DNA of 64,000 bases, taken from the IMG/VR virus record IMGVR_UViG_3300028888_000047, positions 128,001-192,000 of that record; one strand, given 5' to 3'. Origin of the DNA: a virus (taxonomy: Duplodnaviria > Caudoviricetes). Numbering within the stretch: the first letter of the stretch is position 1; each line of letters starts with the position of its first letter. Of the stretch, positions 1 to 64,000 are shown one piece after another. The notes under the pieces were generated by a model that saw only the letters and a list, made by a program, of their open reading frames with translations, was not told where the DNA came from and did not search any database. Both the position numbers and the translations under genes were made by a program.

Positions 1-336
1 TTCACTTATAATTTCTTTTTTTGAACAACATGGTCTGTTTTCCAAATATATTTTTTCGTTAAAGCATTTAATTTCCCATAGAATACTAATAATCCACCAG
101 AAACCATCGCCTTCTTTTGTTCTAGACCAAGTGCAGAAAACGGTTGAATTTTGTATCCATTTACAAGGTGAGTCAAGTGTAGAAGTTAAAAGTTCTTTAA
201 ATGTATATTTTTTCCTTTCTTTTTTATGAAACCCATATATAGAATCATACGTAGTGTGTAAAGCAAGCATTCTGCTATAAAGCCCACGCTCTTTCATAAA
301 ACGTTTATATCGTTTTAGTGCTTCATTAAATTTCAT
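1..336 (-). CDS. Small phage protein of the repeated 'KRFLKE..G.Y / W..T.EG..FW' paralog family (runs off window start)
   Basis: Open frame from ATG at 336 (TAATG overlap with the cca stop): MKFNEALKRYKRFMKERGLY...FCTWSRTKEGDGFWW. Absent from the ORF track because it is truncated. Confidence 0.75.
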   Translation of the reverse strand, partial: MKFNEALKRYKRFMKERGLYSRMLALHTTYDSIYGFHKKERKKYTFKELLTSTLDSPCKWIQNSTVFCTWSRTKEGDGFWWIISILWEIKCFNEKIYLENRPCCSKKEIISE

Positions 337-1766
337 TAAACAACTGTTTTTATGTATTCTTCAACACATTTGAATAGTTCTTCTTTTGTTATATCAGGCT
401 TCTCAATAACCTTATTTTTTACCCTATTCATTAATATTCCAATTGCTTTTCCTGGCTTCAAGTTAAATTCTTGCATTATATCATTTCCGGAAATTGGAAT
501 TTTCAACTGCTTTCCGCTTTCTTGTTTACTCTTTTTATCGAGTTCAGCGATTTTTTGTTTAAGTCCAGGAACAAACTTAACCTTTTTGCCATACATTTGT
601 GTTATGTTATTGGCGTGCATAAGGTCCAAAGCCACTTCCAAATCTTTATCGTTACCGTCAAATTTAACAACGAATTTTCTAATCACGGCTGGCCTTGGAA
701 TACTTCCTCCCATATAAGTTGAAAATGATTCGTGCGTCTCAATAGCCTTTTTGACAGTTTCTATTGTGGCGTTGGAATATTTCATTGCTTTCATTATATC
801 CTCTGCCATATCAGCCCCAATTTGCGAATGGAACATAAATCCCTTATCGTATGTTTTGAGTTTTCCAATATCATGGAATAAAGCTGCTAATCTAGTTTCA
901 ATCACCTTTGGCGTTTTGTCAAGTGTTTCAAGAGTGTGCTGATACAAAGTCCTTATTGGTCTTATATCCTGATATACGTGTTTACTCATTGAAATGGATG
1001 GCAGCACAATATGAAGGCAATTACATCTATCCATTTTTTGTATTGCTTCGCTTGGATTATCACACAAGAGCATTTTATTGATTTCGTCAGTAACTCTCTC
1101 TTGCGTCAACTTTTTGATTTCATTGCGATTTGTAATCATTCCAAGCCAAGTTTTTCTTTCAATACCCCAACCTAGTCTTGCAGAAAATCTAATAACACGT
1201 AGGATTCTAAGTGGGTCATCTGAGAAGACAACATCAGGTTCTCCAGTGCATCTGAGTATCTGATTTTTCATATCATCAAGACCCATTTTTGTGATGTCAC
1301 ATATTTCATCGGTACTTATGTTGTAGTACAATGCATTTATTGTGAGGTCACGTCTCATTGCATCTTCTTCAATAGTACCATATGCTGTGGCTGGGTTTCT
1401 TGATTCTTTGTTGTATTTTTCTTTTCTCGTTTGGACGCACTCAATTTCAATATCACTTAGTTCTGTGTCATTAAACAATTGGAATTTAGCGGTTCCATAG
1501 TTAGGAAACACTACAGGATTTTTACTATTAATGTAATTTCCCGTGTGATAAGTTACCCATGTTGCAAATGTTATACCACCATCAGGAGCTTTTACAACAA
1601 TATCAACGTCATGTGGGTCATAGTTTTCTGAAAGAAAAAAGTCCCTTACACAACCGCCAACTAAATAAACATTATTTTCGTAGATTGAACCTTTAATTAG
1701 TTCTTTAAGTCTATCTACAAGTTTTCCAACTTTGGAATTAGGGTGCTTTTCTAATATCTTATTCAT
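336..1766 (-). CDS. cca: Class II CCA-adding tRNA nucleotidyltransferase with HD domain
   Basis: Motifs VGGCVRD, DVDIVV, RRDLTINA, DDPLRILR, ERVTDE; C-terminal HD (H..LFHDIGK). Confidence 0.92.
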   Translation of the reverse strand: MNKILEKHPNSKVGKLVDRLKELIKGSIYENNVYLVGGCVRDFFLSENYDPHDVDIVVKAPDGGITFATWVTYHTGNYINSKNPVVFPNYGTAKFQLFNDTELSDIEIECVQTRKEKYNKESRNPATAYGTIEEDAMRRDLTINALYYNISTDEICDITKMGLDDMKNQILRCTGEPDVVFSDDPLRILRVIRFSARLGWGIERKTWLGMITNRNEIKKLTQERVTDEINKMLLCDNPSEAIQKMDRCNCLHIVLPSISMSKHVYQDIRPIRTLYQHTLETLDKTPKVIETRLAALFHDIGKLKTYDKGFMFHSQIGADMAEDIMKAMKYSNATIETVKKAIETHESFSTYMGGSIPRPAVIRKFVVKFDGNDKDLEVALDLMHANNITQMYGKKVKFVPGLKQKIAELDKKSKQESGKQLKIPISGNDIMQEFNLKPGKAIGILMNRVKNKVIEKPDITKEELFKCVEEYIKTVV

Positions 1767-2761
1767 TTCAAATCAACCATTTCAATTGGGGTGAAAAATT
1801 TTGCCAATTCTGTTCTATCATAATAGAACGCCAAATCATTGTCATTTACTTCAATGCCATTGATAAGCTTGTATGTCTGAGGGAAATAAACCTCATTTGC
1901 GCATTTATATTCGTTTTTGCCTGTATTGTGACGTTTAACAAACACATTCATTATTTTATCAGATGCTTGTGTTTTGAAATGATAGCATACAAGTTCGAAG
2001 AACTCCATTTTAACATCAATTCCTGTTAAACCTTTGATACTATCTTCTGAAACGTATTTGCTACAAGCACTTATAGCGTCTTTGTAATTTAATCCTGATT
2101 TTAGCTTATATATAACCTCATCATTATTTAGAGAAAATAAATCAAACCATTTAATTATAGGGGTCTGCCTTATTGTTTCTTCAACAATACCCATTAATAT
2201 TTTTTCATATTTCGTGGTTCTATTTGGATTCAGTTTACCAAATATAATTTCTCTTGTTTTTTTGGAATTTATGGCAATTTCTATGTCAGTAAACTTACGC
2301 ATAAAATCCTCATAAGTATCACAATCAAAAACAATTGCTGGATTAATCCATTTAAGAGTTTGAAAATTAGCTTTTTTCATATCAAATGATAAGAAATAGT
2401 TACTTCCCTCTTTTACTTGCTCCTGCGTATAAAGATTAATATCGCCTATAACTGGAACATATTCTTTAATTTCTTTCGTTATCTTTTCATCAGATAAAAA
2501 ATCCTTATATGCCTTAGAATTAGAAACGGTCGCTATAATATTGTTTCTGAGAGTATGATAAGCTTCCAAGAATTCTTCAACGCTTTTATAATTTTCTTGT
2601 ACGTATTTAACATATTTTAAATACGAATCCATATAGCCGAATTCATTTAGAATGATTAATCTTTCAGTGAAATATGGCTCCGTTAGTACTTGTACAGGTA
2701 CTCTGTAGTCTTCACAAAATCTGTGTCTTAACAGCTTTAAACTATGTTCATTCATTTCCAT
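1763..2761 (-). CDS. Conserved phage hypothetical protein, possible polymerase-palm-like fold
   Basis: 332-aa ORF overlapping the cca start; SFDMKKANF and NNDEV acidic motifs. Confidence 0.55.
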   Translation of the reverse strand: MEMNEHSLKLLRHRFCEDYRVPVQVLTEPYFTERLIILNEFGYMDSYLKYVKYVQENYKSVEEFLEAYHTLRNNIIATVSNSKAYKDFLSDEKITKEIKEYVPVIGDINLYTQEQVKEGSNYFLSFDMKKANFQTLKWINPAIVFDCDTYEDFMRKFTDIEIAINSKKTREIIFGKLNPNRTTKYEKILMGIVEETIRQTPIIKWFDLFSLNNDEVIYKLKSGLNYKDAISACSKYVSEDSIKGLTGIDVKMEFFELVCYHFKTQASDKIMNVFVKRHNTGKNEYKCANEVYFPQTYKLINGIEVNDNDLAFYYDRTELAKFFTPIEMVDLK

Positions 2762-2780
2762 ACCTTTTTATACTTTTTCA

Positions 2781-2837
2781 GCAAAGATACAAAAAAAACG
2801 CGGAATAAACAAATATTCCACGTTAAATAATGTTAAA
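2781..2837 (-). promoter_or_regulatory. Fused intrinsic terminator / Bacteroidetes sigmaA promoter cassette
   Basis: Minus strand TTTAACATTATTTAAC-GTGGAATA-TTTGTT-TATTCCGCG-T8-G-TATCTTTG; TTTG(-33) to TAnnTTTG(-7) spacer is 20 nt. Confidence 0.75.
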
Positions 2838-3605
2838 TCATCCTTCAGTAATACAATATTCGTATATTGTCACTAAATCATCGTCTTTCAACGGCGCAAT
2901 AAACCTTTCTACGAACTCACTTATCCATTTGTTTTCATCTGATTCATCATCAACATCAACCCATCCCTTGTCGCTTAAAAAAGCGTAGTTCCAATAAGCA
3001 CAATTATGAGAAACAAATTCATCTACATTTTTAAAATTAGATAAATAATTTTTCTTTGTTTTCCAATTGGCTTTTAAGTTTTCTTCTTCCGGCGTTGATG
3101 GAGAATCATCATCAACAACTAAAGCCCATATCTTTTCGAATAATTTAACATATGATTCATTCATATGCATACTATCCCAGTCAACATCTTTGGCTAATGC
3201 TTGATACACTTCTTTACCATTTTTTAATTTCAAAGGATAAGAAAAGTTTTTTCCTAAATTGTATTTATCCCATTTACCATTAGGATTTTCTTCGCTCAAT
3301 GCGTTCCCATCTTCGTCATAATACAATCCTTCAGTAACAGTCCTATAATATTCAAAAGAACTCATTGCATTGATTGCTTTTAACCTTTCCTTGAAATAGT
3401 CAATTTGGAATTTATTTAAAGTGAATTTTTCTGGCTTGCTTGTGATTTCAGTTAGCATCTTGGATGAGTTTTCTTTCATTTTTTCTGCATCCAAGTATTT
3501 GTATTTTATATATGGCTTAACCTTGAGAGCTTTGTCGTATTTCTCCATTAATTTTTCAGGATTATTTCCGACAACCATAACTGATAAAAATTTACTTTTT
3601 GCCAT
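2838..3605 (-). CDS. Hypothetical protein
   Basis: 255-aa ORF in the gene-dense minus-strand array. Confidence 0.7.
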   Translation of the reverse strand: MAKSKFLSVMVVGNNPEKLMEKYDKALKVKPYIKYKYLDAEKMKENSSKMLTEITSKPEKFTLNKFQIDYFKERLKAINAMSSFEYYRTVTEGLYYDEDGNALSEENPNGKWDKYNLGKNFSYPLKLKNGKEVYQALAKDVDWDSMHMNESYVKLFEKIWALVVDDDSPSTPEEENLKANWKTKKNYLSNFKNVDEFVSHNCAYWNYAFLSDKGWVDVDDESDENKWISEFVERFIAPLKDDDLVTIYEYCITEG

Positions 3606-3608
3606 GTA

Positions 3609-5066
3609 TTATATTTCCCTATTTTGCGTTACTGTATTCACCATGTTCGTTGTACTAGCAATAGTATATGGCTCAATTCTAATGCGGTTTGTACCGTATC
3701 TTCTGTCCAATTCTTCCCTTAATTGCGTAACAACGGATGCCGGTATTTGGGCTTGGGCGGTTGCGTCGTTTTGCTGTTCTACAACAGCCCCTACATCTGC
3801 TATCCCATTTCCTTCATTCATAGCGACTTGTTCGAATGCTTCTCCTTCATCTTCGCCAACAGCATTATCGTTTACAAGAAGTGGTTCAGCATCAAAAAGG
3901 TCTACGGCTTCCTCTTCTGCTTCATCTACCAACCCCATAGCGTCGTTAAATCTATATTCAAAAATCGGTCGTTCTGGGGGGTCTAATGGCTGTATTATTT
4001 GCCTACCACCAAGAGCATCCGGCTCTTTTGCTTTTTTATTTTTGAATATGACTTTTTTATGCCCTTCGTTTTGAGTAAAAGAAATAATATCATCATCAAT
4101 AGAAATGGGATTAAAGCCATCGCCTAAAGCTCTAAAAATAGTTCCTGCCCTTTTCTCAATATGGCATAAGTCAAAATGGCCATAAGCCCAATATTTAGGA
4201 CTCATTCCTTTATCTCTTAAATGCTCGAAGATTCTATCAAAAACTTTTCTTTCTTCCCTAATATCATCAGCTAATGAAGCGTCCCTTTCTGTCCATTCAT
4301 CAAAGCCACTATGTGTTTCTGGGTTAACAAACGATGGAGCAGTGTGTGATACAACGCAATCTATTTTAACGTTGTTGGCTATGTCTTCAATAGCATTGTT
4401 GTCGAATATTGGTGCTTCATTTTTCCAATAGATGGTCTTTTTCTTTGTTGTAGAAAACCTATTAATTCTTTCTTCTTGCTTTATTCTCCATGTTCTATCA
4501 AGAGATATTGCTCCGCCAACGCATAATATATTTTTATCCATCGCGCTAACAACAGAATAGTCAGGAATAGCTTTAATATTTGATAAATTAATGGCTTCGC
4601 CATCAAAATATGAAGGGTCGTCATGATTTCCCCTCACAAAAATCAAATATGAATTATTATATGATAAAATTCTATTAAACCTATCAAAAAGGTCTTCATA
4701 ATATTTTGGCTTATTAAAGCCTATTCCGCAATCTCCTGCAATTATAAAAATAGAATCAGAAAAAGCAGATGTCATCATTTTTTTTGCTTTTCTAATAGCA
4801 TCTTCAAATGTTGAATTACTCAAAGTTGTATATCCGCCATCGTAAATCGTAGCAAATGTATGCCTATCGTGATGCAATAGCCTTGCTGCTTGCTCTTTTG
4901 CTGCTTTTCTGGCTTGCCTTTCTAATTCCTTTGGATGAGGCTTGTCTTCATCTTCTGTTTTGACTGAAAGACCATTTTTGATGCCATTAAAGAATGTTTT
5001 AAATTCTCCATGACAATCTCCTAAAACGAAGATATTTTTAATCTTTTCAAATGTATAAGTTCTCAT
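3609..5066 (-). CDS. Calcineurin-like metallophosphoesterase
   Basis: GDCHG, AGDCG, RGNHDD, HTAP, GHF motifs; acidic low-complexity tail. Confidence 0.85.
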   Translation of the reverse strand: MRTYTFEKIKNIFVLGDCHGEFKTFFNGIKNGLSVKTEDEDKPHPKELERQARKAAKEQAARLLHHDRHTFATIYDGGYTTLSNSTFEDAIRKAKKMMTSAFSDSIFIIAGDCGIGFNKPKYYEDLFDRFNRILSYNNSYLIFVRGNHDDPSYFDGEAINLSNIKAIPDYSVVSAMDKNILCVGGAISLDRTWRIKQEERINRFSTTKKKTIYWKNEAPIFDNNAIEDIANNVKIDCVVSHTAPSFVNPETHSGFDEWTERDASLADDIREERKVFDRIFEHLRDKGMSPKYWAYGHFDLCHIEKRAGTIFRALGDGFNPISIDDDIISFTQNEGHKKVIFKNKKAKEPDALGGRQIIQPLDPPERPIFEYRFNDAMGLVDEAEEEAVDLFDAEPLLVNDNAVGEDEGEAFEQVAMNEGNGIADVGAVVEQQNDATAQAQIPASVVTQLREELDRRYGTNRIRIEPYTIASTTNMVNTVTQNREI

Positions 5067-5221
5067 AATTACAAAAAATTAATTCGATTTAAAACAACTT
5101 TTAACTATTTTATACAAATATACAAAAAAAGTTTAATAAAAAGAATTTGTTTACTAAAAAAATAAGCACCATTAACATTAATTAACGATGCTTATTTTTT
5201 TAAAAACTCAAACAATTTCAA

Positions 5222-7327
5222 TTATGCCGAAAACACCTTTTTGAAGATTTCGTTGTATCTGTCAGCATCTGCCACATCTGCCGTAACAGTTTCTCCAACT
5301 TTAACCTCTGTTGCCTCGTTAAATGGCTCTGGTTTTAGGTAATCGTCAAGATTAATACCCTTCTTTTTGGCCATTTCCTTATCCTTGTCGCTTACCTTAA
5401 GGTCAGGGCGTTTGCCAAGCCACTTAAGAGCATCTAAGTTATTGAAGCGAATGGCGTTGCCAAGAGAAGTCCAGCCAATATCGTTAACTTGGTTAACATT
5501 GATGTCTTTACGTGCGGCTAACTTCTTTACAAGCCAAGCCATATTAGAATCCATACAAGCCACATTGATTGCTGTGTCTTCATTGTCATCAATAAAATTT
5601 AAATCGAATTTACCGCTATCAATGATAGTCTCAATCATTTCTTGAACGTTCTTGGAATTCTTAGTAGACAATGTGTTAGTCTTATCCAAGTAGTAATTGA
5701 ACAACAGGTTCTGAATAAGAGACTCCCCATATCCATCGTCCGCGTTGCTATCAAATTTATCATTGATGATGATTTTACCTGCAATCCTGTGCATTTTTGC
5801 GTCAATAGCACTGAAGATAGGTCTTCTATCATTGAATTCGAAATTGACATCAATGTCCTTGGTCTTGTCGATAAGCTCTATTGCGCCATCTTCATCGCCT
5901 TCGTCTATAAGCTTATGGAGCAAAATGCTAGGATTAACCGCCTCACGATTCAGATAATCATCTGTCTTAATTCCAACTTTAGACAAATACTTCTCGTCCT
6001 TGAGGTTTGTGCCATATGCATCCCAAACCTGATTCAGGGTGTCTATTTTGTAATTGTCTTTCTTGTAATAAACAGCTACAACGCTTCTATCGTCGTTAGG
6101 TCCCAAGTTGAAATCAAACAATACATAGCACTTACCATTTTGGTCAATTGGCATTTGACCAATCTTAATGAAAGAATGGCCACAAAGGAAATTCAATCCG
6201 CTGTTGGTTAGTGCATTAATAACTATGCGTTTGTCTTTGTTATATGCAACAGCCAAATCGCTATCGTGCTTTTTAACAAAATCAAGTAGTTCTTTTTCTC
6301 CCCACTTGAAGTTTTTATTTACTTTCAACTTTAAGAACGTACCAAGGTTTACTCCAGCATTAACAAGGGCTTGCTGAATATTCACGTTCTTACCGTGATA
6401 ATTAATACCCATGTTCATCATATTTCCATCGCTTGTAGAATGGGCTGCGTGAAAACCGACAGTGTCGCTTACCGTAAAACCAATGTGAGCCAACTCGTCT
6501 TTTTCTGGCTTAGAAAAGTCGAAGAAGAAGTACTGCTTATTGCTCTTACTTGATACGTAGTTTTTCCACTGACCTTCTGATGATGTAATACACCAAGAGG
6601 TGCGGCCATAACAAAGGGTGTTAGAATCCTTATAGCTTTTCACGTTAAGAATAACAACATCTTTGTCGTTGAATATAACGTCGCAATCTGGCGTGTTATT
6701 TGACACGAAAGAAAGAAGGTCATCCTTATTCCAAGAATATTTTTCTTGCAATGCTTGCTTTAACAGTGTTTTGATTTCCGATGCGTTTCTTACTGCCGAC
6801 ATACGGCCAATAACCTTAGTTTTGGTGTTGGCAGATAGTTTATTAAACTTACTGAAAATATCAAACCACTCGCTGAACGTACCATTTGTATGACACGTGA
6901 GTCCATTGAAAGTATCAGGTTTAATAGCTTCGGTGAGAATTTTACGCTGGTCTGTGTTGAAACGACTTATTATGTTTTTGATAAATGCAATTTTGCAAAG
7001 GCCATCGGTCTCTGAACGTAAATTTGCAAAATCAGTAGCGGAAGAATAACAAATAAGGTTTCCGTTTTTACTAAGCTGTTTAATCAGACTAGGATTTTCA
7101 TCAGCCCATCTTTTGATTGCTTCAAGCTCTTCAATCTTTATTGCCTTGCTAAACACAACCTTTACGCCCCACAACTGATAGTTTGGCTGGCCGTCGAACA
7201 TTTTTATGATTCTTGCGAAAGTGGTGTTAGTCTCAGGATTGATAGCATATTTATCAATCAAAGGCTGAATTTGCTTTTTAGAATAATTTAATTCTGACAT
7301 TTTTTTATAGTTTTGTTTATTTTTCAA
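5222..7327 (-). CDS. Ankyrin-repeat protein with N-terminal 'T(S/N)WCI' domain
   Basis: C-terminal ankyrin-like repeats (DTAINVAC, GWTSLGNAIRFNN); the GRTSWCIT region is paralogous to the next gene. Confidence 0.7.
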   Translation of the reverse strand: MKNKQNYKKMSELNYSKKQIQPLIDKYAINPETNTTFARIIKMFDGQPNYQLWGVKVVFSKAIKIEELEAIKRWADENPSLIKQLSKNGNLICYSSATDFANLRSETDGLCKIAFIKNIISRFNTDQRKILTEAIKPDTFNGLTCHTNGTFSEWFDIFSKFNKLSANTKTKVIGRMSAVRNASEIKTLLKQALQEKYSWNKDDLLSFVSNNTPDCDVIFNDKDVVILNVKSYKDSNTLCYGRTSWCITSSEGQWKNYVSSKSNKQYFFFDFSKPEKDELAHIGFTVSDTVGFHAAHSTSDGNMMNMGINYHGKNVNIQQALVNAGVNLGTFLKLKVNKNFKWGEKELLDFVKKHDSDLAVAYNKDKRIVINALTNSGLNFLCGHSFIKIGQMPIDQNGKCYVLFDFNLGPNDDRSVVAVYYKKDNYKIDTLNQVWDAYGTNLKDEKYLSKVGIKTDDYLNREAVNPSILLHKLIDEGDEDGAIELIDKTKDIDVNFEFNDRRPIFSAIDAKMHRIAGKIIINDKFDSNADDGYGESLIQNLLFNYYLDKTNTLSTKNSKNVQEMIETIIDSGKFDLNFIDDNEDTAINVACMDSNMAWLVKKLAARKDINVNQVNDIGWTSLGNAIRFNNLDALKWLGKRPDLKVSDKDKEMAKKKGINLDDYLKPEPFNEATEVKVGETVTADVADADRYNEIFKKVFSA

Positions 7328-7457
7328 AATTCATAATTCACTTTGCAAATATACAAGAAAAAATACGCATTAAAAAATATTTTAAGTTAAATAAAGTTAA
7401 TATATTTTCTCTTAAAAATATTGCAAGATGTTAAACTCCATCTTGCAATATATACAT

Positions 7458-9929
7458 TTATCTTTTTCTTGGCGCGTGTGCTGCCACCTCTTCATTCACG
7501 CCATCTACCACATATGTTCCATCTTCTGACCTCACCCATATTTCTGTGGTTTTAACTTCGCCTTTCTTGAAACTATCAATCAGTTTTCTAAGACTAGAAT
7601 CAATTTTTTTATTTTTTTCTATGGCGTTTATTACCCTAGGACTATAATATGAATATGCGTAATGTATAATAAGTTTTGACGAATCAAAATTATTTTCAAA
7701 ATCATTAGCCTCAACTAGTCTTGTCATTATAAGGTCGAATAAATCACAAGTTCTACCTCTATCGTGAACAAAAGACGACAATCTGCTAATGAACTCTGGC
7801 GATTTTTCGTTATCCATAACCTTCATCAACATAAGGAAATTTCCAACATATAACGCCACGTTATAATCAGTTATTAGTCCGTTTTTAAAGTGTTCTATAC
7901 CGTTTTTAGAAGGAACAATCAATGGTCTGCCGTGTGTTGCGTCAATCATATTGCTAATCATTCTTCTAGCAATATCACCTATTCTTTTACGACCAATAAT
8001 TTCGCCTAGTTTATATCCATTATCATAGAATAAATTTATATAATCTGATGAATTATAACCAAATGTTACATTTACTATTACGTCAAACAACGTATTCGCT
8101 CTTTCTTGCTGCAACAAACTTTCCCTAACGTCTTTGTTTTTTAACAAGTCCTTAGCCGTAGCAAGTTCTAATGATGTTATAGCATTGTAAAACCTATCAA
8201 CTACATTATCTTTTCTACAAATAATATCATATGGTAGACCATACTCCTCTAGTTTGGAATCGAAAGATTGGTTTATAGGCTCAAATCTGTCATTGAAAAG
8301 CCTTGCACAAGAACTTTCATGTTTTTCAAAATTGTGCGTAATAATACCAAATACAAGCTTTTCTGGGTCGTTAGAATTCTTTGAAAAATCAGCGAATATA
8401 ATATGCAGATTTCCGTATTCTCCCCTATGACCTCGTTGGTCTATATATGCATCGCCTAAGAAATACCTAACATTGTCATTCTCAACAATCAATGCAACCT
8501 TATCGCCGTAATCGCATATAATGTAGTAATCCTCTTCATCAACACACTGGTTAAGGTAATCGAACATGCTTTCCCTATCCCACTTATATTGGTTTGGCTC
8601 ATATGTTACCACATCGGATAATTTGATTCCATATTTATCAAGAATTCCATATATGTTTCTGCAATCTATTTGTTTAGAAACAAATGATTTAATTTCAGAA
8701 ACTACGTCAGTTCTTTTACCTTGCATAAGGTTTGTGTTCTGAAAATCGTGGGCATTTGTGATACCCCTATCGTGTACAGAAGTAAAACCTACTATTGATA
8801 AGTTATCATCTTCTTTCCTTGAAAAATCCATCAGAACATATTGAGTGGCACTGGGATTGTTCTCAACATATTGGTCCCAATATTTCTTATCTTTTGAAAT
8901 ACACCAATTAGTGGTTTTTGCGAGCCTTTTAACTGTTTCGTAGTCTTTGACTTTAAGCAACACCATATCACCTTTATCAATTACTATTTCGCAGTTAAAC
9001 TCCTCTGAATTGTTCAAAAAATCAATCAATGATTGCTTATTCCATTCGAAATGAACATCAGCAAGGAAAGACATCTGCTTTAATATTTCAACAGGGTCTT
9101 CCACCGTTGACATTTTTCTTATGAAATTGTTCTTCTTTTTGTTTGAAAGCTTGCCAAACTTAGATAAGGTATCATAATCCCTATTGCACAACTTATATGC
9201 CCTAAGAGCCTTCTTTTGAGACGTATTAAACATATTAATAACGTCATTTGCTCGTTTTTCTGTTCTTAGTTTAGACATTTCATTAACCAAGCAGAAAAAA
9301 TCTCGCATATTAGTGTAGGCGGTTATTGTGCCTTTAGACAATTTGTTAGCCAACTGGCTATAATTGTCATTCCAAATCATTATTTTTTCTAACAAAAACA
9401 ACGAAACGCCTTGCTTGAAATGCGCATTTGCTGCCCACAAGAAGAAATTCTTAGAGCCATTAGTGATGACATAAAAGTACATAATCAAAGCACTGTATTT
9501 ATCAGCATACTTTGTAACGTTAGCCACCAATTTTTTGTTAAGTTCACAAAACTCATTATATTTTTCTTCAAAATTAGCAGGTACTGCTAATATTTCTGAC
9601 AGCATACGCGAATCTTCAAAAAAGCCAGCTTTTTTCTGAGTGATTACCCAAAGATGGCTATATTTTTTTGAAAGTTCCCTAACTTTTTTGTCTATTTGTT
9701 CTCCGTAATTGTACCCTTCATTGAAAGTAACGTTAGATTGAGAATCATTAAAAATCATAAGATAATCACCAGAGTATGATGAATATGGATTTTTAACTTC
9801 TCCGTCTACGTATACTGCTACTCCATGACCAACACAAAAAATGTTATGCTTGAAGAAAATTTCTACGTTTGATAGGGTTTTTGCCATTCTCATCAAATGA
9901 CGAAAACCCCTTATTTTTGTACCAATCAT
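7458..9929 (-). CDS. Large hypothetical protein with 'TNWCI' domain (paralog of 5222..7327)
   Basis: KTTNWCISKD..YW..YV...QY...DFS..E.D.LS.VGFT aligns with the neighbour. Confidence 0.7.
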   Translation of the reverse strand: MIGTKIRGFRHLMRMAKTLSNVEIFFKHNIFCVGHGVAVYVDGEVKNPYSSYSGDYLMIFNDSQSNVTFNEGYNYGEQIDKKVRELSKKYSHLWVITQKKAGFFEDSRMLSEILAVPANFEEKYNEFCELNKKLVANVTKYADKYSALIMYFYVITNGSKNFFLWAANAHFKQGVSLFLLEKIMIWNDNYSQLANKLSKGTITAYTNMRDFFCLVNEMSKLRTEKRANDVINMFNTSQKKALRAYKLCNRDYDTLSKFGKLSNKKKNNFIRKMSTVEDPVEILKQMSFLADVHFEWNKQSLIDFLNNSEEFNCEIVIDKGDMVLLKVKDYETVKRLAKTTNWCISKDKKYWDQYVENNPSATQYVLMDFSRKEDDNLSIVGFTSVHDRGITNAHDFQNTNLMQGKRTDVVSEIKSFVSKQIDCRNIYGILDKYGIKLSDVVTYEPNQYKWDRESMFDYLNQCVDEEDYYIICDYGDKVALIVENDNVRYFLGDAYIDQRGHRGEYGNLHIIFADFSKNSNDPEKLVFGIITHNFEKHESSCARLFNDRFEPINQSFDSKLEEYGLPYDIICRKDNVVDRFYNAITSLELATAKDLLKNKDVRESLLQQERANTLFDVIVNVTFGYNSSDYINLFYDNGYKLGEIIGRKRIGDIARRMISNMIDATHGRPLIVPSKNGIEHFKNGLITDYNVALYVGNFLMLMKVMDNEKSPEFISRLSSFVHDRGRTCDLFDLIMTRLVEANDFENNFDSSKLIIHYAYSYYSPRVINAIEKNKKIDSSLRKLIDSFKKGEVKTTEIWVRSEDGTYVVDGVNEEVAAHAPRKR

Positions 9930-9941
9930 TATTCAAAAAAA

Positions 9942-11306
9942 TTAGAATTTAATTTCCTTGCTAAAAACATCAGCAAACTCGTTTTTAATATCAATACCAA
10001 GAGTCTTATAATCAACACCCGCTTCGCGGAATTTATCTTTTATAATATCTTCGATAATATTACACTTTTTATCTATTTCGTCTTTTATGCCATTAACATA
10101 TTCATCATATGTATCAATGATATATTTGACTGTTTCATTGTTTACAGCATCTTCATTCTGAACAGAATTCACTTTACCATCAGAACGATTTGTATTGCTA
10201 CTGGTAGAATGTGTATTTGTGTTCGTGTTGGTGTTGGTTGACCAAGTTGAGAAAAGTTTATCACATTCCCTTTCATCCTCATAACCGGATGCAGTAACAT
10301 TATATGATTTGGTAAATTTGAATTGCTCTTTACACCCAATGGTATTGACCAAATCCAAGCCCATACCAAGAGCGTGGTCTACGTGTTCAATAACCAAATA
10401 TTCGTTTATAGAATGGGCGTTATATCCACCATTACCAAAATTCATACACATTACGCCAGTCTTTTCACGAATCTGAATCACATCAGTAAATGGCTCAGAA
10501 TGGAAGCATTTGTCTGTAAAGCCCCACTTAGATGTCACTGGCTTAATATGCTTTTTGTAAAAATCAGCGGTGAATAGTTGTGTGGCGCTACATTTCCAAG
10601 CTGCACGAAGAAGCTCTGGTGAGTCCCAACCAATTACATATGCAACATCGTCAAAGAACTCTTTGTCAAGCTCTTTACTACCCTGCATACCTGTTTCCTC
10701 TTCAACGAAGAATGCAGCCTTACACTTTTCTACGTTCTTTACAATCTGCAAAGAAATGTAAACACCTAACTTATCGTCTGCGCCAATGCCCTGGCCATCA
10801 ATGAAAATCTCATGGCGAACTTCATCGGTTGTGGTTGATTTTACCCTTCTTGTGCGAAGAGGCAATTCTGCTCCTGCTAATGCAAAAGGCTTGGCCTTAT
10901 CTTGGACAGTATCCATATGTGATGTTACGCATGGATAAAATTCTCCCTCTTCAAGCTTACCCTTTGTAAGGTATACGTTTCCTTTCTTATCAAACTTATA
11001 GTCTACTCCATTTCTACGCGCCCATAAGATGATATAAGCAGCCATTCTAAACTCGTAGTTGCTACATGAAGGAACCTGCATCACCTCATATAGTTCTTTC
11101 ACGTCAATGTGCTTATATGGCAGACTTGCAATATATTCACGAGCCTCTGTCTCAGTCATTGGTCTTTTTTCGGTATTCTCCGAAGTTTTTTTATTCTCAG
11201 TGTCTTTTCCAAGAACTTCACCAGTGGCGGTGCTTACTTTTTCACCATTAACTATAGTGGTGTCCTTCTCTTGGCTTTTAGCCTTTTCTTCTTTTGAGTT
11301 ATTCAT
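9942..11306 (-). CDS. M20/M28-family zinc peptidase
   Basis: SHMDTV, GADDKLG, EEETG and C-terminal AH metal ligands. Confidence 0.82.
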   Translation of the reverse strand: MNNSKEEKAKSQEKDTTIVNGEKVSTATGEVLGKDTENKKTSENTEKRPMTETEAREYIASLPYKHIDVKELYEVMQVPSCSNYEFRMAAYIILWARRNGVDYKFDKKGNVYLTKGKLEEGEFYPCVTSHMDTVQDKAKPFALAGAELPLRTRRVKSTTTDEVRHEIFIDGQGIGADDKLGVYISLQIVKNVEKCKAAFFVEEETGMQGSKELDKEFFDDVAYVIGWDSPELLRAAWKCSATQLFTADFYKKHIKPVTSKWGFTDKCFHSEPFTDVIQIREKTGVMCMNFGNGGYNAHSINEYLVIEHVDHALGMGLDLVNTIGCKEQFKFTKSYNVTASGYEDERECDKLFSTWSTNTNTNTNTHSTSSNTNRSDGKVNSVQNEDAVNNETVKYIIDTYDEYVNGIKDEIDKKCNIIEDIIKDKFREAGVDYKTLGIDIKNEFADVFSKEIKF

Positions 11307-11391
11307 TCTATTTATGCTAAATTAATATTTTGCTGCAAACATACAAAAAAATATATGAATAAAAAAATATTTGTTAATTTTTTAACATATT

Positions 11392-11763
11392 TTAATCAAT
11401 TTTTAACTCTCCAATACAATTGGTGTTTTTTTCTCCATTTTTGAATGTGAACCAATTTACTACAAGTTTTGAATACATATCTTTCTTATAAGCCAACATT
11501 TCTAACAAAGTGATTGCTATATTATCACTATTTATCCCATTAAGGATTTCGCAAACAACATCTTCTTTATTATATAACACAAATTCTAAAGAAGCCTTCT
11601 CAGGATTTTTTACCCTATTCAACCAAGTTTCTGTTATAGAAATACAATTTACTGCGATTTCTGTTATTTGCTGTTTTGAATAAACGCATTCATCTTCGTT
11701 ATGCTTACCATCCCAAATTTTGAGTATGTTTTCTAATTTATTTTTCATTCTAAAATTACGCAT
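11392..11763 (-). CDS. Hypothetical protein
   Basis: ORF overlapping its neighbours. Confidence 0.6.
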   Translation of the reverse strand: MRNFRMKNKLENILKIWDGKHNEDECVYSKQQITEIAVNCISITETWLNRVKNPEKASLEFVLYNKEDVVCEILNGINSDNIAITLLEMLAYKKDMYSKLVVNWFTFKNGEKNTNCIGELKID

Positions 11764-11984
11764 TTTGCTAATGGTAGTCCTTTTGGCGCCGGGGCAATTT
11801 GAATTCTTAATTCTCCTCGCTTACCAACTATTACCTTCTTGACCACATCGGTTTCTTTTGTTACAATATCTACTCCTATTTTATACCCCAATTTCTGTAT
11901 AACATCAATCCTTGCATCTATATCATGCACGTGGTCTATAAAATATTCTATGTCATTGAAATCACGGGTATAGTCTTTTTTCAT
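11745..11984 (-). CDS. Hypothetical protein
   Basis: Translationally coupled ORF. Confidence 0.6.
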   Translation of the reverse strand: MKKDYTRDFNDIEYFIDHVHDIDARIDVIQKLGYKIGVDIVTKETDVVKKVIVGKRGELRIQIAPAPKGLPLAKCVILE

Positions 11985-12322
11985 ATTAAAACATAATTAA
12001 GTAGTGCCTTTTTATCTGCTCCTGATAATTTATACCATTTGCTAGAAAATTTTGTCAACCCAAATTCACGCATAATAGACGTTTTTGAGGCGTTAGACAA
12101 AGAATCATAGATTCTTATAAGTTCACCTTTTATTATAACATTTTGTTGGCACTTTGAAAGGTGTTCAAAATCGTTTAACCAATCATTTTCTTTAAGATTA
12201 AACTTTTTGAAAAAGTGCTTGTATTTTAAAGATATTTTACCCCTATTTTCAACATCCTTACTATTCCATTTATTTTTGGCACTCTCTATAATGTTTTTTT
12301 TATCTATAGTAATTTCGTTCAT
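11981..12322 (-). CDS. Hypothetical protein
   Basis: Translationally coupled ORF. Confidence 0.6.
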   Translation of the reverse strand: MNEITIDKKNIIESAKNKWNSKDVENRGKISLKYKHFFKKFNLKENDWLNDFEHLSKCQQNVIIKGELIRIYDSLSNASKTSIMREFGLTKFSSKWYKLSGADKKALLNYVLI

Positions 12323-13067
12323 TATTGGGGCGTGCGCTTACTGTTACACAACGATTTAAATTGTTTGTACTATATGGTTGATTAATACTGCCGTGGCACT
12401 TAACGAATATTCGATTTCTACTAATACCTTCTCTTAGTAATACGTTGATGATTGTATTAGCCCTTGCTTTTGAAATTCTTAAATTAGACTCGTAATCACC
12501 AGTGCCGGCGTCAGCATAAGCATCAATATACAATGATGAACACATATTATTTGCGGCAAAGTCTATTAAATGATAAAGTTCTTCTTTGTTTGTTAGAAAG
12601 CTGGAATTGAATTGAAAATAGAAAAACCATTTTTTACCATTTTCCTCTGATAAACGCGAATATTGGCTTTCTTCATATGTTTCTATCGGTTCATAAGAAT
12701 CGCACCTATTAGGAATTACAACAGCGTTTCTCCTAACATTAGTTCTACATCTTGGTGCATATCTCGCATAGCCTATTTGCCTACCATATGCGTCATAATG
12801 CCTTTCTTCAGTTTGGCCATTAACGTGGTACACGTTTGTTATCTTTTTGTGGATAACAAGTTTATTTGATACCCCATCGTAAACTTCCTCCACTTCATCA
12901 AAATCATTGATGCAATCGGTACTATTATACGTACCATCCATGTAAATTGTTTGTTGCGCTCTCTGAGCATTAGCTACGCAGCAAAAAGAAAGCGCAGCGA
13001 TAAAAAATAAATTTCTCATATAAGTAATAATGTATTGATTGTAAATCACTTTTGGACAAAGATACAA
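12300..13067 (-). CDS. Secreted OmpA C-terminal (peptidoglycan-binding) domain protein; true start probably MRNLFF (~13019)
   Basis: Signal peptide; FQFNSS..., AYADAGTG..NLRISKARA..., NRCV. Confidence 0.8.
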   Translation of the reverse strand: MYLCPKVIYNQYIITYMRNLFFIAALSFCCVANAQRAQQTIYMDGTYNSTDCINDFDEVEEVYDGVSNKLVIHKKITNVYHVNGQTEERHYDAYGRQIGYARYAPRCRTNVRRNAVVIPNRCDSYEPIETYEESQYSRLSEENGKKWFFYFQFNSSFLTNKEELYHLIDFAANNMCSSLYIDAYADAGTGDYESNLRISKARANTIINVLLREGISRNRIFVKCHGSINQPYSTNNLNRCVTVSARPNNERNYYR

Positions 13068-13112
13068 AAAAAACGTGGAATAAACAAATATTCCACGTTA
13101 AATAATGTTAAA
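13056..13112 (-). promoter_or_regulatory. Fused terminator/promoter cassette
   Basis: ACGTGGAATA-TTTGTT-TATTCCACGT hairpin, T-tract, then TATCTTTG. Confidence 0.75.
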
Positions 13113-13174
13113 AAACTAAATCTCTTTAAAACAAAAATGATAGGCTATTGCCTACCATTCATTTTTTACTATGG

Positions 13175-13351
13175 TTACTTAATAGTAATCACAGAATCTG
13201 TGACAGTAGAATCAACAACCTCAACGGTGTCAATTGTGTCAACGGTGTCAGTTGCTGTTGAATCAGCAGCGGCTGTACCAGTGGTGTTGCCACCGCATGC
13301 AGCAAAAGAAAGTGCGACAAATGTCACAAACATGAATACTAATTTTTTCAT
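13175..13351 (-). CDS. 58-aa lipoprotein with multiple Bacteroidetes O-glycosylation sequons
   Basis: MKKLVFMFVTFVALSFAAC lipobox, then DST/DTV/DTI/DTV/DST/DSV; below the ORF-track length cutoff. Confidence 0.75.
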   Translation of the reverse strand: MKKLVFMFVTFVALSFAACGGNTTGTAAADSTATDTVDTIDTVEVVDSTVTDSVITIK

Positions 13352-13479
13352 TTTTTTTCTTAATTTTAATTAAACAATTTATTATTATTTATTGCTTTAA
13401 ATCTATGCAAATATACAAATAAATATTGTAAAACAAAAATAAATATTGTATTTTTTACTATTTTTGGTATGTTTTTGAC

Positions 13480-14046
13480 CTAAATCAATTGCATTTCCCT
13501 TGCAATCTCAATTATTCGTGTTTTATGATTAAACGCCCATTGGTATTTATCAATCTCGTTTACAGGAACCCAAGCAATATGACCCACTTCGTTTTTCTCA
13601 TTGTGCTTTTTGGAAAAATTTGATAGATTTTCAATCGTGTTATTTGGGTCATATGCTCCAAACCTAAAAGTCACATTCTGATGGTTAGCTGTAATCGGGT
13701 CATCTTCATAAGAAATAAATTTTACTATTTCCTCTGATACACCAACACCTGTTTCTTCTTCAAGTTCGCGTATTGCACATTGTTTAGTTGTTTCATTGAA
13801 ATCAAGATAACCACATGGGCAATTCCAATACCCTTGGAAATCAGCAGCGCCGGTACCGCGTTCAGAAGCTAACACATAAAGTCTACCATTCTTATCCTTA
13901 CAGAAAAAAAACATTGCTGTTGCCATAGAACGACTAAACCAACCTAAAAAACGCCCATGTGTGTCAAAGCACGGTTGGTTAATGGTAGAAAAATTTTGTT
14001 TGTTACTTTTAAATAAAAATTTTTTTAATACTTTCAAAAATTTCAT
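13480..14046 (-). CDS. Nudix hydrolase
   Basis: Nudix box GYLDFNETTKQCAIRELEEETG. Confidence 0.9.
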   Translation of the reverse strand: MKFLKVLKKFLFKSNKQNFSTINQPCFDTHGRFLGWFSRSMATAMFFFCKDKNGRLYVLASERGTGAADFQGYWNCPCGYLDFNETTKQCAIRELEEETGVGVSEEIVKFISYEDDPITANHQNVTFRFGAYDPNNTIENLSNFSKKHNEKNEVGHIAWVPVNEIDKYQWAFNHKTRIIEIAREMQLI

Positions 14047-14326
14047 AATTTTTTTTCTTATTAAAACTTACAAAAAACTTATAATATTTGTCGTATTCAT
14101 GAGACCAAAAATTAGAACCCATTTTTGAATCAGCCCACGCTATCAAATCCATAATAGCTTCAGTTGGGAGCGTATATTTACTTATATATTCATTTATGCT
14201 ATAAATTATTCCCTGATAAGTCCTTCTAAATGGAAAATTTTTAGCTTCTTCTAAAAAATGATTATATAATCCTCTTTCTTTTAAGTAACGCTTAAACAGT
14301 TTGTATTCTTCATCCGTCATAAACAA
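14009..14326 (-). CDS. 'KRFLKE' paralog family protein
   Basis: FKRYLKERGLY...AWADSKMGSNFW. Confidence 0.7.
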   Translation of the reverse strand: MFMTDEEYKLFKRYLKERGLYNHFLEEAKNFPFRRTYQGIIYSINEYISKYTLPTEAIMDLIAWADSKMGSNFWSHEYDKYYKFFVSFNKKKNYEIFESIKKIFI

Positions 14327-15077
14327 ATAATTTTTCTATTTTTGCTTTTTGTTTGCAACCGCATTTAGTTGTACCCATTCCATCTTTTTTCTCCATACTC
14401 CAAATACATTTGAAATCATCAGGAGCCTCATATTCTGAAACAAATATTTTATAGCCTAATTTTGCATATTTTCTTATAAAATCCCAGAATTCATCATGGT
14501 CAAATCCTTTATCCTTATAGCCTTTCGTTCCTCTATATGGTGGGTCACAGTAAAACACTACGTTTTTATTTTCACCTAAAGATGTTTCGACATGAAACGC
14601 ATCTTTATAATCCCCAGTTGTAAAGTATGTGTTATGAAGATGTTTAAAGTTCCTAACTTGATTTATAAAGTTATTGAATGCTTCCAATATGTGATTTTCA
14701 CCACGCTTTTCGTTAACTTTAGCATAACCATTAAACCAAGCGGAACCATATGAGCAAGCATTACCTACATAGCCTATCATATATTTTGGGTAAGTGATAG
14801 AGCAACTACCCATTTTGGCAAGTTCTTTCATTTCGTTATATTGGCTTTCTGTGACTTCCTTTGGTATATTAAAAGCTAACCCAAGCCTAATTGCTGCCCA
14901 AAGGCTAATTACATAGCTATTATTATCATAACCTATTTTAATAGGCCAGTCAACCTTGTCGATTACATTACAACCGCCTACAAATGGTTCAACGTATTTA
15001 AAACCCGGTTTTAATTCCTTCATTATAAAAGGAATAATATATTTTGCTATTTTAGCTTTACTACCGCTATATCTCAT
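14310..15077 (-). CDS. Dam-like DNA adenine methyltransferase (likely start MRYSGSK)
   Basis: YSGSK, EPFVGG, DPPY. Confidence 0.88.
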   Translation of the reverse strand: MRYSGSKAKIAKYIIPFIMKELKPGFKYVEPFVGGCNVIDKVDWPIKIGYDNNSYVISLWAAIRLGLAFNIPKEVTESQYNEMKELAKMGSCSITYPKYMIGYVGNACSYGSAWFNGYAKVNEKRGENHILEAFNNFINQVRNFKHLHNTYFTTGDYKDAFHVETSLGENKNVVFYCDPPYRGTKGYKDKGFDHDEFWDFIRKYAKLGYKIFVSEYEAPDDFKCIWSMEKKDGMGTTKCGCKQKAKIEKLFVYDG

Positions 15078-15387
15078 TTGTGTACATGTATATATTCCAT
15101 TCCTTATGAATATCCGCCCAATTAACATCATCAGAATTATATTCATGCCAAACAAAGCAACTTGTCGTCCAATTTCCAGGAAGACTTTCATTAAAGAAAT
15201 ATGCTAAATTACCATTATAATTGCGTTGATATTCACCACGCGGATTAGTTCTCATAATTCTAAAATACTCACTATACAACCCTTTTTCTTTTAGAAAACG
15301 GATGAATTTTTTAAATAATATAGCCTTGTAACGACTGATTATCTTGTTTAATAATGTACTTTCCATATTATATACAATCATCAGCAA
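15067..15387 (-). CDS. 'KRFLKE' paralog family protein
   Basis: FIRFLKEKGLY...FVW...NW. Confidence 0.65.
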   Translation of the reverse strand: MLMIVYNMESTLLNKIISRYKAILFKKFIRFLKEKGLYSEYFRIMRTNPRGEYQRNYNGNLAYFFNESLPGNWTTSCFVWHEYNSDDVNWADIHKEWNIYMYTNEI

Positions 15388-15435
15388 AGATACAAAAAAA
15401 ACACGAAATAAACAAATATTCCGTGTTAAAGTTTG

Positions 15436-16209
15436 TTAAATTGTTATTGTTTCGCTTTCACTATTTTTTGTAAGGTCAACGGTAGGTAAAAGTTTTCCAT
15501 CATTACTACATAGTTCATTTAACGAAAATAAAAAACGATTTTTGTCATCATTATGCACCCATTTCATATCAGTATCGTAATGCGTGTTGTAAATTAAATA
15601 ACAATGAGGAACGCCGTATTTTTTGAATGCTTTTTCTTCCATTCTAAAAAACTTTCTCCTCGTAGCCAATGCCCAATTTGCATTATTTCTAAAAGAAGAT
15701 ATTGGCTTAATTTGTAACGTAAACCTCAATTGATTATCTTTGCTTGCAAACAAATCTATGTTTAATTTAGAATCCTCTTTGTGTTCAGAATGTTTTATTT
15801 CATAGCCAAGGCTTTCAGCAATCTCTCTAATTTCATTTTCACGTTTTCTACCATCCCATGTTTGATATATTGCATGCATCAGAATATCTTTAAAATATGT
15901 CAAAGCTGGAATATCTTTATCACATTTTGATTGATATTCCAAAGTTAAATCGTATAACTCATCTACGCTTCTTCCTCTTTCTGATGGCTTTGCTTTGTCA
16001 TCATATAAGGTATAATCAATCCATTTGTTGTAAAAATCTTCCTCATTTACCGGATGAAACTTATCAAGAATATAATTCATTGAGCCAATTCTATCTTCAT
16101 GGATGATTGACATACACTCATAATTAAAACCTTTTAATTCATTTTTTGCTATTACGCATTCTGCTTTTGGATAAAATTTAATTTCAGCTATTGAAAATGG
16201 CTTACTCAT
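15436..16209 (-). CDS. MjaI-like PD-(D/E)XK restriction-type endonuclease
   Basis: YQTWDG...E...D...IDL...LQIKP pattern recalled for MjaI-family nucleases; coupled to an upstream MTase. Confidence 0.55.
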   Translation of the reverse strand: MSKPFSIAEIKFYPKAECVIAKNELKGFNYECMSIIHEDRIGSMNYILDKFHPVNEEDFYNKWIDYTLYDDKAKPSERGRSVDELYDLTLEYQSKCDKDIPALTYFKDILMHAIYQTWDGRKRENEIREIAESLGYEIKHSEHKEDSKLNIDLFASKDNQLRFTLQIKPISSFRNNANWALATRRKFFRMEEKAFKKYGVPHCYLIYNTHYDTDMKWVHNDDKNRFLFSLNELCSNDGKLLPTVDLTKNSESETITI

Positions 16210-17056
16210 TATAATCTATATTTACGATTGGAGCTTTTATAACAGTCTCCTTATTTTTATTTGACATCCAATTTTTCTTTAATCCATCTATGAAATTATT
16301 AAGTTGTTCTTCAGTCATGAAATCGAAATAATGGATGTTTTTTTTTGGGTTTTTTTTCAATACATAAAAGCAACTATCATATTTTCTTGCGTGTTGTTGC
16401 TTTTTAACCTTTCCAGATATTAATCTTTGTTTAGAAACCAACGTAAATTTATCAAGAACCTCAAATCCCAATGAAGATGCACACAGCCAAACCCATGAAG
16501 TGCTATTAAGTTCCTTTCCGCCTGTCGTAGTGTTTTGACATTTAAATACAATCAGACCATCTTCTTTTAAAACTCTATGTGCTTGTTGTAAATGGTGGTA
16601 ATAACTGCTCAACAACTCAGCCACTGGATAATAAGAACTAAATCTCTTACCAATTATATTGCTATCTTTTCTTCCGTTCGACATAGATGCACAATCGCGA
16701 GGTCCGATTACAAAAGGCGGGTCAAAATTAATATACCTAACGCTTTCGTCTTCCAATGGCCAATTACCCCAGGGGTCTAATTTTTCTACACCTTCTACTT
16801 GTGGGTCTACATCAAATTTATATTTTGGCTGTGGTATCTCAAATTCTTCTTCCCTTTCTACCAATCTACCGTCTTCAGTTTTTTCCTGTATTGTACGCTT
16901 AAATTTACCATAAAAATTTCCAATGCTATATGTTGCATCAACATCAAATGGCTCACCTTTCATGTGTAAATCCATAATATCTCTTAATATTGCGTGCTGA
17001 TTATAATTAACGCTTTTAATAACATTTGTTGAGTCTGCCATAGTATTAATTTTCAA
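16202..17056 (-). CDS. DNA (adenine) methyltransferase-like protein
   Basis: DATYSIGNF SAM-binding variant; FDPPF. Confidence 0.75.
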   Translation of the reverse strand: MKINTMADSTNVIKSVNYNQHAILRDIMDLHMKGEPFDVDATYSIGNFYGKFKRTIQEKTEDGRLVEREEEFEIPQPKYKFDVDPQVEGVEKLDPWGNWPLEDESVRYINFDPPFVIGPRDCASMSNGRKDSNIIGKRFSSYYPVAELLSSYYHHLQQAHRVLKEDGLIVFKCQNTTTGGKELNSTSWVWLCASSLGFEVLDKFTLVSKQRLISGKVKKQQHARKYDSCFYVLKKNPKKNIHYFDFMTEEQLNNFIDGLKKNWMSNKNKETVIKAPIVNIDYNE

Positions 17057-17498
17057 TTTTATTTTTTAATACCTTAGAAACAATCTTACCACTAGCTGTT
17101 GGATATTTCTCTTGAACCATTGAAAGAATTGCTTTCATGTCTCTCATTGAAATCTGATAATCAGAATCATTCTGTTCAATATAATGAGCAATTGAATCTT
17201 CTGTATATTTTTCAATTTCTTCTTCCGTAGGCTGCTCAGGTATGTATTGTTTGATTACATCTATTTCTTTCTGTTCTGCTTCAGCAAGGTCATTTCTACC
17301 TCCTTTTATATACTGAGCAATTGATTCTTTCCTTTGGTCAATCATTTTAAGCAATACGTTTACTTCTTTCGCTTCATCAAGCGTAACGCCAGACTTTTCA
17401 ACCTTCACTAATTCAGTCTTTATCAATTTAAGGGTTTCTAACTTTTCTTTTTCCCTATTTTTCATTGCCTCTGCAATGCACTTGTTAATTTCTATCAT
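17046..17498 (-). CDS. GatB/YqeY domain protein
   Basis: AMK.REK.KL..L..IK, QRKESI.QY..GGR.DLAEAE..EI.VI..Y.P. Confidence 0.9.
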   Translation of the reverse strand: MIEINKCIAEAMKNREKEKLETLKLIKTELVKVEKSGVTLDEAKEVNVLLKMIDQRKESIAQYIKGGRNDLAEAEQKEIDVIKQYIPEQPTEEEIEKYTEDSIAHYIEQNDSDYQISMRDMKAILSMVQEKYPTASGKIVSKVLKNKIEN

Positions 17499-17674
17499 AA
17501 CTTTAATATTTTTTTAGTTTTTTAACAAATATACAAAAAAAAATTAAAAAACAAAAAAAAACGATTACCTTTTTTAAAAGATAATCGTTTGAAATTATAT
17601 CGAGTTGCACTTACTGGAGGCACAACTTTTAAAACTCTGTTTTAATTTAATGCACTTTACTCACTATTTACTTC

Positions 17675-17779
17675 TTAGTACTTATATTGATACTTATAAT
17701 ATGTATCACTATAAACTTTGCTATAACTATTAAAATAAGCTTTAGCTGCTTTTACAATAAAATTTTTAATCTTACTCAT
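17675..17779 (-). CDS. 34-aa Tyr-rich small protein
   Basis: MSKIKNFIVKAAKAYFNSYSKVYSDTYYKYQYKY. Confidence 0.45.
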   Translation of the reverse strand: MSKIKNFIVKAAKAYFNSYSKVYSDTYYKYQYKY

Positions 17780-17800
17780 TACTATAAACTTTTAATTAAC

Positions 17801-18175
17801 TTACTTTTCTATTCTACGATTATTAATTGTTACGTTTAAAACCTTAACATACTTTTTATACTGTTCTTTATTGAGAATATATCTCATGTTCTTCAAGTCA
17901 AAAGAAATTGCATTGTTAACTACACTTTTACGGCTTTCTTTATCCATAACAGCAGCGCTTCTTAAAGACTCAAAGAAAACAGTGTGTATGTTTTCTACAG
18001 ATTCTATTTGGTCCTTAGAAAGTTCCAAATACCTTGCCAAGCTGTTGATATTAACATTAATATCATATGCCTCAACTCGATTAATCTCATTGCTATTGTT
18101 GTCCTCAGCCATCACTGTTAGACTTGTAGCTAGCAATAAAGCTACTGATAAAATTACTTTCTTCATTTTTTGCAC
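17801..18175 (-). CDS. Secreted Bacteroidetes-type helical protein
   Basis: Signal peptide MKKVILSVALLLATSLTVMA; LARYLELSKDQ...LNKEQYKKY. Confidence 0.7.
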   Translation of the reverse strand: MQKMKKVILSVALLLATSLTVMAEDNNSNEINRVEAYDINVNINSLARYLELSKDQIESVENIHTVFFESLRSAAVMDKESRKSVVNNAISFDLKNMRYILNKEQYKKYVKVLNVTINNRRIEK

Positions 18176-18336
18176 TTTTAAATCACTAATTATTTTACTT
18201 ACTTCATTTAATATATATTACTTTTTTTTACATAATATATTATTTTAAATACTATTTTATCTATTTGCTATAATTTTTTGATTTACATCAAATTAACGTG
18301 TGCGCACACAATTTTTTTCTTTAAAAAAACCAAGTT

Positions 18337-18873
18337 TTAATCACTTGGTAATCCTTCTAATATAAGTTTTTTTCTTTTTTCGTCCGGCGTCCCAACATTT
18401 TTTTCAAAGGCGTTAAAAAAATATTCAACGAACTCTTTTTTATTTGTTCTTGCTACAACCTTTTTCCAATTTTCGAACCAAGGATATTGTTGTTGTCGTG
18501 CTAATTTTAAATTATACCTTTGTAATGTATCAGTCATTACTAATATGTAATCTTTTGCGTTCAAAAGACCATTATCAATTAATGATTTTAATATATTAAA
18601 TTGGAGTTTTAGAAATTTTATTTCATATTCTACCCCCATTCCTGAATAATTTCCTCCATCAAATCCATAAAATACATAACTGTTGTTTTCTTTTATGAAA
18701 TTAATAATATTAATATAATATTTGCTAGGAAAAATACCTGCTTCTTTACAATATCTTGTAACTATTTTAATATCGTATGTCATTGTTTCACGCTGCAAAG
18801 ATACAAAAAAATAATGTAATAAACAAAATAATACGGAAAATAGTGCGTTTTTTATGCTTATTCTTGATTTCAA
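18337..18873 (-). CDS. Hypothetical protein (likely start MTYDIK ~18783)
   Basis: Promoter at ~18794 lies inside the extended ORF. Confidence 0.6.
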   Translation of the reverse strand: MKSRISIKNALFSVLFCLLHYFFVSLQRETMTYDIKIVTRYCKEAGIFPSKYYINIINFIKENNSYVFYGFDGGNYSGMGVEYEIKFLKLQFNILKSLIDNGLLNAKDYILVMTDTLQRYNLKLARQQQYPWFENWKKVVARTNKKEFVEYFFNAFEKNVGTPDEKRKKLILEGLPSD

Positions 18874-19317
18874 TCAAGCATATGCTGTCGCTGTGGTGGT
18901 TATTGAAGATAAAAATGGCTTAATCTCAGTTTCTTCCTTTGGAGAAAGCTTATCATATAATTCTTTTGCGTTTTTATATGCTTCTATTTTCATCAATTCT
19001 TCTTCTTTAGAATTCTCCAAACAATAAAACAGAATTAGTTCATTTAATCCATCTTTTATTGTGTCTGTTGTTATACAATATTGTTCTTTGTCTTCAGCAT
19101 CTACATTATCAAGATTTTCATATAAATACATCACCCATTCTATGGATTTTGAATACCAATAATTATGACCTTCATTGGTTGTATCCCATCTGAATGAATT
19201 AAAAGGCATCATAGCCTCTTCATAATCAATAGAAAATTCTAATGTGTCTTTTGAAACTTTAGAACCATATATACTGTTTTCTTTCAAAAACCTTTTAAGC
19301 AACTTTTCAATCTTCAT
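18874..19317 (-). CDS. 'KRFLKE' paralog family protein
   Basis: LKRFLKENSIY...FRWDTTNEGHNYW. Confidence 0.7.
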   Translation of the reverse strand: MKIEKLLKRFLKENSIYGSKVSKDTLEFSIDYEEAMMPFNSFRWDTTNEGHNYWYSKSIEWVMYLYENLDNVDAEDKEQYCITTDTIKDGLNELILFYCLENSKEEELMKIEAYKNAKELYDKLSPKEETEIKPFLSSITTTATAYA

Positions 19318-19445
19318 AGTTAAAACATTTTATATTACTATACAAATATACAAAAAAATGTTAAAACAAAGAAATATTAAATGTTAATATTTGTTAAAAC
19401 AAAAAGCAGCATGCTGTTATTAGCACACTGCTGATTTTTTCATAA

Positions 19446-19540
19446 TTAGGGAACATATACGCCTGATTCGAACAGGATAAATCAATTTACAGTTGATTGA
19501 GTAAACCATTCCTCTACTTAAACTTGCTGTGAGTTCCCTT
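19446..19540 (-). ncRNA. ACAGCAA-stem (Y-RNA-like) RNA #1 carrying an acceptor-less tRNA-Tyr mimic
   Basis: AAGGGAAC-TCACAGCAA...GTTCCCTA enclosing a D-arm, ATCAA-CTGTAAA-TTGAT and CCTG-TTCGAAT-CAGG. Confidence 0.8.
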
Positions 19541-19543
19541 GCG

Positions 19544-19632
19544 TTGTGATGGCTGGATTTGAACCAGCGACAGGATTTCACATCCAAACTTCCTTATGAG
19601 AGAAGCGCAATAGACCACTCTGCCACATCACA
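19544..19632 (-). tRNA. tRNA with CAU anticodon and long variable arm
   Basis: TGTGATG/CATCACA acceptor, CTTCT-CTCATAA-GGAAG, V-arm GGAT-GTGAA-ATCC; 5' end overlaps the coaD stop codon. Confidence 0.85.
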
Positions 19633-20101
19633 TTAATTCATTTGCTTTTAATCTTGCATTTTCTCTTTGCTCTCCAGTAACACTTAATAATGACCTCACC
19701 AAAGTGCTACTAATATGAGAATATTCTTTATCGCAAGGAATAAGCACGGTTTGAAGCCCACCAAGCCATTTGTTTGCGTCTGCTTGGGATAATTCATAAT
19801 CCGCATCTGTAGCGTTTCTGATGCCCTTTACAATGTATTTTGCACCACATTTTCTTGCCACATCAGCCACCAATGTATTAGGCGTTGTACAAACGTGTAT
19901 TCTGCCTTGCATTTCAAGTTCATGATACTTGGATTCCAATGTTGCACCAATAGCACGAACTTCAAACATCCTTTTTTTATTTGGGTTAGGTGCAACAAAT
20001 ATCACTACTTCATCAAATAAGTCTAATGCTTTTTCTACAACATGAGCGTGACCTTTTGTAAATGGGTCAAAACTACCCGGAAATATTGCTACTTTTTTCA
20101 T
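19628..20101 (-). CDS. coaD: Phosphopantetheine adenylyltransferase
   Basis: FPGSFDPFTKGH, KGIRNATDADYE, ISSTLVR. Confidence 0.92.
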   Translation of the reverse strand: MKKVAIFPGSFDPFTKGHAHVVEKALDLFDEVVIFVAPNPNKKRMFEVRAIGATLESKYHELEMQGRIHVCTTPNTLVADVARKCGAKYIVKGIRNATDADYELSQADANKWLGGLQTVLIPCDKEYSHISSTLVRSLLSVTGEQRENARLKANELM

Positions 20102-20102
20102 A

Positions 20103-20315
20103 CTATTTCTTCAAAAAATTATATACAACAGCAAAAGGCCAAAAAATCATCAAAAATAAAATCAACATACGAGCCATACCTTCTTCAACACCTTCTTCTG
20201 ATGCTTTGGCTTCTTCGTATTTCTTTGAATAATTTTTCTTCCATAGCCACGTTGCTACAATAACGCCAATAATGAAATAAATCATTATAACTACTGATAT
20301 TACGCTAAAACTCAT
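20103..20315 (-). CDS. Small two-TM membrane protein
   Basis: Two hydrophobic segments. Confidence 0.65.
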   Translation of the reverse strand: MSFSVISVVIMIYFIIGVIVATWLWKKNYSKKYEEAKASEEGVEEGMARMLILFLMIFWPFAVVYNFLKK

Positions 20316-20502
20316 ATAGTATGTTTTTTTATATTAATTTAAAATTGGCTGACTAGTCTTTTCACAGCCAAGTAGCATATACATACTGCCCAAAGCATTT
20401 GCTTTGTTTGGTTCTTCCAAGCAGTTTCTGCCTTTATAGCCTCCCGTTCGCCTAAAGTCGTTATGCCATAGGTTTATCTACTTTGCAGTAGGGCTATATG
20501 AG

Positions 20503-20587
20503 CTCGCCGGGTGCGATTCGAACACACGGTGTCAAAAGACACGGTAGTTTTGGAGACTACTGGGTTAAACCACTCCCCCACCGGCGA
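20503..20587 (-). tRNA. tRNA-Trp(CCA) with long variable arm
   Basis: TCGCCGG/CCGGCGA-G73, GTAGT-CTCCAAA-ACTAC, V-arm GTGTC-TTTT-GACAC. Confidence 0.88.
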
Positions 20588-20841
20588 ATTTTACATTTCC
20601 AAATATTTTTTTAAATCTTGCTTTTTTAAAATTCCAAGGCAACCTTCTCTCATATCGAATCCTTGGCATGTGGTTACAGACCCATCACGTTCAGTTCGCC
20701 AGTTCCCTGATTAAACAGAAATTGCTCTGCAACACTAGTGCTTAACTTCACTGACTCTCGTATGCGTCGCAGAATTGCACTACTCTACACGTGTATGAAG
20801 AACCGACTTTAACAGAACCTTACCTGTGTCATGGTAACGCA

Positions 20842-21321
20842 TTATTTTATAAGTCTATCTACCCTTCTACAAAACATTATTCCTCCAATATAGTTTCCTT
20901 TGAATTTGTATAATCGCTTCAAATCAAATTCTCTATACCCGCCGAAAAAATGTATGTTTTTGTAAACGGACTCTATTATTTGGCAATAATTAATAAAACG
21001 AATTTTTAACGTTTCCCTACAATCTTTTGCCATATGTTCCCCCAAGTCTTCTAACACAATTCTAACATAAACGTTTTGCTTGCTATTCAAATAATTCAGT
21101 ATTTCAAATACAGAAAAAGTTTCATATTCTGTATTACCACATTTGAAAATAGCTTTTCCATTTTTGTTTAAAAAATATAAATGTATGTCAAAAGCCCTGA
21201 TACCGCATTTTTCGTATTGTTCGAATATGCTTACTGTTTGAGCGCGTTTAAGCCAATTAATAATTCTGTCTTTTAGCCTATGCGGTCTCAAATAACTCAT
21301 TGAATGTAATGAACCTACCAT
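20842..21321 (-). CDS. PI-PLC X-domain-like phosphodiesterase
   Basis: GSLHSMSY...AQTVSI.EQY..GIRAFD pattern. Confidence 0.55.
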   Translation of the reverse strand: MVGSLHSMSYLRPHRLKDRIINWLKRAQTVSIFEQYEKCGIRAFDIHLYFLNKNGKAIFKCGNTEYETFSVFEILNYLNSKQNVYVRIVLEDLGEHMAKDCRETLKIRFINYCQIIESVYKNIHFFGGYREFDLKRLYKFKGNYIGGIMFCRRVDRLIK

Positions 21322-21382
21322 AGTCTATCACTTATAAAAGCCTTATTTAAATAAATATTAGACTATGGCAGGAAAATTACGT

Positions 21383-22765
21383 TTATTCCCACCAAGTAAT
21401 AGATGGGTCTTTAATCCAATCCACAAACTCAGGATAAGAGTCTTGAATTGGTACTCTTTCATCAGACCAATCTACAGTCGTCGGAACTGCAATCATTTCA
21501 GCAGGGCTACCTGGGTCTACCGTCAACTGAATTACTTGATTATTAACTTGCACTACAACAGGCAATGCGTTAATGGCATCCCAAGCGGTTTCATATTCTC
21601 CTTCTGGCAATGTAACAGAAAAACTTACCGGGTCTTCGTCTGTGTGCCTATTTGGCTGTGTGTTTACCATTGTAGTTGTTGATACACCAAATAGTCCGTG
21701 CACTTCTTGTCCTCCAATTGTTAAAGGTAACGTACCACCAGCGGCTCTCAAAATAATGTCAGCTGTGTATTCATCACCATTCTTGGTAAATTTAATATCA
21801 AACACAACATCATTATAATCAAAATCTGATGTGGCTGCGCCAAGGTCTTCACACATTACTCTTACGTAATCTACAGGGGTTGGTATAACTTCTCCTTCAC
21901 CTGGAATAATCTTTATAATCCAATCATTATATACGTAATCCCTAACATCTAACTCGTTCTCGTTAGCATCAGAACCTTGCTTGGCTGATTCGTGGTCAAA
22001 ACCAACATAGTAATTTCCATTGATTTTTTCCATTCTCCAATGCTTATACCAACGCTGTCCGCCGCCTTGTGATGTTTTGAAACTAAAGTCCTCAGTGGCA
22101 GAATTCCACATAAGCATACATCCATCCCAAGCAGTACAAGTTCCTGCGTTGAAATTGTTAATAATGTCGTCAAATGGAGTTACCTGTGAAACCGTTGTCT
22201 CAGCTTCATACGGCCACCAACTAATAACATTTGTAGTAACTTCATAATCAACAGTTGTAGCAAGTTCATTCATCTTACTTCCATTAGGGCCAGTGTAAAC
22301 CTGTTGCACAAAGAAGTTCTTCACGTGAATTAATGGCACATAACTGGTGTCACCTTTTTCGTTAAATACAGCCAACACTTCTGCCAATTCGTCATCGGTT
22401 ATTGGGTCTGGCTGAGGCCAATCAAGATACTTGTCATTATCATCATGAGTACCCCACTGATTTCCATTAGGCTGTGCTGCACGAGTTAAAGCTTTATTAG
22501 TTACGTCAACCAATGGTACATAATTCATACCCCATTTATGCCCAGCATAATCTTTTGGAGAAACATTAAAAGTACTATTAAAGTCATAAGAATAGACTTC
22601 TTTCTTGCTGTCCTGATAATTGCCAAAATCATGCTTTGAACATGAGGCAAAGGCTACTAACATTGTAGCGAAAATAATAAAAATCTTTTTATCCATATAT
22701 TTAATTTTATCATAAATATTTTCCTTAAAATAAAAAATGAGGGCATCATATAACATTACTGTCAT
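21383..22765 (-). CDS. Bacteroidetes lipoprotein with DUF4842/LruC-like C-terminal domain (likely start MDKK ~22696)
   Basis: Lipobox FASC; CEDLG..DFDYNDVVFD, AAGGTLP, W..ER..I...YP.F..W. Confidence 0.7.
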   Translation of the reverse strand: MTVMLYDALIFYFKENIYDKIKYMDKKIFIIFATMLVAFASCSKHDFGNYQDSKKEVYSYDFNSTFNVSPKDYAGHKWGMNYVPLVDVTNKALTRAAQPNGNQWGTHDDNDKYLDWPQPDPITDDELAEVLAVFNEKGDTSYVPLIHVKNFFVQQVYTGPNGSKMNELATTVDYEVTTNVISWWPYEAETTVSQVTPFDDIINNFNAGTCTAWDGCMLMWNSATEDFSFKTSQGGGQRWYKHWRMEKINGNYYVGFDHESAKQGSDANENELDVRDYVYNDWIIKIIPGEGEVIPTPVDYVRVMCEDLGAATSDFDYNDVVFDIKFTKNGDEYTADIILRAAGGTLPLTIGGQEVHGLFGVSTTTMVNTQPNRHTDEDPVSFSVTLPEGEYETAWDAINALPVVVQVNNQVIQLTVDPGSPAEMIAVPTTVDWSDERVPIQDSYPEFVDWIKDPSITWWE

Positions 22766-23020
22766 TGCGCCCTCGTAACATTTCTCATAAAAGGGCTGTA
22801 CATCACCTAATATGAAACGAGACTAACGTAAATCTCAACCGACACCATTAAGCTACCCATAAACGCTTTCGCGCACTTTCGCACTCAATCAGGTGTTTTC
22901 CGCCCCTATCCATCGGCACGGGATTTTCCACGCATTACCTTTTTCCGAAACTATTTCTTTACGTGGCAGCCATACGTCAACTTGGACTGCATATGACATA
23001 CAGCGATGGCTTAATTAAAC
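22735..23020 (-). ncRNA. Unidentified structured ncRNA (~280 nt)
   Basis: GC-elevated non-coding stretch after a promoter (~23061); GNRA-capped hairpins (GCGAAAGT, GCGCGAAAGCG); ends in a GAGGGC...GCCCTC hairpin plus T-tract. Confidence 0.5.
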
Positions 23021-23092
23021 CATAATATATCAATTTCTTAATATATCCTCATTTACAGTACAAATTTACAAAAAATAATTTAAAAACAAAAA

Positions 23093-23695
23093 TTATTTGA
23101 AATATTTTTTAGTTTCAGTATCAACTTCTTTTATAATTGTTGGTATTCTATAGCAACCTGACATTCTTTTTATTGCTCTAATTAATCCAAAACTACATAA
23201 CAATTTACCATATTTCCCAAAATAAAGGTTAAAACTTGTTATATACAATGGCTTTTTGCTTTCTCCCCTATAACATATGCCATACTCGCTATCGTCACCA
23301 TATAGAGTTTTAGCTATTCCAACAATATTTAATCGTTTTTTTGCCTTTCTTTCAAGATAATGTTTAGCCAATGCCATTCTTAAATGGCACCCCAAACCTC
23401 TTTTTATTGGTCCGGAAACAAATTCGTTTCTTGCTGAAATATATCCCAATTCTTTCAAATAAACATATCCATCAATTATAATGGTGTCAAATTCATTCAA
23501 ATCTATTTGCTTAAGTAGTTCTACTATTCCCGGTAATTCCCTCTTGTAAAATTCACCAGGTATATATTCTGAACCTATTTTTACATCAGCGTATATAAAC
23601 TTTGATGCGTGTTCATCAACCCACTTATTAAATATACCTCCAACAACGTGGCAGATGTTATCCTTATAATATGCATCAATGGCAATTTTCTTCAT
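23093..23695 (-). CDS. nfi: Endonuclease V-like protein
   Basis: AIDAYY, YIPGEFYKRELP, IIDGY, GLG, VGIAK. Confidence 0.8.
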   Translation of the reverse strand: MKKIAIDAYYKDNICHVVGGIFNKWVDEHASKFIYADVKIGSEYIPGEFYKRELPGIVELLKQIDLNEFDTIIIDGYVYLKELGYISARNEFVSGPIKRGLGCHLRMALAKHYLERKAKKRLNIVGIAKTLYGDDSEYGICYRGESKKPLYITSFNLYFGKYGKLLCSFGLIRAIKRMSGCYRIPTIIKEVDTETKKYFK

Positions 23696-23801
23696 AATAT
23701 AGAAGTTAAAAAACGCATTAGTAAGTTTTTCTTAAACTACCGCTTCGCTCTTTTTCCGCTTATCGTCCTCCACCATGAATGGGGATTTACTAATGCATAT
23801 G

Positions 23802-23894
23802 CGGAGGATGAGAGGCTCGAACTCCCGCGCCGAAGGGTCTCTTCGACCTAACACGTTAGCAATGTGTCCCCGTCACCAACTTGGGTAATCCTCC
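23802..23894 (-). tRNA. tRNA-Ser(GCT)
   Basis: GGAGGAT/ATCCTCC-G, loop TTGCTAA, long V-arm. Confidence 0.92.
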
Positions 23895-24170
23895 TTAAAT
23901 ATAATACTTACATTCCACCATCCCGTACAACTGTAATGCTTGCCTTGATGTAAGATACTTACATTCGTTGCCTACGGTAACTTCTCTGAGTTTTGACCTC
24001 AGTATGTCCTTCTGTATGCTATTTTAAAAAAATCATTTCTACACACTAGCAGCCTCGCGTCGTTTACTCTAGTACCTTCCAAATGCATCTACACACCTAA
24101 ATCAACACATATAGTATTTCATTAGCAATGCAGTCTACAGCAAATGGCTCCAGTCCCACCCTCGAAATGA

Positions 24171-24467
24171 TTATTTTTTGAATTCTATACAAGCAATTTC
24201 ATCACGATGCAGCGTTTTATATTCATTTTCAACATGTTGTTTTAATGAACGTGTATTCCCGTCAAAAATTTGTTTATGGCGTTCAATCACTAAATCAACA
24301 GCATTACCATGAAATGTTGCATTTAGTAAAACATCGCCATTACGTTTGCTTATTTCGCCGCCATTAAATGATTTTCTTTTGCTGCCATTTTCGTAAAACC
24401 AGAACTTATATATATTCTCGGTTTCTCCAATTCTTTTTTGCCAATCTTTCCAATATTTCTTTGTCAT
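24171..24467 (-). CDS. Hypothetical protein
   Basis: ORF track. Confidence 0.55.
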   Translation of the reverse strand: MTKKYWKDWQKRIGETENIYKFWFYENGSKRKSFNGGEISKRNGDVLLNATFHGNAVDLVIERHKQIFDGNTRSLKQHVENEYKTLHRDEIACIEFKK

Positions 24468-24518
24468 AAATTAGCCGCCACCCATTGATATTGTCTCCCC
24501 CAACTGAGAAGGGTATTG

Positions 24519-24593
24519 TACTCCATACAGGATTCCAACCTGTGACCCAGGGTTTAGGAAACCCTTGCTCTAATGCTGCTGAGCTAATGGAGC
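24519..24593 (-). tRNA. tRNA-Arg(CCT), C19-G56 elbow variant
   Basis: AGGGT-TTCCTAA-ACCCT; D-loop ..GC.., T-loop TTGGAAT. Confidence 0.88.
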
Positions 24594-24703
24594 AAAAAAA
24601 ACATATTCACTGGGCTTAGCTTCCCGAAGAAGAAATGCGCGTAAAACCCATTGGACGGAACGTTACTCATCCTTTTCCGCATTTTTAAGTGGAATATGCT
24701 TTG

Positions 24704-24777
24704 AGCCTCCAGAGGGATTCGAACCCACGACCCCGAGATTACAAATCACGTGCTCTAGCCAACTGAGCTATGGAGGC
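24704..24777 (-). tRNA. tRNA-Thr(TGT)
   Basis: Canonical cloverleaf, loop TTTGTAA. Confidence 0.93.
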
Positions 24778-25088
24778 AAAATTATCTATTGTTTCACTAG
24801 TGGCGTACAACAGACAAAACGCCACTCTTCTCGTGAGTTACTCGGAGGATTTAATCAGACGCACCACCAATTTCCTCGAACCCGTGTTCATCTTTCTGGT
24901 AAGTGACCAACCCATCAAGCCTACAGGCAGTACTTGAGAAAATGCCCGCCCCTCAAGCAAAAATTCGAAGCGCTATGCATAATTGCGAGAGACTGTTATA
25001 CGTTTGCCTTCAATGGCTATGTTCGTCTTGTATGCTACAAATATACAAAAAATAGATATAAAAAAGAAATTTAAAATGTTAAATTTTG

Positions 25089-25220
25089 TTAAATATAATC
25101 TTCATTTCCACAACTATTACATATGGCTCTATCTGTCATCATCCCTGCTCTAACAGATACATTTCTACTGCCACATCTTTTGCAGATAAGTTCTCCATTT
25201 TTATAATCAAAGCCTTCCAT
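25089..25220 (-). CDS. 43-aa zinc-ribbon protein
   Basis: CKRCGS...CNSCG. Confidence 0.6.
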   Translation of the reverse strand: MEGFDYKNGELICKRCGSRNVSVRAGMMTDRAICNSCGNEDYI

Positions 25221-25434
25221 AAATATTTTTCTTTTAAAAAGGTAGGTACTTTATATAAAAAGATTAGTAAGTTGCATGATTTGCTAATCGACCATGTTCT
25301 AAACCTGGCTTCGCATGCATCACTTCAGCAATTCAGTTTAGACATATACGTTTTATATAGTTGCCTACCGGCAAAACCTACATACTTTGAGTGACGCTTG
25401 GCGACTCTCAGGGAATAGTAGGACTCAAATATGA

Positions 25435-25770
25435 CTATTCTAATATCTCAACAACTTTTCCAAATATATTATCCTTTGATATTGTACCATTTATACCACC
25501 ACGGTTATTGCCAATGAGATACCTATCACCACTTTTAACTGCTTGTATAAGGTGCAAGTAATAATGACCTTTAACTTTGCATAATACAATATTCTTTTTT
25601 TCAAGAACAGTTTCCTCATTAACGGGTTCACATATGACAGATTGACCGCTTTTTAAAATTGGAAGCATGCTGTTGCCATAGCCTGTTATTTTTCCATATA
25701 AACCATTTTTAAGATTTTCTGCACTTATTTTATTTTCTTTACCTTCAAAATCATATGAATATTCTGCCAT
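25435..25770 (-). CDS. S24/S26 peptidase-like protein
   Basis: GNSMLPILKSG...YYLHLI...GNN. Confidence 0.6.
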   Translation of the reverse strand: MAEYSYDFEGKENKISAENLKNGLYGKITGYGNSMLPILKSGQSVICEPVNEETVLEKKNIVLCKVKGHYYLHLIQAVKSGDRYLIGNNRGGINGTISKDNIFGKVVEILE

Positions 25771-25777
25771 ATTAAAT

Positions 25778-26026
25778 TTACCCTTTTATCTTAATAAGCG
25801 TATCATCCTCGTTGGCCTTTCTAATCCACCTCATAAGTAGCAGAGCCTTTTCTGTTACATTGAATGAAGCAGATTCGCCAACATCAGATTTGTTACTCAC
25901 ATCTATCTCTAATTGGTATTCAGTATTATCAACTGCAATTATTTTGTATACAGCAATGCCTCCTGCTAAAACAGATTGCAATTGAGCAATACCTTTTACC
26001 AATGGTTTAATGTCCTGCACTATCAT
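25778..26026 (-). CDS. Hypothetical protein
   Basis: ORF track. Confidence 0.6.
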   Translation of the reverse strand: MIVQDIKPLVKGIAQLQSVLAGGIAVYKIIAVDNTEYQLEIDVSNKSDVGESASFNVTEKALLLMRWIRKANEDDTLIKIKG

Positions 26027-26831
26027 TTGTTTCTTTTATTAATGTATTAGCAATATCAATATAATCCTTATTTATTTCAATGCCTATGAAATTTCTATTT
26101 GTCTTAATGGCTGCGATTGCTGTTGTTCCACCTCCCATAAATGGGTCTAACACTATATCACCTTCATTTGACCAAGATAATATATGCCTCAGTGGAAGTT
26201 CAAGAGGAAATACAGCTGGATGCTTTATTTGTTTTTCATTTACCTCAAATAATCTCTTGTTTCGAGCAACTGCCATATCCCATATCTGGTAATCTATCAT
26301 TTTATTACTGACGTGGTAGTTTATCTCTTTTCTACCTTTCTCGCCTCCCATTATCTTAACTGTAGAGGCATATAGTTTACCAGCTGATTTACAAGGTATC
26401 ATTATAGGATTGAATGTCTTAGGCCTCTTACCTTTAACAAAACAAAACATAAACTCAACACATCTTGTATATCTGGGCTGCCTTACCTGTGGCATAGGAT
26501 TCTTCTTCCTCCAAAACATATAATCGTTAAGGCTAAAACCGCATACATCCATAAAGTAAATCGCTTGTCTCATTGATGTACCACTTCTGCTACCGTTTTC
26601 AGTCTTATCGTCAACGTTCCATATAAGAACACCACCATCTTTCAAAACCCTGTATAATTCTCTTGCTATTGCTTCGAATTTATCCTTGCTCCAACAATCT
26701 GTACATACTCCATTGTACGTGCGTAGATTGTCATATGGTGGTGACGTAACGATTAAATCAATTGAGTTATCATCAATTTGTTTCAGCAACTCCTCTGAAT
26801 CGCCACAATAAATATTGTTTAAATCTAACAT
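26007..26831 (-). CDS. N4/N6 DNA methyltransferase (beta class)
   Basis: TSPPY, HPAVFP, DPFMGGGTT. Confidence 0.92.
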   Translation of the reverse strand: MLDLNNIYCGDSEELLKQIDDNSIDLIVTSPPYDNLRTYNGVCTDCWSKDKFEAIARELYRVLKDGGVLIWNVDDKTENGSRSGTSMRQAIYFMDVCGFSLNDYMFWRKKNPMPQVRQPRYTRCVEFMFCFVKGKRPKTFNPIMIPCKSAGKLYASTVKIMGGEKGRKEINYHVSNKMIDYQIWDMAVARNKRLFEVNEKQIKHPAVFPLELPLRHILSWSNEGDIVLDPFMGGGTTAIAAIKTNRNFIGIEINKDYIDIANTLIKETNDSAGH

Positions 26832-26846
26832 AAAATTGTCTTTTTG

Positions 26847-26923
26847 TGACCCTAGTAGGATTCGAACCCACGATGAAAAATCGGTTTAGAAGCGACCGCA
26901 TTCGACCACTCTGCCATAGGGCC
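26847..26923 (-). tRNA. Amber suppressor tRNA (anticodon CUA)
   Basis: GGCCCTA/TAGGGTC-A73; anticodon arm GTCGC-TTCTAAA-CCGAT (CTA at 26889-26887); T-arm GTGGG-TTCGAAT-CCTAC. Confidence 0.75.
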
Positions 26924-26950
26924 AATTGGCTGCATTTTTACAGCCATATA

Positions 26951-27241
26951 TTATTTTGAACCGACAAGTTTTAATTTCTTAAATAACCTATCATGTCCTA
27001 AAATAGCTAAAGATGTGGTTTTATTACCAAGGTCTGGTTCTTTAAATTCAGTATAACTTACCCCAAGAACAGATAACTTGTTTTTCCACTTGTTAACATC
27101 AGCACTCAAATAAATCAAGTACTCATTTTCCCATCCACTATTATGTTCAAGTAACCATTGTGCCACTGCGTGACCGCCTTGAACACAACCATATACCGCA
27201 TCAAGCGATTTATCAATCAATACGTATAACTTATTTTTCAT
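26951..27241 (-). CDS. Peptidyl-tRNA hydrolase II (Pth2)-like protein
   Basis: KLYVLI...L......VQGGHAVA...LIYL...F.EPDLGN.TT.LA. Confidence 0.7.
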   Translation of the reverse strand: MKNKLYVLIDKSLDAVYGCVQGGHAVAQWLLEHNSGWENEYLIYLSADVNKWKNKLSVLGVSYTEFKEPDLGNKTTSLAILGHDRLFKKLKLVGSK

Positions 27242-27539
27242 CTGAATCAGCGTATAAGTTATAGTATTTAATAACCTGGTTCTTGAAATAAGGAATAGCC
27301 TCAGATTCAGTTAAATCTCCTCCGGTATAAACAATTCTACCGTGATAAAGACCTTTCCAACAACGTTTTCTTACTTCGTCCTCAAGATATTTATCACGTT
27401 CTTCTCCAACTATTCTGTGTTTGAAGAGATAATATGCAACATAGAAATAATGTGCATGATAAGGTTTTTTAACTTCTTCTTTAAACTTTAAATACTGTTC
27501 CTTTGTGGTTGCTTTATTTGTAAATTGTAATTTTTCCAT
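27231..27539 (-). CDS. Hypothetical protein coupled to the Pth2-like gene
   Basis: Overlaps the Pth2-like start; its initiation region is sequestered by a 15-bp inverted repeat. Confidence 0.65.
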   Translation of the reverse strand: MEKLQFTNKATTKEQYLKFKEEVKKPYHAHYFYVAYYLFKHRIVGEERDKYLEDEVRKRCWKGLYHGRIVYTGGDLTESEAIPYFKNQVIKYYNLYADSDEK

Positions 27540-27547
27540 AATATAAA

Positions 27548-27744
27548 AAATTCTAGTATAATTATTTTTTTTGGCTTGGTTTTCGCCAGTGTTTTAAGCA
27601 ATTTATGTAAACTAAACATGTTGATGCACTTTCAGCACCATCATACCCACTTGCCTATGGGCGTATTATACTAGAATTTATATTTGGACTACGTATCCTC
27701 TTCAGCTACCAATGTTGGTCAGTAATCTACCAAAAACTATTCAT
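27548..27744 (-). promoter_or_regulatory. Amber-containing leader uORF plus sequestering hairpin (putative translational attenuator)
   Basis: ATG 27744: MNSFW*ITDQHW*LKRIRSPNINSSIIRP* (all three stops TAG); perfect IR 27665-27679 / 27548-27562. Confidence 0.6.
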
Positions 27745-27767
27745 AACTAATAAATATTAAATTATTA

Positions 27768-27843
27768 TGGGGGCAGTGAGGGAATCAAACCCACGTAAAC
27801 AAGTGCCACAAACTTGCGCCTAAGTCTCTCGGCCAACTGTCCC
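27768..27843 (-). tRNA. tRNA-His(GTG), A19-U56 variant
   Basis: G-1 present; CAAGT-TTGTGGC-ACTTG; T-loop TTTGATT. Confidence 0.88.
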
Positions 27844-27847
27844 ATAT

Positions 27848-27890
27848 TTAGGAAACATTTTTTTTCATATCTATTTTTGGCTGTTTCCTT
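27848..27890 (-). ncRNA. ACAGCAA-stem RNA #2 (minimal/degenerate)
   Basis: AAGGAAACAGCC...GTTTCCTA. Confidence 0.5.
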
Positions 27891-27899
27891 GTATTTCAG

Positions 27900-27973
27900 C
27901 GGTCCGTACGGGTAACAATCCCGTCATTTCCGCCGTGACAGGGCGGCGTCTTCATCGTGCAGACCCACGGACC
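27900..27973 (-). tRNA. tRNA-Asp(GTC), non-canonical elbow
   Basis: CCGCC-CTGTCAC-GGCGG; T-loop ATTGTTA. Confidence 0.85.
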
Positions 27974-27980
27974 ATTTTTT

Positions 27981-28028
27981 TTAGGTAACCGTTTGTATAA
28001 CCTTACATTGTTTGCTGTTAGTTACCTT
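27981..28028 (-). ncRNA. ACAGCAA-stem RNA #3
   Basis: AAGGTAAC-TAACAGCAA...GTTACCTAA (compensatory T-A pair). Confidence 0.75.
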
Positions 28029-28032
28029 GTTG

Positions 28033-28105
28033 AGCAGGTTTCTCGATTCGAACGAGTCTTTGATACAGGATTGTATCACGTGCTAAGCCATTACACCAGA
28101 ACCGC
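28033..28105 (-). ncRNA. tRNA-like RNA lacking a normal anticodon loop (Gly-like body)
   Basis: D-arm and T-arm intact; anticodon arm TGATACA-ATCC-TGTATCA (7 bp, 4-nt loop); U73. Confidence 0.65.
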
Positions 28106-28113
28106 AAAAAAAA

Positions 28114-28172
28114 TTAGGAAGCATTTTATATATTACCACAAACCATTAAAAAAACTTGCTGTTAGCTTCCTT
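28114..28172 (-). ncRNA. ACAGCAA-stem RNA #4
   Basis: AAGGAAGC-TAACAGCAA...GCTTCCTAA; cargo contains TTGTGGT (His-loop-like). Confidence 0.75.
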
Positions 28173-28184
28173 GCTTTTTTATAA

Positions 28185-28362
28185 GCGTAGCAGGGTTATC
28201 ACTTTTCACCCAATAGCGACGATTCACACGTTAAACGTATCTGCATACACTAGGACACAGCATTTAGTCCTATCTGCGCACTGAGGCTTTAAGTCCACTC
28301 CGTTTTTGGGGCTTCCTACTAAACAGCAACAAGTGCTGCGTAGAGGAATGACACTTTCTGCT
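28185..28362 (-). ncRNA. Unidentified structured ncRNA
   Basis: Closed by GCAG..GTGTCA / TGATAAC..CTGC; internal TAGGAC...GTCCTA hairpin. Confidence 0.45.
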
Positions 28363-28365
28363 TTG

Positions 28366-28447
28366 TTGCGGGGGTGAGATTTGCACTCACGAACCACATG
28401 GGACCGGCTTATGAGACCGGCGAATTTGACTACTTTTCTACCCCGCT
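28366..28447 (-). tRNA. tRNA-Met(CAT), initiator-like (1:72 mismatch), extended variable region
   Basis: AGCGGGG/CCCCGCA; CCGGT-CTCATAA-GCCGG; T-loop TGCAAAT. Confidence 0.82.
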
Positions 28448-28450
28448 ATA

Positions 28451-28738
28451 TTATTTCAATAATTCTTTTAACTTTTTCAGTTCCTCAATTTTCTTATTGA
28501 TTGATTCGCAATCAAATGTATTTTCAAAATCTTCTTTTACAAGGTTATTTAACAAAACATCAACCTCATGCTTAACATCTTCATACAGTTCAACATAATA
28601 TTTTTGTCCAATAATCTTTTGTGCTTCAACTTTTTCATATCCTGCCTCTACAAGATTTTTATAAAGCTCTTTTCTAAAATCAGCGTCTAAAATTTTTCCC
28701 ATAACTTGTATTTTTAATAAACTAACGCAAATATACAA
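28451..28738 (-). CDS. Hypothetical protein (likely start MGKIL ~28702)
   Basis: Promoter at ~28727 lies within the extended ORF. Confidence 0.6.
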   Translation of the reverse strand: MYICVSLLKIQVMGKILDADFRKELYKNLVEAGYEKVEAQKIIGQKYYVELYEDVKHEVDVLLNNLVKEDFENTFDCESINKKIEELKKLKELLK

Positions 28739-28892
28739 AAAATATTTGTAAAAAAGAAATTTTTAATGAAAAAAAATCCTAAACTCTTCCCCATAGCTTT
28801 CGAACATAGTTAAACTAACTGACCGGCGACACAAAACTTGGAGGCCATCCCAATGAGGTCACGTTGCTTTCAGTGTTAGGGTTTTTTTATTG

Positions 28893-29262
28893 TGGACCTA
28901 GGCGGAGTCGAACCGCCGTCTTGCTCTGCGTTCCATAGAAATTTATACAAGCTTTTAGAGAATTTGGTGAGTGGTTTGCGCCACCCGTCCTCTCTGCCAC
29001 CCTATTTTGAGAAAATAGGGAAAACATGGGGGATGACCGGAATCATCAGTTCCACCATCTTAACGTACAACGTTAAGAAAAAATTACTAGGATGTTCTGT
29101 TCCTAAGAGCCTAGTCTCTCGGCCTATCGCTTACGCAGCCATTGCATAAGCATAAGCAGGAGAATCTACATTCTCGCCGTTTATGTTTTTTTTGCTATTT
29201 CTAGTGTATGCCCACTGCTTGATTTCTACCAAACTACAGCCAATCTATACCATTTTAGGCCC
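28893..29262 (-). ncRNA. ssrA: tmRNA; tag peptide (A)GENVDSPAYAYAMAA
   Basis: GGGCCTA/TAGGTCC-A acceptor with G3.U70; T-arm GGCGG-TTCGACT-CCGCC; resume context ATAAAC-GGC GAG AAT...GCT GCG TAA. Confidence 0.93.
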
Positions 29263-29275
29263 GTTTAATATAAAA

Positions 29276-29354
29276 TAGGGAACTATCTGTTCAACGTTTT
29301 CAAATTTCAAGTCTGATGTTTTAACATAAATAATAACTTGCTGTGAGTTCCCTT
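29276..29354 (-). ncRNA. ACAGCAA-stem RNA #5 carrying a Ser(UGA) anticodon stem-loop
   Basis: AAGGGAAC-TCACAGCAA...TCAGA-CTTGAAA-TTTGA...GTTCCCTA. Confidence 0.78.
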
Positions 29355-29360
29355 GTTTAG

Positions 29361-29435
29361 TGGAGCCAGTGGGGCTCGAACCCACGACCCTCTGAATGCA
29401 AATCAGATGCTCTAGCCAAACTGAGCTATGGCCCC
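29361..29435 (-). tRNA. tRNA-Ala(TGC)
   Basis: G3.U70, loop TTTGCAT. Confidence 0.95.
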
Positions 29436-29485
29436 TTGGAGTGAGGTTTTTAACGGTGGCCTCACGGCGCCGGTATTAAAATACG

Positions 29486-29559
29486 TGGTGCTAGTAGGAC
29501 TCGGACCTACGACCGCTTGAATATCAGTCAAGAACTCTAACCAACTGAGCTATAGCACC
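29486..29559 (-). tRNA. tRNA-Ile(GAT)
   Basis: CTTGA-CTGATAT-TCAAG. Confidence 0.9.
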
Positions 29560-29563
29560 ATTG

Positions 29564-29592
29564 TTAGGAAACCATTTAAATACGTTGCTCTA
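29564..29592 (-). pseudogene. 3' remnant of an ACAGCAA-stem permuted-tRNA RNA (#6)
   Basis: TAGAGCAACG...GTTTCCTAA, matching the 3' end of RNA #7. Confidence 0.45.
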
Positions 29593-29605
29593 TAATATTA
29601 ATTTG

Positions 29606-29679
29606 TGTTGATGGAGGGACTTGAACCCCCGGTCTCAACGGTATCAGCGTTGCGCTTTAACCAACTAAGCTACACCAAC
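29606..29679 (-). tRNA. tRNA-Ile(GAT)
   Basis: CAACG-CTGATAC-CGTTG. Confidence 0.9.
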
Positions 29680-29682
29680 ATT

Positions 29683-29808
29683 TTAGGAAACATTTTATTA
29701 ACGTTGCTCTACCATCTGAGCTAAATGGAAATTTTACTTCCCACTACCGGATTCGAACCGGCGACCCACGGATTACAAATCATTTTCAACTTTGCTGTTA
29801 GTTTCCTT
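29683..29808 (-). ncRNA. ACAGCAA-stem RNA #7: circularly permuted tRNA mimic (YrlA-like architecture, Thr-derived)
   Basis: Order: stem5', TTTGTAA, T-arm (GCCGG-TTCGAAT-CCGGT), acceptor closed by a loop (AGTGGGA..TTCCATT), D-arm (GCTC-AGATGGTA-GAGC), stem3'. Confidence 0.85.
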
Positions 29809-29815
29809 GCTTGTG

Positions 29816-29891
29816 TAGGATATGAGGGATTCGAACCCACGAACCTTCTGGGTGTAAACCAGACGCTCTAAACCAGCTGAGCTAATATCCT
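29816..29891 (-). tRNA. tRNA-Val(TAC)
   Basis: TCTGG-TTTACAC-CCAGA. Confidence 0.92.
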
Positions 29892-30246
29892 ATGCCTCCT
29901 AATGTCCTATTTTATAATCTCCCTAGGAAAAGAGATAACCGTATCAAGGAACGGTGTGCTACTTGTACTTGGCAGTGGCGACATTATAAACCTTATAGTT
30001 TGTCACAGGACCTTTCAAGTTAATACGTAAGTTAAATAAAGTCTTTTTCCTCCCTACTAACAGATGTTCGAATTAACTACTTGGCCGACGTTCGTTAAGA
30101 AAAAGCAAACCTCACTACAAGCAGAGCAATAGCGTATGTAATCATTTCCACGTTTTGAAATCATCTGACGTTTCAATTCTTACCCCTATGATACCTAATG
30201 ACCGATACATTAAATAACCGTTCTAAGTCTGACTCTCTGTGACTTG

Positions 30247-30322
30247 TGGTGGGTAGGACCGGAGTTGAACCAGTTTAGCCGGATTTTCAGTCCGGTGCAT
30301 ACACCACGTCTGCCACCTACCC
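30247..30322 (-). tRNA. tRNA-Phe(GAA), encoded CCA
   Basis: CCGGA-CTGAAAA-TCCGG. Confidence 0.92.
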
Positions 30323-30482
30323 ATTGTTTGTGACGTTTTAATTGGCGGAGTGCGCCACCTTACTCTCCATTTTAGACCAGCTTATCGCTTTGTCCACCAG
30401 CTATAGGCTACTGCGCCTACTGCTGCACCAAAAATAAATGTCAACATAATTTTAAAATACTTTGAATTAAACATATAGTTAA

Positions 30483-30906
30483 CTATAACAATTCATTACC
30501 ACATTTTCTACATTTTTCCATTAGGTCATTAACAAACGTTTTTAACTCTTCATCCGTATCAAACCTATGGAGTTCAGCATCTTTTTGATTTAAAAAGCAT
30601 ATTTTCACTTCGCCTGGGAAATAGAAAAAATCTTTTTCTTCATTGTATCTAGTCCCATGAAAATGATACCTTGCCAAATTTTTAGCAGAACATGGAGAAT
30701 AATCACTGAACTTATATAAATCCTCTGTAACTGTTGTTACCTTTGGTTTTCTAAAGAGCCTTCTTTTAACAATTGTATCTCCTTTTTTATGAACAAGATA
30801 ATTAGAACAATCTCGTATTTTTACAGGAGTCACATCTATCGATGTTATATTCTTATAATATTCCTTGCTTTTGCAAGATAAAGATTCTAAATTTTCTTTT
30901 ATCATA
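30483..30906 (-). CDS. Hypothetical protein (start MIKENL; the track ORF extends into a tRNA)
   Basis: ORF track, trimmed. Confidence 0.6.
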
Positions 30907-30919
30907 ACAATGTATTTTG

Positions 30920-30992
30920 TGCGCCCACTGGGATTCGAACCCAGGACCCCAAGATTAAAAGTCATGTACTCTGCCTGCTGAGCTATAGGCGC
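30920..30992 (-). tRNA. tRNA-Lys(TTT)
   Basis: Loop CTTTTAA. Confidence 0.92.
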
Positions 30993-31011
30993 ATTTTTAG
31001 TAAAAAAATAG

Positions 31012-31083
31012 TGCGCCCGGAGAATTTCGAAATCTCGACCCCATGTTTAAGAGACACGTGCTCTGCCTCTGAGCTACGAGCGC
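31012..31083 (-). tRNA. tRNA-Lys(CTT)
   Basis: Loop CTCTTAA. Confidence 0.9.
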
Positions 31084-31090
31084 AATATTG

Positions 31091-31163
31091 TGCGCCCACT
31101 GGGACTCGAACCCAGGACTCCCACATTAAAAGTGTGGTGCTCTACCAACTGAGCTATGGGTGC
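31091..31163 (-). tRNA. tRNA-Lys(TTT)
   Basis: Loop CTTTTAA. Confidence 0.93.
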
Positions 31164-31266
31164 ATATTTCTACCTTGCTGCACCATAACTCTTCGTAGGT
31201 ACAGCCTAGACCTGTTTATATGACTTTTGTTTTCGTTTCATGACTTTTATATTTTTTAAATTGTTT

Positions 31267-31617
31267 TTAATTCTTTAATATCATTGTTGTTAAGCAAGGG
31301 TCATCAGTACGAACAAACCCAAACTTTTTGTAAAATTCTACAAGACCTTTTGTAGTCCTATATTTTATATTCTCTCCAGTACGAGGCATTGGCTTTACTA
31401 ATAAACTAATCTCATATCCTTTGAACATTTCGATAGCCTTGTTTAGCATCATAGTCGCAATGCCTTTGCTTGTATAGTTTATGTTGGTTACAACATAATT
31501 GATGTTAACCTTATTATTTCCTTTTTTCTCAATACCTAGTTTCCCTACTCTAACACAACCACTATAAGCGTTTATGTAGTGACATTCACTAGTACTAAAT
31601 GTTTCAAGTCTTATCAT
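31267..31617 (-). CDS. GNAT-family acetyltransferase (start MIRLE)
   Basis: V.....SKGIATMML motif A; L..FYKKFGF. Confidence 0.8.
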   Translation of the reverse strand: MIRLETFSTSECHYINAYSGCVRVGKLGIEKKGNNKVNINYVVTNINYTSKGIATMMLNKAIEMFKGYEISLLVKPMPRTGENIKYRTTKGLVEFYKKFGFVRTDDPCLTTMILKN

Positions 31618-31620
31618 ATG

Positions 31621-31705
31621 CGGTGGGAGAGGGATTCGAACCCCCGGACCCCAAAGGGCCAACAGTTTTCAAGACTGCCTCCTTAAACCACTCGGACATC
31701 CCACC
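31621..31705 (-). tRNA. tRNA-Ser(TGA)
   Basis: GCAGT-CTTGAAA-ACTGT, long V-arm, G73. Confidence 0.93.
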
Positions 31706-31892
31706 AAGCGATGCACAGCAGCAGTATCGTTGGCTTAGTGCTTCCTTACGGCTAGGTAAAATGACTGCTACCTTGAACGGACGTATGGCTAACGTTGTGG
31801 GTTACTTCGTCCCACTTCACAGTCTAACAACCCTAGTCACTCATATGTACATCTTTGAGTGTTGTTCTTGAGACCCACGTCTGGGTGCAAGT

Positions 31893-32657
31893 TTATATTT
31901 TATCTATGTATTCAACTAATTCTTTTTTCCTCCAAGGTAAATTATTCCTTTCACACCATTTTTGAATCGATTTATCAGACACTCCGTATTTTTTTCCTAC
32001 TTTACCGAATGTTTTTAACTCTTTAAAACTGTCAATAAACTCGTCTTTATTAAGGTTTTCTAATTTTCCTCCTTTACTTTCTACGTATTCTATTCCATTT
32101 TTTTTCAAAAATCTTTTAAGTGTTGTCAGCCCTACTTTATATTTTTTGGATATTTCCTTTTTTGATAGTTTGTTATTTATGTCTTCTTTAATATCTTCTA
32201 CATTTAATTTATTCTTTATTATGAATTTACTTTGTTTTTTTTCTTTTACATTTTTATTTTCGAAATAAACTATACTTCTTTCAATTTCTTCTTGTTCTTT
32301 TTTTGCCCTAACATCTTCTCGTTCTTTAGCATGTAATTCTCTATGGCAATTGGCGCATATTAAAACGCATTTATCTGCTTCCTTTTTTAATTTTTCTAAA
32401 CTTCTTGTATCACCAGCAATACCAAATTCTTTTTCATTAGGGTCAAGATGATGAAATTCCAGTGCGTCAATACACTTGTCATACCCGCATATTTCGCATT
32501 TTCCTCCCTTGTATTCTACAAGCCTAATTTTATTTCTTCTTCTAATGTCTAATACTGCTTCTTTTCTACATTCTTTGCACTTATAACTTCCGTTTTGAAG
32601 TAAAACGTGCTCAGTAACACCATGCCTAGGGCATTCTCTCATTATTGTTCTACTCAT
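31893..32657 (-). CDS. HNH homing-type endonuclease with C-terminal HTH repeats
   Basis: CEICGY...LEFHH...ICANCHRELH; inserted in the tRNA array. Confidence 0.85.
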   Translation of the reverse strand: MSRTIMRECPRHGVTEHVLLQNGSYKCKECRKEAVLDIRRRNKIRLVEYKGGKCEICGYDKCIDALEFHHLDPNEKEFGIAGDTRSLEKLKKEADKCVLICANCHRELHAKEREDVRAKKEQEEIERSIVYFENKNVKEKKQSKFIIKNKLNVEDIKEDINNKLSKKEISKKYKVGLTTLKRFLKKNGIEYVESKGGKLENLNKDEFIDSFKELKTFGKVGKKYGVSDKSIQKWCERNNLPWRKKELVEYIDKI

Positions 32658-32722
32658 AATAATTAATCTTTTATTATAAATATAGCAATAAGTCCAAAAA
32701 ATTAAATAATTTTGTTAATTTG

Positions 32723-32794
32723 CGCCTGGTGAGAATTTCGAAATCCCGACCCGCATGTTAACAGCATGCCGCTCTGCCTCTGAGCTAACCAGAC
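32723..32794 (-). tRNA. tRNA-Asn(GTT)
   Basis: GCATG-CTGTTAA-CATGC. Confidence 0.9.
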
Positions 32795-32798
32795 TTTA

Positions 32799-32825
32799 TG
32801 CTCTAACCAACTGAGCTACGTTCCA
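32799..32825 (-). pseudogene. Orphan tRNA 5' half
   Basis: GGAACGTAGCTCAGTTGGTTAGAGCAT with no continuation. Confidence 0.6.
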
Positions 32826-32884
32826 ATTATTCATATTCTTGTGCAAAGATACAAAAAATATTTTTAAAAAACAAATTTTTTTAG

Positions 32885-33172
32885 TTAAAAATTGTTAACC
32901 CATCTGTTACTTATTTCTGCCCAAAAGTTATAACCTTGTGGCGTTTCAGCCCACTCAAAAGAATACTTAAGTATACATCTTTTGTCTTTTATTCTTTCGC
33001 ACAAATCTTGTAAACTATTACCTACATATTTATTGAATTTATTAACATAAGTTTGATTACACCAACCTTTTCTTAATTTGGATTGTATATAAAAGTTTTT
33101 TCTGAACTGCGAATAAACGCCACTTTCTTTTAAAAACCTTTTAAGGCTTTTACAAATTAAATTTTCTTTCAT
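32885..33172 (-). CDS. 'KRFLKE' paralog family protein
   Basis: LKRFLKESGVY...FEWAETPQGYNFW. Confidence 0.7.
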   Translation of the reverse strand: MKENLICKSLKRFLKESGVYSQFRKNFYIQSKLRKGWCNQTYVNKFNKYVGNSLQDLCERIKDKRCILKYSFEWAETPQGYNFWAEISNRWVNNF

Positions 33173-33275
33173 ACAGCAAGTCCAGTACCTTCAATGTTAG
33201 TAATTTCCACTTTTGTTCCATCTGCTGATGATGTAATGATTTTTTTATCTTTCTTTTTCATAGCTTATAGGAATT

Positions 33276-33497
33276 AAAAAAAGCTGCTGAAAACTTTTTT
33301 AGGAGTTCATCAACAGCTTGGCGTTTATAGTGAAGTAAGTGCATTTATTATATTCATATACTTACAAATTCCCAATGCTGTTTTTGAACGTTATTATTAA
33401 AATCTACGGCTGATACAGACATAATATCACTGTTGCATTTACTTGTAGCAAACGCAGCATTAATAATGGATGTGATATGTTTAAAATTCTGTGCCAT
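33276..33497 (-). promoter_or_regulatory. Leader-peptide attenuator A (47-aa uORF 33497-33354, antiterminator, terminator)
   Basis: Terminator AAGCTGTTGATGAACT...AGTTTTCAGCAGCTT-T5; the uORF 3' end GTTCA..AACAGC.TTGG pairs with the terminator 5' arm. Confidence 0.72.
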
Positions 33498-33587
33498 AAT
33501 TTTTTATAAAAAAATTTTATTTGTTTATAATTATTAATTAATTTTCAAAAAACAGTATTTTTCAATAAAAAAATACAAAAAATATTT

Positions 33588-34511
33588 TTATTTTCCAACA
33601 ATCAACAACTCATGTGAAGTCTTGATATTGTCTTTATCGTAATCTCTTTCTGTTCTTGTTTTGCCTATTCTTGTTTCTCCTTGACCCATTGTATATTGCC
33701 AATGAACCTCGTGTATCTCAAAATCCTTATAAGCCTCTCTTACCATTGAACAATCATTATATGAAAGAATGAAACCACCTTTATGTTCGTGCAATAATTT
33801 GCAAAGTAACTCGTGGTTAAATCCATTGTGATGAATTGGAAAGTTCCTCATGGGATATATTCCCTTAAACATCTTGCTGTCTGCACATTCATCCAACACA
33901 TAAGGAGGGTCAAGATAAAGAAATTCTCCTTGATTCTCAGGTATACTTTCCTCAAATCCTTTGCAATATACTCTTAGATTTGGTAAATGGAAATTTTTAA
34001 CCTTTTCAATAGTTGAGTTATATTTCTTCTCTGATTGATATATTGATGACATCCATCCCAAAAAACCCGGTCCATATGACAATTGCATATTGTAATAGTA
34101 ATAAACAGCAGCGTCTATTGGGTCTAATTTACCATCATATCCATCAGTTTTATTCCAATGTTCTTTCAGTATGTTTTTAACCCTCTCATATTCTTCTTTG
34201 GTTGGAGGCATCGCTGACAGACGTTTGTATAACTCTTCGCCATTAACTGTTTGCTGCTGCCAATAGTTAACCAACAAATCAAAAACATCATACGCAACAA
34301 CCTCAAGCCCCAACTCTTTTGCCAATGCAATTTCAACTGAACCGCCTCCTATAAAAGGGCTTACAACCTTTTTTACGTCTTTAGGTAAATGTTCTGTTAT
34401 TAATCCGACTGCAAGTGATTTACCCCCTGCATATCTTAATGGACTGCCATTATATCTTTTATAATTACCATTCTTTCCCTTTAACAGTTTCTGTAACTCT
34501 TCAATTTGCAT
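33588..34511 (-). CDS. Dam-like DNA adenine methyltransferase
   Basis: YAGGKS, SPFIGGG, DPPY. Confidence 0.92.
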   Translation of the reverse strand: MQIEELQKLLKGKNGNYKRYNGSPLRYAGGKSLAVGLITEHLPKDVKKVVSPFIGGGSVEIALAKELGLEVVAYDVFDLLVNYWQQQTVNGEELYKRLSAMPPTKEEYERVKNILKEHWNKTDGYDGKLDPIDAAVYYYYNMQLSYGPGFLGWMSSIYQSEKKYNSTIEKVKNFHLPNLRVYCKGFEESIPENQGEFLYLDPPYVLDECADSKMFKGIYPMRNFPIHHNGFNHELLCKLLHEHKGGFILSYNDCSMVREAYKDFEIHEVHWQYTMGQGETRIGKTRTERDYDKDNIKTSHELLIVGK

Positions 34512-34555
34512 AACTCATTCATTCATACTTTCGATTTAAGTTGTTTCTTTTGTTT

Positions 34556-34882
34556 TCAATCAGCAAAAGAAACTTGCGCTACAACGGCATTATCATCTGT
34601 GTAATCGACTATTTTCACAATGTGTTCCACTTCATACGCTTTAGGTGCGTTATATGGTAAAACAACACCCATTAAATATATCTTACCGTTGTATGTGTAT
34701 TTATCAACATTACCTGAAGTTATTACTTTATGGCCACTATTTAACATTGTGGTAAACGATATTCTATCGCCTTCAATAGCTTCAAATAACTTTGTTGATT
34801 TATTGTATAATTTGTTGTCCTTAACAACCAAATCTTTTTCAAGAATCTCTAATTCTTTACCTGTGTTTGTTTTTATTATCAT
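34556..34882 (-). CDS. Hypothetical protein
   Basis: ORF track. Confidence 0.6.
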   Translation of the reverse strand: MIIKTNTGKELEILEKDLVVKDNKLYNKSTKLFEAIEGDRISFTTMLNSGHKVITSGNVDKYTYNGKIYLMGVVLPYNAPKAYEVEHIVKIVDYTDDNAVVAQVSFAD

Positions 34883-34912
34883 CTGTTTTAACTCGATTGG
34901 TTAAACATATAG

Positions 34913-34987
34913 TACTTCCGGCAAGACTCAAACTTGCGACTTCCAGATTCGTATTCTGGCGTTCTAATTCAACTGAACTACGGAAGC
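34913..34987 (-). tRNA. tRNA-Arg(ACG), A19-U56 variant
   Basis: CCAGA-ATACGAA-TCTGG; T-loop TTTGAGT. Confidence 0.88.
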
Positions 34988-34993
34988 AAATTT

Positions 34994-35170
34994 AAAGGAA
35001 CGCCCTTTAAGGTCTTGGGAATGACCGTTACAAGTCAGTTACTTGTTCTTCGCTGCTTGCCTTAATAAGAACGGTGCTTCACGCTCCTTGCGGATTTAAC
35101 GCTTCTCCGTTCTCTCTCCAGTCTGATTAATACGAAATTTATGCTTTATTAATCTTGCTGTACGTTCCTG
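34994..35170 (-). ncRNA. ACAGCAA-stem RNA #8 with long (~145 nt) cargo
   Basis: CAGGAACG-TACAGCAA...CGTTCCTTT. Confidence 0.65.
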
Positions 35171-35176
35171 TGATTG

Positions 35177-35213
35177 TACACCCGGCAGGATTCGAACCTG
35201 CGACCCACTGCTT
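35177..35213 (-). pseudogene. 3' exon of a split tRNA-Arg(UCU)-type gene
   Basis: AA-GCAGT-GGGTC-GCAGG-TTCGAAT-CCTGC-CGGGTGT-A. Confidence 0.75.
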
Positions 35214-35935
35214 CATGCTACTCTATGTTACCATAGCTAAAATTATCTTTTCCGCGAGCCTTGATTATATGCACGCGACCGAATTCCACAGTTATTTACT
35301 TCTTGAATCTGATAATTTTATTGTAGTCTGGAGCATATCATTACCATATTGAAATTCTTGCAAGTAATCAACCTCTATTCTGCTATACATCAATGTCATT
35401 CAGCCATAGATTATGATAATTTCAACTTAGGCATTCTTATCAGACACGTCTGAATGGAATGTGAGGGTATTCAATGTATTTCCCTCATTTCTCCTCTATA
35501 CTCTCTACACATTTATGAAAATAAATTGAAAATTGACTATGTTATACCATCGTCTTTTTACATACTTTTGGATATTCTGTATGTTTTTTCAACTTATAAA
35601 TGAGTTAGTAGCGTTTGCATCTACTCTCGCCTGATGCTCATATTTATGCTAAGTGTTTCAACTTAGCGGCTGTCTACTATATAAGAATATAACTCATTTA
35701 CAATGCGAACTAAAATTTTGCGCAAATACCATATTTAGTTTCCTCAATTTGTTATCTCATATATGATAAATTTTAGAAGCATTAATTTCAATTTAGCACG
35801 GTATAATCCTTACACATTATTGGTTAGTGTATCACGCCATTCAGTGCCTTGACTAAATCGTAATCTTCTTCAGGTAGGATTTCCACCGTTTTATGGAGAT
35901 TCTACTATGGGATTTCTCGCCATAGCATCCAATTT
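35214..35935 (-). mobile_element. Group I intron (tRNA anticodon type) that has lost its contiguous 5' exon
   Basis: 5' AAATTGGA (IGS); P AAAACGGTGGAAAT; Q ATACCGTGCTAA; R GTGTAGAGAGTATA; S GATATGCTCCAG; terminal G before the tRNA 3' exon. Confidence 0.75.
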
Positions 35936-35967
35936 AGGTTTTACCATCTACAGGTGTTTTTTTATTG

Positions 35968-36017
35968 TGATGGGACTGGGACTCGAACCCAGATGGACTT
36001 ATTAGGTCCGTCAGTTT
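35968..36017 (-). pseudogene. Orphan 3' half of a long-variable-arm tRNA
   Basis: ACTGA, V-arm (GGAC..GTCC), CTGGG-TTCGAGT-CCCAG, TCCCATC-A; no 5' half upstream. Confidence 0.6.
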
Positions 36018-36032
36018 ATTTTCCTATTTTTG

Positions 36033-36106
36033 TGGTTCCAGTGGGACTCCAACCCACAACCGCAGTCTTAGAAGGGCCGTGCTCTATGCTGTTGAGCTAT
36101 GGAACC
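36033..36106 (-). tRNA. tRNA-Arg(TCT), C19-G56 variant
   Basis: Loop CTTCTAA; T-loop TTGGAGT. Confidence 0.87.
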
Positions 36107-36114
36107 GATTGGTA

Positions 36115-36912
36115 TTAAACCATATAGAATTTATCTATTTTTTCATTATACCTATAAAACTTACACCCTAGTTCTTCTATTATTTCTTGTTGCCTTATGA
36201 TGTCTCTGTCGCATAAAATATTGTTGTAGACATCAATATAATGCCTTGGTTCATCATATTCAAACGCAATATTTAATTTTTCATCGTATCCATCTAAAAA
36301 ATATCCACGTACTTGTTTTTCTCCGCCATTTTTAGCATGTACAAGATGCCAACCATTCTTTTCATTTAAGAAATCAATGTATTTGCACCCTTTTTCAGAA
36401 AAATGCTCCCCAAATTTTCCGTTTCCAATACTTTTGATGTAATCTATCATTTTTTCCCTTAGAACCTTCTTTGTGGCATTAGTGTGAGGCTTGCCAATAA
36501 CCGTAAATTTGCCATTTTCTAAAGATTTTCTACGAGCATTTGCTTGTTTAAGAATCCGTTCATCGTCCAACATCGTTTTACCTTTGTTCCATACATTGTG
36601 TCCATTACTTTTACCTCCGTTTCCTTTACGATTTGGGCATTTTACTTTGTTTGGATTTAGTTCGCATGCTTTTTCGTGAATACTTAAACACCCAGCATTA
36701 GAAACTACTTTTCCGCAAAATTTACATGTATAAGTATTATCAATACTTGGGTCGTGCTGTTTTACGTTTTTTCTGGCATTTTCTAAATTCTCTAAATGCT
36801 CTTTAATTTTTGGATTATTAGGACAATATGTTACGTGTCCAGCTAATTTACGTTTATCGTTAAACTCTTTTCCACAATGTCTGCAATAATATATTTTTTC
36901 ATTCTCAGCCAT
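36115..36912 (-). CDS. Homing-type endonuclease: zinc fingers, NUMOD3-like motif and Vsr/DUF559-like nuclease domain
   Basis: CRHCGK..H...C, CKFCGK..H...C, GKPHT, YFLDGYD...IAFEYDE..H. Confidence 0.75.
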   Translation of the reverse strand: MAENEKIYYCRHCGKEFNDKRKLAGHVTYCPNNPKIKEHLENLENARKNVKQHDPSIDNTYTCKFCGKVVSNAGCLSIHEKACELNPNKVKCPNRKGNGGKSNGHNVWNKGKTMLDDERILKQANARRKSLENGKFTVIGKPHTNATKKVLREKMIDYIKSIGNGKFGEHFSEKGCKYIDFLNEKNGWHLVHAKNGGEKQVRGYFLDGYDEKLNIAFEYDEPRHYIDVYNNILCDRDIIRQQEIIEELGCKFYRYNEKIDKFYMV

Positions 36913-36978
36913 ATCTATAATGTATTTTATAATAAATATCAGCCAAGTTTGAATAGTTCAGCGGATAGAGCAAAAAAA

Positions 36979-36999
36979 TATCCCCTGAGCTACGGGTGC
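36979..36999 (-). pseudogene. 5' fragment of the split tRNA-Arg
   Basis: GCACCCG-TAGCTCAG-GGGATA; GCACCCG pairs with CGGGTGT at 35178-35184. Confidence 0.65.
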
Positions 37000-37229
37000 A
37001 TCATATATTTTATTGTTTTATTGTTGAGTCTTTCTTAGTGCCATAATCATCATGTAAGAATGGCTCTTTAGGGTCCACCATCTTAGCAATTCTAATTTCA
37101 TGAAAGAAAATCACAAGTGCAACAAAAATAATTATTGCAGAAAAGACCAACAGAAAATTTCCCATATCTATTCTTTATTTATCATTAAACAATACAAATA
37201 TACAAAAAAATATTTAAAAAAAGAAATGT

Positions 37230-37526
37230 TTAACGTAATTTAACACCATAAAATTTCCAACAATAATCAGCGTAATTCATAAGATTGGAATATAGAGTTT
37301 TCCATTCTTCATATGATGGTCTGCCAAAATCTCCATTAGAAGGTATGCTCTTTGCGCGAGCAGCATTACCCGGTTGCATTCTCATTGCTTTTCCTTGTTC
37401 TGGCGTTAAGCCATTAGCTGCATCAGTTTCTTCCCAAGAATGCCATCCATTAGGCGCATTATCTATTTCACAAACTTCTCTTATTACCTTGTTTATTGAT
37501 TCTGTAATGATTTTATTGATATTCAT
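37230..37526 (-). CDS. Hypothetical protein with MNI.KIITE.IN N-terminal motif
   Basis: Shares its N-terminus with 58302..58775. Confidence 0.65.
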   Translation of the reverse strand: MNINKIITESINKVIREVCEIDNAPNGWHSWEETDAANGLTPEQGKAMRMQPGNAARAKSIPSNGDFGRPSYEEWKTLYSNLMNYADYCWKFYGVKLR

Positions 37527-37553
37527 AATGTTTACTTTTTTTCATTATAAATA

Positions 37554-38330
37554 TCATGGATTTATCGTTTCATTTATTCTTTTCAATGAATATTTAACTT
37601 GTTCTTCAGATATTTCACTTCCAACATATATCGGACATTTTTCAGAAAGAATGCATCCTACCGCTGTTGTACCAGTTCCCATAAATGGGTCGTATACGAT
37701 AAAGTCTTTCGAACCAGCATATAGATTTAGTAATTTTACTACTAATTCACTACTGAATGTGGCTTGATTTAACTTATTGGTTTTTTCATCGTTATTTTTA
37801 GCTTCAACAAAGTTATAGAAAACATTGTAATATGTCTGCTTTGTTTTTTCACTAACTGATGCAACTCCTTTATCTATGAAAAAATCGTTAGTCATTCCAT
37901 CCTTTGCAAATACAAACACATATTCCCAAGTTCTACTAAGTCTACATTTGTTTGCCGGAAACGGTAAGCCACTACTTTTTTTCCAACATATAGTATCAAC
38001 CAATCTCCAATTGGTCTTTTCAACTATCTCAGTTACTAACTTATATGGAAGTGCTGGGTTTTCAATGCTATACCCAAAGTTATATAACACAACCCCATTA
38101 TCAACAACAATCCTATTAAATTCATCGAAAACGTTTTTTGTAAATTCTAGGTATTCTTCCTCTGTCTTCCAATCCTTATAGACATCATATCTACCACTAT
38201 CAGCATAACCGCCTTTACGCTTTGTCATATTGTAAGGAGGACTGGTCAATATAAGATTTATAGACTTGTCCTCCATACGTTTCATAGTGTCGAAACAATC
38301 CTCATTGTATATTGCGTTGAACTCAATCAT
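37554..38330 (-). CDS. N4/N6 DNA methyltransferase
   Basis: TSPPY, DPFMGTGTT. Confidence 0.92.
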   Translation of the reverse strand: MIEFNAIYNEDCFDTMKRMEDKSINLILTSPPYNMTKRKGGYADSGRYDVYKDWKTEEEYLEFTKNVFDEFNRIVVDNGVVLYNFGYSIENPALPYKLVTEIVEKTNWRLVDTICWKKSSGLPFPANKCRLSRTWEYVFVFAKDGMTNDFFIDKGVASVSEKTKQTYYNVFYNFVEAKNNDEKTNKLNQATFSSELVVKLLNLYAGSKDFIVYDPFMGTGTTAVGCILSEKCPIYVGSEISEEQVKYSLKRINETINP

Positions 38331-38446
38331 AAGTTACTTTGGCTCTTATTATTTATATAAACAAAATTGTCATATGAATATTTATCGCCATGTATTTTTT
38401 TAGCGTTTTCAACAAAGTCTTTTTTAGTTTTTCTTGGTTGCCACAT
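38327..38446 (-). pseudogene. Truncated homing-endonuclease DNA-binding repeat remnant
   Basis: 39 aa, KTKKDFVENAKKIHGDKYSY...YINN, typical of phage HEG repeats. Confidence 0.5.
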
Positions 38447-38451
38447 ATATT

Positions 38452-39003
38452 TTATTCAATTTTTTCATCCACAACTGCTATGGTATCATTATGCATTGAA
38501 CCATGAGCAACAAGAAGAATCTCCTTAATCTCACATCCGTATTTCTTGCCAATGCCATTTGTATTCCATCCAAATGTGAGACATACACCACCAGGTTTAA
38601 GTATTCTACTAATTTCTTTCTTTATATCAGTCCAAAACGCTATTGATGTTGACTGATAATCAACTGTCTTACCCAACTTCTTATAACACACCTTAACCTG
38701 GGTAGGAGAGAATGGCGCATCGAAGAGAACCATATCTACAGAATTGTCATCAAACATCTTTAAAAAGTCCTTTGCGTCCAAATGATAATCAGTATCATAT
38801 TGTGGGTCAATATCATTTGTTATCGTTCCATTTTTATTGGAGTTTGCAAATGGGTCTAAAATGATAGCATTTTCTGGTAATTTAGCTTTGTATTTATCGA
38901 TTAGTTCTTTAAATGGCTTTATTGAAAATGTGTTTTTATTGGGCATTGCCCATGTTCTCCTAAGTATTACTCCATCTTCATCGATTGTTTTAAATTCAGG
39001 CAT
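38452..39003 (-). CDS. Adenine-specific DNA methyltransferase-like protein
   Basis: ILDPFAN, VLFDAPFS, RILKPGG. Confidence 0.75.
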   Translation of the reverse strand: MPEFKTIDEDGVILRRTWAMPNKNTFSIKPFKELIDKYKAKLPENAIILDPFANSNKNGTITNDIDPQYDTDYHLDAKDFLKMFDDNSVDMVLFDAPFSPTQVKVCYKKLGKTVDYQSTSIAFWTDIKKEISRILKPGGVCLTFGWNTNGIGKKYGCEIKEILLVAHGSMHNDTIAVVDEKIE

Positions 39004-39034
39004 TAAATTTAATAATTTACATATATTATTTTAG

Positions 39035-39116
39035 TACACCCGGTGAGACTCGAACTCACACGCCTCGCGACACTACATCCTTAGTGTAGCCTGTCTACCA
39101 ATTCCAGCACGGGTGC
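39035..39116 (-). tRNA. tRNA-Leu(AAG)
   Basis: CTACA-CTAAGGA-TGTAG, V-arm, A73. Confidence 0.88.
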
Positions 39117-39155
39117 TTTTATATAATATAGTAAATTAAAAGATGGAGTCAATAA

Positions 39156-39584
39156 TTAGCAGCCTCCTCCTCCACATCTTCCACGAGAAAAAATTCCGCC
39201 ACAGCCTCCTCCGGTGCCACAAGATGCGCTTCTATTTCCGCTTCCACCACATCCGCCATATGACTGACGAGTATCAAAAAAACTTCCTCCCCCACAATCG
39301 CCATACGAAGGTGCTACACGTTGTCCGCAGCTACCGTATGTTTTTCCGCCGCAACTACCTAAAATTGGACTTCCATATACAGGTCTATATTCGTCTCTAT
39401 GGTTTCCGTGTGGCATTACTCCTAAATATGGGTCAATATCAGGTTCTTCATTATCATCTGTTGGATAATCAAATTCTCCTGAATTGTCTCTTCTAAATAC
39501 TATACCACGTCTTTCCAATGCTTCTCTTAAAGCTTCTGACAAACCATTGATGTCATCTGAATCAATAAATAGTAACTTACTCAT
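39156..39584 (-). CDS. Gly/Cys-repeat protein, candidate radical-SAM RiPP precursor
   Basis: Acidic N-terminal half, then seven xCG repeats (mostly GxCGG) and a terminal Cys. Confidence 0.6.
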   Translation of the reverse strand: MSKLLFIDSDDINGLSEALREALERRGIVFRRDNSGEFDYPTDDNEEPDIDPYLGVMPHGNHRDEYRPVYGSPILGSCGGKTYGSCGQRVAPSYGDCGGGSFFDTRQSYGGCGGSGNRSASCGTGGGCGGIFSRGRCGGGGC

Positions 39585-39590
39585 AGTTAT

Positions 39591-40643
39591 TTAAATTGTT
39601 GTTATTTTAACTAAATTTTCTTTAAGTTGTTTTTTAAGTGTTTCTTTTATTTCTTCCAACTGTGATTCATTATTTATTATTTTTGAAAATTCTGTATGTT
39701 CTGTAAGGTTTATTCTATCAGTATGTATGTCTGCACAATAATATTTTATTACATTACCATCCTTATTCCAATCAACATAAACCTCTATTTCTGTATCTTC
39801 AATATCAGGAGTTTTGAATATCCAATTATTGAATTCATCGTCATTATTGAAATCCCAATCCTTGTATACATTTCCATCAGGGGTAATTATAACATCATTG
39901 ATATATGTTTTATTACCCATTTTAACAGATGAAAACATCAATCCTCTATGATATGAAATAATACAATTATCTGCCTCAAAAGTTGAAGAGTGACATACTA
40001 AACAGCCTCCACTTCCACTATACATATATTCTTCGCTGAGAAGAGTTTCAATCTCGTCACGGGCCTTTAATGTTGTTGTATCAAGCTTTGTATAATCAGC
40101 CCTTAGATTTATAAGCCTCTTTTCGCTTCCCCATTTCTTAACAAACTCTTTAAACTCATCAAATGAGAAATTTTTATTGATAACCGTATTAATTCTTATC
40201 GGCTTTTCAATTCTGTCTATTAACTTCAAATCAGCCACGCCACTAAATTCGTGACCAATATGTCTTGATATATTAATACCGTGTATCTTTGGCTCAGAAT
40301 TGATATAATCAATTATTTCATCAATGTTCTTAACCAATGGCAATGTTGTGTTAATAAAACACCTTTTATTCATCGCCGATATAATCCTTTTTGTTTCATC
40401 AAGATTAGCAAAAGGCTCGCCACCGGTTAATACATATTCTACCACATCGTAGTTATTGTTTATTTTATTGATTTGTTCTATAATTTTATTCGGATTTAAT
40501 TTGATGTTCTTATACATCTTCTTTGATGTACAAAAAGGACAATTGTTGTCGCAATCAAATGGAACAAATATAGTACAAGCCAAGTTTCTTCTTCCAACTA
40601 AGTATTTCATATTTAAAAAATTAATATTTGTCCAAAGATACAC
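39591..40643 (-). CDS. Radical SAM enzyme
   Basis: CDNNCPFC, TGGEP, additional GGCLVC. Confidence 0.88.
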   Translation of the reverse strand: MYLWTNINFLNMKYLVGRRNLACTIFVPFDCDNNCPFCTSKKMYKNIKLNPNKIIEQINKINNNYDVVEYVLTGGEPFANLDETKRIISAMNKRCFINTTLPLVKNIDEIIDYINSEPKIHGINISRHIGHEFSGVADLKLIDRIEKPIRINTVINKNFSFDEFKEFVKKWGSEKRLINLRADYTKLDTTTLKARDEIETLLSEEYMYSGSGGCLVCHSSTFEADNCIISYHRGLMFSSVKMGNKTYINDVIITPDGNVYKDWDFNNDDEFNNWIFKTPDIEDTEIEVYVDWNKDGNVIKYYCADIHTDRINLTEHTEFSKIINNESQLEEIKETLKKQLKENLVKITTI

Positions 40644-40692
40644 AAAAAAATCAATATGAACAAATATTTTTAGTTAAAAAAAGTTAAATGAA

Positions 40693-41091
40693 TTAAGGCT
40701 TTTTAAACACTTCAGCCCCATCGAATAAATCTCCAACATATAGTTTATTAACATCAATACTTTGCTTGATGCCATCATATTTAAACATTATGTTGAGATT
40801 ATCATCCTTTACATTAACAGTAACTTCTGACCAATCGTCTGCTGCAAGGTCATCTTGCTGCGGGGACCATCCAGTCATTACATTTTTTTGGAGTTTATCG
40901 TATTTGCATAAAACCTGTTCGGCCTTTACTTCTCCACCATTTACATCAGCGAGCATTTTTAATATTGGGTCTTTACACCATTCTGATTTAACGCTTGCCT
41001 TTGGCTTGAGCCAAATGAATATTCCACTCCAAGATATTCTTGAAACAAAACCACCTTCCTCCAAAATCTTGTAACATTCTCCAAATTTCAT
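40693..41091 (-). CDS. DUF2829 / Tad2-like anti-defence nucleotide sponge
   Basis: MKFG.....L..G..V.R..W...FI...W.P.Q.DL.A.DW. Confidence 0.75.
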   Translation of the reverse strand: MKFGECYKILEEGGFVSRISWSGIFIWLKPKASVKSEWCKDPILKMLADVNGGEVKAEQVLCKYDKLQKNVMTGWSPQQDDLAADDWSEVTVNVKDDNLNIMFKYDGIKQSIDVNKLYVGDLFDGAEVFKKP

Positions 41092-41494
41092 ATCTTTTTT
41101 GCTTTAATGAATAATTCTTTTCATATTACAAATATACAAAAAAAAGTTAAAAAAAAGAAATAATAAAAACAAAAAAATTGCACCATTTCTGATGCAATTA
41201 ACGCCCTAACAACGCTCCTATGGAATTACCCAATGGTCTGTCACCTTCTTCTTTGCATAAAGCAGTCGAAGCATTTACAAGGTTCAAGGGCTTTGGTTTG
41301 GCGTTAACCTACTGTAGCCCCTTTTTCGGTTTTATCATTTAATTTGAGTGTGTTGCTACACCAAAGAAACATATTGATTACCCTCTGCATGCTAGAGGTA
41401 GGCTATTAACTCCTACGTGGCTTCCGTTTATGAAGAATTGTTTCACTCTTTGAAAGATGGACACTTCCAATCCTACTTCCTCAAATTAATGTTG

Positions 41495-41567
41495 AGCGGA
41501 TGACCAGGTACCATCTGGCAACCTTTGCCTTGGCAAGGCAACGCTCTAGCAATTGAGCTACACCCGC
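41495..41567 (-). tRNA. tRNA-Gly(GCC), rewired elbow
   Basis: TTGCC-TTGCCAA-GGCAA; D-loop AATTGCTA; T-loop ATGGTAC. Confidence 0.85.
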
Positions 41568-41616
41568 GTGGAGCCGGCACTGTGATGCAACAGCGGTTCA
41601 CCCGGCATGTTATTAG

Positions 41617-41689
41617 AGCAGATGACCGGGTACCATCCGGCAACCTATGCCTTGGAAGGGCATCGCTCTAGCAATTGAGCTACATCTGC
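41617..41689 (-). tRNA. tRNA-Gly(TCC), rewired elbow
   Basis: ATGCC-CTTCCAA-GGCAT; same D- and T-loops as the GCC copy. Confidence 0.85.
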
Positions 41690-41961
41690 AAGATTGGGCA
41701 ATTAAGGTTTGCCCAGTACCTTTTTATTTGCGATAACAAATAAGATTATGCGCTTATTGAAAGTTGTTATCCTTTCTCGTTTGGTACGCACCGTGAGCTG
41801 TTTACGTGTTTCAGCAACCACCTTATTTGCTCTACTCCTTAACCTCGCTCGGTTAAGTAAATATATGATGTATGAAGAACCTATCAACAAATTTGTTTGT
41901 TTTCGCAGAGCATAAGACTTGTAGTTTATCACGCAGGAAACTACCAAAACTGTTATTTTCG

Positions 41962-42984
41962 TTACTGCAAAGTCTTGACAATAGCTGAACGTCCGGTCTC
42001 AGGATTGACTCCCTTACCCTCAAAGCTATTTACCTTCACGCCACGATTTGTCAAATAATCAGCAACTGCCTTTGCTCTCTTCTCAGACAACTTCTGATTA
42101 AATGCAGCAGTACCTTCCTTAGATGCTGTAGCTGTTACATCAACAATTGCATCGTTTCCAATCTGATTAAGAATGTACTTAGCCTCAGGAGAAAGAACTG
42201 CACTACCTGTGGTAAATGTAACCATCCAAACCTCATTTGCCGTTGCAACTGTTGCAGTTTCAACCGTCTTAACTTCAACAACCTTTTCGATTACCTTTGG
42301 CTTACGGCTCTCACACTCTGAAAGTGCGCCATTCAAGCGGTCAATCTCACTAATCATAGCGCCTATGTCATAAGTCTTGAAGTGGTGTGTTCCATTGCTT
42401 GTCTTGAAGTGGTACACATAAGAAACATTCAATGCAAACTGTGCGTTGTGCTTATTGAACTGCAACGCACCAAAATTGCGCAAGTTCCAATAAATAGCGG
42501 GAGTAAAAACAATTGAATGAGCCTTTTTCTTACCAAGATTAAACGCAAGGTCAAGACCAGTTTTACCCGTCAAACTATTGGATGATGTGTTCCACGTATG
42601 AAGCCAACCAATACCACCAATTGCGCTAACCTCAAACACGCGAGGGAAACCCTTATAGCCCCACAAGGCATTAGAAATGTTAAATACGCCATTAGCGCCA
42701 ACATTAGTTGCCTTTACGGCCGTTTTAATGTCTGAGAAATGGTTGTCATTAAGAACAACTAAGCCCTCTAACTGAGCGCCAAAAACAGGGGTGAAATCCT
42801 TCTGCAACTTAATACCTACATTTGTGTTCAAAGGGAACACACTGTTAAAATCAAGAGGAGTAGAAACACCTGCTGTGATTCCGAAGCTAATGTTGTCAAG
42901 CGCATTACTATTCTCAGTAGCAATCTGCGCATTAGCACTTACTACGCCCAACATAAGGGCAAAAATAAACATTAATTTCTTCAT
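41962..42984 (-). CDS. Bacteroidetes OmpA-family outer-membrane protein
   Basis: Signal peptide, beta-barrel region, coiled coil, then NQKLSEKRAKAVADYL. Confidence 0.88.
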   Translation of the reverse strand: MKKLMFIFALMLGVVSANAQIATENSNALDNISFGITAGVSTPLDFNSVFPLNTNVGIKLQKDFTPVFGAQLEGLVVLNDNHFSDIKTAVKATNVGANGVFNISNALWGYKGFPRVFEVSAIGGIGWLHTWNTSSNSLTGKTGLDLAFNLGKKKAHSIVFTPAIYWNLRNFGALQFNKHNAQFALNVSYVYHFKTSNGTHHFKTYDIGAMISEIDRLNGALSECESRKPKVIEKVVEVKTVETATVATANEVWMVTFTTGSAVLSPEAKYILNQIGNDAIVDVTATASKEGTAAFNQKLSEKRAKAVADYLTNRGVKVNSFEGKGVNPETGRSAIVKTLQ

Positions 42985-43052
42985 TTTTTTTTCTAATTTT
43001 TTAATTACAATTTTTATTTTATTATAATTTAAAACAATAAATACTACTTTAA

Positions 43053-43121
43053 AAGGGAACGCCTATTGAAGTTATCGCAATCAGAAATATGTTACAAATG
43101 TAAAATTTGCTGTACGTTCCC
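43053..43121 (-). ncRNA. ACAGCAA-stem RNA #9
   Basis: GGGAACG-TACAGCAA...CGTTCCC; cargo contains TTTGTAA. Confidence 0.72.
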
Positions 43122-43130
43122 ATATATTAA

Positions 43131-43466
43131 TTATGCCTTTGAAATCTTATATTCGTAGGAATAACCTTTAGATTTAGTACCATCTTTTTCGTCGATGTCT
43201 ACAATCTTGTAATGTTCCATCTTACAGTTAAAGCCTCTACGTTTAATGGTTTTTTCTATAAGTTCAATTCCATCATAGCAATATTGAAATTTTCTACTTA
43301 CAATAGGAATTACCAATGTGCTTGGTGGGTCCGTATCAAGTTTTCCCTTCTTTCCGTCTATAAGCCCATAGAATTCAAGCTTATTCATTATAATACCCAA
43401 AAAACATAAGGTATAAGCAGGAAAATCTACCGTTTCCTTTGTGTTCTTTTCATAAACATGTGCCAT
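43131..43466 (-). CDS. Hypothetical protein
   Basis: ORF track. Confidence 0.6.
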   Translation of the reverse strand: MAHVYEKNTKETVDFPAYTLCFLGIIMNKLEFYGLIDGKKGKLDTDPPSTLVIPIVSRKFQYCYDGIELIEKTIKRRGFNCKMEHYKIVDIDEKDGTKSKGYSYEYKISKA

Positions 43467-43505
43467 ATAAACACTATTTTTAAAATTAATACTTTCGTTA
43501 AAAAT

Positions 43506-43620
43506 AAGGAGTCATTTTAAACCCGATAGTGTTAGATTCGAACCAACGACCTCTTGGTAAAATCCAAGGCTCTAACCAACTGAGCTAACTCCCGCAGTAA
43601 ATTTTGCTGTTAGACTCCTT
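43506..43620 (-). ncRNA. ACAGCAA-stem RNA #10 enclosing a whole tRNA-like cloverleaf with a 6-nt anticodon loop
   Basis: AAGGAGTC-TAACAGCAA...GACTCCTT; D-arm, CTTGG-ATTTTA-CCAAG, T-arm GTTGG-TTCGAAT-CTAAC. Confidence 0.82.
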
Positions 43621-43784
43621 GTATATATAACCTGACTGCGTGAAGGGATTATAGGATTAGTTCTACCCTCAGATAGGGGAGGCTTCTTATGTGGGTTTTC
43701 AAATCAATCAGATGTCCCACAGCCGTTCTATACATTTACTATCAAACCACTTGCTATTACTTACACGCCTCAGCGGTTAAATTG

Positions 43785-43857
43785 TCGGGGTGACAGGACT
43801 CGAACCTGCGACCACATCATCCCAAATGACGCATTCTACCGACTGAACTACACCCCG
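43785..43857 (-). tRNA. tRNA-Pro(TGG)
   Basis: CGGGGTG acceptor, loop TTTGGGA. Confidence 0.93.
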
Positions 43858-43861
43858 AAAA

Positions 43862-43988
43862 TTAGGAAACATTTAAAAATTAGCTGGCGCTCTAAACCTA
43901 CTGAGCTATATGCCGTAGCATAAGTGGATTCGAACCACTGGCCTCCTGCTTGGAACAATTTTTTTAGTTCTTTGCTGTGAGTTTCCTT
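43862..43988 (-). ncRNA. ACAGCAA-stem RNA #11: circularly permuted tRNA mimic (Gly-derived)
   Basis: T-arm AGTGG-TTCGAAT-CCACT, acceptor TATGC-TACG-GCATA (UNCG cap), D-arm GCTC-AGTAGGTTTA-GAGC. Confidence 0.85.
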
Positions 43989-44068
43989 GTTAATATCTAT
44001 GCAAATATACAAAAAAACATTTTAATAACAAAATAATATATGTTAAAAAATGTTAAATTATATCTTAA

Positions 44069-44154
44069 TGGTTGGCGTTGGTGGACTCGAACCACCCGTG
44101 GAATTAACCAGAAGATTTACAGTCTTCCCCGATGCCATCTCCGGTCACACGCCA
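44069..44154 (-). tRNA. tRNA-Tyr(GTA), U1-A72, encoded CCA
   Basis: GAAGA-CTGTAAA-TCTTC, V-arm. Confidence 0.87.
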
Positions 44155-44158
44155 ATGT

Positions 44159-44434
44159 TTATTTTTCTTTTTTAAATCTTTCTATATCATCATTCAGAAT
44201 ACCTTTTCCTCTTTTAAGATAGCTTTCAATTTCAGTTTTTTCTTCAGGAGATATTGTAGCATCTTTAAGCGCCTTTTCAAATGAATCGATGTATGATAGG
44301 CTTTTTTCCGCATCTTCTATTGTCCTTATATTGTCAGAACTAATTAAAGATACAAGGAACATATATTTTACCTGTCTATTTTCACATATCTTATCAATAT
44401 CCTCTCCTGTAATGGTAAATTTTTTCTCTTCCAT
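44159..44434 (-). CDS. Hypothetical protein
   Basis: ORF track. Confidence 0.6.
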   Translation of the reverse strand: MEEKKFTITGEDIDKICENRQVKYMFLVSLISSDNIRTIEDAEKSLSYIDSFEKALKDATISPEEKTEIESYLKRGKGILNDDIERFKKEK

Positions 44435-44460
44435 AACTTGTTTTTTTTTATTTCAAAAAT

Positions 44461-44506
44461 AAGGGAACATTTTTTAAACGTTGTTCTACCAACTGAACTA
44501 CCCCTA
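44461..44506 (-). pseudogene. 3' remnant of a permuted ACAGCAA-stem RNA (#12)
   Basis: D-arm TAGTTCAGTTGGTAGAAC-AACG...GTTCCCTT with no 5' stem. Confidence 0.55.
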
Positions 44507-44511
44507 CATCT

Positions 44512-44982
44512 TTATACTTTCATTTCAACTTCTTCCCACTCTTCTTTTTCTTGCTTATGAATTGGAAAAAGTGTTCTCATTCTTATTAACAATGATAGCC
44601 AATCTCCATTATCTGCGTCAAAGCCAAACTTATCATCAATGCCTATATTGAAATAGAGTTTACCATCATAATTGCCCAATTTATCATTTTGTACCTCCGG
44701 ATTTTCGTTGATATAATCAAACTTAATACCGTTAGCTTTAAACACTTCTATGTATTTGTCTATTTTATCTTTATAAGAAGAAGTCCACAGTATAAGTGAA
44801 ATTTTTTTGTTATTGGTCATAAACTGTAATGCTTCTTTTGCTCCAATAAGCCACTCATATTTTTCTTCTTTTTCGTAACTGGGTCTAAATATTGTGTTAT
44901 GAATATCAACCAACACATATATCTTTTCCCATTTCTTTTCTTTCATACGTTTGTATGCAAAATCTAATGATGTTTCAATCAT
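44512..44982 (-). CDS. HAD-superfamily phosphatase-like protein
   Basis: VDIHNTI, LWTS, IDDK. Confidence 0.7.
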   Translation of the reverse strand: MIETSLDFAYKRMKEKKWEKIYVLVDIHNTIFRPSYEKEEKYEWLIGAKEALQFMTNNKKISLILWTSSYKDKIDKYIEVFKANGIKFDYINENPEVQNDKLGNYDGKLYFNIGIDDKFGFDADNGDWLSLLIRMRTLFPIHKQEKEEWEEVEMKV

Positions 44983-45229
44983 GAATTGTCCAAAGTCTAT
45001 TTGTTAATGGATGCCAATCATCTTTTTCAGTTTGGAAATAATAATAACTTCCATTCACTTCAGATGTATATTCTCCAACATCTACTAATATAGTTTCGCC
45101 ACTATAATTAAAATAACATCCTTTTGAGTTGTCTAATTTCAAAAGTTTAACTGTTGGAAAATCTCTCATATGCAACATTGTGCCACTCTTAAGAGATGGC
45201 CAATCAACTGCTGTAACTTTTGCTGACAT
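44975..45229 (-). CDS. Hypothetical protein
   Basis: ORF track. Confidence 0.55.
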   Translation of the reverse strand: MSAKVTAVDWPSLKSGTMLHMRDFPTVKLLKLDNSKGCYFNYSGETILVDVGEYTSEVNGSYYYFQTEKDDWHPLTNRLWTIHD

Positions 45230-45246
45230 AATAAAAATTAATTTTG

Positions 45247-45318
45247 TAGTCGGTACGAGATTCGAACTCGTATGGCAAGAATGAAAATCTTGAATCCTAG
45301 CCCTTAGATGAACCGACC
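45247..45318 (-). tRNA. tRNA-Glu(TTC)
   Basis: CAAGA-TTTTCAT-TCTTG. Confidence 0.9.
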
Positions 45319-45322
45319 ATTT

Positions 45323-45384
45323 TTAGGAAACTCTTTTTTGGTACGGAATTTGCAGTTCTGTGAAAATTTGCTGTAAGTTTCCTT
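45323..45384 (-). ncRNA. ACAGCAA-stem RNA #13 carrying a Cys(GCA) anticodon stem-loop
   Basis: AAGGAAAC-TTACAGCAA...ACAGAA-CTGCAAA-TTCCGT...GTTTCCTAA. Confidence 0.78.
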
Positions 45385-45467
45385 GTTCATATATAAGCCT
45401 ATGAAAAACACTATACAAATATACAAAAAATATTTGATAAACAAAAATTATTATTGTTAAAAAATGT

Positions 45468-45655
45468 AAAAAGGTGAATAATCGCGTAGATTATCCACCT
45501 TCATTGTTCTAATATCATGAAAACACACTTAGTATGAGATACATATCAGGATAATCTACTTAAAATGAACAGTATGGTTCTTCTCCGAAAGCATATTCGC
45601 CCTCGTAGCCGCCGTAAACCGGTTCATAAGTATAATTAAATGATATGTTTTGCAT
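45468..45655 (-). promoter_or_regulatory. Leader-peptide attenuator B (31-aa uORF 45655-45560, antiterminator, terminator)
   Basis: GTAGATTATCC right after the stop is the perfect complement of GGATAATCTAC in the terminator AAGGTGGATAATC-TACGC-GATTATTCACCTT-TTT. Confidence 0.75.
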
Positions 45656-45696
45656 TTTTTCTATTTTTATAATAAATATAACAATTTTTTTAAAAG

Positions 45697-46158
45697 TCAA
45701 GATTTTTTAGTAAAACTGGTGGATAATATATCAAAACATTCTTTTTTCTTTGCTTTTAATTCTTTTATTTTTTCATTTATCTTCTTTTTTTCAGCCTCAA
45801 ATTGCTTTAATTCCCTGTCAATAGATTCTGTTAATTTATATGCATATTGTTTTCCAAAATCTTCAAGTGCTTTTTCTGCCTCTTCTTTAACAGTAAAGAA
45901 CCTAAATCGTTTATCTACTACTGAGTCGTCATTTACTTCGCCTCTGTGATAGCATCTTATTGGATTATCCCAAGAAACTCCTGCCGAAGAACATGGTACA
46001 CAATAAAATGTACCAAAAAAAGTCAAACCTGTGGCTTTCTCTTTTTGCACAAAAGTTTTAACTTTATTTCTTACTATTTTTCCTTCTCTGATTTCTGGAA
46101 AAATATAGTAGAGCCTGCCTTTATAATTATTTACGTCTTTTACCTTTATTAATTCCAT
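45697..46158 (-). CDS. Hypothetical protein
   Basis: ORF track. Confidence 0.6.
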   Translation of the reverse strand: MELIKVKDVNNYKGRLYYIFPEIREGKIVRNKVKTFVQKEKATGLTFFGTFYCVPCSSAGVSWDNPIRCYHRGEVNDDSVVDKRFRFFTVKEEAEKALEDFGKQYAYKLTESIDRELKQFEAEKKKINEKIKELKAKKKECFDILSTSFTKKS

Positions 46159-46610
46159 AATAATACAGATTCATCTTGAAAAATTCCTGTGCTTTCTGCT
46201 ATTCCGTAGACATCTTTTGTCCATCCAAAACAATTTCCGTCTGTGCTATCAATACGGAAGTATAGTTCTTCATCACGCTCTATAACTTCAGTGCAGCGAT
46301 GAACCATATAGAAATCGCCATATCCGCCTTCTTTCAATGGGTATACAAAATGACAAAATACAGGCTTCCCAACGAAAAATTCCTTATCGACAATTTCTCC
46401 AATAGGAGTAATTTTACAATATTCCATATGAGATATAATAGGATGCATTGAATATCCGCTTTCCCAATGCATAACAGTTTCTCCGTTTTTCAAAGCATCA
46501 AGAATTTCTTTTCCATCTTGTACTACTCTATATCCTTTAACCTCTTTTGGCTCGTTTACAATTTCCTTTTTCATTTTATTTAATATTCTAATATTTGTAA
46601 CCCATTCCAT
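46149..46610 (-). CDS. S24/S26 peptidase-like protein (paralog of 25435..25770)
   Basis: SGYSMHPII...YMVHR. Confidence 0.55.
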   Translation of the reverse strand: MEWVTNIRILNKMKKEIVNEPKEVKGYRVVQDGKEILDALKNGETVMHWESGYSMHPIISHMEYCKITPIGEIVDKEFFVGKPVFCHFVYPLKEGGYGDFYMVHRCTEVIERDEELYFRIDSTDGNCFGWTKDVYGIAESTGIFQDESVLLWN

Positions 46611-47692
46611 TCTCCAACACGTGGACCAAATATTTTGTCCATTCTAGAAAAATGCTTATCAAGTGATTTAAACACTCTATCTATGTCATCTGAAGACATT
46701 TCTTTTTTCTTTGGCTTAGGTTGATTTTCATCATTTGATTCATCCCATTTCACACCAATGACATCATCAACGTCTTTACCATCCAATGCAGTATGAGCCA
46801 CGCCTACAATTCCATCAGGCGTGTTTGCATTAAGGGATTGTTTTGTAAGGTCAACTTCAACATAGATGTTATGTTTATCATCGCAAATAGAAAAAACCTT
46901 ACTACCGTTATCTCTACCAACTATTTTGAATGGTAATTGCTCTCCTATTCTAAATCCTGCACATCCATTATCTGTTGATATGTTTTGTCTTGCAAATATT
47001 GTAAGGGATGAAATGAAATCGTTTGTAGGAATCATTGCCCCAGTAGGGGTTATAATATGGGAATTATTATATGGAGAAAAGCCGTGCAATTCCAATATAA
47101 TTTTCCTTATAGTTCCATCTATTTCAGATGTAGGATATGTTGACATATTACAATAATCAATCCACATTTTTTCGTCAACAATATCATCAACATCTACCCT
47201 TTCAAAACCACTGTTTATTGGCCAAAGTTCAAAACCAGGACTATATTTCAACCCCATCATTTTACACATTGATGGTGATATTGAAAATGTGCGTCTTCCT
47301 GTTGTATTTACTCCTTCTATAAGATTTCCATTTTCATCAATACTAACTTCTCTCAGTATTAACGAATCTAGATTAACGCCTTTATATTCTCTTATTACTC
47401 CATATAGCTTAAAATACAAACGGCCAAATTCAACCCCTTCAACAGATTCTTTTCCCAATGAATATATAGCGCCAGGAACAAATTCGTTTCCATTTGCGTC
47501 ATCAGCTTTTTCTCCCCTTAACATTTCAACATCTACATCAAGTAGTTGCATAAGGGAAAGTGATTCATTAGAAAGAGTAACCCATTTAGGCTTATTTGAA
47601 GTATAATCTATCAAATCATTTTGAAACACAACGTCACTTTCAAGTTTAAATCCTAAAGGTCTTCCTATTTTTGGGTGTATTATTTTTGCCAT
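46580..47692 (-). CDS. Hypothetical protein
   Basis: 370-aa ORF. Confidence 0.7.
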   Translation of the reverse strand: MAKIIHPKIGRPLGFKLESDVVFQNDLIDYTSNKPKWVTLSNESLSLMQLLDVDVEMLRGEKADDANGNEFVPGAIYSLGKESVEGVEFGRLYFKLYGVIREYKGVNLDSLILREVSIDENGNLIEGVNTTGRRTFSISPSMCKMMGLKYSPGFELWPINSGFERVDVDDIVDEKMWIDYCNMSTYPTSEIDGTIRKIILELHGFSPYNNSHIITPTGAMIPTNDFISSLTIFARQNISTDNGCAGFRIGEQLPFKIVGRDNGSKVFSICDDKHNIYVEVDLTKQSLNANTPDGIVGVAHTALDGKDVDDVIGVKWDESNDENQPKPKKKEMSSDDIDRVFKSLDKHFSRMDKIFGPRVGEWNGLQILEY

Positions 47693-47750
47693 ATTTATTT
47701 TAGCATTTAAAAATCCCTCACATTTTGCAAGGGATTTATTGTTTTATTTT

Positions 47751-49169
47751 TTATCGTGGTCCTCCATCTGAAGTACCATCAACAGAATATTTAGCTTCAA
47801 TTGCAGCAGCACTTGTCGCTTTACTATCAATTGCCACACCTGACATCATAGAATCAAGTTCGGCTCTCATCTTAGCCATTTCACGCTCATTATTCAAACG
47901 CTCCTTTGCTGCTTCGTCAATAATGCGCAAACAATCGCTAGTGGTTTGTTTAATTTTCTCTTGATTATGCTTAAGAGTTTCAAGCTTAATTGATGGGCTT
48001 TCAGTCATCTTAGTAACACGAACCTTAAGGTCGTGCGTAGCATCTGCATTGTGCGTAAGAATTTCATTAAAGCCATCAATCATAACCTCATGTGCTTTAA
48101 GACCTTGTTCAAGATTGTATAGATATACTGCTTGCTGCAACTGGTCGCGAAGCATTGGCATCATATTATCAATATCCTGAGAAATTGAATTACTATGAGC
48201 AATGTTCGCGTCTTGTATGTCACGAATACGGAACAATGATTGATTGAATGACAAATGCCACGTTAGCATTGCTTCAACTCTTTTATCAAGTTCGTGCTTA
48301 AAGTTTCTTGTATCATGAATATCGATTGCTGAATACTTGTCTGGCTGTGACTCCATTACTTCAAGGGCTTTTCCATATTCCTCAGATTTTAGTTTTGCTG
48401 CGATAATCAACTTTTCCAAAACCTCAATATATGAAATTGTTTCTTGGAATCTCTGCTCCAATTCAGTATTATCACGAAGTGCAATTGCCTGTGCAGCGTG
48501 AAGTTTCTCTTGCATCATTTCGACATCCTTTTCCAAATTCTCACATTTGGTTATGAACTTCTGAATTGAGAAAAACATCTTATTGAGCAAAGGAATTTCA
48601 CGAATAGTTCTAACAAACCAATTTGGCTTCTTAATTTCATCCAAATCAATTGTTACAAGCTTCGCACTGATGGCTTTCATAATAGATTGCGTTTCTTCTC
48701 CAAGCTTCGCAGAAGAACCACGTTTCATCAAATCCTTAGTGCTTCTATTCAATTGCTCGCTAAGTTCGGCTCCATAGTTGGAAATTGACATCTTATCATG
48801 AACGTCAAGCTTCTTACCAATGTTGTGATATTCCTCTAATTCACTGGGAGTGAACTCAGACATGTTAACAACGCCGTCGTCGTTAATTCGTCTAAAAGTG
48901 GTTACTTTCTTTTCCTTGGAATCGAGTATTTTAGCGACTGCTTTAGTTGTATCGCCAACAGTGCTTTTCTTTTCTGTTATTTCGCTAATAACAGCAGAAA
49001 CCTCACGTGTATTGGTTGCTGACTTTTTTCGTGTTCTTTTAGGCTTTTCAGCCACCTGAGTAGATGCCACTGTTACCTCTACAACAGGAGTTTCGGTCTT
49101 TTTCTTACTTGCCATATTATATCTAATCAATATTAAACGATTTATGCAAATATACAAAAAAAATACCAA
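47751..49169 (-). CDS. TelA/KlaA toxic-anion resistance family protein (likely start MASKK ~49115)
   Basis: ISNYGAEL..., helical coiled-coil pattern, IR.IQ.AN, P.L.DQL..A. Confidence 0.72.
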   Translation of the reverse strand: MVFFLYICINRLILIRYNMASKKKTETPVVEVTVASTQVAEKPKRTRKKSATNTREVSAVISEITEKKSTVGDTTKAVAKILDSKEKKVTTFRRINDDGVVNMSEFTPSELEEYHNIGKKLDVHDKMSISNYGAELSEQLNRSTKDLMKRGSSAKLGEETQSIMKAISAKLVTIDLDEIKKPNWFVRTIREIPLLNKMFFSIQKFITKCENLEKDVEMMQEKLHAAQAIALRDNTELEQRFQETISYIEVLEKLIIAAKLKSEEYGKALEVMESQPDKYSAIDIHDTRNFKHELDKRVEAMLTWHLSFNQSLFRIRDIQDANIAHSNSISQDIDNMMPMLRDQLQQAVYLYNLEQGLKAHEVMIDGFNEILTHNADATHDLKVRVTKMTESPSIKLETLKHNQEKIKQTTSDCLRIIDEAAKERLNNEREMAKMRAELDSMMSGVAIDSKATSAAAIEAKYSVDGTSDGGPR

Positions 49170-49197
49170 GAAAAAAAATCTTTGGCGTTAAATATTG

Positions 49198-49551
49198 TTA
49201 AATAGTTGGCTTAAATTTGTAAAACAAATCATAGTAAAACGAAGTTGTTTTATCAAAGTTGATATAATGCCCACTTTGACCGCCCCACATATTCCAACCG
49301 CTGTTTTCAAAATGCCCAATTAAATAAAAAATATCAGTATTTGATTTGATAATATTTATTGCCCCTTGAATTCCTGTATGATGCTTTTTCATCACTAATG
49401 AAATAAAACGTTTAAATTCACCAGATTCTTTTAAACACCTTAAAAGCTTTCTATGTGGTGGCAATGTCATATATTCTTTTTTAGCAATAAGCTCTTTATT
49501 TAGGCTTCTTAAAGCCTTTTCTTTTTTTCTTTTTTTGCTGCTTTTACTCAT
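49198..49551 (-). CDS. Hypothetical protein, weak 'KRFLKE' family similarity
   Basis: LLRCLKESGEF. Confidence 0.55.
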   Translation of the reverse strand: MSKSSKKRKKEKALRSLNKELIAKKEYMTLPPHRKLLRCLKESGEFKRFISLVMKKHHTGIQGAINIIKSNTDIFYLIGHFENSGWNMWGGQSGHYINFDKTTSFYYDLFYKFKPTI

Positions 49552-49656
49552 ACTAATTAATCAATATGATATACTCAATCAAAGATACAAAAAAAACACG
49601 AAATAACCAAATATTTCGTGTTAAATAATGTTAAAAATTATTATATTACGCATTTA

Positions 49657-50085
49657 TTAGAATGGTAAATCATCTTCAGGCTCCTTAGCTATTGTTGTTT
49701 CTGCAACGACAGGCTCTTTCAACTTACCGGTACTAACTGTGGTTTCTGTTGTGGTTGTAGCGCCATCAGTACCATTGCTACTTTTGCCACCAACGTAGTT
49801 AATGCTATCAGCAAACACATCTATTGATATTGCAGTTTCACCTGCCTTAGTTGTGTAGGTGCTTGCTTTTAGCGTGCCGGTTATAAACACATGACTTCCC
49901 TTCAATAACTTCTTATTACCTACCAACGATTGACTTGCAGTAACCTTAACCCATGTTGTTGTTTCCTGCTGAGTTTTCTTGTCATAATCGTTTGTTGCTA
50001 CTCTAAACGACACAAATTGTCCGTTCTGCGTTTCAAATGTTTCAGCATCTGCGCCCAAATGCCCAGTAAATGTTGTTTTAATCAT
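49657..50085 (-). CDS. ssb: Single-stranded DNA-binding protein
   Basis: GHLGADAE, FRVATN, TTWV, KGS.V.ITG.L; acidic DDLPF tail. Confidence 0.93.
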   Translation of the reverse strand: MIKTTFTGHLGADAETFETQNGQFVSFRVATNDYDKKTQQETTTWVKVTASQSLVGNKKLLKGSHVFITGTLKASTYTTKAGETAISIDVFADSINYVGGKSSNGTDGATTTTETTVSTGKLKEPVVAETTIAKEPEDDLPF

Positions 50086-50105
50086 ATCTGTAAAATATTT
50101 TTTAG

Positions 50106-50417
50106 TTAAGTAAATAAATAAATTTCTTCCCCGTTATCAGATAATTCCCATTTATTATCTGTTAATAACTCTTGTTTAAATTCCTTATCAACTAAATCAT
50201 TTAAGTTTACTTTGTAAAAATAATCATTAGTTTCCCTGTTAATTTCAAATGTAACATCTGCAACTTTTTTTAGTTGTTCCAATTGTATTAATGGTAATGT
50301 TGCATTTGTCTTTTTTCCATTTTTTATTAATTCTTTTAATTCATCTATTTTCATTTTACTTTTTTTAACACAATACAAATATACAAAAAAAAATTGAAGA
50401 ACAAAATTATTCTCCAA
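50106..50417 (-). CDS. Hypothetical protein (likely start MKIDE ~50354)
   Basis: Promoter lies within the extended ORF. Confidence 0.55.
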   Translation of the reverse strand: MENNFVLQFFFVYLYCVKKSKMKIDELKELIKNGKKTNATLPLIQLEQLKKVADVTFEINRETNDYFYKVNLNDLVDKEFKQELLTDNKWELSDNGEEIYLFT

Positions 50418-50431
50418 CTTTTTTTTAATTT

Positions 50432-51352
50432 TTATTCTATGGTGTACTTTTTTACAATTTCACCTCTGAATATGTCAATGGGAATTGGGTGTGGCAATCT
50501 TTTAAATTCAGAATTAACCGAACGCATAATAACACGTTTTACATTATCTTCTCCATATTTCTCAACCAATGTTTTAAAAATAGTTCCTTTCTGATTAAAC
50601 CCATCCTTTAAATATGACTCTTTAATTCTGTTATCAAGAGTTACCCAAGGCATAAGAATTGCATCAACATCGTTATATGTAAAACCAGGCATAATTTGGT
50701 CTAAATCAGAATTTGATACACCATTGCCATCAGTAGGTGTAATCTCAATAGCAACCTTTAAAGCCTCAGAACCTTTATAAACCTCTTTATAAAGGTAATT
50801 AGCCAAGCCATATACTTCGGTCTTCCAAAGGTTTCCAATTGGGTTTAAATCGCCAACATCACCATTTACTGTAAAGAACCCCAAATAATGTTCAGTTAAA
50901 TTATCAGTATCAATTACAATACCCCCATGTTTACTTGCAATGTCATAGAGTGTAATCATTCTAAGACGAGCCTTTATATTACCCTGAGAAATATTTGTAC
51001 TTTTAACCCCTGAAGCCTTTTCACACATTCTCTCAACGCATTCAAATCCTTCTTGAATGTTGAATTCAGAAAACTCATTGCAAAATTCCTTACCCGCCAA
51101 TGCAGCAGAAGAAACTTCATCACCTTTATTTGTTGAACATGGTAAACTAATTCCGACCAAAGGAATGCCTATCTTTTCATTTACCTTTTTACAAATAGCC
51201 GCGCACACAGTTGAATCAAGTCCGCCACTCAGTCCTAATACCATTGCCTTAATACCATTATCGGTTAAATACTTTGCTGTGGTGTTAACAATTGTTTCAA
51301 ACACACTCTTGTAATCAAGAGGCTCACTTCTACCTATTATCATAACTTTCAA
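50432..51352 (-). CDS. nadE: NH3-dependent NAD+ synthetase
   Basis: LGLSGGLDS, GNIKARLRM, GFFT..GD, PIG.L.KTEVY. Confidence 0.92.
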   Translation of the reverse strand: MKVMIIGRSEPLDYKSVFETIVNTTAKYLTDNGIKAMVLGLSGGLDSTVCAAICKKVNEKIGIPLVGISLPCSTNKGDEVSSAALAGKEFCNEFSEFNIQEGFECVERMCEKASGVKSTNISQGNIKARLRMITLYDIASKHGGIVIDTDNLTEHYLGFFTVNGDVGDLNPIGNLWKTEVYGLANYLYKEVYKGSEALKVAIEITPTDGNGVSNSDLDQIMPGFTYNDVDAILMPWVTLDNRIKESYLKDGFNQKGTIFKTLVEKYGEDNVKRVIMRSVNSEFKRLPHPIPIDIFRGEIVKKYTIE

Positions 51353-52013
51353 TTAATAATTTATTTCTTTCTTTATCTTTTTTTTCTTTATTTACATATG
51401 CCAAAAATTCCCTAGATATAAAGTTCGTATGTACTTTTTTCTCATCATAGAATTTAGCATCTTTAATAAGAGGTATCATTGCTAAGAAGTTTTTCTCCAT
51501 GATTTTCAAAGAGAACATTCCTTCCTTATCAAACTGAATTTCTTCAGGCTTATCTCCGTATATTTCGTTAACATATGAGCCGCCAACCATTATTGCATTG
51601 TGCATTTGAAAAACCTTCATCATTTGGTCAAAACAATTGGTATTTCCCGTTCTTCTACTCACACTAAAGAATGAACATAACTTATGTTCTATTAATTTAG
51701 GCCTTGAATAAAACAGCCTTGTGATAAACGCTTGCAACTGTGACGTGATGGAATAATAGTATACAGGGCTTCCTATTATAATCCCATCTGAATGCTCAAT
51801 AACTTCTTCTACAAGAGGTAGGAATGTGTCTACCTTACATACAGTGTTATTATCCTTACATTTCCTACAATTAACACAATGTTTTATATCAGAAGGAATA
51901 TCTATTGTGACTACTTCTACGCAATCATGCTTAAACAAGTCAGATAGATAGTCAACGCAAGCCCTTGTACAACCGTTAGCGGAAGGAGAACCGTTTATAA
52001 TAGTTACCCTCAT
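51330..52013 (-). CDS. Iron-sulfur flavoprotein / flavodoxin family
   Basis: INGSP..NG.T, CVNCRKC.....C, GSPVYY. Confidence 0.88.
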   Translation of the reverse strand: MRVTIINGSPSANGCTRACVDYLSDLFKHDCVEVVTIDIPSDIKHCVNCRKCKDNNTVCKVDTFLPLVEEVIEHSDGIIIGSPVYYYSITSQLQAFITRLFYSRPKLIEHKLCSFFSVSRRTGNTNCFDQMMKVFQMHNAIMVGGSYVNEIYGDKPEEIQFDKEGMFSLKIMEKNFLAMIPLIKDAKFYDEKKVHTNFISREFLAYVNKEKKDKERNKLLIESYDNR

Positions 52014-52984
52014 TGTTTTTCCATACTAAGAAGTGCATTACCACAAGTAATTCTATCTTCATCCTCTTCCTTAGAAGGGATAAATACAATTACATCCCAT
52101 CCTGCCTCAATTAATGGCTGCTCAAACTGCTTATAGACATCATACTTATAATATCCTTCAGGAGTGTTAATACCATTCTCATTTGCTTCATTTGTCTCAT
52201 GAATGGGAGTAATCTTAACAATAAACTTATTCTTGTCGAATAACTCATCAAGAGTCTTTGGGTCAAGAATTGTTTTATCTGTTACAGGAAAATTAAGTGT
52301 ATACTTACGCCCAACCGGCATCGGAAGTTCTTTGGCAATATCAGAAATTTCCTTTAGCGACAAAGACCTATTTCTAAACAATTCATTACGCTGAGTTTCA
52401 TCAGTAGAATTGATAGATAATTGTAATCCTGCTTCTCCCTTATAATCTTCGTTCTTAATTGAACAGAACTCAAGAAGAATATCCTTAAGTTTATCTTTGC
52501 CAACTCCTTTTGGACACATCGTTGTGAATACAGGATGAATCGCATCTGCCTTCATTTTTGAATTGACCAAATTCCTCAAGTCCTCTCTCATAAAATCAAA
52601 TACGTTCCTTGCGTTGAATGCAGGTTCTCCCATACGAGCAAAGTGTAGATTAAATCGTGCTGTATAATTACACTTTGACGCATTTATAGACCTTTCAACT
52701 TGCTCGTAAAGTTCTTCCCTTGATGCATTACCACCAAACTTAACCTTTGGGCAGTCACAAAACATACAAGCCATAGGACAGCCCTTCTGTGTTGAAATTG
52801 TTACAACCAACTTATAACCGAGGTCTACTTCATGGTGTTTAACTTGATTAATCTCTTTTGTAAGACCAAGGAAATTTGCCTTAATGTTATTTTCCTTACC
52901 GTAATCTCCTACATATAGGTATTCCAACTTTTTCTCTGTGTCGCAAAAAATTGCTCCAGTACGTGTTTTAAATTCTTTAATCAT
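52010..52984 (-). CDS. RlmN/Cfr-family radical SAM RNA methyltransferase-like protein (N-terminal domain absent)
   Basis: ISTQKGCPMACMFC, MGEP, C-terminal TCGN Cys. Confidence 0.75.
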   Translation of the reverse strand: MIKEFKTRTGAIFCDTEKKLEYLYVGDYGKENNIKANFLGLTKEINQVKHHEVDLGYKLVVTISTQKGCPMACMFCDCPKVKFGGNASREELYEQVERSINASKCNYTARFNLHFARMGEPAFNARNVFDFMREDLRNLVNSKMKADAIHPVFTTMCPKGVGKDKLKDILLEFCSIKNEDYKGEAGLQLSINSTDETQRNELFRNRSLSLKEISDIAKELPMPVGRKYTLNFPVTDKTILDPKTLDELFDKNKFIVKITPIHETNEANENGINTPEGYYKYDVYKQFEQPLIEAGWDVIVFIPSKEEDEDRITCGNALLSMEKQ

Positions 52985-52985
52985 A

Positions 52986-53225
52986 TTATTCAGTTTCAGT
53001 TATTTCTTCAATAATTTCTTCTTGTGCTTTTTCCTTTCGTTTTTTAAGAAAATCCCTGAGCCACAAAATGCCAAATACAGCAGCAGCCCACATTAATACC
53101 TTCTTCCAAGAGAAACCAAGCATTCCACCTATAATGCTCATAATTGCATCAATAATAAGTAGTATAATTGCAAGTTCTCCTAATAGAAGTATTAAATACC
53201 AACCTTTCTCAAGTAATTCTTCCAT
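52986..53225 (-). CDS. Small membrane protein
   Basis: Two TM segments. Confidence 0.65.
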   Translation of the reverse strand: MEELLEKGWYLILLLGELAIILLIIDAIMSIIGGMLGFSWKKVLMWAAAVFGILWLRDFLKKRKEKAQEEIIEEITETE

Positions 53226-53227
53226 AT

Positions 53228-54262
53228 TTATTGCGTTTTAACAAATGAATATCCACTGTTAACATTTACTTTTGCTTCTTCTATCAAAATTAAACAACAA
53301 CTTAACACGCTGTGTTTTCTACCTTTTGTGTACAAATCATCAACATTAACTCTTGTCTTTGTTTCTCCTGTTATTTTACCTAATGAAATAAATGGACTGC
53401 CACTGCCACCTGATACTGCATATGCTACCGTATCTCCATAATGAAGCTGTTTTTCTCTTTTATCTGTGAATGAAATTGGTTTTCCATCGTGGTTAGACAT
53501 TGCTTTAATGTATTTATCTGTGGCGCTTTTCTGCTTTCTATTTTTACGTTCAGAAATCGCTTTTATTGCGTCCTTTTCATCAATGAAAAATCTCTTGCAT
53601 CCTTTATCTCCTTTAAAAGGATAGTCATAGAAATAATTATCAATTTGTTCTGATAGTTTATCTTCCCATATACTTTCTCCAACTATTATAAAGCCATTAT
53701 CTCCAAAGCAAATTTCATATTCGTTTTCCCCATCTTCGTGATTTTTTATTTCTGTAAACGTGATAGCGATAGGTTTATCTTGTGTTTCTGACGAAATATA
53801 ATAAACAACAGTTCCTGGCTTTAATAGCTTGAAGCACTTACCTTCTCTAAGTTTTGCTTGCCATTCTTTTGCCTCATCTTCAGTGGTGAAAAAACGCCCA
53901 ATGTGGCTTCTATTCCCTTTATATTTAAAATTCTTTATTTTATTGATTACTTTTTCATTATTTTTTGCAAGTTCAGCATTTCTATATGCACCAGGAACAA
54001 AAGTTTTAGTTCCTTCTATGTCTTTTGAATATCTAATACTTCTAGTGCTCCAACTTTTATATCTTTCCTTAACTATAATAGGAATAATTTCAAAATTATT
54101 GGTATCATCTAACATATAGATTATATCTCCTTCATAATCTATACTAATTACTTCATCGTTATTAGATGTTATTTTTTGCGTTTTATACACTTGTTCTGGA
54201 TGATACCTGTTCTCAACAGAAAATTCAACACCGTTTAAATCGTTAAAAGTTTTTTTTGCCAT
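53228..54262 (-). CDS. Hypothetical protein
   Basis: 344-aa ORF. Confidence 0.7.
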   Translation of the reverse strand: MAKKTFNDLNGVEFSVENRYHPEQVYKTQKITSNNDEVISIDYEGDIIYMLDDTNNFEIIPIIVKERYKSWSTRSIRYSKDIEGTKTFVPGAYRNAELAKNNEKVINKIKNFKYKGNRSHIGRFFTTEDEAKEWQAKLREGKCFKLLKPGTVVYYISSETQDKPIAITFTEIKNHEDGENEYEICFGDNGFIIVGESIWEDKLSEQIDNYFYDYPFKGDKGCKRFFIDEKDAIKAISERKNRKQKSATDKYIKAMSNHDGKPISFTDKREKQLHYGDTVAYAVSGGSGSPFISLGKITGETKTRVNVDDLYTKGRKHSVLSCCLILIEEAKVNVNSGYSFVKTQ

Positions 54263-54263
54263 G

Positions 54264-54644
54264 TTATTCTTTATATAATATTTTTTTTAAACCATCTATA
54301 TATTCTTTTTCTTCATGAGTAGTCATTTCTCCATAAACTATTTTTTCACCAATTGTTTTCATCTTTTTACTGAGCATAGACCAAAAATCGAACTTTTCTT
54401 TAGTTTTTTCCCAATCAAAAGAATCATTTATGAAAAGATAAAACGTATTTATTAATTTTTCTTCTTCAGACAAAAAATTTCCGCTAAATCTTATTTGTAC
54501 ATAATTCTCTACAAATTTATTAAAACTTAAACCGCTATAACAATGTGACACTCCATATCTTTCCAACTTTTCAAAATTGGCGAAATATGCTCTATAAACT
54601 CCGTTATCCTTTAATATTCTAACGAAAACATCTTTAAAATTCAT
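54264..54644 (-). CDS. 'KRFLKE' paralog family protein
   Basis: FVRILKDNGVY...FDWEKTKEKFDFW. Confidence 0.7.
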   Translation of the reverse strand: MNFKDVFVRILKDNGVYRAYFANFEKLERYGVSHCYSGLSFNKFVENYVQIRFSGNFLSEEEKLINTFYLFINDSFDWEKTKEKFDFWSMLSKKMKTIGEKIVYGEMTTHEEKEYIDGLKKILYKE

Positions 54645-54708
54645 AACACAAAGATAACAAAAAAACGTGGAATAACCAAATATTCCACGTTAAATTATGT
54701 TAAAAACA

Positions 54709-54945
54709 CTAATTTTCTTCCTTTTCAAGAGTTTTTGGGTGGAAAATAAGTTGCCTAAGTTCAGGAGATTTTTCAAGTACATCAAGTCTGCGTAGCTCAA
54801 TTATTTTTTTGTTGTCAGACACATACTTTCTTGTTTCACACCACGTCTTTAGATTCGTAGTAACCGGTGATATTGCTCCAAAGAAAACAGCAGCAACAAA
54901 ACAAATAACAAATACTGTTGCCCAAATCAAATTTATCATAACCAT
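54709..54945 (-). CDS. Small membrane protein
   Basis: N-terminal TM segment. Confidence 0.6.
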   Translation of the reverse strand: MVMINLIWATVFVICFVAAVFFGAISPVTTNLKTWCETRKYVSDNKKIIELRRLDVLEKSPELRQLIFHPKTLEKEEN

Positions 54946-54958
54946 AAATCCAACAATT

Positions 54959-56245
54959 TTAACAACAAGTGATTAACGTATAATCTTTCTTACCCTTTTG
55001 CAACAGCAAATACTTACCATTGATAAGATTTGCATCAGTTACAAGTTCCTTCTCATTAACCTGCTTTGTCTTGTTAATGGAGAAACCATTGCTCTTGATT
55101 AGTTTTCTTGCCTCAGACTTTGAAGGAACTTTATCGTGCATTGCTGCAAGGTCAATAACAGTAACACCACTTGTGAACTGCTCCTTATTAACCTCGACGG
55201 TTGGAACACCATTCATTGCTGCCAAGAATGTCTTTTCATCCAACTTTTCAATGTCAGCCATTGTTCCCTTCCCAAAAAGAATTTCAGAAGTTTCAACAGC
55301 CTTGTTGTATTCTTCCTCAGAGTGAACAAGACAAGTCATATATTTCGCAAGAGTAGACTGCAATAAACGCTTCTCAGGTACTTCCCTGTGTTGCTCAATT
55401 AGTTTGTTAATTTCATCAATATCAATCAACGTGAACAGTTTTATGAAACGTTCAGAATCAGCGTCGCTTTGATTAAGCCAAAACTGATAGAACTCATAAG
55501 GGGTGGTTTTTTTAGCATCCAACCAAATATTACCCTTTTCCGACTTGCCAAATTTAGAGCCATCAGCTTTAGTTACAAGTGGCCAAGTAAGAACGCATGC
55601 ATCGTCCTTTTTCAGCATCTTATGAATAAGTTCAATACCTGTTGTTCCATTTCCGTACTGGTCACTTCCTCCAATTTGAAGTTTACAATTGTATTTTCTG
55701 TAAAGTTCAACAAAATCATTGCCTTGAATGAGCTGATATGTAAATTCTGTAAAAGACATTCCGCTGCCCTCGCGTTCCAAACGCTTTTTCACAGAATCCT
55801 TTGCCATCATATAATTCACAGTAATACATTTACCAACCTCACGGGCGAAATCAATGAAAGACATATTTTTCATCCAATCATAATTGTTGACCATAATTGC
55901 AGCGTTTGGCGCTGTAGAATTAAAATCTAACAACTTGGAAACTTGCGAACGAATTCCTTCGACATTATGAGCAACCGTTTCTGGGCTTAAAAGTTTACGC
56001 TCTTCAGATTTGAATGAAGGGTCGCCAATAAAGGCTGTGGCTCCGCCAAGCAAAACAATAGGCTTATGACCATGTTTTTGTAAAAGTTTTGCTGTTGTAA
56101 AGGCCAACAAGTGTCCTAAATGAAGGCTATCCGCCGTTGGGTCTGTTCCAACGTAGAAAGTTGTTGGTTTACTAAGCAACTCAACGAGGTTGCCTGATTT
56201 GCTTGCGATAAGCCCTCTAAATTCAAGTTCTTCTAATAGTGTCAT
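54959..56245 (-). CDS. tyrS: Tyrosyl-tRNA synthetase
   Basis: DPTADSLHLGH, GGSDQ.GN, KFGKS, C-terminal S4 domain. Confidence 0.96.
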   Translation of the reverse strand: MTLLEELEFRGLIASKSGNLVELLSKPTTFYVGTDPTADSLHLGHLLAFTTAKLLQKHGHKPIVLLGGATAFIGDPSFKSEERKLLSPETVAHNVEGIRSQVSKLLDFNSTAPNAAIMVNNYDWMKNMSFIDFAREVGKCITVNYMMAKDSVKKRLEREGSGMSFTEFTYQLIQGNDFVELYRKYNCKLQIGGSDQYGNGTTGIELIHKMLKKDDACVLTWPLVTKADGSKFGKSEKGNIWLDAKKTTPYEFYQFWLNQSDADSERFIKLFTLIDIDEINKLIEQHREVPEKRLLQSTLAKYMTCLVHSEEEYNKAVETSEILFGKGTMADIEKLDEKTFLAAMNGVPTVEVNKEQFTSGVTVIDLAAMHDKVPSKSEARKLIKSNGFSINKTKQVNEKELVTDANLINGKYLLLQKGKKDYTLITCC

Positions 56246-56573
56246 TTTTTATGCTAATTTAATTTACAGATTCAATTGGTATTTTAGGTTTGCAAATCAT
56301 TTGCAGCACAAGATTATCCATTTCAACGCTTGTTAATCCAAAACGCTTTTTCTCCTTCATACAGCCACTCTTATTGCAGCATTTTCCTTTGTTCTTGTGC
56401 TTTTTATGCCTTTTCTTGTAGAAAAACATCATGTCAACTTCTTTTAATCAATGTATAGTGCAAAGATACAAAAAAAATAGCAAAAAAAGAATTTTTTTAT
56501 GTTAATTAAACTTAAAAATGAGCAGCACCTCACGATGCTGCTCATTTATTTTCAGTACACTATGGCATCATTC

Positions 56574-58178
56574 TTATACCGTAATATAAGAAAGAATTTC
56601 TTGTCCAAGGGCAGTATTAATCATTTCCTCCATAGTAGGCTGCTTCTTTTCAACAGCTTCCTTTTCAGCCATTTCTCCACCAAGAAGTAGAGAAACAATA
56701 CTTCCATCAAAGCCACTAAAGAAATAACACCCGCTATTTTCAATTGTTGCAGGAACGTCTTGCGTTCTGCCTGTCACCTGCCACCAAATGAACTTCATAT
56801 CATCAACAAACTCCTTCGGAAACACCTCGTAAAATTCAGCCTTCATCCTCTCGTAGTTTGTCTCAGCATTACCATTCACAGGGTTAAATTGCATGTCTGA
56901 CACCACCAACAAGGTTTGTGGAAAATCTTTCAACGGAATTTCGGGATGTTCTTTTCTAATCCTAACAATTTCTTGAACAATGCTTTGGAAGTTGGTTCCG
57001 CCCCAGGCAGTTTTTGTGTTCACAATATCCGAAATCATATCACAGAATCCGCCTTCAAGCTGTTTAACACGTGATATATTATCGAACATAATGACATTCT
57101 TGTGGAATGCACCAGTATTGATTGTTGAGAAAAATACGCCAAGTGATATACAAATATCATAAGCTGTAATGTTTCCAACAACACTTGTGGTCATTGAACT
57201 GCTGGTGTCTAGAGCGCACCACACATTTCCAAGGATATTGCCATCTTCAACAGCCTTCTTAACAAGTTCGTCGAACTGCTTATCAATGGTGATTTTCTTG
57301 AACAATGGAAGATTGTTTGCCCTAGGGCTCCAACCACCTGACATAACCTCTTTTGCCAACTCATACACATAGCCTGTATACTTAACAGTTGGCTGTGCCA
57401 ATACCCATTCAGTATAACCCTTTTCAAGCTCATGCTTTGACAAGAACTTCTGCGAAGCAATCTTGCTAAGAGCACGTCCTGGAATAAGATTCCAATTAAT
57501 GTCCTTATAACGGCCACTACAAATAAGCTTTTGGAAATCGTGTGCTGTACCACTTGTCTTCAGCTTATTATAGTCCTTATAAGCCATACCGTTATAATTG
57601 GCATACTCACGCGCAAGTGAATTGGTAATTTGTGTCCAATCAGTTGTACACTTCGTATTGGTCTTAATACGAGGCATAAACTTCTTGATGAGCTCCATAT
57701 GAGCGCCACACTTCAGACCCTGATTAATAAGGTCAAAGATAACCTCATGATTGATGGCGTTTGTCTTAAATGTGATGTCATAGAACATCAATGTCCACAG
57801 GTCTTTCCATGAGCCTACCAATGGCAGAGCCCAAATATTCTTATAGAAAGAATCGGGCTGATTTACAGCAATCCACAATAGGCGCTTAAAGGCTTCATCA
57901 CGAACGCCTTGTCCTTTTTGTACCTTCTCGGTAACGTTGTCGTTATTGACCTTAACCTTACGTGTTACCATACGAAGGTAGAATGGGAAACGAAGAGCTT
58001 GTTCTGGATTCTCAATCCACAAAGCCTCTTGCTCCTTAAATACGGCGTTTATATCACGGCCTCGATAGTTTGCAGCCTTACCAAATTGGTCTACCAATAC
58101 GCTACCTGTACTCTTGTAACTTACAGCTCCATTCTCGGTTAGCGCAAAGTTGTTAAAATCGTACTTAAACTTTTCCAT
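56574..58178 (-). CDS. DUF2828-type helical plus vWA protein (Ro60/TROVE-like architecture)
   Basis: TENGA N-terminus, GQG.RD, G.WKDL, MIDAS DTSSSM, TNF, SDMQF, WW.V, SGF. Confidence 0.8.
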   Translation of the reverse strand: MEKFKYDFNNFALTENGAVSYKSTGSVLVDQFGKAANYRGRDINAVFKEQEALWIENPEQALRFPFYLRMVTRKVKVNNDNVTEKVQKGQGVRDEAFKRLLWIAVNQPDSFYKNIWALPLVGSWKDLWTLMFYDITFKTNAINHEVIFDLINQGLKCGAHMELIKKFMPRIKTNTKCTTDWTQITNSLAREYANYNGMAYKDYNKLKTSGTAHDFQKLICSGRYKDINWNLIPGRALSKIASQKFLSKHELEKGYTEWVLAQPTVKYTGYVYELAKEVMSGGWSPRANNLPLFKKITIDKQFDELVKKAVEDGNILGNVWCALDTSSSMTTSVVGNITAYDICISLGVFFSTINTGAFHKNVIMFDNISRVKQLEGGFCDMISDIVNTKTAWGGTNFQSIVQEIVRIRKEHPEIPLKDFPQTLLVVSDMQFNPVNGNAETNYERMKAEFYEVFPKEFVDDMKFIWWQVTGRTQDVPATIENSGCYFFSGFDGSIVSLLLGGEMAEKEAVEKKQPTMEEMINTALGQEILSYITV

Positions 58179-58301
58179 ATGCTTTTTCTTAATCGTTATT
58201 TTTGCAAAGATACAAAAAATATTATTAAAAACAAAATTTTTTATGCAAAAAAGTGTTAATTTAAGGTAAAAAGATATTTATATATAAAATATTGTGATAT
58301 T

Positions 58302-58775
58302 ATGAATATTGATAAGATTATTACAGAAGAGATAAATAGATTTATAGATGAAGAAGTTCTTGTCGAAAAAAATAAGCACCATAAAAGCGAAAAAAATAAA
58401 GCAATTAGTGATATTTTGACGGGTAAAAAAGAACTAAAAAAGGGAAAGGTTAAGAAAAAAGATTTAGCTTCAACAAAGAAGAACGCTAAAAAATTAAAAA
58501 ATGGCCTTCGTACAGATTTTGATGCTAAGAAAGATAAAGAAACAAATCCAAACTTGAACAATCAAGATAGTGAGGATATTGCTAATGTAATTGACAGCCC
58601 ATTGGTTAATACTGCTGCTGTTGCTCATGAACTTCGCCCTGATTTAACTCCCGAAGGCGCTCAATCAGAATTGAGGAAGAAGGTTAAGGGTTTAAAGAGT
58701 GACAGTGGTTCTACTTATAAGCTTAAGAAAAAAGAAGCATTTAAATTGAATAGAATTTTATCAAAATATATGTAA
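58302..58775 (+). CDS. Basic hypothetical protein with MNI.KIITE.IN motif (only credible plus-strand gene)
   Basis: Preceded by ATATTTAT (58274); followed by a bidirectional terminator GGTGGA-TATTTG-TCCACC. Confidence 0.72.
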   Translation: MNIDKIITEEINRFIDEEVLVEKNKHHKSEKNKAISDILTGKKELKKGKVKKKDLASTKKNAKKLKNGLRTDFDAKKDKETNPNLNNQDSEDIANVIDSPLVNTAAVAHELRPDLTPEGAQSELRKKVKGLKSDSGSTYKLKKKEAFKLNRILSKYM

Positions 58776-58777
58776 TA

Positions 58778-58808
58778 AAAAAGGTGGATATTTGTCCACC
58801 TTTATTTT
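58778..58808. terminator. Bidirectional intrinsic terminator
   Basis: A-tract, AAGGTGGA-TATTTG-TCCACCTT, T-tract, between convergent genes. Confidence 0.75.
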
Positions 58809-59032
58809 TATCTTTCCTTATAATTTTCTTCTAAGGTATACTCATTACTTTTTGAAAAAGGAAGCCCCCAATATCTAGATGGGGTGTTGGCAAACATACC
58901 CTCAACTTCATAAATTGTATAACCTTTATTCACTTCATCAACTTCAATAACTTTTGAAATGCATTTTTCTCCACGGACTATTTGAGAAATATAATCTCCT
59001 ACATTAAATTTCTGAATTTTATTTTTCGACAT
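58808..59032 (-). CDS. Hypothetical protein
   Basis: ORF track. Confidence 0.55.
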   Translation of the reverse strand: MSKNKIQKFNVGDYISQIVRGEKCISKVIEVDEVNKGYTIYEVEGMFANTPSRYWGLPFSKSNEYTLEENYKER

Positions 59033-59038
59033 AGTTTG

Positions 59039-60004
59039 TTAATTATTTAAAATATAGTTAATATTTTTCTTATATACTTCCCTCATACATTCTTTAGAAT
59101 CAGTTATAATTTGCCTAACTCTTTCCTTTGTAAGTTTTGTCCTATCTGCAATTTCAGAAACCGGGCATGGAGCATTATGTCTTTCTCCAATGCCAAAATA
59201 CATTTTGATAATGCTTTTATCTCTTTCTGAAAGTTCTCTCATAAGAGTATTAACAAGTGCTCCTAGATGTTCAAGTTCTGCTTTTGATTCATACTCATTA
59301 CTTGATGAGCTGTACGAATTAAACAATGACAAATGCCCTGCATTTGCGCCATCATTATCGCCGTCTCCATCAATAGGTTCATCTATCGATGATACTCTTA
59401 CGGTTAGAACATCAGCAGAATCTTTAATTTTAGCATTTGGGTAATGCTTATTAATGAACTCCATAAGTTCCTCGCTTGTTGGCTCTCTTTGAAATTCTTG
59501 AACAAACTTATTTGTCATGTTTGATATGACGTGGTAAGTTTTTGATTCATTGTTCTTTCTGATGAGCAGACCATCGTTTTGCCTAAACAGGTTAATTTTC
59601 TGTCTAATAAGATAGATTGCGTGAGTTTGAAATCTATTTCCAAGAGTGACATCAAACGTGTCTACGGCTTCAATAAGGCCAATATTTCCTTCATCAATTA
59701 GGTCAAGAAAATTGTTATTGGTAGCATATATTCTTGCCACAGAGATAACAAAGCGAAGATTGGAATTTATGATAAAATTCCTCAATGATTCAACTTCCTT
59801 TCTATATTTTGCAGACAGTTTAATATCTTTTTTTGCCATTGCCTTTTTAAGACATTCTTTCCCTTCATTGAGGGTCATAAAAAGTTCTTTCTCCCTATCT
59901 GCATCTATTACGTCATAATCACGTACTTCATTAAGATATTTCGTTAGTGTTTCAGTTCTTTCGAAATAGTTGTTTGTTGTTTTAAAATTAGGCGTTGTTG
60001 CCAT
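59039..60004 (-). CDS. Sigma-70 family RNA polymerase sigma factor
   Basis: NLRFVISVAR, DLIDEGNIGL..AV..FD, RF.T.A...IRQ, region 4 TKERVRQI. Confidence 0.92.
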   Translation of the reverse strand: MATTPNFKTTNNYFERTETLTKYLNEVRDYDVIDADREKELFMTLNEGKECLKKAMAKKDIKLSAKYRKEVESLRNFIINSNLRFVISVARIYATNNNFLDLIDEGNIGLIEAVDTFDVTLGNRFQTHAIYLIRQKINLFRQNDGLLIRKNNESKTYHVISNMTNKFVQEFQREPTSEELMEFINKHYPNAKIKDSADVLTVRVSSIDEPIDGDGDNDGANAGHLSLFNSYSSSSNEYESKAELEHLGALVNTLMRELSERDKSIIKMYFGIGERHNAPCPVSEIADRTKLTKERVRQIITDSKECMREVYKKNINYILNN

Positions 60005-60009
60005 ATAAA

Positions 60010-60537
60010 TTATCCTTTCTTTTTAAGTATAACAATTGTTTTATTTCCATCGTCTCTTGGCTGAGATTCAGGTGTTGCAACATCTTCCAATAGCACGATG
60101 AATTCAAGTATTGAGCGTTTATTGTCGTCTCGCCTCATCAATTCTCTTCCCTTCATTGTCAAGGTAACTTTAACCTTATTACCATTTTCAATGAATTTTT
60201 TTGCATTATTGGCTTTTGTCTGCAAATCGTGTTCAGTAATATTAACTGACAGTTGTATTTCTTTTAAAGGCTTTGCTGATTGTTTGTTTTTCTTTGCGGC
60301 CTTTTTAAGTTCATACATCATTTTTTCATAAGATGCGATTTTAATTATAGCCGGGCTTGCTGATGGATTGATTTCAATTAAATCAAGTTGCATATCTTCA
60401 GCAATCCTTTTTGCTTCTGATAATGAAACAACTCTACTTTCAATTCCCTCACCAACTATGCGCACATCTTTATGCCCATATATTTCGTCATTAACACGAA
60501 ACTTTGGCGCATTAAAAACATTTTTGTTTTTTGCCAT
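60010..60537 (-). CDS. infC: Translation initiation factor IF-3
   Basis: VNDEI...VRIV, LDLIEI.P.A.P.I.KI..Y.K..YE, KEIQL, HDL.TK, KVKV...KGRE. Confidence 0.95.
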   Translation of the reverse strand: MAKNKNVFNAPKFRVNDEIYGHKDVRIVGEGIESRVVSLSEAKRIAEDMQLDLIEINPSASPAIIKIASYEKMMYELKKAAKKNKQSAKPLKEIQLSVNITEHDLQTKANNAKKFIENGNKVKVTLTMKGRELMRRDDNKRSILEFIVLLEDVATPESQPRDDGNKTIVILKKKG

Positions 60538-60842
60538 TAATTGTTTTGATTAATAATGTATTCTAATTTTTCTATTCTGCTTTTTATTTCCTTTAACTCA
60601 TCTTCTTTCAATGAAAGAAACATTTTCTCATAAGAAAGCTGTTGCTTAGCCTCTTCTACAGACATTGGCTTCTTCGCTTGTTCATCAGCTTTTATTTCGT
60701 TTTCTTCCATTTTACGAATAAACCTTTCAGCAACCTCTCCTTCAAGAATTGGCATTGGCTTAGAAAAGTCAGTATAAGCTAATGCTGTTGGTTCATCGTC
60801 ATAATCAGCAGCAAAGATACACTTTTTATTTGACATACACAA
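60537..60842 (-). CDS. Hypothetical coiled-coil protein
   Basis: ORF track. Confidence 0.55.
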   Translation of the reverse strand: MCMSNKKCIFAADYDDEPTALAYTDFSKPMPILEGEVAERFIRKMEENEIKADEQAKKPMSVEEAKQQLSYEKMFLSLKEDELKEIKSRIEKLEYIINQNN

Positions 60843-60867
60843 ATATTTTTAGTTAAATGATGTTAAA

Positions 60868-61245
60868 TCATGATTCTTTCTCAAAAATCAACTCGTTGTC
60901 TTTAGCTTTATACACGCCTACCTCTAACCCACCTTTAACAACATATTGATGTATAAGAGCCTCTATATAATAGAGATTGTCAACAATGTATTTATGCAAT
61001 GATAGAATACGATTTGTATCTTCTTCGCTAAAGGCTTTTCCTTCCGGGTCATCTTCGGTGCCTTTGATTGCTCTATCATATATTCCCAAAGCCATTGCCA
61101 AATCTTCCATTAGCCCAAAGCCAATAGAATACATATGCGATGAGTCTATTGTTATTGTTTTATTATCAAACCCATTTTTTTCTTGTAGAAATATAATAGG
61201 TATAACTTTCAATAAATCTTCTGTAACTTCAATTCTTTTTATCAT
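60868..61245 (-). CDS. Hypothetical protein
   Basis: ORF track. Confidence 0.6.
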   Translation of the reverse strand: MIKRIEVTEDLLKVIPIIFLQEKNGFDNKTITIDSSHMYSIGFGLMEDLAMALGIYDRAIKGTEDDPEGKAFSEEDTNRILSLHKYIVDNLYYIEALIHQYVVKGGLEVGVYKAKDNELIFEKES

Positions 61246-61256
61246 ACTTGTAAAAA

Positions 61257-61862
61257 TTAATATCTAGCATGTCCATTATTTTTTATTCTTTCGTCCGCTT
61301 CTTCTTTTCTTTTTTTAACAGCTTCATAGTAAGCTTCCAAATCAATTTCTTTTAATTTCAATTCAGATATTCTTACTTTTTTCAATTCTTCAGAACGGCT
61401 TAACTGTACATAATCATATATGGTTAAATCAACATCTTTGATGGTATTCATAAAAATACCTATTATTTTATTTTTATCGCCATTTCCATCAAAATTACTG
61501 CCTCCTAATAATGTACAAGCAACTTTTTTCCCTTTATATAATATATTAACTAATTTAAGACATTTTTCAAGGGATTCATATTCCAAATAATCTTTTTTTA
61601 AATCCGGCCTAAAATTTCCTTTATTGATATATAATAGAGCGAATTTAGGTTTTCCTTCTTTTTCGCACTCAAGTATTGTTCCAAGTTTTGCCTCATCGCC
61701 ATATTTGGTTGACATGTTTTTATCCTGTACATATGGATAATTAAGCATTACTTTTCTTTGAAACCCTTGAGATAGATTACAATATATATTAGTTCCTACC
61801 AATATAACGTCATACTTATCTATGTCTTCGTATAAGTCAGTTCCTGTTGTTATTTTAACCAT
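61257..61862 (-). CDS. Macro-domain-like (ADP-ribose-binding) protein
   Basis: TGTDL..., DVILVGTN...SQGF, LG.I, Y..LE.CL, LLGG. Confidence 0.5.
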   Translation of the reverse strand: MVKITTGTDLYEDIDKYDVILVGTNIYCNLSQGFQRKVMLNYPYVQDKNMSTKYGDEAKLGTILECEKEGKPKFALLYINKGNFRPDLKKDYLEYESLEKCLKLVNILYKGKKVACTLLGGSNFDGNGDKNKIIGIFMNTIKDVDLTIYDYVQLSRSEELKKVRISELKLKEIDLEAYYEAVKKRKEEADERIKNNGHARY

Positions 61863-61864
61863 AA

Positions 61865-62989
61865 TTATTCGTGTAATGGCTTAATAGTTTTCTTCACAAC
61901 CTTATTATAAACAGGTTCATCTGGTAATCCAGGTTCATTATATCCCGGTATTGCATTATCATTTTCGTAGCCTTCATCTTCCTCAACCTCTAATGGGTCT
62001 TCCTCATATATAGGATTACAAGCAGATTCTTCATCACATTTAGATTGTTTATCATAGCTATCCTTAAAACCTATTTTTCTTCCGTCATCCTCAGTAACTT
62101 TATAATGACCATTATGCTTTCTTGCTTTTTCTATTCTTTCGAACACAACATCTTCAGGTATATCATCAACATATATTCCTTGTATTGCTTCTTTAACAAA
62201 GTCAAAAGTAAAACCTTCTGTCTTTTCGACATACCTTTTTATGTCTTCTTTAACTTTGTCAGAATCCACATTAACGCCACCATCTTTAAGTTTATTGTAG
62301 ATATAATATTCCCTCACCTTTGCGTCTGGTTTCTTATATTCAAGAACAAGATTGAATCTACTTGGTCTACAAGTCCAACGCTTTTCAAGATTCTCCGGGT
62401 AATTGGTTGTGGCGATAGTTACAATACTATCAAGTTGTTCATTTCCATCCAACAATTGTAGTAAAAGGGCTGAATAGTATTCGTCTTTAGCCAGCCTTTC
62501 GAAATCTTCGATAATAGTTATTATCTTTCTATTAGGTTCTACTTGTCTAAACTTGCCCATTATCTTTGTATAATAGTCAAGTTCCCTTTGTGTATCAATG
62601 CAAACAATAATACCATTATATTTCTTAATTAACTCTTGGCACATTATGTTTATAAGACAAGTCTTGCCATTACCAGGAATTGAATATAACAATATATTTC
62701 TTTTATATACGCTTTGGAATTTTCTATATCTATCTTCAGATTTCCAAAAACGTTGTATGTCATCTACAATTACGTCTTTGGCTTCGTTTGGCAGTAAATA
62801 CAACTTTGGGGTTATAATTTTCTTTGGCTCAAGATAAAATTCGCCACTATATGAATCATGAGCCGGTTTATAAAATCCTGCAGGTATTGTTTTCACGGTG
62901 GCTTGCATTGGATAATATCCATCGCCTTTTAACTTGTATTGGCAATATGTGTTTTTGCCGTCGTTTTTTTTGTTATTAGAAATTTTCAT
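61865..62989 (-). CDS. AAA+ ATPase
   Basis: Walker A variant SIPGNGKT, Walker B IIEDFE, ATTNYPE, RPSRF. Confidence 0.88.
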   Translation of the reverse strand: MKISNNKKNDGKNTYCQYKLKGDGYYPMQATVKTIPAGFYKPAHDSYSGEFYLEPKKIITPKLYLLPNEAKDVIVDDIQRFWKSEDRYRKFQSVYKRNILLYSIPGNGKTCLINIMCQELIKKYNGIIVCIDTQRELDYYTKIMGKFRQVEPNRKIITIIEDFERLAKDEYYSALLLQLLDGNEQLDSIVTIATTNYPENLEKRWTCRPSRFNLVLEYKKPDAKVREYYIYNKLKDGGVNVDSDKVKEDIKRYVEKTEGFTFDFVKEAIQGIYVDDIPEDVVFERIEKARKHNGHYKVTEDDGRKIGFKDSYDKQSKCDEESACNPIYEEDPLEVEEDEGYENDNAIPGYNEPGLPDEPVYNKVVKKTIKPLHE

Positions 62990-63013
62990 ACTTGTATTTT
63001 TTAAAATGTAACA

Positions 63014-64000
63014 TTAACTAAAATTTTCTTCCTTCTTCAATTCTTCCAATAACTTCCTTTCATTATCGTTAATTTTCTTTGGCATTATAATTCTCACCTC
63101 ACCAAACATATCACCATATTCATTACTTCCATATTTAGGCATTCCATATCCGCCAAATCTCATTATATACCCATCTGACGTTCCACTTGGTATTTTCGCT
63201 TTAAGCTTTTTACCATTAATTGTTTCGACGGTTACTTCACAACCAAGTAAAGCATCAACCACAGGAACATCTATATATGTTTCAAGATTATTACCATCCC
63301 TTGTGAACTTTTCGTTTTCATTCTTGTCAAACAAATCTATCACAAGATTTCCAAATTGGCCTTTCATCTTGGATGGCGCATGACCAAATCCATGCACGGT
63401 TAACTGCATCCCTTGAAATGCTCCTTTTGGTATGTCAATTTCAACTTCTTGTACCGTATCACAAACACCATTTCCGCCACATTTTGGACATGGATTTGTT
63501 GTTACCTTTCCTGAGCCACCGCAATAATGACACGTTGTTATCTGTTGAAAAAAACCATTGTTTGAATATAACTTACCTGTACCGCCACAATGTTTACATC
63601 TTTCTACTTTACTATCTTTTGTTGTTCCATTTCCGCCACAAACTTCACACTTGTTATTTCTGTGATATTTGATTTTCTTCTTAATGCCATAATACATTTC
63701 TTTCAATGAAAGCCGCATCTTAAGCCTTATATTAGCTCCTCGTTGAACTATATTAACGTTATGGCTAAAACCTCCCATTCCGCCAAATCCAAAACTGTTT
63801 AAAATTTCATCAATGTTGAAATTGTTAAAATCAAAACCGGAGTTAAAGTTAACTCCTCCAGTCATTGGGTTGTCATATTCTTGCCTTTTTTTCTCATCAC
63901 TAAGAACTGAGTACGCTTCTGCTGCATCTTTGAATTTTTCCTCAGCTTGTTTATTACCCGGGTTTTTATCCGGGTGGTTCTCAAGGCAAATTTTCCTATA
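63014..64000 (-). CDS. dnaJ: Chaperone DnaJ (5' end beyond window)
   Basis: HPDKNPG J-domain in frame near 63970, G/F region, four CxxCxGxG repeats. Confidence 0.93.

Follow-up and report, generated by a model that had tools for sequence, protein, structure and literature searches.

A putative leader-peptide attenuator located before a block of tRNA genes in a jumbo phage

Main finding

In this study, a small open reading frame (ORF) of 47 codons, lying between two blocks of tRNA genes in a phage genome of 317 kb, was found to be coupled to a predicted terminator/antiterminator RNA switch and to be written, ahead of the antiterminator strand, almost only in amino acids whose tRNA genes lie downstream. 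The unit is conserved in at least 26 jumbo-phage contigs and 34 protein clusters. It is inferred to act as a ribosome-mediated attenuator which adds transcription into the downstream tRNA block when those codons are read slowly. Literature searches found no published description of attenuators before phage tRNA genes.

The window analyzed is a stretch of 64,000 nucleotides, bases 128001-192000 of a single 317,464-bp virus contig with 32% G+C. Genes are preceded by a repeated motif that fits the Bacteroidota promoter type (TTTG-N19-21-TAnnTTTG), often directly following a hairpin and T-run; at least a dozen near-identical cassettes occur in the genome (e.g., window 2799, 13074, 15402, and 49597, minus strand) in which a GC-containing hairpin and a T8 run overlap the -33/-7 promoter elements, each acting as a terminator and the next promoter in one unit. 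The window holds 28 tRNA genes and a tmRNA, all on the minus strand. The features of the leader unit and its surroundings, all on the minus strand, are as follows.

33521..33557: conserved upstream motif holding a 10-bp palindrome, about 25-60 nt before the ATG; it could be a promoter, an operator or a 5'UTR element; conserved in all aligned copies and occurring only once in the 317-kb genome.
33354..33497: leader ORF, 47 codons plus a TGA stop; codons 2-35 use the restricted alphabet.
33436..33456: hairpin H1 inside the ORF, about codons 15-21, overlapping the conserved S-K-[W/C/R] codons.
33372..33389: strand B, the 5' strand of the antiterminator, codons 37-42 with the core ACAGC.
33326..33342: 17-nt linker between the stop codon and the terminator.
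33305..33321: strand D, the 5' arm of the terminator, shared by both alternative helices.
33276..33304: loop with a conserved A-run (33295-33304), 3' arm E (33283-33294) and U-tract (33276-33282).
33169..33261: ORF30, a 30-codon ORF 20 nt after the U-tract, squeezed between the U-tract and the next gene, which it overlaps by ATGA; present only in the subclade of the window, L010, L011, and L023 (L numbers designate related contigs carrying the unit).
32885..33172: ORF95-family gene of unknown function, the first gene that read-through would reach in clade A; homologous genes follow the terminator in L001, L008, L009, L015, L023, and L031, and it matches only PHROGs of unknown function.
32844..32875: consensus host-type promoter of the downstream tRNA block (TTTG-N20-TAnnTTTG).
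32722..32794: tRNA-Asn(GTT), the first gene of the downstream tRNA block, which runs on to 27769 and beyond.

Composition of the leader and comparison with the sequence-only reading

The observation made in a sequence-only reading of this DNA was confirmed. The 47-aa ORF exists as described, and 39 of its 47 residues fall in N/S/K/F/V/I/A/M/D/H, compared with 56.5% in the 323 long ORFs of the phage (binomial 1.2e-4). It contains no G, P, Y, R or L, which make up 25% of the background. This is not an effect of AT-richness, which that reading had raised as a caveat: only 35 of 68,721 47-aa windows of real proteins lack those five residues, and among 728 small ORFs of 35-70 aa in the genome, this is the only one that lacks them. 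Only 1 of 72,274 36-aa proteome windows lacks E, P, G, L and R. The downstream tRNA genes, from Asn at 32794 through His at 27769, and the second promoter noted near 32842 are also as claimed. One detail was wrong: the stretch after codon 42 does not pair with the sequence just before the 5' arm, but forms a small local hairpin with the start of the linker, and only in the subclade of the window.

The proposal that the leader polls the tRNA pool and induces the matching tRNA block is partly supported. Of the conditions named beforehand as able to refute it, a composition no different from background and a lack of conservation of the ORF and of the antiterminator pairing were both examined, and neither was observed. 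The match to the downstream block is stronger than that reading could see, since it holds family-wide and, for Ile, at codon level. Some specifics do not generalize: the absence of G, P, Y, R and L holds only for the part of the leader before the antiterminator strand, the tail of most relatives is rich in G, L, E, Q and R, and the Asn run occurs only in this subclade, where it sits at a place at which a stalled ribosome would cover the antiterminator strand. Sensing of tRNA supply and induction of the tRNA block remain inferences.

Conservation of the unit

BLAST of 32600-34600 against deposited phages returned only tRNA-Asn matches and no relative. A sequence search found four small homologs, whose contigs, together with two exact-pattern scans of viral contigs, gave 21 distinct copies in contigs of up to 412 kb. 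A profile search of 1.8 billion proteins gave 36 hits, 34 of them small proteins of 36-66 aa, from which five more DNA copies were obtained. Every copy has the same plan: the conserved upstream motif, an ATG followed by 38-48 codons, a spacer of 3-49 nt, the 17-nt linker, and the hairpin with a T-run. The linker is essentially identical in the 26 copies, with a 2-nt insertion in L001 and L015 and a different first base in L081 and L097.

The 26 copies, all with an ATG at the same place in 32% G+C DNA, differ in ORF length only by multiples of three, while the terminator loop varies by 1-2 nt, and dN/dS is 0.26-0.67 in most pairs; translation of the ORF is inferred from this pattern. The same 1-2 nt differences, which fall in the A-run, and the missing ATG in many copies rule out ORF28 (33258-33344) as a gene. 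No family in Pfam or PHROGs matches the peptide, and its AlphaFold2 model has low confidence (pLDDT 60.8, pTM 0.28), too low to use.

The predicted RNA switch

The predicted intrinsic terminator has a stem of 10 + 4-5 bp followed by T6-8. Across copies, 93.5% of cells are paired, compared with 22-59% when the partner is slid, and there are one-sided GU/AU changes and one two-sided change. A sigma-70 and terminator pattern scan was uninformative, because counts did not exceed those of shuffles and the hairpin loop is too long for its rule.

Pairing of codons 37-42 with strand D is the minimum-free-energy (MFE) structure of 33268-33400, at -26.2 kcal/mol against -17.1 +/- 2.9 for shuffles (z -3.2), and it persists in the 258-nt fold; in this antiterminator form, the A-run pairs with the U-tract. 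Among homologs, the MFE toggles between the two forms, 10 against 11, as a bistable switch should do. The B:D duplex is -16 to -22 kcal/mol in 18 of 18 copies, always below the mean of nulls that keep the peptide but redraw synonymous codons (individual p 0.017-0.17, 10 of 18 below 0.05). The six-pair core is paired in 23 of 23 copies, with an AU/GU/GC series at one pair. In L097, strand D changed U to C, strand E changed A to G, and strand B changed CAG to CGG (Gln to Arg), all at the same pair, and L101 and L102 carry the G.U intermediate. L099 keeps ACAGC in another reading frame, and the Gln codon in the core is CAG in 20 of 20 copies, although the genome uses CAG for 25% of Gln codons.

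Hairpin H1 is present in the RNAalifold consensus, with 3 pairs changed on both sides; Ser codon 20 is AGT in 19 of 19 Ser-bearing copies of the 21 aligned (AGC in L097), although only 23% of Ser codons in the genome are AGT. No conserved partner of B that would serve as an anti-antiterminator was found upstream, and the partners differ between copies; some described attenuators also lack this element, and its absence was not considered disqualifying.

Position among the tRNA genes

In every locus with flanking sequence, the unit lies after tRNA-Arg and before a block starting with Asn (clade A) or with Phe, Asp or Thr (clade B). Tabulated over 18 loci, genes for Gly, Leu, Pro, Glu, Gln and Ile(TAT) are always upstream, with Arg upstream in 14 loci and downstream in 1; genes for Asp, Phe, Asn, Thr, Ala, Lys and Val are always downstream, with Ser 11:1 and Ile(GAT) 4:1 downstream. 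In the subclade of the window, a D12-class adenine methylase gene (33588-34511, minus) is inserted between tRNA-Arg(ACG) and the unit, whereas in L008 and L015 the unit follows the tRNA directly.

A consensus promoter lies at the place equivalent to 32844-32875 in 17 of the 18 relatives scanned, that is, in every phage where one could be scanned. It is about 30-40 nt after the U-tract in all but one clade B copy (about 825 nt in L028, behind an endonuclease-like gene) and 330-400 nt after it in clade A. Read-through could therefore only add to independent transcription of the tRNA block. Only the ORF95-family gene of clade A, whose ATG lies about 20 nt after the U-tract, would depend on read-through; in clade B, the next gene differs.

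Within the array, a stretch resembling the 5' half of a tRNA (acceptor strand and D-arm) lies at 32803-32828 (minus), between the block promoter and tRNA-Asn, and an HNH-type endonuclease gene with helix-turn-helix motifs lies at 31893-32657 (minus), related endonuclease genes following the leader unit in some clade B phages. A tRNA-like gene at 43523-43594 (minus), read by ARAGORN with a two-base anticodon, is conserved in the upstream block of several relatives, including L031 and L035. Repeated elements with a fixed 5' arm, an unpaired ACAGCAA and a matching 3' arm around variable cargo (window 19530, 28018, 28162, 29344, 29798, 43610, and 43978, minus) are a different family, unrelated to the leader unit. 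A second leader, leader B (45560-45655, minus), is a 31-aa ORF rich in Tyr, Glu and Gly before tRNA-Glu and the first tRNA block; it is also conserved, with a recognizable homolog in L031 (12869-12952). A mini-ORF with in-frame TAG codons (about 27680-27745, minus) lies upstream of two small genes and the CTA-anticodon tRNA at 26846-26923.

The leader alphabet

In 33 cluster representatives, residues 2-29 hold 1.3% E+P+G+L+R, compared with 27.3% in the proteome and 34.3% in the last 12 residues. In the 21-copy alignment, 112 of 122 distinct column/residue states before strand B lie in N, S, K, F, V, I, A, M, D, H and T, against 27 of 54 in the tail. Many substitutions have been explored by the family, but the conservative ones of I/V to L, D to E, F to Y and K to R are missing. 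The frequent letters are the amino acids whose tRNA genes are always downstream and the excluded ones those always upstream. At codon level, which peptide function cannot explain, Ile before B is ATT 52, ATC 24 and ATA 1, and in the tail ATA 17 and ATT 4, whereas the genome uses ATA for 42% of Ile codons; the ATA-reading tRNA gene is in the upstream block. His appears in the leader where tRNA-His is downstream (window, L001, L015, and L097) and is absent where it is upstream (L035/L030 and L064).

There is no tandem run of one regulatory codon as in classical leaders; the Asn run of this subclade abuts B. Exceptions to the alphabet exist: Arg CGT stands at position 21 in four clade A copies, two Arg occur in L095, ATA and Tyr occur in L097, Ile(GAT) is upstream in L064, and Cys and Gln occur in the leader of the window although no such phage tRNA gene was found. 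In addition, all copies belong to one phage family, and the counts are thus not independent events.

Proposed mechanism

By the reading we favor, a ribosome running smoothly through the leader would occupy B and then the stop codon while D and E are being made, and the terminator would form. A ribosome held up anywhere in the first ~30 codons would leave B free to capture D, and RNA polymerase would read on. Because those codons are written almost only for Asn, Ser, Thr, Ile(ATT/ATC), Ala, Phe, Lys, Val and Asp, and avoid Gly, Leu, Arg, Pro, Glu, Gln and Ile(ATA), the switch would report slow decoding by the downstream set and add transcription from the upstream unit into ORF95 and the downstream tRNA block, on top of that block's own promoter. 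The tail may use any codon in this view, because stalling there would mask B. The stop codon lies exactly 20 nt after the core in 19 of 26 copies, but the geometry is ambiguous, since a ribosome at the stop codon would not cover the B core. The model needs neither the specific peptide motif that is kept, S-K-[W/C/R]-[N/S]-[D/N], nor the invariant linker.

What the sequence comparisons establish is an ORF evolving as a translated one, three strands able to form the switch, the conserved position and the codon alphabet; actual translation and expression, the ribosome logic, a response of termination to decoding speed, what is sensed, and the effect on tRNA levels are inferred. We put about 85% on a translated leader with a terminator/antiterminator switch and about 50% on the full reading that it reports decoding by the downstream tRNA set and feeds transcription into that block.

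A more speculative extension, which we consider unlikely although not excluded, is that the leader is a two-pool comparator: slow decoding of its first ~30 codons by downstream-block tRNAs would give read-through, and slow decoding of its tail, which lies over the antiterminator strand and uses upstream-block amino acids, would mask B and give termination. Together with leader B and the TAG-bearing leader before the suppressor tRNA, the phage would then run a tRNA-homeostasis circuit of codon-partitioned leaders, built from translated test genes, that balance its own tRNA blocks.

Alternative explanations

Several other explanations are possible, each considered less likely. The switch may be real but flipped by a trans-acting factor or the nascent peptide, with a protein or a pausing RNA polymerase recognizing the linker, or the S-K-[W/C/R]-[N/S]-[D/N] segment acting as an arrest peptide in response to some other signal; the alphabet would then reflect what the exit tunnel or the factor requires. 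This unlikely reading is favored by the linker being essentially invariant even where the hairpin co-varied and unpaired in both folds, by a peptide core conserved across clades sharing only about 20-30% identity, with codons fixed at synonymous sites and overlapping H1, and by the upstream motif being unique in the genome, which suggests special regulation. However, it does not explain why the excluded amino acids are just those whose tRNA genes lie upstream, nor why ATA is avoided while ATT and ATC are used; Trp of the motif is replaced by Cys or Arg in clade A, and no candidate factor was identified. Pairing of the S-K-W codons with the linker was no better than synonymous-codon nulls (p 0.16-0.78). 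The linker ends in the T7 core heptamer, which raised the possibility of a T7-like promoter, but the motif is single-copy; a search for a single-subunit RNA polymerase found nothing, as did its controls, and hence says nothing either way.

It is also unlikely, though possible, that this is an ordinary small protein gene with its own strong terminator, the peptide having a function of its own, the pairing serving mRNA folding or stability or being a by-product, and its location being plain synteny. Purifying selection on the ORF, the self-contained appearance of the unit in clade B (upstream motif, ORF, terminator, then the next promoter) and the synteny of the whole tRNA island across the family agree with this. 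Against it are the lack of any matching protein family, the low-confidence structure model, and a 28-residue stretch without L, E, G, P, Q or Y over 33 diverged clusters, which is unlike folded proteins; the Gln-to-Arg change tracking the hairpin, the frame-independent ACAGC and the avoidance of ATA are RNA- or codon-level constraints. Least likely, the terminated transcript of ~270 nt is itself the product, a small RNA, perhaps dual-function with its peptide, acting in trans through the linker or the hairpin loop, for which rnTrpL RNA and peTrpL peptide of Sinorhizobium are a precedent (PMC6614838, PMC7968998). The unit is single-copy, highly conserved and ends in a strong terminator, and the linker is invariant and single-stranded. 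However, no convincing target was found: the only 13-nt complement of the linker in the genome lies inside the coding region of a 231-aa gene, a -16 kcal/mol match to tRNA-Met 28365-28447 is not conserved in relatives, and no Rfam family matches. This reading also leaves the codon alphabet unexplained.

Significance and comparison with known systems

Phage tRNA arrays are usually treated as constitutively expressed helpers for codon usage or as counter-measures against tRNA-cleaving host defenses. A leader-peptide attenuator spelled in the codons of the tRNA block it precedes would mean that giant phages monitor decoding and adjust their own tRNA supply, extending the trp-operon principle from amino-acid genes to tRNA genes. 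The family offers a compact object of about 280 nt with natural compensatory variants, for which the model predicts that recoding the first 30 codons should change what the switch responds to, and a general signature for finding such leaders in other genomes, namely an ORF whose alphabet mirrors the neighboring tRNA genes and which overlaps a terminator-competing strand.

Similar to rnTrpL/peTrpL of Sinorhizobium meliloti (PMC6614838, PMC7968998), the terminated RNA and leader peptide could have functions of their own, which might account for the invariant linker and the peptide motif, although no trans target or partner was identified here. With TnaC/SecM-type arrest peptides, the unit shares a small leader with a conserved peptide segment and a conserved position of its stop codon relative to downstream RNA signals. 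The sequence resemblance to TnaC-like peptides is limited to the short S-K-W stretch, in which Trp is not conserved; no arrest has been shown, and termination here is intrinsic, whereas tna uses Rho. As in the pheM leader of the pheST operon, where a tRNA synthetase operon is attenuated according to tRNA-Phe charging, and in T-box riboswitches, expression of a component of the translation apparatus would be tied to the state of particular tRNAs through a terminator/antiterminator choice. However, pheM senses one tRNA, and T-boxes bind uncharged tRNA directly without translation; here there is no Stem I or T-box motif, no Rfam family reaches threshold (the best E-value in 33150-33650 is 1, to unrelated snoRNA models), and the products would be the tRNAs themselves.

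The multivalent attenuators of enterobacterial amino-acid operons (thrL, Thr+Ile; ilvL of ilvGMEDA, Ile+Leu+Val) and trpL, hisL and pheL likewise have a short translated leader followed by an intrinsic terminator, an alternative helix using a strand within or next to the leader, and a composition biased towards the amino acids that matter for the operon, with more than one amino acid sensed; that the bias has this role in the present unit, and that several amino acids are sensed, is inferred. The unit described here differs from these in that the downstream genes are tRNA genes plus a small gene of unknown function instead of biosynthetic enzymes, the bias is a 9-11-letter alphabet with exclusion of another set and not a run of one to three codons, no 1:2 anti-antiterminator was found, a promoter intervenes, the antiterminator strand lies inside the ORF upstream of the stop, and the element is carried by a phage.

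Follow-up and report, generated by a model that had tools for sequence, protein, structure and literature searches.

A short minus-strand reading frame in the genome of a gut- and Bacteroidales-type jumbo phage, here referred to as leader B, and the terminator that follows it probably constitute (at roughly three chances in four) a ribosome-coupled attenuator of the trp/his/thr design, which would sense tRNA supply and act on a block of tRNA genes. This reading of the sequence had been put forward in a first-pass annotation by analogy to trp/his attenuation; it is now supported by coding selection on the frame, a covarying antiterminator, the placement of the stop codon and three leaders matched to their tRNA blocks. 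The window, i.e. the whole stretch of 64,000 nucleotides analysed here, comprises bases 128001-192000 of a 317-kb virus record (G000; 95% complete, 32% G+C). The phage genome carries 36 tRNA genes and a tmRNA (ARAGORN), three matches to sigma-70 region 2 (two of them above the cut-off), a TyrRS gene at 54959-56245 and a tail tube gene. Its relatives are metagenome contigs of 277-410 kb; a cultured or annotated relative was not found in the GenBank phage set. A recoded genome (TAG read as Gln, as in Lak phages) was rejected and table 11 retained, since the coding cover is nearly equal (0.81 with table 11 vs 0.83) and TAG is the stop in 19 of 231 long ORFs; the stop codon of leader B is TAA regardless. 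Despite the standard code, a tRNA with a CUA (amber) anticodon is present at window positions 26846-26923, and the relative G001 has one too.

Leader B and its putative RNA switch

The features of leader B and of the tRNA block behind it (block B) are, along the minus strand:

45671..45680, minus strand: phage promoter box ATATTTAT, 16 nt before the leader B ATG
45560..45655, minus strand: leader ORF B, 31 codons, rich in Tyr, Glu, Gly and Pro, TAA stop
45622..45648, minus strand: segment 1 (codons 3-11), 5' strand of helix 1:2, fold z -4.4
45586..45605, minus strand: inner hairpin (codons 17-24) capping the 1:2 arm, with compensating stems in relatives
45541..45570, minus strand: segment 2, antiterminator core 45559-45549, pairs with segment 1 or 3
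45460..45502, minus strand: intrinsic terminator 3:4 and U tract; stem 45502-45470, 14 pairs; segment 3 is 45496-45486
45416..45445, minus strand: sigma-A type promoter, TTTG ... TAnnTTTG, past the terminator and bypassing the switch
45246..45318, minus strand: tRNA-Glu(UUC)
44070..44155, minus strand: tRNA-Tyr(GUA), Rfam match 44073-44154 with GUA anticodon loop, identical in L048
44002..44009, minus strand: second TAnnTTTG box in block B, ahead of the Pro and Gly tRNAs
43784..43857, minus strand: tRNA-Pro(UGG)
43523..43594, minus strand: pseudo-tRNA with a 6-nt anticodon loop, kept in relatives and unmatched by leader B
41616..41689, minus strand: tRNA-Gly(UCC)
41494..41567, minus strand: tRNA-Gly(GCC)
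41176..41199, minus strand: block-closing terminator after the Gly tRNAs, the next minus-strand terminator call after 45470

Leader B is present in the sequence as the first-pass annotation had written it, and the count of 17 Tyr, Glu, Gly or Pro residues among residues 8-28 is correct (6 Y, 5 E, 4 G, 2 P). In the leader as a whole, 17 of 30 residues belong to these types vs 6.4 expected (binomial P=2.7e-5), a level that is reached by 76 of the 64,156 30-residue windows of the phage proteome. Both Gly codons are used, as had been noted, GGC three times and GGA once; 13 of the 30 codons are unread by the block B tRNAs, and the leader is depleted in residues of block A, another tRNA block of the genome (P=0.009). 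When residue sets are ranked on this genome alone, E/F/G/Y lies slightly above E/G/P/Y, which takes rank 2 of 4845. The leader B protein is also called on 3 Logan contigs. The exact core pattern of the leader is absent from 185,579 prokaryote genomes, a search that distant host copies could escape, and a viral scan with the same pattern returned no further records beyond the known relatives. Rejected along the way were a second self-match at G000:79528-79613, which is AT-rich promoter-type sequence without a leader, and L046, a chance pattern match that is not a homolog.

The 11 nt past the stop (45559-45549), for which complementarity to the 5' arm and loop of the terminator had been claimed, are the exact complement of 45496-45486. 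Of the 130 terminator-like hairpins in the genome, no other has so long a complement (the runner-up has 8 nt), and at least this length arose in 5 of 20,000 shuffles. Mutually exclusive helices 1:2, 2:3 and 3:4 together with an intrinsic terminator are present in all 14 loci examined. Helix 2:3 has 11 of 11 Watson-Crick pairs in this window and is kept in the 14 loci, with two-sided compensatory changes in L010 (2 pairs) and L068 (3 pairs) that include the loop-end bases of the terminator; the spacer between the segments is unalignable across loci. The terminator 3:4 has a stability of -13.5 to -19.2 kcal/mol and a U tract in 14 of 14 loci, a 1:2 duplex of -11 to -21 kcal/mol is formed in every one of them, and the fold z of the leader is -4.4 here and -4.6 in G001. 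Helix 1:2, which was absent from the earlier annotation, is the predicted anti-antiterminator and completes a putative trp-type 1:2/2:3/3:4 switch. In 11 of the 14 loci, the inner hairpin has a stem of 8 bp whose sequence differs between loci through compensating changes; in the other three, this window among them, it is 7 bp long or irregular. It is possibly a pause or nucleation hairpin. Rfam leaders and riboswitches (trp, his, leu, thr, T-box) gave no match over 45455-45680, even at E up to 5, and the UGGNACC antiterminator bulge of T-boxes is absent from segment 2.

The stop codon has shifted in evolution: it precedes segment 2 by 0-6 nt in six loci, and in eight it is found 18-27 nt past the start of that segment. 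With both placements, a footprint model predicts that the antiterminator is masked by a ribosome at the stop, in agreement with the original proposal (P(2:3) 0.0-0.4 in 13 of 13 homologs), and a ribosome on codons upstream of the masking zone yields a P(2:3) of ~0.9 in 12 of 13. When helices are allowed to straddle the ribosome, stalls at codons ~18-27 are predicted to antiterminate poorly in several homologs. Without a ribosome, helix 2:3 is suppressed (P<0.2) in 7 of 13, and for 4-5 of the 13 homologs, L068, L070, L075 and L069 being named, the model shows no clear off state. When the full-length RNA of this window is modelled at equilibrium, a stalled ribosome does not keep the terminator from prevailing (P 0.97), so that the switch must be kinetic, i.e. 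co-transcriptional.

The element would operate as follows: Transcription from the ATATTTAT promoter, plus any read-through from upstream, would enter leader B. In the absence of a ribosome, segment 1 would pair with segment 2, segment 3 would stay free and the terminator would form; the terminator would likewise form when a ribosome quickly reaches the end of the leader and covers segment 2. A ribosome may instead linger on the Tyr, Gly, Pro and Glu codons when the charged tRNAs are scarce, cleaved or unmodified. It would then block segment 1, and segment 2 could capture segment 3 as the latter exits the RNA polymerase. The resulting antitermination would extend the transcript across the tRNA genes for Glu, Tyr, Pro and Gly, as far as the terminator at 41176. 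Presumably, the leader is translated, stalling is the signal and read-through is the response.

The tRNA block, its promoters and the other leaders

The bounds of block B (45470 to 41199-41176) fix the Glu/Tyr/Pro/Gly set without reference to the leader, and an equivalent of the block-closing hairpin is found in L010, L056, L062, L063 and L068. That exactly these tRNAs follow the leader, as claimed at the outset, holds for the standard tRNA types of this genome (Glu, Tyr, Pro and two Gly only; tRNA-Tyr(GUA) was missed by ARAGORN and seen by Rfam), but not for the block as a whole, which additionally holds the pseudo-tRNA, a YrlA-like permuted RNA (~43987-43864), other small RNAs and five ORFs, one of them with an OmpA domain. 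Near-identical relatives with the same leader carry a tRNA-Met in block B, which in L048 lies between Glu and Tyr. A ~170-nt deletion near 44505, between short GGGG-containing repeats (~44510-44470 vs L048:7361-7575), removed this tRNA-Met(CAU) here and took most of a permuted tRNA-like RNA, of which the D-arm half remains; the exactness of the match is therefore partly an accident of this isolate. L068, L070 and L061 had seemed to have lost Tyr or Pro tRNAs, which proved to be an artefact of tRNA calling.

Block B has some further peculiarities. Small RNAs of one family, each closed by a stem that contains ACAGCAA, occupy 45383-45325, 43987-43864 and 43620-43506, with equivalents in all relatives; one has a Cys-type anticodon loop, one is YrlA-like and one is the pseudo-tRNA, and they would be co-induced with the block B tRNAs. 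In relatives, tRNA-Glu(UUC) has a long variable arm (L048:6339-6430, L009:169-255, L052:10513-10599); here, an ordinary Glu(UUC) takes its place between nearly identical flanks. The anticodon loop of tRNA-Tyr is interrupted by an insertion of ~460-520 nt in two relatives (L068:6772-7234, L010 ~2740-3266), which looks like a self-splicing intron and has no Rfam intron match at E up to 0.05.

The ATATTTAT box, which the first-pass annotation had missed, does not vary among 12 aligned homologs and is separated from the ATG by 13-21 nt (distance measured in 11). Boxes of this type peak 10-30 nt upstream of genes (20 sense vs 5 antisense), and ATATTTAT is found in front of the tail tube and tail lysin genes as well; it is therefore probably the phage late promoter, and its transcript would be late. 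Past the terminator, the promoter expected near ~45415 was recovered as a TAnnTTTG box at 45423-45416; it is seen in all relatives that reach that far, and an equivalent of the 44009 promoter is present in most. TAnnTTTG is the sigma-A promoter consensus of Bacteroidetes (PMC7366714), which indicates a Bacteroidetes host. Because transcripts from these two host-type promoters start past the terminator and evade it, the switch would gate only the probably late transcript; ungated expression from both probably takes place early in infection. The switch might then serve as a late top-up, with negative feedback, over an ungated supply. As a separate observation, 14 genes of G000 share an N-terminal IxLTESDL-like motif on unrelated proteins; 8 of the 14 follow a ATATTTAT-type box vs 26 of 340 other genes.

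The genome also contains other leaders, which act as internal controls:

33283..33497, minus strand: leader A (47 codons) and terminator, before Asn/Ser/Lys/Phe/Val/Ile/Ala/Met/Asp/His tRNAs
G000:230489-229770, outside the window (L066): Gln leader, 12 codons, with five tandem Gln codons (P=3e-6)

Among 192 ATATTTAT+ATG sites of the genome, three give a short ORF and a terminator, and two of these three head tRNA blocks; the third short ORF (G000:199863, minus strand, 16 codons) overlaps its terminator and lies away from tRNAs. The Gln leader is followed, in this order, by a hairpin, a terminator, tRNA-Gln(UUG) and tRNA-Gln(CUG). It is conserved in G001 (L082:1508-1837), no promoter match is found between its terminator and tRNA-Gln, and it is the cleanest putative attenuator of the genome. 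In leader A, 38 of 46 codons match block A (P=1.7e-4) and one is an E/Y/P/G codon (P=2e-4); leader A avoids E/Y/P/G/L/R, is conserved in L056, L078 and G001 and has a different promoter box, which is TAATTAT-like. In this one genome, the three leaders A, B and Gln are each matched to the tRNA block behind them. Beside Leu tRNAs of relatives, late-type boxes are likewise followed by short ORFs (L076/L079:16182, L082:1368-1484).

Conservation in relatives and rival explanations

Relatives were gathered via neighbouring genes and a profile of the leader, which gave 13 distinct homologs; the profile search had 13 matches, 11 of which are short leader-like proteins of 29-53 aa, and the adjoining 84-aa gene has 67-73% DNA identity in the seven relatives compared. 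All 13 relatives share the order ATATTTAT box, ATG, ORF of 27-39 codons, segment 2 and terminator, followed, where the contig extends, by a TAnnTTTG promoter and tRNA-Glu. The ORF is open and in frame in the 13 homologs, the start is kept and the stop suitably placed in all, and the ATG and the conserved core are 42, 45 or 48 nt apart, a whole number of codons in every case; the C-terminus is variable (27 to 39 codons or more). For the core flanked by the two Glu-Pro motifs, the in-frame pN/pS is 0.35, vs 1.20 and 1.04 for the other frames. Seven columns are invariant in 11 sequences (E,P,Y,E,G,E,P). All four codons are in use in the Pro and Gly columns, one Tyr is always TAC and the Glu of both Glu-Pro motifs is always GAA; in G001, the first Pro codon is lost and a new Pro codon is found two codons upstream.

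Whether the frame is coding and whether its composition is related to the downstream tRNAs were points on which the first-pass annotation had staked its reading. The ORF is under coding selection in the relatives, and the four residues most enriched upstream of the masking zone in the pooled relatives are the block B types (Y 3.2x, G 2.8x, P 2.6x, E 1.8x), followed by Ile at 1.5 and all others below 1 (Phe 0.8x, Lys 0.1x, Asp 0); being pooled from related sequences, these enrichments are a description and not an independent test. The expectation that the leader tracks the tRNA content of each relative has one case in its favour: L010 is the only locus with tRNA-Leu(CAA) in block B and the only one with a TTG codon in the leader (codon 27), an event that fits such tracking and is suggestive only. 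It did not hold for the tRNA-Met, Glu(CUC) and Gly(CCC) of relatives, for which no mirroring leader codons were found. The tRNA set of the block barely changes among relatives, so that tracking across homologs can be tested on this one anecdotal event. Part of the codon conservation in leader B is explained by RNA structure: the nucleotides concerned also form the inner hairpin and helix 1:2, and conservation of Y-E-G may thus be partly RNA-driven.

The same switch might respond to general translation speed or to nascent-peptide arrest (by a drug, EF-P, Mg or host shut-off) and not to four tRNAs; the leaders of whiB7, tlrB and mgtL are the comparison cases for such a signal. Residue order and spacing, with two Glu-Pro motifs round Y-E-G, are conserved beyond what a codon checklist demands, and in the model any stall upstream of ~codon 28 frees segment 2. 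The conserved residues are, however, exactly the four types of block B, and three unrelated leaders match their own blocks and avoid the others, which makes a general arrest signal unlikely. The long 1:2 arm, the inner hairpin with its covariation and a GAACC motif present twice could alternatively belong to a riboswitch-like or protein-bound RNA that controls the terminator, the ligand being, for example, the TyrRS that the phage encodes, and the ORF would then be incidental. This is very unlikely given that the synonymous bias occurs in one frame only, that all length changes keep the frame and that every homolog retains the start codon and has a stop in a suitable position; an Rfam family match is also lacking, even at E up to 5.

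Leader B might, finally, simply encode a small late protein and end in a terminator of its own; the tRNAs would then be transcribed only from their own promoters, and both complement and composition would be coincidental. A sigma-A type promoter past the terminator in every relative would fit this explanation, as would the related short proteins that are called as genes in many assemblies. It is nevertheless hardly credible: the length of the C-terminus ranges from 27 to 39 codons or more, the leader B protein has no Pfam match, the complement covaries and exceeds that of any other of the 130 terminators, and the same layout recurs with a poly-Gln leader and no promoter between terminator and tRNA.

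Relation to known systems and biological meaning

Leader-peptide attenuators are well known from amino-acid operons (trpL, hisL, leuL, pheL), and those of thrL and ilvGMEDA are multivalent. The phage element resembles the trp, thr and ilv attenuators in its control-codon leader, which would be translated, its helices 1:2, 2:3 and 3:4 and its intrinsic terminator; as in the multivalent leaders, several amino acids would be sensed and a ribosome that has finished would mask segment 2. Unlike amino-acid operon leaders, it would control tRNA genes from a phage promoter, its codons are interspersed and not in tandem, the sensed species would be the product, and there is no sequence relation (no Rfam match). 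The pheM leader mediates attenuation of the E. coli pheST (PheRS) operon by the level of charged tRNA. The phage element would likewise act on translation supply, but pheM concerns a synthetase and one amino acid, whereas four tRNA families would be served here. In T-box riboswitches, tRNA status chooses between terminator and antiterminator; in contrast, the codons of the phage element sit in an ORF, and neither an Rfam T-box match nor a UGGNACC bulge is present. Taken together, the element appears to carry every attenuator feature that is accessible to sequence analysis, with the dependence on ribosome position as a prediction of the model only.

For amino-acid operons of a Bacteroidetes member, leader-peptide attenuators have been predicted (PMC9723704). 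In Anabaena PCC 7120, a cryptic trn operon with the repressor TrcR provides a tRNA array that is induced under translational stress (PMC8421152, PMC10272220). There, a protein repressor acts at initiation without codon specificity, and attenuation is described in neither paper (PMC8421152, PMC10272220). In phage T5, tRNA-Tyr counters the retron-Eco7 PtuAB (PMC11555353), and evasion of anticodon nucleases by phage tRNAs has been proposed as a hypothesis (PMC10264068). Counter-defence of the T5 type is similar to what is suggested here in that phage tRNAs, including tRNA-Tyr, replace depleted host tRNAs; T5, however, uses a strong promoter, and a leader or attenuator is not mentioned (PMC11555353, PMC10264068). 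A literature search, which covered few subscription journals, found no published description of attenuation of tRNA genes.

On a wider scale, the balance tips slightly towards a late, block-wise restocking of those tRNA families that the host has destroyed or exhausted, in a counter-defence circuit that would correct itself, with leaders being re-tuned as tRNA genes move between blocks (Leu-CAA/TTG in L010); the blocks are E/Y/P/G, N/S/K/F/V/I/A/M/D/H and Q, each behind a codon-matched leader. What the phage family contributes is the covariation, the coding test and a single genome with three leaders that complement one another. The Bacteroidetes phylum is mostly without Shine-Dalgarno signals, and the proposed attenuator implies transcription-translation coupling on a phage late promoter in this phylum. 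The element would also provide a ready reporter for tRNA-cleaving defences in Bacteroidales. It addresses the long-standing question of why phages carry tRNAs and when these are used: if the attenuator reading is true, phages measure tRNA supply, and their sequence names the tRNAs that are under pressure during infection.
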